From Zygophlyctis sp. KS116 (lineage: Eukaryota; Fungi; Chytridiomycota): 32,000 nucleotides of DNA. The translations under genes and the position numbers were made by a program. The stretch is taken from the NCBI GenBank assembly GCA_054661495.1, contig BAAFSQ010000017.1, forward strand, positions 47,314-79,313, in the 5' to 3' direction. Below, in pieces: positions 1-32,000 of the stretch. Numbering within the stretch: the first letter of the stretch is position 1; each line of letters starts with the position of its first letter. The notes under the pieces were generated by a model that worked only from the letters and a program-made list of their open reading frames with translations, did no database searches and was not told where the DNA came from.

Positions 1-723
1 ATTACATCTCTAGTTGTGAATGAACAGATTCAAACCACTCTTGCAAAAGCAAAATTTATGGCAAGATCAGCAGATCTGGTAAGATCACATTTAAATTGAA
101 TTAAGATGATTGAACATGCTAAAAAAGGTTTGATGAAACAGGTCGAGAAAAAACTCTTTAGGAAAGATGAAACAATACCAATTATTATGAAAAAATTGGT
201 TCCTAGATATGAGAAAAGATTTGGAGGTTATACTAGAATTTTAAGGAATGGGTTTAGAAGATCTGGTACAGATCGAGCACCTTTAGCAATTGTTGAATTT
301 GTTGATTGTCCAAAAGATACTATTCATAGATTGGCTCAGGTCCAATTACCAACATTGAAAGAAGATTTAAAAAAGACTATTTCAGAAAAGTACAGAGTTA
401 ATCCAGTACAGTTATTTGATCCAATCAGTGGTGAACCTGTCACCATTCTTCAACATGAGCTAAAAAGGGAATTAAATGAAAAAACGATTATCAAGCTTTC
501 AAAGAGAGAAAGAGGGATTCAAAAATTGATTGATAAATACGAGAGATCAATGTCATCATATCCTACTGCCCGTGCAAAAGATGGAGTAGATAAAACGCGT
601 ACAGTTGGTAGTCTAGATCAAACATTGGATGATCTATCATTGGAGTCTCGGCTAATCCAGGAGAATGAGCTTAAGCCTGCAGACGAGAAAGATTCTAAAC
701 AGAAATGGTTCAAGTGGTTTTAA
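1..723 (+). CDS. MRPL17: Mitochondrial ribosomal protein bL17m (yeast Mrpl8), 5'-truncated by the window; intron 79-105
   Basis: Spliced frame ITSLVVNEQIQTTLAKAK...RYEKRFGGYTRILRNGFRRSGTDRAPLAIVEFVD matches the L17 signatures (I.TT..KAK; GGYTRI; D.AP.A.IE.V). The 27-nt GT..AAG intron 79-105 contains an in-frame TGA. Confidence 0.9.
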
Positions 724-746
724 GAGTTCGGGCCTTTTTAAGATAA

Positions 747-3700
747 ATGGACGGGGACGAGTCCATTGATATTGTAGTAGAAGATACGGTCATAGCTGTT
801 CATGAAATACCTTTGGATTATCTTGAGAGTCCTCCTCCTGAATCCCTATCCAGCCTGGATGAGCAATTAAAAAAGGTAAAATAATAACAGTCTGACTCTA
901 CTCAGCTATTAAATGATATCAAGAAGCTTGATGATGAGAGAAGAGACGCCATGCTACAAAGTGATAAGTCTTTCCCAACGCCATTATTCCCCTTTCCAAG
1001 GTAAAACACACTGAATTTATTCAAGTTTTCTAGAGTCTTTCAACGATTTTCGTGATAAGCAACTGGAAGAGTTTTTAAACGTTCCGGAACCAGCATCTGT
1101 AGCATCTATAGGGGACGATGTAAAAAAAGAGGTATGAATCAAACAACGTTTATAATAGATGCGAGAGTTTTGGGATATTGATTCAGAAGTTACTGGAGAG
1201 AAAATTCTTTATCGATTGTTGGCATTTTACAAAGATAGAGGTAATGATGAGAATTGTCATGATTGTAGCTTCTGCTCTTCTTGTTGAAAATTCACTAATT
1301 GTATCACGCTATACAAGATTTCAGCATATTAGTCAAAGGGAAAGTGAACTTTTTGATGTTATCAGGTCAAGACAGCAGAGATTACAAGATGAATATCAGG
1401 ATGCCACAGAAAGATGGGAGCGGTTAATGAAGATCTCCCAAGAAGGACCAAAAGAAGCTAATCAAAAGGATTCACAGTTTGATTTTGAGCTGTCTGATCT
1501 AGCAATTTATCTTCGATGGTTTATTCAGCAAGCGCATGCTCAAAGGGATTTGAAGACTTTCTTCACCAGAATGAAGGTACAAGTCTCAATGATAAAATTA
1601 GATTATGCCTCATTACAGTTTTCCTTCAATTTTAGGTGATTATCATTTGATCAATGAGATTAAACCTGGTGAGGGGAAACCAGATTTTTTTGGGATTTTG
1701 GAAGGCATTAATGAGTAATTTTAAATTATTAAAATTTAGATTTGTGGAATCAATGCCACTTAAACAATGTGCCCCAGAGGATTTCTTAACTGAGGCTGAA
1801 CTTCTTTGTTCATATTGGAAAATAGAAAGTCCGATAGATCTTGAAGATGGGCAGCCATTTATATATGAAGCAGAGTCATTGTTCTACAATAGATTTCAAG
1901 ATCAAGTCCAGCAGAATATTTTGGCGCCTTACGAAGGGCTATCAGATAAACCAGCTGGGGATCGGGGAGCCGCAACTTCTAATGATTATAGTGATTTATG
2001 GACTGAAAAAATGGCGTCTTTTGCAGAATATTCAGTTTTACCGGACAAAAAAAGTAATAAAGATCATTAAAATACATTAGAAACAAGAATTCGTAAAGCT
2101 GATTGGATAGATAAAGTTAAATTTTATCCTAGGTATCAAAAATGGCAGAAGGATCAAATTAATACTTTGGGAGAGGTAACTCTTTTTTCCATAATCTGGT
2201 TAGCAAGTAGAAACTGATTTGGAGGTAAAGTATGAATACAATCTGCTTATGGTGGATGATTACGAAGTTGTAGTATCACAGTTGAAAGGCTCAGCGAAAC
2301 GATTATACAGCTCTGCGTCACAAGTTCCAAACTGTCGGCCAATTAGTGGGAAAATTTTAAGTATGAATAAGGAACATTCAAGGCAGCCTTTAGCTGAACC
2401 AGAAATTCATTTTTATGAAACATTTAATCTTGGAATGTGTGTTCCGAATGGGAAATTAGATTTGATTGATTCAAATGTCTTACTTAGCAAAAAACTTTTA
2501 CTTGGGCAACTATTGAAAGATAATGAAGAAATTCAAAAATTAGATGCTCAAAGCAAGAGTTTCAATAGCCACAAGATCAATGTAATTCGTTTGTATGCGA
2601 GATAATAATATAGCCGACCATTGCAACTTTATTTACTGAAAATGAAATTTACGCGCTTCTACTGTTGCGAAATATTCGCCTGCGGGAACAAAGGGATACA
2701 TTGCTAAGACAACTCAACTTTTTCAGATCCGTTGAAAAACGATTAACTCTTGATGTAAGTTATATTAATACTTATCCTAGTTCGATAATAGAAGCTCGGC
2801 AATAAAAATTCAAGAATTCGATGTATGACCTGGTTTTTTAAATTTAGGCCGACCGAGAATTATCAGAAGATTTAATACCTGACTTTATTGTATCAATGTA
2901 TGACTGAATAGATTTATTAAGCTAGGATGCAGAATAGAAGCTTGTTCAATCTGACAAAGTCTCTAGATTTTGATGCAAATGCAGAGAATGATCAAAGACC
3001 GCCAGATTTATCTTGCGAAGACCTGAGGGGGGTTGTAGGAAATATGCCTATTGTTTTCGACGCAGAAGGAAATCAGTTTATATATGGTACAGTTTGTTAT
3101 TCTTAGCGATAGATGTGGCTTTGACTGATAGAGCAGAGATTGAAAATACCTTGATAAAAGCATCCACTATTTATCTTAATAAGGATATAATTGCAGGAGA
3201 TGTTGGAAAGTCATATGTTGATGAGCTGCGCTATAGAATGTCAGATCGAAAGAGTATTTTAAGACTGTTGATTTATATTAGCTTTTTCAGAAACTATTAT
3301 TTCCAATTCTACTCATATGAACTCATCTATAGATCGATCTCAATTTCTTTTAGAATTGTTCACGGCCGAAGTTGAATTCAATTTCGCCAAAGGGATGTAA
3401 TTCAATTTTAAAATTGATTTTAGCTCGTAAATGCATATATGGAGATTTATGAACACAGCTCTGATTCTCAAGAAATACGACAAATCTTAATAGATTTGTT
3501 GTATTTGCGTCCAAATTATAATTTCAATGTAAGCTTGGTTATTCATAACCAAAGAATCGAAATATTATTCAAAGTTATGTAATTCATAGAAAATCACTAG
3601 AGCTTCATGCAATCATTGTAAAGAAAATGATCAAGTATGGCATAGATTCTCACAGGAATTGGATTAGTTCCATTTCATCTGGCAAGATAAAATATGATGG

Positions 3701-6700
3701 GATGATAAATTTCGGTATTCCCGAGATGTGTAATTTTTTTGATCATTAAAAGAAAGATAAGGCTCCAGAAGCTACCTTACACATTCCAGAAATTGAAGTA
3801 GGGATGACTCAAATAGTTCCCCAAGTGTCCCAAATATCCAATTTTTTCGATGTCCTACTAAAAACAAGAGATCAATTTATCCACTCGGTCTCAAATTTTA
3901 CTCAAGTTAATTATGTATCTCCAGCTGCAATGGAGTGTGCTGTTTTAAAGGAAATTATTGTACCAATTATTTGGATTAAAGTGATAGCATCTTTGGGATT
4001 TAATGGCTGATTTGAAGTTTTCAGGAACAGGGACAGCTCCTACTAGGCGATATTCTGTTAATCTTTCTGGTCCCGGTTTAATTGACACTCCTTACCTTCC
4101 AGACTTTATTTTGAGAGAATTGAATTCGGAAATGTTAATAAAGAAAATTCTAATGCCACTTTTAACTACACCGATCACGATTTGAAAACTAAAGGTAGGA
4201 ATTTACTCTAAATTTTAAGGAACTGAAAAGATGATGAATCTATATAAGTTTTTGATTATTAGGAGTAGATTACTTTTTTCTTGGACTGAAACAGGTACGT
4301 AACAATCGAATTTATCGAAGAATATTGGAGAAAAGCGTTACAGGAACAATGTGATGAAATGAATTTGAGCAAAGAAATGTTTTCTGGCCGACTTTATGGA
4401 TTTACGTTTGACTTATCAGAACACGAACCGGTTCTGAACGATGTAAGTCATTGATTGAAAGATTAAAATCAGGATGCGTTTCATGAAGCCTCCTATGATT
4501 TAGAAGATTTAACTTCAGCTGCACAAGCAGACCAAAAGAGTTTGGATTCTAGTTTGAAATTTGGACCACTAGTCATATCAGAGTTGGAGGAAAATTATCA
4601 AATAATTAATCTTGATGATCCTTCTCAAATATTGCATTATATGGAACCAGTTGGCTTAAAAAGGCTTATTCTAGCACTTAGATTGCAACTCCCAGAGAAA
4701 AACCTTTTAATGGCTGTATCAGAAATTATTACTTCTTTACTAGCAGAAAACCGCTCTAAAATTTTATTGGAGGATTTGAATAAAAGACTATACCCCACAA
4801 TGGTAATTTTTTTAATTAACGATTATAGTCATATTCGAAAAAAAATAAGCAACCAAAAGAAGAGAATTTTACATCAATCGCAGAGTTAAGCTCATTAATT
4901 CCCAATATCGTTCAAAAGAAGACAAGTCTTAGAAAAACTACAATGTTATTGTATACTAAAGAGTAATTTATTTTAAATTATTTTACCAAAGGTATAAATT
5001 AATTCGAGACACTAAAATCAGCCAAGGAGAAAAAACAAAAAAAATCAATGAATTAAAGGTATGATCGACTCTTTATTAAATTTCAGAATCGAATAGTCTT
5101 GTGGTATAATGATAATCTTTCTTGTATCGCAAAAGAGGGATGTGAAAAAGCGCAATTCGTAAAAATTATGGCAACGATGAAGAAAACGATTTTTAGTGAT
5201 TCATATGGCTCAATCAGCTTCTTGGAATCTAAGATAAGGACTAATAATGAATTTTTTCTTTACGAAAATCAATCTGAAAAAGGAAATATTGAAATTAAAA
5301 AGCCCTTATGCAGAAAACAGGAACTATATTTTTATCATGATGATCATTTGGTACAGTTAGCTCATCTGTGGTACATTCCCCATACTGCAGAATGCATTTC
5401 GGTAAATTGCTTAAATTGATAATTATATAAGAAATTGGGTCAAATGGATACTAATTCATTAGATATAACTAAGATGTTATTTGTAGATTTAGGAATTTTC
5501 GGAAAATCCTACGAAATACATGCATTGATATTTCAGATCTATAACTTGGTGAAAGCATACTCGAAGCTGCTCCAATCTAGTCAAAGAATATCATCACATG
5601 GTAATCAAGGAACGTTTAAATATCTAGTTAAGTCGCTAAGGGAAGCTGATTATGTTATCAATAATATTGAAAATTTGAAGAGGGAAATAGGTGAGAAAGC
5701 AGAATATTCAAAGATTCGTCAATTACTGCTTCTAAAAAGAAAACAGTGGTACCTTAAACTTTATTTGATGCTCTCATTATCTATAAACTCATTAAAAATG
5801 ACGCTGGTATTTTTCGTTAGCTTATTTATGAAAGATGCACGACGCCGCCGGTTCCTTGAAATTATCATTAATGGAACTTAATCCGCATGAGATCAATATC
5901 TCTATTAACCAGCTTGGATTCTTTAAAGATGTATATATGTTCGAAATAATTTGAAGATTCATGTTAGGTTACCCGATTTTTACGATACGAATCTTTACAT
6001 ATATGGCGGTCTTGACCATTACGCAAAGCGGATTTGTGATTCAAATGTTTTGAATCTTGAAGAAACTCTTGAAGAAAGACTTCAGGCATTGTCTTTTGAA
6101 AATATGGGTACATCTGAAGAGATAAATCAAATTTTGGTAAACTATCTCAGCGGTTTTTGTGTGCTAGTTAATCTTCGTCAAGATTTTTTTGAATCCAATT
6201 CAAGACACCATTCGATTAAGGTAAATATCGTTTTATAAAACTCATATAATAGAATACAGAAGAAGTTAAATATTTATCGGATAGATATAAGTTCCGGATA
6301 GTTGTTCCCGCAATAAAGTTTTACTATGACCAAACTCGAGGTAATCAAACAGTGTCAGCAAATACATTTTTGGAGATGGACTTTGTTCAAGGACCGAATT
6401 CTAAAAGCAATATTAGTAAGAGAATGAAGCAGGTATATATTTTAAATATTAATTTAGCTCAGTCTTTTGAAGAATGTCAGATTAAAGCACTGAAGATTGA
6501 GTTCCTGCGAAAGAAGACATCTGAAATGATTGATACGGCGCGGTATTTTTATCATAAACTAGAGGATGAACGGATGGGAAGATTATTCAAGACAAAAAAT
6601 TCGATCCTCGTTCCATCATCTGCTTTTATCAATCAATTGGCCTTTAATATTGCTGATGAGGATTATTTGGCGAAATCAACAATTTTCCATGAACTCAGTT

Positions 6701-8584
6701 CTGCAATAAGAAATTTAAACACTCGATTTGTAAGTGAATCAAATTTACTTATATTAGAATTTTGAGGATTATAAAACACATATTGGTGCTGAAATCCGGG
6801 AAAATATTTTTGCTTGCGAAAAAGAAAAACTTGCTGCAGTGGTATTTATTTATATTATCGAATGATTCTAGTTGTATGATTTTTCTATGCGGCTAACGAA
6901 ATGGCAGACAACTCGGCAGAATCAAGCTATTGAATTTGATGGGAAAATGCATGGACATTTGCTAGGAATGCTTAGAAATAGTGAGCATATCATAAGATAC
7001 TTAAATTACCTTAAAAATTGCATGGAGAGGGTATGATACAAAATGATCTAAAAAAAGGAATTTAAAGCAAGTATCTCAGTTCAGACGAAAACCGCTAATT
7101 TGGATATACTCTCCGAGCTTGCTTCAGCCAGTACAGAACTTGAAGAATTGAAGAAAAGTAGAAAAATCGATGAAAAGCGAATTAGAGCAAAAATAATTGA
7201 TGAATATGACGACTTGGTCCAGGAGCTTGTAAATGAAATAACCGTACTACGCAATCGGTTTAGAGAGTATCAGACGAATAATTTCAATCAAGTGATGCAA
7301 ATTATGTCAGAATCCAAAAAAAGTGAACTTTTTAAATTGTCAATTATCGATAACATTCCAGACTCAGTTCATGATACAGCAGTAAAAATGATTTCAGAGG
7401 AAAACCAAATAATGGATTTGAGAAAGGAAACACATGAATTACAAATGACTGTGAGTCTGATGAGGCTCTAATCATAGTTATTAAAAATCCGCTCAATGTT
7501 TACGATGAAAGAACAAGCGCTAAGAACTCAATATGATCGTCAGGTATTTTTATTTATTAACAAAAGATTTTGGAATTGACAACCAAAAAGAAAGATGCCG
7601 AAGATCGCTTATGGCGTGCATACAAGGATAGGGAAGCTAGAGAAAGAGCACAAAGAAGAGAACTTCACAAGTTGGAAAAGGTTCGATTCAATAGAATAAT
7701 TTATATAGACCTCTGCAACATCTCAAACTCAAATTGATACTCTGCAACGTCTTTTGAAAGAGGCACAAACCAAAATCCAACCTCTGATTTCCAGCGAAAG
7801 AAAAAAAGATGGAAATCAAAAAGCTGTAATAAATCATTCAAGTTTGGACGCATCATCTTTTGGAGAATGGACTGGCGACCCTAAAAAAGACGAATTGATA
7901 TTTTACCAAATCAAGGAAAAACTCAAGTTTTATGAAAAGATTCAAATCCAAAATCTTTTAGAAGAACTCAAAAACAAGACATATTTGATTGAAACTTTGA
8001 TTCAGCAAAAGAGGGATGAAGAGACAAAAAAGGATAGCATTCAAAAGCCCTCCAAACTTTGCAGACCATCATCTGTTAGAAAACCTGATTTACGTTGGAA
8101 TATCAAAGTAAGAAACGATTTAGATCAATCTAATGCAGCCGCATCGGCAGAACCCTCTTCTAAAACCGAATATGAATTAAACCGACTGACTTCTATAAAC
8201 CAGCAATTAATTCAACTCCTTCAAAAAAATTCAATCCCGATTCCAAATGACATCTTGTCTAGTGATAAGCAGCGTGTCTCATTTGCTGTAACAGCAGCTC
8301 CTGCTAGCGTTAAATCACAATTATACTCTAGACCACAATCTGGAATAGAATCTGTAACTACTCTGCCATATGTGATACCTGTTCTCTCTCGAGCATCATC
8401 TGCAAGGAAAGATCGAGGCTCTAGACCCGAGTCCGGACTATCAGGAACAATGATTGGAACGTCTATAGCGGGATCTAATTCAAGACCTTGTACGGCTAGA
8501 CAGATTTCTAGACCAGGAACATCATCCGCTAAGCGACCAGCATCTGCAAGATTTAGCCAGATCGCTGGCCTTAATTATAACTAA
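747..8584 (+). CDS. CCDC162: Large CCDC162/DUF4549-like coiled-coil protein, about 35 tiny introns (e.g. 876-905, 1001-1025, 1132-1158, 1241-1268, 1577-1601, 1715-1739, 2054-2080, 2176-2203, 7544-7566)
   Basis: ATG at 747; exons join through GT-AG introns of 23-32 nt into one frame, except two junctions (see findings). Recalled CCDC162-like motifs: LQDEYQDATERWERL, DLAIYLRWFI, LRNIRLREQRDTLLRQLNFFRSVEKRLTLD, LVNAYMEIYEH, IRAKIIDEYDDLVQELV..LRNRFREY. Low-complexity RPxSA-rich tail. Confidence 0.7.
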
Positions 8585-8622
8585 TAAACATTTAAGTGCT
8601 AGTATTGAGTTTGTGAGAAATA

Positions 8623-9752
8623 ATGGCAGCCGATAACAATCTTTTTCTTGATATTCTCAGTGCCTGGCTATGTAAGGATGATCCATTCAAAGCATCGGTG
8701 GCATCAGGAACTATTATATTGGACGATGGGAAATCGTTCTCTGGGACTTTTGCAGTTGCATGCTACATTTGCCGTCTTAAGAATTGGCCGGTTTTAGGAA
8801 ATGATGAATTGGAACAAGTTCAAGTCCAAGATCTTGTCTTACATACTCTTGCGTCTAGTATAAGTTGGGATGATCTTAATACTGAGTTGAAAAACAAGAC
8901 TTTTATGGTTGGTACAAGTTTTACTTTGGCTGATATTGCTTTATATTCAAAGATTTATCATCCATTTTCAAGATTAGATCAAAAGGATCGGATGGTATAC
9001 TATCATGTTACGAGATATTTTGATTTAATTCAACATTTGGTGGCTTCATATTATAATGATGATTTTATTACTAGAATGCTTAATATTGATCTTGATGCTC
9101 AAATAGAGGTATGTTTTTTAGATTCTAATGATAGACGCCGATTTCTAATAAAGCTTCAAAAAAGGAAAATGAAAAGGAAGCCAAAAAAGCAAAATCAATG
9201 GCTGATGATACATCAAAGGTAAAAGAACCTTTAAAGAATACAATTTCACCTGCGCAGTTAAAGATTATTGTAGGAAAAGTTGTATCAGTTAAGAGACATC
9301 CTGATGCTGAAGCTCTATATGTTGAAGAAGTTGATATAGGATCTGAAAATCCAATTACTGTTGTTTCAGGTCTTGTAAAGTTTATGCCAGAAGACGCATT
9401 ACTTAATACTCTAGTTGTTCTTTTAGCAAATCTTAAACCTGCGAAAATGAGAGGTATAGAATCTCAAGCAATGGTTCTTACTGCCGAAAGCTCTAATGGA
9501 TCAGTAGAATTGATTATACCACCATCGAATTCTTTACCGGGTGATGTATTAACCTTCAAGGACATTGCAGGAATTCCAGAACCTCTCTTAAATCCTAAAA
9601 AGAAAATTTGGGAAACAATTCAACCATTATTATCACTTACTTCTAAATGTGAAGTTATTTACAAGAATCAAGTTGATAATAGACTTCATACTTTGGGATC
9701 TCAAAAAGGAATCTGTAGATCAAAGTCTATAACTGATGGAAAAATTAAATAA
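8623..9752 (+). CDS. ARC1: Aminoacyl-tRNA synthetase cofactor Arc1/AIMP1-like (GST-like domain + lysine-rich linker + EMAPII-type tRNA-binding OB fold); intron 9109-9134
   Basis: LNTELKNKTFMVGTSFTLADIALY (GST-C); IIVGKVVSVKRHPDAEALYVEEVDIG..TVVSGLVKF..NLKPAKMRGIESQAMVL..LNPKKKIWETIQP (EMAPII). The 26-nt intron joins ORFs 8623 and 9198 in frame. Confidence 0.92.
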
Positions 9753-9763
9753 ATAATAATTTT

Positions 9764-10129
9764 TTAATGAATTTGTCCCCCAATAGCATAATCTCGAACA
9801 AATTCTGAGAATCCCTTGACTGTCAGATTGCTATTAACTTGTTTCAGATCTGAAAAATTAGATACTCCACGAGGGGACACAGTTTGAATTTTTGATGAAT
9901 CTAGAGAATATACTTTTAGATCTGATTCTATTTTTGTCAAGAGCATTGATGATGGTACTCTATATACTCTACGATTATATCCCGTTGGATATTTTCTAAC
10001 AGCTCTTTTATGTAGTAATTTATCAACAGGCATTTTCATATATCTCTTTGAAGGATTTAATGATGACAGCTGTGCATTGATAAAGGATGTATCTAAAGAT
10101 GAATAATTCCCAGGATAATAAGCATTCAT
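9764..10129 (-). CDS. Hypothetical 121-aa basic protein
   Basis: ATG-initiated ORF filling the space between ARC1 and a divergent promoter; stop lies 11 nt from the ARC1 stop. No recognisable family. Confidence 0.55.
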   Translation of the reverse strand: MNAYYPGNYSSLDTSFINAQLSSLNPSKRYMKMPVDKLLHKRAVRKYPTGYNRRVYRVPSSMLLTKIESDLKVYSLDSSKIQTVSPRGVSNFSDLKQVNSNLTVKGFSEFVRDYAIGGQIH

Positions 10130-10143
10130 ATTTTATGATGAAT

Positions 10144-10233
10144 CGTCATCTGATGACGCTGTAGCACGTTATCAAATCCTGCCGTCATTCAGGAATCATG
10201 AGATCATAAGCGTTTAAATGCATAATGACGTTA
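10144..10233. promoter_or_regulatory. Cluster of ATGACG (CRE/ATF-like) motifs in a divergent promoter
   Basis: Inverted repeat CGTCATC-T-GATGACG at 10144-10158, CGTCAT at 10183-10188, ATGACGTTA at 10225-10233, in otherwise CpG-poor DNA. Confidence 0.35.
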
Positions 10234-10346
10234 TAAATCATGAATACTAGAATTGGCGATCGTTTAACTGATAAGAATCCCTGATAAGACAGCCCAAAGA
10301 CAAACATTCAAAATTGACTGCTTGAATTCCGTTATTGCTGATCATA

Positions 10347-11117
10347 ATGCAGTCTAGTAACCATAATGTCGATCATATTGCTAATCAAAAACTTAATCAT
10401 AATTATGAATTAAAGGCCGGATCAACGGATGATTTCATAACTCCGAGCTGGTCATTATTAGATTTAGCTAAACATTTAGAGGTAGAAATCATTACCTAAT
10501 ATTTAGATGGATCCATGGATTATCAGCGATTATATTAATAGAGATGAAATTAATTCATGCTCATCAGGACTATCGGACAGCGTAGACAGCTCTCTGACAA
10601 TCGTGAGTAGAGATTATCAAGTATTTATTCCTCAAGATAAAGTTTTAAAACTAATTAATGCTATTAAATCAGAGCCAAAGGCTTTCTCAAAGCCTCAGAA
10701 TAAATCTCAAGTTTGACATGTTTACACTTTTAAGAGGAAATGGCCAAATTTAAAAAGTATTTTTATGAGTCAAAGGATGATCCGTTTTTATTAGTTGAAT
10801 CTATTATAACTCAGCCGTTGGACACGAATAAGTATTCGGACACTCTGGTAGTTTTTTAATATTGATGAAATTAGTCTTCAAACATTTTTATAACTCCTCC
10901 GGCCAGTTCAACCTTATCGCCAAACGATTCTATAGGCGCATGGATGTCTTCGCCTTTTGATCTTGATTCATTGCAGGAAAATGAATTTTGTGGTAGGCAG
11001 ATTAAAGGATTAAATATTAAATCTGACAAAGTAATTAAAGTGATTAATGATCTTTGTTCAATGAATTTAAAGGATCAGAAAAGCGTATTGTCTAAATATA
11101 TCAATAACGATCTTTAA
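10347..11117 (+). CDS. Hypothetical protein, 3 introns (10482-10506, 10711-10736, 10848-10874)
   Basis: Spliced frame MQSSNHN...LLDLAKHLE|MDPWIISDY...NKSQ|EMAKFKKYFY...SDTL|SSNIFITPP...INNDL*. The second intron needs a GAG acceptor. No family recognised. Confidence 0.55.
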
Positions 11118-12217
11118 AATTCTCCTAAATGAACTCTAATGTCTAAAGGTAGAGCTCCCAAATCACTTAATAATGTCGTGTTCCAAGGTCCTAAGTCATC
11201 CGTACAAGTTTTTTGATTAGAAATAGTAAAAAAGCAAGCATTTAAAGATTCTGAGTGATTTGATTTTGATAATTCTGGGATATTTGATATGAAATTTGTA
11301 ATTTTAGAGATTGGTGCATCTCCTTGTAAAGATAAAAGTTTACTTTTGCGTCCAGGAAGAGATAAAGTAAAGGAATATTCAAGGTATTCCATTGGTAATG
11401 GATCATCAGTATCCTTTTCAAATTCTGAGGGACGCCAAAACTTTCCTAGAGAGGATTCAAGAGAGGATTTGTCTACAAATTCTTCAGTTTTTTGAGTATT
11501 ATAGTCCTGAATAGATGGACTTTTTGGTTTCTTTACTTTGATCGGTTTGAGAGTACTGATGCTATTGTAATTAACTTTGGATGTGACTGACTCTTGAATC
11601 ATTTGAGAGATTATATCTCTTTTTTCATGATTCTGCTGTCCATCTTTTTGAGCAATCTGCTTAAATCTTGAAGTTAATTCAACTGTTTTTTCTTGAATGA
11701 CTCTATCGCATGGTTTGTCTAGATTTAATGGTAATCTTTTGAATTTATCAGGGCAGTCTTTCAATCCAGACTCTGAATTTTCTTGTTTTGATTTATCTGG
11801 TGCTATGCAAGGCTTTTTCAAGAGATTAGAGATTTTAGAGTCTGAAGACTCATAAGTTACTGCCAGCGTCTTTTCTTGAGAAGAGCCAAGTCTCTTTATT
11901 TGATTTTTAGAGATTACACCGGGTTTTACTGTCTTATTTGACTGCTTTACTCTTGGTATCACTGGTTTATTGATATAATTAGTCTTTAATTTGACTTGAG
12001 ATTTAGTTTCAAACTTGACTGGAGGAAGCCTTCTTGGCATTGCTATCTTTGAAATTGTTAAATCTAGTTTCTTATCCAATTTGTTTAATTTTCTTTCTGT
12101 ATTTTCCAATCTTGAATCTGACTTGACTAGCTTTAATGGATTTTTCTGAGATTTAACTTTCCATAATTCTGAAGAAGGCTCTGATCCCAATCTATATCCT
12201 ATTCCTTCGAATTTCAT
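11114..12217 (-). CDS. Putative p97/Cdc48 adaptor: N-terminal SHP box, long basic disordered linker, C-terminal UBX/ubiquitin-like domain
   Basis: First ATG (12217) gives MKFEGIGYRLG (SHP consensus FxGxGxxLG). The last ~90 aa (YSFTLSLPGRKSKLLSLQGDAPISKITNFI...TLLSDLGALP.DIRV) follow a UBX-like beta-grasp pattern. Confidence 0.55.
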   Translation of the reverse strand: MKFEGIGYRLGSEPSSELWKVKSQKNPLKLVKSDSRLENTERKLNKLDKKLDLTISKIAMPRRLPPVKFETKSQVKLKTNYINKPVIPRVKQSNKTVKPGVISKNQIKRLGSSQEKTLAVTYESSDSKISNLLKKPCIAPDKSKQENSESGLKDCPDKFKRLPLNLDKPCDRVIQEKTVELTSRFKQIAQKDGQQNHEKRDIISQMIQESVTSKVNYNSISTLKPIKVKKPKSPSIQDYNTQKTEEFVDKSSLESSLGKFWRPSEFEKDTDDPLPMEYLEYSFTLSLPGRKSKLLSLQGDAPISKITNFISNIPELSKSNHSESLNACFFTISNQKTCTDDLGPWNTTLLSDLGALPLDIRVHLGEF

Positions 12218-12336
12218 TGAATGGATGACCAACAGTTACGGAAATTTAAGACTTTCGACAGAAATGTTGGTGCTCATCATATATAATTTATACTTGAGAT
12301 TTATGATTCTTTCCATCTAGATGCATGCTGATAATA

Positions 12337-12627
12337 CTATTGCAGATTTAGATTTAAATTGTTGATCTTCAGTTTTGAATGATCATAGCCTTCGTTAAAT
12401 AATTTAGTGTTTGCATTGAGCATAGTAGTTTTAGAATTAGAACTAGTATTAGATGCTATTAAAGGAGGAGCAGGACTTTTCAATGCATGCCCGCAATTAC
12501 AATTGTTAAATGACTGAGAATTGCACCACTTTGCATGCAATTGTGGCACATAAGTAGTTTCATTTTGACAGGTATATCCTTTGCCATTCACTATTAGAGT
12601 AGATGATCCAAAGCTTATCAAGTCCAT
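12337..12627 (-). CDS. Small hypothetical protein with H-x3-C-x7-C-x-C motif
   Basis: 96-aa ATG-initiated ORF (HAKWCNSQSFNNCNCGH) in an otherwise unexplained gap, divergent from the NSUN7-like gene. Exon structure uncertain. Confidence 0.35.
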   Translation of the reverse strand: MDLISFGSSTLIVNGKGYTCQNETTYVPQLHAKWCNSQSFNNCNCGHALKSPAPPLIASNTSSNSKTTMLNANTKLFNEGYDHSKLKINNLNLNLQ

Positions 12628-12641
12628 TCTGATCTTGATTT

Positions 12642-12692
12642 TGTTTGTTTACATCTTCTATCCACCTCTCCCGGGAGTTTCTACTTACGTCA
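12642..12692. promoter_or_regulatory. Forkhead-like (GTAAACAAACA) and CRE-like (ATGACGTAA) motifs, both on the minus strand, in a 96-nt divergent promoter
   Basis: TGTTTGTTTAC at 12642-12652 and TTACGTCAT near 12685-12693, between ORF 12627(-) and the ATG at 12724(+). Confidence 0.3.
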
Positions 12693-12723
12693 TTCGGAAA
12701 CTAATCAGATCTTATTACAATTC

Positions 12724-15025
12724 ATGGAAAATCAAAGGAAATATCATTCAGAATCTTCTTTAATTGATCCTTTAAAACTACAAAACTCTATTCTTGCAAA
12801 GTTATTGTCTGCTGTCAGTGCTCCTTCACTCGGCGCTAAACTTCACCCGTTACTAGACGATCAGGATGAAAATAAACCAACTAGTTATATAGATTTAATG
12901 TTGGCCGCAGAGACATTAGAAAATATATTAATGGAAGGGACGCTAATCGGCGCAACTTTTAGAAGTCGGATCGCTCCTTCAAAGGAATATGGGAAAATGA
13001 ATTGTAGAGTTTTAAAACTTGTGTATGGAACTATGAAGTGTATTCTAAATTTTTTTAATCATAAAGTTTTGCCCTGCATTGATATTATGCTTATGAAGAC
13101 TCAATTTTTAGTCTATAATGCAGAAGTAAGTTAAAATATCTCACTTTTAGTTTGTAAATCATTTAGGATTGGTCAAGATTTTGATATATGAACTTATGCA
13201 GCATCATTTTGATTATAGAGTGTATCCAGGGATTAATTATATAATTCACCAAACCAGTAAATTGTCAGAAAAAGATTTGGAATATGAAAATAATCGAATA
13301 TCTCTAGTAAAGGATTTATCAGAAAGTCTCAGAGAATTTAATATAAAATTATCTGCTGCATTTGCTAGAATAAGGATTGAAAATAATGCATCGGGATCTA
13401 GTCTAAAGGAACAAATGCTGAATATTTTGTCGCCAGAAGTTCAAATCAAGGAAAATATTGCAATTGAAATGAGCAAGACTTTTAGAATTAATTCGTCAAA
13501 GATTTCTTTAGAGTCTTTAGAAAAGGCATTTGAAAAGTTGGGGATTTCGTTTTCAAATTCACAGGCCGTTTCAGAATTAGAGTAATAATTGATTTTATAT
13601 AAATTTTTAGAAATGATAGTAGAACAGTCTATCTTGATTCTGATTTTCCTGATTTGATTGCGGTACCTTCCGATCTTTTCATGGATATAAATTCAAGCTA
13701 TTTGGTTCAACAAGGGGCTTTGATATTCCAAGATAAAGCAAGTACATGCGCTATTAATTTTCTTAAAAAATCTTTTAATATTGAAGGGAAGCAAGTTATC
13801 GAAGCAAGAGCTGGGTGTGGTTAGTGAAAAAAATATGTAATCTGATAGGAATTAAAACAATTCAACTTTCAAGTGCAATAGGTAAAAAAGGGAAGCTTTT
13901 CGCTTGTGAAAAGAGAATTGGGCGTCTCAATTCATTGAAATCTCATTTAAGTCAAAATTACTGCGATAGTAAAAATAGTAAATAGATTAACAGTTAGACG
14001 TTAATGTTGTAGAAGAAGATTTTACTACAATTAATCCAAAAGATCCAAACTATGCTGATGTTCAATGTGTAATTATCGAGCCGCCAAATTCTGGAACTGC
14101 GATAATAGATAAACTAGGATTCTTGCTGCAGGAAGAAGGTAAAATCTATTGATCTTACCAACATAGAATTCCCCGTTGATCATCACACTCAAAAAGATTT
14201 GATTCTATTAAAACAACAACAGCTTAAAATCTTAAAGCATGCATTTAAATGTAAGGGTGGCTTTTTTAATAATGATTTAGTCCCAAATATTAAATTGGTT
14301 TTATATATTACAAGATCCATTCATCCCCAGGAAAATGAAAACATTGTTCAGGAACTCAAAGACATTTTGGGGTCTGGATGGCGACTAGAACCGGTTTTAC
14401 CAGAAATTTCATTCGAGTCTCATTATGATTATGAAATTGGTAATTATGCACTTAACTTAATTTAGATGAAACTTTAAAAGTGGCCCCTTCATTTGAATTT
14501 GGGAATGGTATTTTTATGGCAGCTTTCAAGAGATGGAATAAGCAAGATCAAGAGGAAGCACGCAAGATTGAATTAGCTGCAGCACAAGCAAAAATACCGA
14601 CTCAAAGTGTAGAGGTGAAGATAAAAAAAAAGGTAAATAATAATTGCATAGTTGATAATACAGAAAAATCGCAAATCTCCTGAAAAGAGTTGGCTTCGTC
14701 GTCTTTTCCTCCCAAAATCTCTCAGAGAAACAGTAGAAAGACTATCTGAGCCAAAATCAGCTCCTACTGAAGAATCTATAAAGAAAAGTAGATCGAATCC
14801 CAAGCAAAAAGTACCCACCCTCACCATAAATTTACAAAAATCAAGTAGAGATTTGCAGTCCTTATCAACCAAATTGCATGCTTCTGATGCAAATATGACC
14901 AAAGTGCTCCCGCACAATATTTCCGCAATTCAAATGCCTGTATTGGTTGTTAAAAAAGGTTCTTTTCAGGTAATTTTTTTTAAAGTCGATAATTGTAGAT
15001 CCCAAATCCAAAGCCATGGGTTTGA
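12724..15025 (+). CDS. NSUN7: NSUN7-like NOL1/NOP2/Sun-family protein, probably catalytically inactive; 10 introns
   Basis: Spliced motifs KLSAAFARIRIEN, LVQQGALIFQDKAS, VIEARAGCGIKT, VIIEPPNSGTAIIDKLGFLLQEE, LKHAFKFPNIKLVLYITRSIHPQENE, GNGIFMAAFKR. Last intron 14970-14998 gives the C-terminus IPNPKPWV*. Confidence 0.75.
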
Positions 15026-15061
15026 AACAATTTATAAACTACTTATAAATGATCTGTGAAA

Positions 15062-16150
15062 TTATTTTAGATTCTTCTTTTTTATGCCTACGTTATATGT
15101 GGGTAACGCTTCAGCCTCCAATTCTTGCATCGCTGCAATTCTATGTTCCCCCTTTGATATTTCCTTTCTGGATTTATCATACATGAAAAGACCGATAAAT
15201 ATCAATAATAGTCCTATAACTTTTTCCCCATCAATTTTCCCCCCCATGTAAACTATAGAAAATAAAATAACAAAAATTCTTTTGATTAATGATGTGATAG
15301 AATATGAAATTGGCGATACATATGACAATACTAGAAATGAAACTAACGATTGTAGAAAATTGGATAGTCCATTGAGTAGAAATAATCCAATAATTTTAAT
15401 TGATAGTTTGTCTATTGGAAATTTATGGCCTAGATATAAGTATGTCTTGCGATCAAATATTTAAAATAATGATTGCAATAAAGTTTATAAAATATACCTT
15501 CACTCCAAAACCAAACAGGAGACATTAAAATCCATGCCTGAATTGCAGATAAAAATAACATGTTTAATTTGTCCATTTTGTATTTAGAATGATGTCCAGC
15601 TGCCTGATTAAAAATCTTTTTAGATGCTACAGTATACAGTACAAAAACTAATGTAGATCCTATCGCGCAAAGTATTCCAATGGCATCGAATGTAACAGAT
15701 GAATGACTGAGTATCATGACCCCAAAAGTAAGTGGAGCAAGTGATATATACACCCTAGGCGAATACGAAACATTAAAGAAACAAGCGTATAGAATGCATG
15801 TAAGGATCGGGGAAGTTGCTTTGATAGTATGGGATAATGACACTGGGATCCGGGAAATTGCAATCGAACTTAAAATCTGTTGAAATACTTGAAAGAATGA
15901 TAAGGGAATGACATGAATTGCATTGGCTAATGTTGGAAAAACCAAGTTTCTATAACCTGCCAGTTCGATTATAATTGATACTAATCCAACCATCAGAAAT
16001 TGTATCCACTGACTCATCATCATTATTAATAATTACCGCAAGTGTGACCGGATAATCAAACTCTGTCAGCAGCTGTTTTCCAACGTTATTTGTGAATGCG
16101 CTAAAGAAATACCAGGCTCCTATCAATAAGAATAGCCGAAGATCTTTCAT
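15062..16150 (-). CDS. Triose-phosphate transporter family / SLC35E (Sly41-like) membrane transporter; introns 16009-16036 and 15430-15497
   Basis: WYFFSAFTNNVGKQLL.EFDYPVTLA, IPVSLSHTIKATSPI, VSPISYSITSLIKRIFVI; multiple transmembrane segments. Confidence 0.85.
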
Positions 16151-16153
16151 TAA

Positions 16154-16185
16154 TCGCGTTGGTTTCGCGTTGTGAAAATGCGCAA
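16154..16185. promoter_or_regulatory. Tandem TCGCGTTG (E2F/SBF/MBF-like CGCG boxes)
   Basis: TCGCGTTG at 16154-16161 and 16165-16172 within the 53-nt gap between the UBR1 stop and the TPT start; the same TTTCGCGTTG occurs at 25154-25163. Confidence 0.35.
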
Positions 16186-16203
16186 ACAGATTTTATTAAC
16201 TTT

Positions 16204-19200
16204 TCAAAGAGTGTTCCACCCACCAAAATCAAAAGATGATTCAATCTTACGAGCAATAAAACTACATATTTGATGATTGATCCATAACTTTACCAATTCA
16301 TTGTATCGACCATCATTTAAAAACAGGGGCTTTCCCCGTTTCAGGCCTAGATCAGATTCACCGTGAGCATCAAGGTATGGGGAATTATGAAAGAAACCTT
16401 TTTGTGCATGAAGAAGGAGAACAACGCACTTTTTAACCAATAAAAATATTCCTATTGGACCAGTACATCTAACATTTTAATAATTAAAAGTTACTTTTTT
16501 GAATGTTGATTACATTCTCCTAATCCATTCTTGAGACAGCAATAACTCTGGCTACAAACAATAGTTCCACAAACTAGACATAATGCAGGATCAGAAGGCT
16601 TTTGATTGCAGTTTGGACAAAGGTATTTTCTACCAACTTCAAATAATTCATCATAAGTATGAGGAAGATCAACTAATTTGAACAAACTAGGGACTGAGAA
16701 ATAGTTGAATTTCAGCTGATATCTGCTATTCTCTATCCAGTTACTTATCAGAATTTTCTCAATTGATGAATCGTTGGTCCTAGTACATAAAATATCTCGG
16801 ACATTTGGTAAAGAGAGATAAGAAAGCAATGTGCTAAATTCAGTTGAGTTAGAGTCTGAGACTGTTTCTAGAGCATTACTTTCAAAACCAAACCCATATC
16901 TTCCATTAGGAGGAACCATCCCAAAGAATGCAAAGCACAATAGTACAGTCCTACGAAGGAAGATTAAGCCCATTGATTCACAAATACTTACAAGAATGTC
17001 TAAATCACTTTCAGTTAGACAGTTTGAGTCTGAAAGTTTTAGAGATGAATAAATATCTGTAATCAGCATGCTTTCTAAATTAATTCTATTACCACCATTG
17101 GCGCCAATTGAACCATTTAAAATAATTGAACTAGAGATTCTAGTAATCTCTAGCAGCCAGCAAATACGTATCCAGCCAAAAAGATCAGATATTGATGCTT
17201 CTGATAATAAATCTACAATTTGCACTATTTGAGTAAGAACTTGAAATGGATCTCTGTTTAAAATGCCTGGTACTGCTACAGTATGGATATCTTTCAAAAT
17301 TCCACTAAATAGCGCTGTAAATAGATCTGACGATTCACGATTTAAAACAGAACAAAATTCAGTTTCCTGTAGACAAATACGTGAGTATGATTGCAAAGCT
17401 GATACAAATACAGGTAGAAATGTAGCAATCTGAGGATTTAAACAATTAATAATATCTATATTAGCTCCTATGCTCCCAGTTGGCAGATCGGCCTTAATCC
17501 CACGCGAAGCTATTTCAATGCAGCAGATAGTATATGATAAAAGGTAATTCGGCTCAATTCCCAAAAGGGATAAATCCAGCTCGTCACAGGCATGCTCGAC
17601 AGCTGGGATCCAATTGTCATCAAAGGCCCTTTCTAATTCTTCTGAATGCGACCAAGATGATCTTCCACCTACAACACTTCTTTGTAACATAAATATGTTA
17701 TTGATGTAATCTTTAAATGTATTAATTCTTGACTCTACCACCTCTTTAGTGGGTTGGAAATCTTTTGTTTCTACTGGGAAAGTTCGTGGAGTAATTAGCA
17801 TTCCACCACTGACAATTTCCTGAATCTTATCGCCTTTCAACATCCACCATCGACTCAATGATTCAGAACTATTTTCATGGTCTTTCTGTACGTTTGATTC
17901 GGAAATGCTCTCTGAACCAAACCAGTTTACAAATTGAGAATAAGAAGAGGCCGTTATTGGGAATAGAACATTTCCAAATGTCTTACAGAGGGGACATAGA
18001 AATTCTCTCCGGCTAATATCCTCTGGATGGTTTCTGGTCGACTGTGAATTCTGCCGAGACTCTATTGATTGAATATATGTGTTGAAACAACTGTTATGCA
18101 TTAAGTGACCACAGCTTGAGGAATAGATCCCTTTACCAGTTTCGGGATTTTGGATCGACCCTGCCTTTGACAAATCGAAACCGCTATTATGAGATATTGA
18201 TTGTAAAAATGGACTATTTTCTCCAAATTGAAATCGTCTTTCCAAGAAACTTGTTTGGATTAAACCCAAAGAGCCATATATTCGCCCATCCCCAATTGAT
18301 GCGTCCTCTTGGCATACTATACAAGGACCAGATGGAAATGGTACTACTCGCTGGTCTGGTGTACGCTCTGGAGGTGTTGAAAAATTCTCAGATGATATTT
18401 CCATTGCGGAACCATCATCCAAATAATCTAGCTCTTCTCCATAATTTGCCATGAAGCTTTTCTGGGCCGATTCAAATTGTGCCATGATTGCAGCCTGCCT
18501 CTTTTTAGCAGCGATTTTTTTTCTTTCCCTTTCTGTAAGCTTGTCGCCATCATGATCTCCGGTTGGGGCCTCTGATTTCTTATGTGAAGACAAAGTCCAA
18601 CGAGATTTATCTCTCCATCCTGTAATAGTTTGAATTGCTAAATCTACACCATATAATTCCATTTGGGAAATGATGAATCGAAGTTTTCGTGCATGATCTT
18701 TTATATCTTCTTCGTTAGCACGATCTATCAAAAAGCAAATCAGCTCCAGACAGGTAGTTGGACGAACTGCACCTGATATTGTTATTTTGAACTGTGCTGA
18801 ACTGAAGTTCCTATAAAAAGCATCAAGCGAAAAAGAATCAGGAGGGTTTTTTGATTCACTGATCCCCAAGAGAATCAGTTGAATTGAGGCACTAATAACA
18901 TGATCACTAGAAGTCGATTCTTCACCAGAAATTTCTAAAGTCTTGGTTGAATTCCAAATGGAATAGAAAATTATTTGAATAAAAATTTCGTCATTAAATA
19001 ACGAAATCAATTGCTTATGAAACGAGCGAGAAGAAATTGGCATCAAAAAAGGAAGATTAAGTTCCTCGCCACCTCTGTTTAAAGCTTCGTCTGTCTTCTT
19101 CTTTAAAATAGCTACCAATGAATTACGCTCCAACTTAGACAAATGCCAAAACCACGGATCCAATTGAGCGAAATAATCAATTTTGAGTAAATAAACGCCT

Positions 19201-22002
19201 TGATCCAACGGATTCTCTGGAAACTTAAAAATTGATACTTCAGATAAGAGATTATCAAAAGCCTCCAAATCTTGACTTGTTTCTAGAAGTCTATCGGGTA
19301 TATGCTTCTTCAATTCCGAGTATGCCAAACCGTTAGAACTACCTAAATGATGAATTATTTCCTGTTTTAGATTTTGAACATGAGAAAGGCCTAATATTTT
19401 GGATCGCTCACTAAGAATGTAAATTAATACTTCAAGCATGTCTTCGTTGATAGATGCTTGCTGAGCAAGGTCAATATTAGCGGCTTTCCCAAAATCCAAC
19501 CAAGTTTTTAATTCAAATCTTTCCACAAGAATGGCAAGGAATATTGATGGCGGCAAAATTGAGGCAGCAGTTTGGATTAGTAGTAGATTACTATCATAGC
19601 ATTCTCTTAGCATCACCTCTCGAAAATGTTGCGCCTGGCTTCTCATCATATATCCATTACGAACCCATATACCAGCCCTGATTTGGGAAAGCATTACTAT
19701 TATCCTCATTGGATAATCAAACAATAGTATGGCAAGATTACCTGCAGTTAGACTTTCTAAATGTTTGGAATAGGATGAGACATTATCTTCAAGTATGAAC
19801 TTTTCCATATTTTCCTTTGAAAATGCCGATTTCCAAACTGTTTCCCCGTCCTTCAAATTGGATGTATGCTCTAGGACATGGGGTAATTTAGAAATAAGCT
19901 CCGCTAAAAGGCAATGTAAGGGATCATAAAGGGAGACCCGATGAAGTGAGACTTTAAAATCCGGCAGAGTAAATGTTTTACATCCAAAGTTGATCTGATG
20001 AAACCCGAATGGAAAATCCAAACTAGCGCTACTATTTCCAGTAGATTTATTATTGTTTTGTAGCGTTTCCTTGACGTGGTCAATAGCACACCAAGTAGCT
20101 AAAGTGAAAACAGTTTTTTTGATGGCCTCAGTTAAATCCAAATAGCATTCATCATAATTTTCATCAGAATATCCAAAACAATCACCCACTTGTCCAATCA
20201 TATTCGACAGCAGAAGTGCAAGATTTAGAGCGTAAACCCAGTGATCGGTTTCATATTCAACATGAACTTGAGTAGACCTCTGCTGAGGTTGCATGCCTTG
20301 AAAAATAATCAGCAGATCCAAAAAGTCTTGCATGTGCTCAGAATATTTTCTAAACAGCTTCTTTTTTACTAAATCAGTCGACAAGACATATCGAACATCT
20401 TGAAAAAGATGCCAATATTTTCTATTCCTGACAATCCCACTTTCGCAAGTCATTCGAGGAAAGATTGACTTATTCATGGTAGAAGCCAACTGATAGCTTC
20501 CCAAAAGATCATATTGCGGTCTAAAATCCTCTGGAATGGAATCTCCTAGAAAAAATCCTTTTAGAATAAAGAATATTGACGAAATCATTTTTGTGTGCTT
20601 TACCAAAAACTCTGCAATAGTGGGAACAGTAAAAAGCTGAACAGTAAAGTAGGTGATTGATAAGTCATTTTCTCGATCATGAAACATGGTATAATTCATC
20701 AATTCTGGATAATGATATGCAAAATAAAGTCCTTGATGCTTAATTAAAATATTCATTACCTAGCTTTTTCTTACTGTAATCGTCCAAAGTAATATAACAA
20801 TTGATAAGCAACTGTCTGAGATTGCTTCTTGGAATTTTCCATAATTTTGTATCAAAATCCAACAAATAATGCAAACGAGATGTATACAAGGAAGAATATG
20901 AAAAATCAGGAATTGGATCTCTTGTTACAGCAGAAATATTTTTGATCATGAAAACATCTGCCAAAGGCTCGACATCTTGAAACTGATTTTTAAAACCCTG
21001 CCTATCACAGGATAATTCAGTTTCCAATAATTTCCGAACAAAAACGTCCAAAGAGTTCCATTCCAAAGTTTTACTTGCAAGAGTTAATTTAAACTTTGAT
21101 GAAAACAACTTTGGAATATCCTGGACTAACCATGCTAAAAGTTCAGCTGCTAATTCTTCTTGAAATGCACGTTCATCTGTACTTATCGAGACAGCCAAAC
21201 CCGTTTCAGCAACCACTCTTGCAGCATCAATTAAAGAATGAATATCATTTGACCTAGAGAATTCTGCTCTCCCCTATTATAAGAAAACTTTTATAGAAAA
21301 CCTTTTCATCCACTTCTTCTGCAATAATTTTTCCTTGAGAATCACTACATCCTATCCCATCCACCAATTGATCAATAACTTCTTGAAAAGAATGACTTTC
21401 ATCATTCCATAAATATCCAATAAATTCTATTTGAGTAGTGATTTGTTTCTCAACCATTGCCAAAACCTCTGCTGGCGTTGGTAATGTCACATCTAGAGGC
21501 GACGATTCAAAAACATTTAGAACAAAGTCCAAAACCATTCCAAAACACAATCTCAAATGATCTTCAACCTTCTAAATTTTAGAAATAAAGATTAAATTAC
21601 ACTTGGCATATTAATTTCTTGACTCATCTTCAAATCCGAATGAATTCTACAAAATATATCTACTTTCCATGCTTCCTTGTCACCACAATCACAAAACCCA
21701 CTCATCCCCTCGGATATTGAGAAACCTGTATCATGTCCCGTATGATCGCTCGCTTTAAAGCAATCCACACATAAAACGCAAGTATCATCGAGAGCACAAG
21801 TCTTACATCTATAAACTTGTTCTCCTCTACTAAAGACATGCCCACATATGCTAGATTCAGTTACAGCCTCCCCAAAAGACTTTAATTCCCAATCATCTGC
21901 TTTTAAAAGGAAAGAGACCAAGTTCCTCTTGATGTGATCAATTGTTATCGGCGGTCTTGAATTTAAAAGCAAATGCAATTGATCTTTCTTTGATTGCATC
22001 AT
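16204..22002 (-). CDS. UBR1: N-end rule E3 ubiquitin ligase Ubr1; introns 21572-21600, 21274-21301, 20732-20759, ~16470-16495
   Basis: UBR box [26 protein letters not shown]...CDCGDKEAW; ClpS-like [13 protein letters not shown]; WVRNG; RING-H2 CIVCQE...SSCGHLMH..C...EFLCPLCK; C-terminal [22 protein letters not shown]. Confidence 0.96.
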
Positions 22003-22092
22003 CTATAAAGCTTTCCCAAATCTTTGGTCAAGGACAATGACTGAGGAGCAGAGATCAAAAGACACAAGTTCAGCCAACTCAGACTTTTAATA

Positions 22093-22879
22093 ATGATCTT
22101 CATCGCTCTCTTGATTCAAATTGTTGCTGCTCTTGACTGTTCTACTTCTTCCGACACTGCATGTTTTGTACGCAATGCACAATATACGATACTTGGAACG
22201 GTTGTTGATAATTCTGTCGGACGTGGAAATGATACTTCAAAGAGTTATGATGCTTCTATCGCTGTACAATGTGTTTGGTCATCTTTTGTTCCTGGTAATA
22301 TTCCTGGAAACGGATGGGGTAAGTTGATTTAAATTTATATACTATTAGGAATGGCAAATAGTATAATTACCGTTAAAGGTATATCTTGAAATTTAAATTA
22401 TCTTTTAGGATGGGGAAAACCAATGGCTGGATGTCCGAATGGTGGTGGTGCAGATGCAACTTCTGGGACTACTCAAATTTTCTTTGTTTATATTACTCAA
22501 GGTATCTTTCAAATTACTAATTCCAGGTGAATTAGGTTCAAGAAGTGCCATTTATGGTGTTGCTAATCAATGTCAAGGGGGGATAGAGTATAATAATGAA
22601 AATATTCAAATTATTTCAAATGTATTGGCATCTGCTCCTGGTAATTTTATAAAATCATTAATTTTAGCTTCTAGAATTACAAAAGCAAATATTGGAACTA
22701 ATCCTCAATGTGTTTTACCAGGTTCAAATGGAGGAAGCGGGACTGGAGCTGGAGCTGGATCCGGATCTGTTAATTATGTTTCATCCCCTTCAAAGCCATC
22801 ATTAGTATTAGATCCAAAAGCTTCAAGATCAGATGCAATTCTACCTTTAGGAATATTGAGCGTAATTTTGCTAATGTAA
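22093..22879 (+). CDS. Secreted, probably GPI-anchored Cys-containing protein with an NtA/TIMP-like OB-fold domain; introns 22319-22348, 22379-22408, 22502-22526, 22641-22667
   Basis: Signal peptide MIFIALLIQIVAA; AQYTILGTVVD..YDASIAVQCVW..IITVKGWGKP...C..SGTTQIFFV; Gly/Ser linker; hydrophobic C-terminus SDAILPLGILSVILLM*. Confidence 0.65.
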
Positions 22880-22897
22880 CAATTGTAAAAAATGTAT

Positions 22898-23689
22898 TTA
22901 CGTAAAATAATTCAACGTGTTTCTTGATAATATTGACACTGCCATTTCTAAATCCCAACCTTTAACATTTGCTACTTTTTCTAATATTTCTTCCATACAA
23001 CCATCTAATTTTGCTATGTCATGACAATCGGATTCAATAAGAATTCTGTCATCTGGAATAGATAATACAATTTCCTGAAACCTACTTGATCGTAGACTAA
23101 CAGCCAAACTTAGACTAAAATAGATTTTATGACCGATTCCTTTAATTTTGAGTAATCTTTTGATCATATCTGAAGATCCATTAAAACTATGAAGCATAAT
23201 GGTCGGTGGTGATTTTTCTATTTTAGAAATGAAATCATATAATTTCCCTGAAACTTGTACTGCATGAATAGACACTGATCGTTGTAATTCACAAGCAAGA
23301 TTAAATTGAGCATTAAAAACTTCAAATTGAGTCTCGTAATCATACTTGAGTCCGGTTTTTGGATTTTTAGCAGATCCATCTAATCCAATTTCACCAACCA
23401 ATGCTTGTGGCGATTGAATTAATTGATTCTTTAAATCTTGTAGCCAATCAGCATCAAGACCTTCAGAAAACCAGGGATGAATTCCTTTTATAAATGATCA
23501 GATCATACCATAAAACTCTAGAAACTTGCCAGTTTTAGCGTTTGCAACCGATTGCAATTTAGGCCAATCGCTGGGTCTTGTGCTCATCAGCCAGATTTTA
23601 CCTGTTTGACAGTTGCTATTGATAATGGATGGAGAGTCAATAACATGGGAATGAACATCAGTGAGCAGTGATAAATATTTTTTTGACAT
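22898..23689 (-). CDS. tatD: TatD-family metal-dependent DNase; intron 23485-23508
   Basis: DVHSH, FYG|IHPWF, VGEIGLD, VSIHAV, MLHSF, IPDDRILIESD: all canonical TatD motifs. Confidence 0.92.
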
Positions 23690-23694
23690 GAAAA

Positions 23695-25106
23695 TTACAG
23701 ACTTGGAGTGACGCAAAAAGGATCAGGAATCATGTTTGATCCATCTCCAGGTATCGGTGGGAATTGACGCATCCAGCAGTATTCATAATGGCAGTCAGGC
23801 AGTACATTTAGATTTGGAACATCAAAGAAATGCGCTTGACAATCATTACAGCAAATACGACTCCTTATAGAATTTGATACAGAATCCAGCATTGGTGAAT
23901 AATGAAATCCGTTTAGTGATAATGCATTTAAAGATTCTTCTGGCAATGTAGGGCAAGAATGAAGCATATCTTCTCTATATTGCTGTGTTCTATCATCAAT
24001 CACATATTGTGGATTCTTGTAAGTAGCTAAACGTTGTTGAATTTTTAAGTATTCTACCCATTTCAAAAGAGCGAAAATAACTCTGGAAAATTCTGCACAT
24101 ACTATTTCATTAGTTAATTATGCATATTACCTCCATCTGATAGAAAACGTAAACAAAAGACTGAAGATTTTTCTTCTGGAATACATTTAATCTGACTTTT
24201 ACATAATGAAACCTTTATATTTTTGTATGAGTCTGGTAGATTTCCAAAAATATGTGATAAAAAAACATCGGTAGATATTATATCCGCTGTATTAATACAA
24301 TTATGCCCAAAAGTAGAAAAATATACATCTTTAGGAGTGAATTGTCTAATTCTAGTTTCAAATCTTTCTCTTACTAACCATAAATAAAATTTCAACTTAC
24401 AAGTCATATTTAGAGCCAACGTCCTTATTCCATAGAGATAATTTGCATTTAAATGTATCTTGTTTCCAAATTTTGTAAAATATAGGACAACCGGTCCTTT
24501 ATTAATCCACCTTTTTTCCTCTACTGAATATTTTTGCAGAGTACATATAAAAGAAGGAGGTTGATGCATACATTTTGAATTTTGTAAAACATGATGAAAC
24601 GTATGACTTCCTCTGAAATTATATTTTTCAGCAGATTGACTATTATACTGAGTATGTGTAACTACATCTTGATCAATTTCTACATCTGAAGGCCAAAAAT
24701 CTGATCTTCCATCATCAATCTGATCTTTTATATTTTCAGTAGTTTCATATATAGCATTATCTTATTTTAGATTTTAGTAAAATATACGAGGTTCCTGCTG
24801 TTCATCTTCTAATTCATCAATTTCCGTTTCCGTTCCTTCATCGGTACTTGTGCCTTCAGTACTTGGTTCAAAAGTATTATCTTCCTCTGTCGTTTCTTCA
24901 TATCCCACTAGTTCATGATTCGCAGTAATCGTTTCCATTGAATTTGCTATTAAATGAATATTATCATGAAAACCTGCTGCTTCTGCAATTCTCGAACTTC
25001 TCCTTTGAACCTCCATATTTTTCATACAAGACTGTAATTCTAAAAATCAGTATTTACAGACAGTACCATTGTAGTCAGAGCTTGAAATGACTGGAAATCC
25101 ATTCAT
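23695..25106 (-). CDS. Protein with acidic N-terminus, RanBD/PH-like domain and C-terminal C3HC/BIR-like zinc finger; introns 25040-25066, 24761-24787, 24613-24640, 24374-24400, 24102-24130
   Basis: Splices into one frame from MNGFPVISS. CTLQKYSVEEKRWINKGPVVL...LALN...FCLRF (RanBD-like); RLATYKN...LSLNGFHY...CNDC-x16-H-x3-CW (BIR/C3HC-like). Confidence 0.55.
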
Positions 25107-25309
25107 TGCGTCAAAATCAGTCAAAACACGAAGAATCTTCGCGTTTTTCATGTTTTCGCGTTGCACAACTTGCGCCAACCAGACAAATTGACTCCGCAGT
25201 GCTAGACCGTTTGAATTTGACTGCTGGATCCATAAATGAAAATTTGAAATCATTTTCTGATGCATTTTCTGATGCTTTTGATCAGGAGAAAAATTGGTTC
25301 CGGAAAATC

Positions 25310-27277
25310 ATGCATTGGTGGATAATCATTCTTGTTCAGTTCTCCGCACTTCTCGCTGTCGATCATAATATTCAAAATACAATCAATCATCTAACTAATC
25401 ATTTGTCAAACAAGGGTAGATTTCACTATTTAATACTAGATTCTAATCTGATCAATAGCATCAGAACTATTAATGTACATGGCAATTCACCAACTTTCCA
25501 TGTAGTAACTAATCTAGAGCCATTGTCTATGGGTACATTGAAACTTCCGGCAGTGATTTGGATTGGAATAAATGGTTATAATGTCACTAAATATATTTCA
25601 TCAACGCCAAATTATGAGGGGTGTTTATTAAATGATCCCTCTACAAAAGTTGTTATACGGACTAATATGATCTATGGATGGTTTAATAAGCCGAAAGTAT
25701 TTATAAATCAGTTATTGAATACTAAAAAATCTGGAATTCTGCTGGACTATGATATTAGGCATTTGATATTGGTAACTCTTGACGTTAAAGATTTAAGTTC
25801 AAAATACAAAAATTTAGGAACTGGAATAATTCAATTTCCAAGCTTTCAGATTATTGGAACTAAAATCTACGTTATTATTAAAGGAATGGTTAAAAATACT
25901 AATTATATTTTGTATTCTGGGTATCAGAGGAATAATTTTAATGATCATGTACATGTAAAAGCATTCTGGGATCGTGAAAAGTTTCAAAATGAATTAGGGG
26001 CTCTCAAAAGTTTTGGTAGATTATACGATTCAAATGATAAATATATGATACTAGCAAGCAAAGCAGTTGAGGGATATACGCTCAATTACTTGTTAGAACA
26101 CTTTTACAGAGATCCTGAATATGTCTTAAGGCTGATTGATAAAATTCAAATTTCTATTAAATTGCTTCATTTAAAATTTGGGATAGCTCATCAAAATATT
26201 AACGCTGAAAATATAATTGTACAGTCTGATGGATCTTTGGAATTTATTAATTTTGAAAATGCTCGAAATTACCATATAAATTATATGCTTAACCATCAAC
26301 TTTTACAAAATGATTTGGATTCAGCAGAAAAATCATTGAAAGCTTTTAATCAGGTTATAAATGCTTTTAGGACTCCATTAGCACTTACTTCTCAGCGTTT
26401 TTTTAGGAAATACGTTTCAGATATGGTTAAGCTATATGGATCTGAAGCTGCTCTACATCTTTGGGAAGTAACAAAGAAACAGAAGTATATTGATTATATA
26501 AAGAAAAATGGTTACTCTCCAAAATCATCAGAAAACCTTGCTAGACGCCTTAATGCAGCAAGTCAAGAAGATTCAGAAGAGCCATTATGTATATTTGTTG
26601 GCGTGAATGAATATATCATCACTGACTACATTTCTTCAGGAGCTCAAGGATCAACTTTTAGAGGATATTTATCTCAAGATCCAAATGAAAGAGTTGTATT
26701 TAAAATATACAAAGAGCCTAATGCAAGGAAGGCTTTTTTTACAGAAAAAAGAGCCTTGATCATTCTCGGTAGATTATATGATGAAGATTTGTCAAATTTA
26801 ATAACCGTACAAGAAGAAATTCCTGGCCAAGTGTTATCAAAATGGTTTATTAATCATGATAATATTTCAGAAGAAGTTGCTTTTAAAGAAGCTATTCAAT
26901 TATTATATAATTTTCAAACGGAATGGAATTTAGTTCATAACGATGTCCGACCAGAAAATATTATTCGAAAGCCTGATGGTAAATTAGAATTGATTGATTT
27001 TGGATACTCTGACATTCTTTCTGACAATAATCTTACATACAATCAACAGATCAATAAGGATTTTCAAATTGCTAAAAGAGAATTTCGGTATTACTTTTTA
27101 GCCTTAGAGGCAAAAATAGCCATGGAAAACCCATTAGAACCAGGATCAGAATCAGTCGTCAAAAAGTATGTAGACATGCGAAGCTCTAGAGGAGATCCAT
27201 TTGGAGCGAGAAAATATTGGTCAAACTTTCGGTATAAATTTTTCAAATTATCTAGCATGAAAATGCACAGTGATTAA
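25310..27277 (+). CDS. Secreted 655-aa protein: signal peptide + degenerate kinase N-lobe + pseudokinase + minimal (Bud32/RIO-like) protein kinase; no intron required
   Basis: Likely start ATG 25310 (MHWWIIILVQFSALLA). Pseudokinase: IAHQNINAENII..EFINFEN. Intact kinase: SSGAQGSTF, VVFK, TEK, VHNDVRPENII, IDFG. Confidence 0.75.
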   Translation: MHWWIIILVQFSALLAVDHNIQNTINHLTNHLSNKGRFHYLILDSNLINSIRTINVHGNSPTFHVVTNLEPLSMGTLKLPAVIWIGINGYNVTKYISSTPNYEGCLLNDPSTKVVIRTNMIYGWFNKPKVFINQLLNTKKSGILLDYDIRHLILVTLDVKDLSSKYKNLGTGIIQFPSFQIIGTKIYVIIKGMVKNTNYILYSGYQRNNFNDHVHVKAFWDREKFQNELGALKSFGRLYDSNDKYMILASKAVEGYTLNYLLEHFYRDPEYVLRLIDKIQISIKLLHLKFGIAHQNINAENIIVQSDGSLEFINFENARNYHINYMLNHQLLQNDLDSAEKSLKAFNQVINAFRTPLALTSQRFFRKYVSDMVKLYGSEAALHLWEVTKKQKYIDYIKKNGYSPKSSENLARRLNAASQEDSEEPLCIFVGVNEYIITDYISSGAQGSTFRGYLSQDPNERVVFKIYKEPNARKAFFTEKRALIILGRLYDEDLSNLITVQEEIPGQVLSKWFINHDNISEEVAFKEAIQLLYNFQTEWNLVHNDVRPENIIRKPDGKLELIDFGYSDILSDNNLTYNQQINKDFQIAKREFRYYFLALEAKIAMENPLEPGSESVVKKYVDMRSSRGDPFGARKYWSNFRYKFFKLSSMKMHSD

Positions 27278-27428
27278 TAGAATAAATCTGTAAAAACATT
27301 TTATAGAATTGGCTGCGAATCGGATTTTCATGCAAATCTTCCATTTTAGCCGATGCTAGCATTCCTTGCCTTTGACCTTGCAAGCCTCTTATGATATCAG
27401 CTGATTTGACCATTTTGACAGATTTGAC

Positions 27429-28470
27429 ATGAAAATTGTATTATGTAATATTATCGCTCTTTTAATGCTCTCTGTGGAGGTGATCGGAGGTAATTTACTC
27501 CACAATAATAATCTTAGGACCTGTAGCCAATTTTGAAACGATCAAATATCCAAGACGATTTTTTGGTCCGCTTCATCAGTTTCTAAGATCGCATCAGAGT
27601 ATCAATATTTTATTAAACGGAGAGTCTAGTTTTCATCATTTTACCGCCAATCTAGGGAAAAATCGTTATGTGATTACTGATTTCCTAACGGCTTTGGATA
27701 ATGTCTATTATTATCAAGGACATATGGAATATAAATCCAAAGATTTTATTATAGTAAAGGTTTTTGGGAAAAGATCAGTGCATAAATACTATGAAGAATT
27801 AAGAAATTCGGTTTATGATAAAAGTAGGCATGTGGTGGATAGTGATAAACAAAATCATATAATTGTGGAAAAGGTCAAAAGTCCATCTATTGTAACTCTC
27901 TATGATGATTCTCGATATGTTCTTACAAAAACAGTAGAGGCTAATCCTTCATTAATGGTGTGCTTTGGACATAAGATGAAAGACGAGCCGATCAATCAGG
28001 TTATACTCAAATTTTATGCGGGAAAAAAAGGTCTAGTAGAATACAGAAAAGAAAAGGAGTGTTTGAGAAGTTTAGGGAGGTTAATAGCTCATGATGGGTT
28101 ACAGCTCATACTGATCGAAAGAAAAATTTGGGGAGAAACTTTGCAAAATGTATTGGATGCTGGATTGATAGAGCCTGAAGTACTGTTGGAAAAGTGCCAA
28201 AACTTACTCTATAAACTCCAAAACAATTTTGGTTACACTCATAAGGACATAAACGCTTCTAATATTATAGTAATGAGGAACGGAGATGTAGAATTTATCA
28301 ATTTTTCCAAATCTGAACGGTTATCTAGTGATCCAGAAAGAGCATCAGACGAAAAAATAAAGGATATGATTGATTTGCTAAAGATTTTCAAGGACAGAGT
28401 CTCAAGTTTACATAGCGGCTCATTCAGTTCAGTAGTCAAGGATATTTTAGATTATTATGAGATAATTTAA
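27429..28470 (+). CDS. Secreted paralogous (pseudo)kinase: signal peptide + degenerate N-lobe + kinase-like domain; intron 27490-27517
   Basis: MKIVLCNIIALLMLSVEVIG joined in frame to ORF 27670 by a 28-nt intron. VILKFY..KEKECLRSLGRL..WGETL..THKDINASNIIV..EFINFSK; DFG replaced by NFS, no Gly-rich loop. Confidence 0.72.
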
Positions 28471-28478
28471 ATCATTTA

Positions 28479-31400
28479 TTATTTTTTAGTAAAACCACCA
28501 AGTGCAAGTGCATGAATACTTTTTCCAAAGTTTTTTGTTGGAACGGCCTTGAAGGTTCTTCCACCAGAATCATATTTATAAAATTCAGCAACTGTAGAGG
28601 CGTCTATTAAGTCTGGACCTAAAGAGTCCTTGTAGAGTTTTACGGCAGTATCTGAGACTTGATCATAAACGTACAGTCCTTTGAAAGAGAAATTGTTTAC
28701 TTGACGGAAAAGAATAAGAAAATGAGTAGAGTTTGATTCCATGAGACTCTAAAATTAGTATCAAAGATTTACATTCAAAACATTTTGTTTGACCTGTTCA
28801 TTCACTTTACCAGCAAGGCAGACGTGAACTAATGCATTCTTGATGAGATTTCTATTAGAAAGTTGCTTCTGCCTGGGTATTGGTGGTGATTTCTTTAGCT
28901 TAATGGTATTCCTTTCTTTGGTATCATTACATGCTAAATATTATATTGGAAACTATATACATGAAGCTGTATTCTTTTCTGTTGATATGCACTTAGATTC
29001 TGCTGCTCTACAAAATTAGAAGTATGAAACTAACATTTTATCATTGTCTTCAATCTTTCTTTTGTAATATGGACTGGGAAGCCTCTTTGAATCCTATGAT
29101 TAATTAGATATAATTATAATACATTCTTTATCGGTTCAGATGGAGCATTTATATTTGAAGCTCCAGAACCTCCTCGTTGAGAAACTCTAGAAAATGTACG
29201 ATTGAGATTTTTAACCTCGGGTTCATCATTCAATGGATAAAATACGAGCCCTTTGTGAGAATCAGACTCTGTATTATTATGTTCCGAGTCTTTAGATATC
29301 AAAACATTTTTGCTACTTTCACCATTTTCGTCACTCGCTTTCGCAGTTATAGCATTTGTAAGAGAAACAGAAATCCTATTTTCTGTTTTATCAAACTCTT
29401 GAATTGAACTTCTTCTCCTTGAATTTTTCCTGGACACAAAAGTGAAAGATCTCCTCTTATGCTTTGGTTTCTTCTCGGGCTTGACATCCTCTTCTTCCGA
29501 TTCCCACACATCTTCCTTTTCTTCTGAGTATCCGCTTTCAACTCTCTCATTCGCATCGTATAAAGTAACTTCTGAACAATTTTTGCGAACTTTTATCTCT
29601 TCCGGAATTTCTTGAATTGATTCATGTATCTCTTCTTTTTCATCAAATTCATACTGTAAATATACTTTCTCTTCCTGAATAGATGAGAATGATTCAAGTG
29701 AATCATGGTCTGAATCAGCGTTCTCGCATCTAACTTCTTCTAGTATTTCAACATTATCCACAATCAATTTTTCATCATCTTTAGGCTCCTCATCTAGTAA
29801 AAGATTAAAAAGCTTTGGATTAAATGTAGTTATAGTGTTTTCTCCAACCTCATCATCTTCAAGTTCAAACGTGTGTTCAATAGGTTCTACATCCGATGAT
29901 GGATCACAAGGAGGAAATGTTGAAAACTCTTGATCTTGATCACAGGAAACTTGTTCTTGGTTTTGTTCGAGTATCAGCGAATCATACTTCAAAGAGTTTT
30001 CTTCTGGTATATCTTCTTCGTCAATTCTGTCCAATTCTTCAGCAATAAGAGCATTATCTATTGATATTTTCTGACATTCATTTATTCCATTGTTCTTTTC
30101 ATCAAATGATTCTTTTCTGATTTTTGAATCCATTTCAATCGTTATAGTGTCCATGTCTCCTTTGCTATGGGATAATTTATCGGATTGTATTTGAGAATTA
30201 CGCAACTCCACAGTTTTTAATTGGGTGCTAGAAAATTAAATACAATCAAGACCTACTTTTTTCTATAAATAAGCGGTGGATGGTTTTCAAAATGCTGAAA
30301 TAAATTCAGTAATAGTGTCATAAAAACTCCCTTTAACTGAATAGTAAACACAGAGAGTTCATGAGGAAGCCACGGTACAATTACACTGTTCCATTTAGAG
30401 CAGATATTTTTAATCGCTTCAAAATTATCAAAAGAATGTTCTGAAATTAAAGTAGACTCGTTATAAATTGATATGATTGCCAAGACAACTTTTCCATCTG
30501 CCAAATCTGAAACAAGATCATCCATTTCTAGTATCCGGTTCGTATTACTTAATTTATTAAATTCCATGATGCATTGATTACACCAAATTAGTAATGCGTC
30601 CTCCATATCAAATGGATACAATAAATTTGAGTCAAAGCAAGGGAATTGTCTAAAATGTTAAATTTTAAGATTTACTCCAAATGTCCTACTATCCTTTCAA
30701 TCGTTAATTCCCTTACACTATAGCTCATTATTGCATTTATAATATTGGAGTGAACCGACTAAAATTAGCATTTAAAAATAAATACCTCATAAAATGGTGC
30801 TTTTGAACTGGTCATAGTCTTGAACGAATCTAAACTGGAAGACTTATAATTTAAATGTCCTAATTCTGTCAGAGAATCCAAGAACCGGCCATTGTTTTTG
30901 TGACATAAGCTTTCATTCAAAGAAGAGCCACATTTATGCATACTATCCATTAAGTAATTATATAATTCCGATGAACATAAAAGGGCTACCAATCTTGAGG
31001 ATATTAATGATCCCTTTTTTAGTTATTATAACATTTTTATTATACCTCTTTATCCAAATCTTGAATCAATTCCCCCATTTTGACTTTTTCAACACTTTGG
31101 GTATCTGACAAAAAAGATTGATATTTCATCAAAGTCCATCTTAATAGAATTTTGAAAGAAGTCTATAACGTTATCAATTGGTTTAAATACTTCTGAAATG
31201 GAATAATCTGAATCTGTAACCGATTCTTCGTTTGCATCAATCACCTCTATTTCATCCTTTTTGATCTCTTTCAGGTCTTGTAAGCATATGATTTCAGCCG
31301 AAGGTGCGATTTTGCGATTTACTGATTGCTCATATGATCGTTTGAGAAAGTGAAGAAATCGTAAGCATGATGACGGATCACCAACTTTACATAATTCTAA

Positions 31401-31759
31401 ATCATTGTGAGAATATTCAAGTCCAATTTCATCGAGAGCGTTAAGTAGCATCCGGTATGTCTGATCCATTAATTCCCCGTTGTCCAAATCTAGAGCTTCA
31501 TCAGAGGAAAACCAATCAAGATCAACTGATGATGGAGATATTAAATAGACTATCTATAATTGAGAATCATAGTACTCACTTGCAGGAATGAAAATCCATC
31601 GATTAGATCGCCTGTTTTTAGGTTATCTTTCCCAGTGGCTTTCGATAGCCATTCTAATTCGTTGGAATGTCCGAACTTTTCAATTTCCTTGTATTGCTGT
31701 TGAATAGGCTTCATAGAAACTAAATTGGGGTGGCCGATTTGTGTAACGATTGTATTCAT
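28479..31759 (-). CDS. CAMSAP: CAMSAP/Patronin microtubule minus-end protein (CAMSAP N-terminal region + CH + acidic linker + CKK) with an extra N-terminal CH domain; 10 introns
   Basis: CKK: SNRNLIKNALVHVCLAGKVNE..HFLILFR..FKGLY..GP..I....V..FYKYDSGGRTFK.VPTK. CAMSAP-CH: LLCSSELY, YPFDMEDALLIW, DLVSDLADG. All exons join in frame via 24-32-nt introns (e.g. 28749-28772, 31554-31579). Confidence 0.88.
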
Positions 31760-32000
31760 ATCGCCAATATTAAGTAAAACCAGGGCCAAATATAAACGGT
31801 GGCGTTCCGAAGCGGCAGTCTGACTGATCGAAAAGATACTTAATCCTAATTAGTAATGGCCTAGATGCTTTTAGTTGCTTGTTCTTGAGAAACATTCGTA
31901 GAAATTGAATCTCAAATCTATGTAATTAATCAGTATTAAGCCATTTATTGTGTCAACACTATACGAACAATTTGTCCGACTTAGGCCGATTTGAAATTCT

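Follow-up and report, generated by a model that had tools for sequence, protein, structure and literature searches.

Two adjacent genes in the window, i.e. the whole stretch of 32,000 nucleotides that was analysed, probably form a tandem pair that is conserved and belongs to a lineage-specific family of compact kinases and pseudokinases of the secretory pathway. The organism would be an uncultured freshwater zoosporic fungus, chytrid- or Rozella-like. In gene 1, a hydrophobic leader is followed by an orphan kinase N-lobe (1A), a pseudokinase (1B) and a catalytically complete compact kinase (1C). Gene 2 starts with a leader micro-exon and a 28-nt intron, after which come another orphan N-lobe (2A) and another pseudokinase (2B). 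Both genes sit where a preliminary description of this DNA had placed them, as judged from the open reading frames, the first ATG and the intron-joined gene 2 (Table 1). The searches, alignments and folding of gene 2 were performed with exon 2 only as input (27520-28467 of the stretch), and the joined two-exon protein was used for residue numbering, hydrophobicity and the local HMM scan. Several chitin synthase genes are present in the genome, and the fungal origin given in that description is consistent with them. For the ADP/ATP carrier family known from Rozella and microsporidia (PF03219) no match was obtained, and the control search gave none either.

Table 1. Positions of the two genes and their features (numbered from the first letter of the window)
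Feature	Position	Strand	Remarks
Gene 1	25310..27277	+	single exon, 655 aa + stop; ORF and first ATG at 25310
Gene 1 hydrophobic leader MHWWIIILVQFSALLAV, putative signal peptide	25310..25360	+	sole hydrophobic stretch of the protein; identical in L015
1A, orphan kinase N-lobe unit, aa 80-157	25547..25780	+	HMM match to profile positions 1-78
1B, pseudokinase module + family tail, aa 177-420	25838..26569	+	HMM 227 bits, profile positions 1-235
1B catalytic loop HQNINAEN	26189..26212	+	catalytic Asp replaced by Asn
1B NFE where DFG expected	26249..26257	+	NFE also in orthologue P0004
1C, catalytically complete compact kinase, aa 425-650	26582..27259	+	Pfam Pkinase match; HMM 273 bits
1C Gly loop SSGAQGS	26633..26653	+	motif reading
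1C beta3 Lys, K465, VVFK	26702..26704	+	invariant in family alignment A1
1C catalytic loop HNDVRPEN	26936..26959	+	motif reading
1C DFG	26996..27004	+	motif reading
ATTTGAC-type mini-repeat, directly upstream of the gene 2 start	27395..27428	+	copy number differs between strains
Gene 2 exon 1, micro-exon for leader MKIVLCNIIALLMLSVEVIG	27429..27489	+	61 nt; KD19 2.3; counterparts in L015, L017, L018
Gene 2 intron	27490..27517	+	28 nt, GT..AG, phase 1; restores frame
Gene 2 exon 2	27518..28470	+	ORF; 317 codons + stop
2A, orphan kinase N-lobe unit	27652..27873	+	HMM 23 bits, profile positions 6-79
2B, pseudokinase module	27901..28458	+	HMM 182 bits
2B catalytic loop HKDINASN	28240..28263	+	orthologues HNK, HNN
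2B NFS where DFG expected	28300..28308	+	orthologues DFS, DYS

A unit of about 75 amino acids had been proposed to occur in three copies in gene 1 and in two copies in gene 2, and shuffling, the family HMM and hhalign agree on this. In Smith-Waterman alignments compared to 300 shuffles, the repeats reached z-scores of 9-25 overall: 16 for 1A against the N-lobe of 1C, 10.6 for 2A against that same N-lobe, and 17-25 for 1B, 1C and 2B among themselves. The linker segments, taken as a control, gave a z-score of approximately 0. The family HMM matches gene 1 at residues 80-156, 177-420 and 425-650 and gene 2 at residues 66-139 and 149-334, which is within a few codons of the repeat coordinates reported earlier. 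In hhalign, the profile of the orphan units aligns with the N-lobe columns 1-86 of the full-module profile (98.9%, E 1e-17). On these alignments, the modules of both genes are homologous to each other.

The motifs read as had been claimed: SSGAQGS, VFK, HNDVRPEN and DFG in 1C, HQN and NFE in 1B, and NFS without a Gly loop in 2B. The HKD described for 2B is indeed present in this sequence, but its Asp is not conserved because the orthologues display HNK and HNN. By residue inspection, the catalytic set is complete in just one of the five modules, as had been stated. This is 1C, where the Gly loop, the beta3 Lys, the alphaC Glu, the HxD, the catalytic Asn and the DFG are all found, and kinase activity is predicted for 1C from these residues. 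In 1A, the Lys of the VAIK motif has been substituted by an Arg and the Gly loop is missing. The Gly loop is likewise missing in 1B, which retains the beta3 Lys, the alphaC Glu and the catalytic-loop Asn. These three residues are invariant in the family, dead modules included. Neither 1A nor 2A contains any C-lobe whatsoever. From WNG1 it is known that the absence of a Gly loop is by itself no proof of inactivity (PMC6442604).

The AlphaFold models have a pLDDT of 81.7 and a pTM of 0.64 for gene 1, and a pLDDT of 88.5 and a pTM of 0.71 for gene 2. Per module, the pLDDT amounts to 80-95 (approximately) for 1B, 93-98 for 1C, 95-98 for 2B and about 90 for 2A. In the models of 1A and 2A, several strands are followed by the alphaC helix and two further strands, which is the order of a kinase N-lobe; homology and these models together bear out the earlier assignment of the N-terminal units. 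Past the DFG, the full modules comprise just the alphaF helix and two or three family-specific helices. The APE motif of the activation segment and the GHI subdomain are absent from the modules, both in sequence and in the AF2 models, and with ordinary kinases the match to the family profile ends at about position 160. Judged from the models, the full modules appear to be compact kinases without a GHI subdomain, with RIO as the closest fold. Whole-model fold searches are dominated by the full module rather than by the orphan N-lobe, and with 2B the VIA-align structure matches were RIO2 (Z 17.0), RIO1 (16.4) and LegK4 (15.4), further followed by Bud32 (14.3), OspG (14.0, 156/169 residues) and NleH1 (13.6). 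PRPK was among the structural matches in Foldseek, and the structure atlas search returned generic kinases. In the language-model atlas, gene 1 has only generic or minimal kinase clusters as neighbours, many of them viral and one of them an OspG cluster; with the orphan N-lobe unit as query, this atlas gave no usable match.

With the Pkinase model of Pfam (PF00069), the whole gene 1 protein scores 42.9 bits and passes the cut-off of 31.7 bits, and 1C alone stays slightly below it (29.8 bits). The same model matches 10 out of 13 family modules at E <= 0.01. Some members of the family also touch the Pfam models for RIO1 (three members), APH, ABC1 and choline kinase, and one member is named Bud32 by IMG. 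The window's two proteins have no match to RIO1 (PF01163) at E <= 10. OspG_kinase (PF22303) is absent from the Pfam match lists of the window proteins and of the family modules, and the CotH models are not matched by either set. The FunK1 model Pkinase_fungal does not occur in the lists at E <= 10 (window proteins) or E <= 0.01 (family modules). For Fam20 no Pfam match was found, and the top structural matches include neither a Fam20 chain nor a ROP structure. The Crinkler header domain gave a sub-threshold match only.

Among the known systems, RIO and Bud32/PRPK are similar in being the best structural matches, in their size and in the lack of an APE motif and a GHI subdomain. However, the motifs of the family are ePK-like (GxGxxG, HxDxRPxN, DFG), unlike the STGKEA / IDxxQ motifs of the RIO kinases, and the RIO-specific N-terminal helix is missing. 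RIO and Bud32 are also cytoplasmic housekeeping enzymes that, unlike the family, lack leaders and tandem modules. OspG, NleH1/2 and LegK4 from Legionella are compact kinase folds that are exported into host cells. In contrast to this family they come from bacteria, which inject them through type III or type IV systems, and none of them possesses orphan N-lobes or fused pseudokinases.

The preliminary description had drawn parallels with ROP18/ROP5, Fam20C/Fam20A and the plant tandem kinases. These turn out to be functional analogies and not memberships, the fold being nearest to RIO. ROP18/ROP17-ROP5 and WNG from Toxoplasma are secreted kinases of a parasite, and the family of the pair resembles them in its leaders, its tandem duplication and the large number of pseudokinase paralogues. 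A ROPK, however, is an ePK of full size in which a GHI subdomain and a specific N-terminal extension are present, and the ROPKs are known from Apicomplexa only. The resemblance to the ROPK family is read as an analogy only. What links the pair to Fam20C/Fam20A and the plant tandem kinases is the concept of combining a kinase with a pseudokinase, and that of kinases in the secretory pathway. Fam20, however, belongs to a different, atypical fold family, and the plant tandem kinase-pseudokinase proteins are cytoplasmic and full-size and have no leaders. In two microsporidia, lineage-specific and signal-enriched large families of predicted host-exposed proteins include protein kinases (PMC5423893). 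The general kind is therefore not new. Microsporidia are fungus-related parasites and the likeness is one by description, but orphan N-lobe units are not described there.

A word-based protein search with 1C or with the whole gene 1 only retrieved P0001 and P0002, and an exhaustive profile search was therefore carried out. The family comprises about 11 genes in the 12.7-Mb genome, and elsewhere it forms at least 60 clusters. Of these, 20 were looked up, and all of them (20/20) are metagenome-only, without any NCBI or UniRef accession. The family is real and, as had been proposed, without a description in the sources searched: no account of this kinase/pseudokinase family was found in the literature consulted. 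Tandem family pairs are present on C624, L019 and L020, and on contig C255 an active kinase again adjoins an orphan-N-lobe cassette. Many members of the family contain the orphan N-lobe, which in gene 1 is as conserved as the active kinase. In the N-lobe tree, based on an alignment of 87 columns, the grouping of the degenerate units may be the result of long-branch attraction.

The claim of leader peptides without a membrane anchor agrees with hydrophobicity heuristics and with the conservation of the leaders in orthologues and paralogues. Beyond the N-terminus, a second hydrophobic segment with KD19 > 1.6 is found nowhere in either protein. The gene 1 leader in L017, MWCFIILLQLSVLTA, is encoded on a separate exon. 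Leaders are found in most paralogues, and in 11/42 metagenomic members despite the prokaryote-style gene calling. On this heuristic basis both proteins are apparently secreted, with the leaders as putative signal peptides.

In the proposed mechanism, the leaders would be cleaved and both proteins would leave the cell. There, 1C would phosphorylate proteins beyond the fungal cytoplasm. The most plausible site would be a host cell; ATP is available there, and the near absence of cysteines would fit as well (the mature proteins, of 316-634 aa, have 2 and 3 cysteines only, next to 2-3 N-glycosylation sequons). The pseudokinase and orphan N-lobe units would act in cis, as scaffolds for regulation or docking, and the gene 2 protein would be a separate partner. 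The dead modules may be allosteric or substrate-binding units, as the preliminary description proposed. Plausibly, the pair may help to manipulate a host. Secreted kinase/pseudokinase families are central virulence tools of apicomplexan parasites and bacteria; uncultured zoosporic fungal parasites are widespread in lakes, and their effectors are hardly known. The family is a concrete and testable candidate set that combines a compact kinase fold with an unusual stand-alone N-lobe domain, and it could serve as a metagenome marker for these fungi. Provided that the lone live kinase is regulated or aimed by the dead units, the pair would lend itself to the study of pseudokinase scaffolding as a simple natural system.

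A modest chance can be given to a further suggestion. The orphan N-lobe may be an autonomous, selected domain that combines with a pseudokinase into a portable cassette, which would regulate a secreted minimal kinase or capture its substrates. This cassette would be fused to the kinase in gene 1 and supplied in trans from gene 2. If true, effector kinases could be built and controlled by an autonomous N-lobe/pseudokinase cassette, which would be novel.

Alternatively, the kinases may act on the fungus's own proteins, either in the ER/Golgi lumen or at the wall of the zoospore, cyst or sporangium, and be similar to Fam20C or CotH in function rather than effectors aimed at a host. The same leaders and the lack of an anchor would suit this reading, the Golgi lumen contains ATP, as is known for Fam20C, and the genome has many chitin synthase genes, so that the fungus builds walls. 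Nevertheless, such a role is rather unlikely. Neither C-terminus carries a KDEL/HDEL or other retention signal, the cysteines and N-glycosylation sequons are very few for proteins of this length, and Pfam matches to Fam20 or CotH are lacking. Moreover, interaction families with a fast turnover typically show tandem duplication, degenerate copies and a patchy, metagenome-only distribution, as seen here.

The gene 1 leader could be a signal anchor. Its cleavage pattern is poor, with no small residues at -3/-1, and the h-regions of the leaders are 14-16 residues long. If left uncleaved, the leaders of both proteins would yield type II membrane proteins whose kinase modules are exposed on the outside of an organelle or of the parasite's plasma membrane. 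The KD19 of up to 2.3 for the gene 2 leader points in that direction, but the gene 1 leader peaks at only 1.47, below the usual transmembrane threshold, and paralogues show classical cleavage-type ends (e.g. VYS|LST and LSG|AKV), which makes such an anchoring improbable.

Across lineages, the pair is conserved. The L015 contig is 96.5% identical, and gene 1 is intact there with only in-frame indels. Compared to L015, the dN/dS is 0.30 for gene 1, 0.32 for gene 2 exon 2 (no indels), 0.09 for 1C and approximately 1 for 2B (10 changes: 2 synonymous vs 8 non-synonymous), all of these values being based on few changes. The gene 1 orthologue in L017, P0004, is 43% identical and has HGNINASN and NFE at the 1B positions, so that HxN and NFE are kept. 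Identity to this distant orthologue is 54% for 1A, 53-57% for 1C and 33% for 1B; overall, conservation is lowest in 1B and 2B (32-37% relative to distant orthologues). Orthologues of gene 2 are found in L017, L018 and L016. L015, L017 and L018 have kept both the leader micro-exon and the intron of gene 2: the L015 intron has the same ends and length with 3 internal substitutions, and L017 and L018 have introns of 24 and 28 nt at this position. The adjacency of both genes is kept in L015, L017, L016 and L018. However, the whole neighbourhood is syntenic between the lineages, and conserved adjacency therefore need not mean functional coupling. Taken together, dead motifs, orphan N-lobes, leaders and adjacency are conserved in at least four metagenomic lineages, and both reading frames are open in all lineages compared.

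A further reading, in which 1C alone is of importance and gene 2 as well as the dead modules are duplicates in decay that do nothing themselves, would agree with the dN/dS of 2B and the low conservation of 1B and 2B, but it is very improbable and pseudogene decay was rejected, given the open frames, the conserved micro-exon and intron of gene 2, the dead-site residues kept at 43% overall identity, the beta3 Lys, alphaC Glu and catalytic-loop Asn that are invariant even in dead modules, the conservation of 1A at the level of 1C and the confident AF2 models for all units.

At the RNA level, two lake metatranscriptomes contain contigs with sequences identical to both genes. Both contigs are short and lie in coding parts, neither of them spans the gene 2 intron, and they could be DNA carry-over. 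The repeat upstream of gene 2, GATTTGAC, is not enriched elsewhere in the window. Compared to the sequence studied here, this ATTTGAC-type mini-repeat is 14 nt longer in L015 and 18 nt longer in run X4.

The two adjacent genes encode five homologous kinase units, with one complete catalytic site among them. Gene 1 comprises an N-lobe unit without a C-lobe (orphan N-lobe, 1A), a pseudokinase (1B) and a catalytically complete compact kinase (1C); gene 2 comprises an orphan N-lobe (2A) and a pseudokinase (2B). In Smith-Waterman comparisons with 300 shuffles, the full modules reach z values of 17-25 against one another and the N-lobes of 1B, 2B and 1C 8.6-9.9. Against the N-lobe of 1C, z is 16 for 1A and 10.6 for 2A, and linker and N-terminal controls stay at about 0. 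The family HMM (A1), built on 13 modules, gives three matches in gene 1, the first (80-156) confined to profile positions 1-78 and the others at 177-420 and 425-650. Of its two matches in gene 2, the first (66-139) is confined to profile positions 6-79 and the second lies at 149-334. When the full-module profile is compared by hhalign with one built from 11 orphan units (A6), the latter aligns with columns 1-86 (probability 98.9%, E 1e-17). The repeated unit proposed in the preliminary description is thus real by shuffle scores, family HMM and hhalign, and its coordinates proved correct within a few codons by the HMM.

With a GC content of about 33%, the window is AT-rich; it lies on contig C17 of an assembly that totals 12.7 Mb in 1175 contigs. 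Exon 2 of gene 2 served as input for the database, alignment and folding analyses, and the joined two-exon protein was used in local scripts only.

Features of the gene pair and its surroundings (window positions), with module identities to the distant contig L017
Feature	Position	Strand	Description
Gene 1	first ATG 25310	+	single ORF, 655 aa, N-terminal start MHWWIIILVQFSALLAV
Module 1A			identity to L017 54%
Module 1B			identity to L017 33%
Module 1C			identity to L017 53-57%
ATTTGAC-type mini-repeat	27395-27428		directly 5' of the gene 2 start codon
Gene 2	ORF end 28470	+	start 152 nt downstream of gene 1
Gene 2 micro-exon	ATG 27429, 61 nt	+	encodes MKIVLCNIIALLMLSVEVIG
Gene 2 intron	27490-27517	+	28 nt, GT..AG, phase 1; brings micro-exon in frame with the ORF
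Gene 2 post-leader segment	27547-27627		between leader and 2A (YPRRFFGPLHQFLRSHQSINILLNGE)
Module 2A			identity to L017 44%
Module 2B			identity to L017 32-37%
CAMSAP CKK-domain exon	28479-28742	-	8 nt past gene 2 stop

The mini-repeat differs in copy number among strains (+14 nt in L015, a lake-metagenome contig, and +18 nt in run X4), and its motif shows no enrichment elsewhere within the window. Within gene 2, conservation is highest in the post-leader segment: its identity to L017 is 62%, and a PRRxF.PLHQFL core is common to three lineages. It forms two short helices in the AF2 model, and its dibasic RR may serve either in targeting or as a propeptide site of the Kex2 type.

The β3 Lys, αC Glu and catalytic-loop Asn are invariant in 13/13 modules, dead modules included. 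Within the gene pair, the complete set is found solely in 1C (SSGAQGS, K465, E479, HNDVRPEN and DFG), in line with the earlier claim that a single module of the five looks active. Module 1B reads HQN and NFE and has no Gly loop. The same dead site is seen in the distant gene 1 orthologue on L017 (HGN and NFE); the loss is therefore old and maintained. Module 2B also lacks the Gly loop and reads NFS, but contains HKD. The Asp of this motif is not kept in the gene 2 orthologues (HNK, HNN), making 2B a pseudokinase too. As Toxoplasma WNG1 illustrates, a missing Gly loop alone is no proof of inactivity (PMC6442604).

The predicted model of gene 1 (alignment of 65 rows) has a mean pLDDT of 81.7 and a pTM of 0.64, that of gene 2 exon 2 (68 rows) 88.5 and 0.71. 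In these models, 1A and 2A consist of three to four strands, a long helix and two strands, the order seen in the N-lobes of 1B, 2B and 1C, in agreement with their earlier description as kinase N-lobes. In the full modules, DFG is followed by a long helix and only two or three family-specific helices; the APE motif and the GHI subdomain are absent from the models. Among 48,161 PDB representatives, the best VIA-align match is RIO2 (Z 17.0), followed by RIO1 (16.4), a lanthipeptide-synthetase kinase (16.1), LegK4 (15.4), Bud32 (14.3), OspG (14.0) and NleH1 (13.6), amid many ordinary kinases. Foldseek gave a concordant result. PDB sequence matches are partial only, and in Pfam the family lies at the edge of Pkinase, with weaker matches to RIO1, APH, ABC1 and choline kinase. 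Judged from the models, the fold class is a compact kinase nearest to RIO, with Bud32 and OspG matching too.

The gene pair is conserved. L015 shows 96.5% identity across 8.9 kb; every indel in both genes is in frame, and the gene 2 intron has unchanged ends and length. The dN/dS values against L015, all from small counts, are 0.30 for gene 1 (1C 0.09, 1B 0.25, 1A 0.44), 0.32 for gene 2 and 0.0-0.48 for the neighbouring genes. Both genes are also present on L017 (43% and 40% identity), with UBR1, ClpS, TatD and then CAMSAP as shared neighbours. Since 1A and 1C are similarly close to L017, constraint on the gene 1 orphan N-lobe is as strong as on the complete kinase. On contigs L018 and L016, gene 2 directly follows the end of gene 1. 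The leader micro-exon of gene 2 and its phase-1 intron (24-28 nt) are kept in L015, L017 and L018. The leader of the gene 1 orthologue (L017:5719-6001, MWCFIILLQLSVLTA) is out of frame with the main ORF. There, gene 1 therefore has a leader exon and an intron, as opposed to the single exon in the window.

Window positions 20325-29277 share their complete gene order (UBR1 N-recognin, ClpS-like, zf-UBR, TatD, the kinase gene pair, CAMSAP CKK) with L015 and L017, even where protein identity falls to about 40%. The intergenic spacers are very short; gene 2 and the CAMSAP CKK gene are convergent, nearly without spacer.

In an N-lobe tree (87 columns), 1A groups with 2A, both group with 1B, and 1C adjoins the active-type kinase of a second pair on contig C255. 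This grouping suggests that orphan N-lobe and pseudokinase form a duplicated cassette, which gene 1 carries fused to a kinase and gene 2 carries alone. The grouping may also result from long-branch attraction.

Both proteins are probably secreted. In each, the only hydrophobic stretch is N-terminal, and no retention signal is found at the C-terminus. The low cysteine content (2 and 3 residues) and the requirement for ATP favour a cytoplasmic destination, i.e. the host cell, over open water. There, 1C would act on host proteins, with the dead units 1A, 1B, 2A and 2B serving as scaffolds. A luminal, wall or membrane-displayed role is a possible alternative to the host-cell destination. To our knowledge, from general background and a literature search, a stand-alone kinase N-lobe has no described counterpart. 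By analogy, the pair may work like secreted kinase/pseudokinase families, namely the ROPKs and the kinases that have expanded within the predicted host-exposed protein set of microsporidia (PMC5423893), without being a member of any of them.

The genome contains several chitin synthase genes, and the neighbours of the pair are ordinary eukaryotic housekeeping genes. The stretch is present in freshwater metagenomes from 19 studies. One lake metatranscriptome holds a contig identical to gene 1 (26276-26546) and another a contig identical to gene 2 (28121-28309), which could possibly be DNA carry-over.

In the same genome, A1 detects 12 full modules at E <= 1e-49 (ordinary kinases: E >= 6e-12), spread over about 11 genes on C17, on C624 and C255 (one tandem pair each), and on C354, C46, C66, C187 and C43. 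At least six family genes have a hydrophobic leader within the ORF, and three further ones have candidate leader micro-exons. An exhaustive profile search returned 58 representatives at E <= 1e-30; 69 of the best 150 match via the family-specific tail. The family is metagenome-only in the 20 clusters looked up: 20/20 are of ENA, JGI or Logan metagenome origin, and none has an NCBI or UniRef accession. About three quarters of the family modules have complete catalytic residues. Orphan N-lobes also occur in the representatives P0005 (two units), P0012, P0016, P0020, P0038 and P0048, and tandem family genes on the more distant eukaryotic contigs L019 and L020.

The same-strand pair on C255 (L003:1276-2091, L003:2433-3566, L011:736-2016) starts with a leader-bearing active-type kinase, the closest paralogue of 1C. 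In its second gene, an acidic linker joins an orphan N-lobe to a degenerate module (NVN, DLD); about 120 nt 3' of the first gene's stop there is a candidate leader micro-exon. C692:2486-2734 gives a single isolated hit, confined to the family-specific tail (profile positions 154-226, E 5.5e-8), which may represent either a fragment or one more divergent member of the family.
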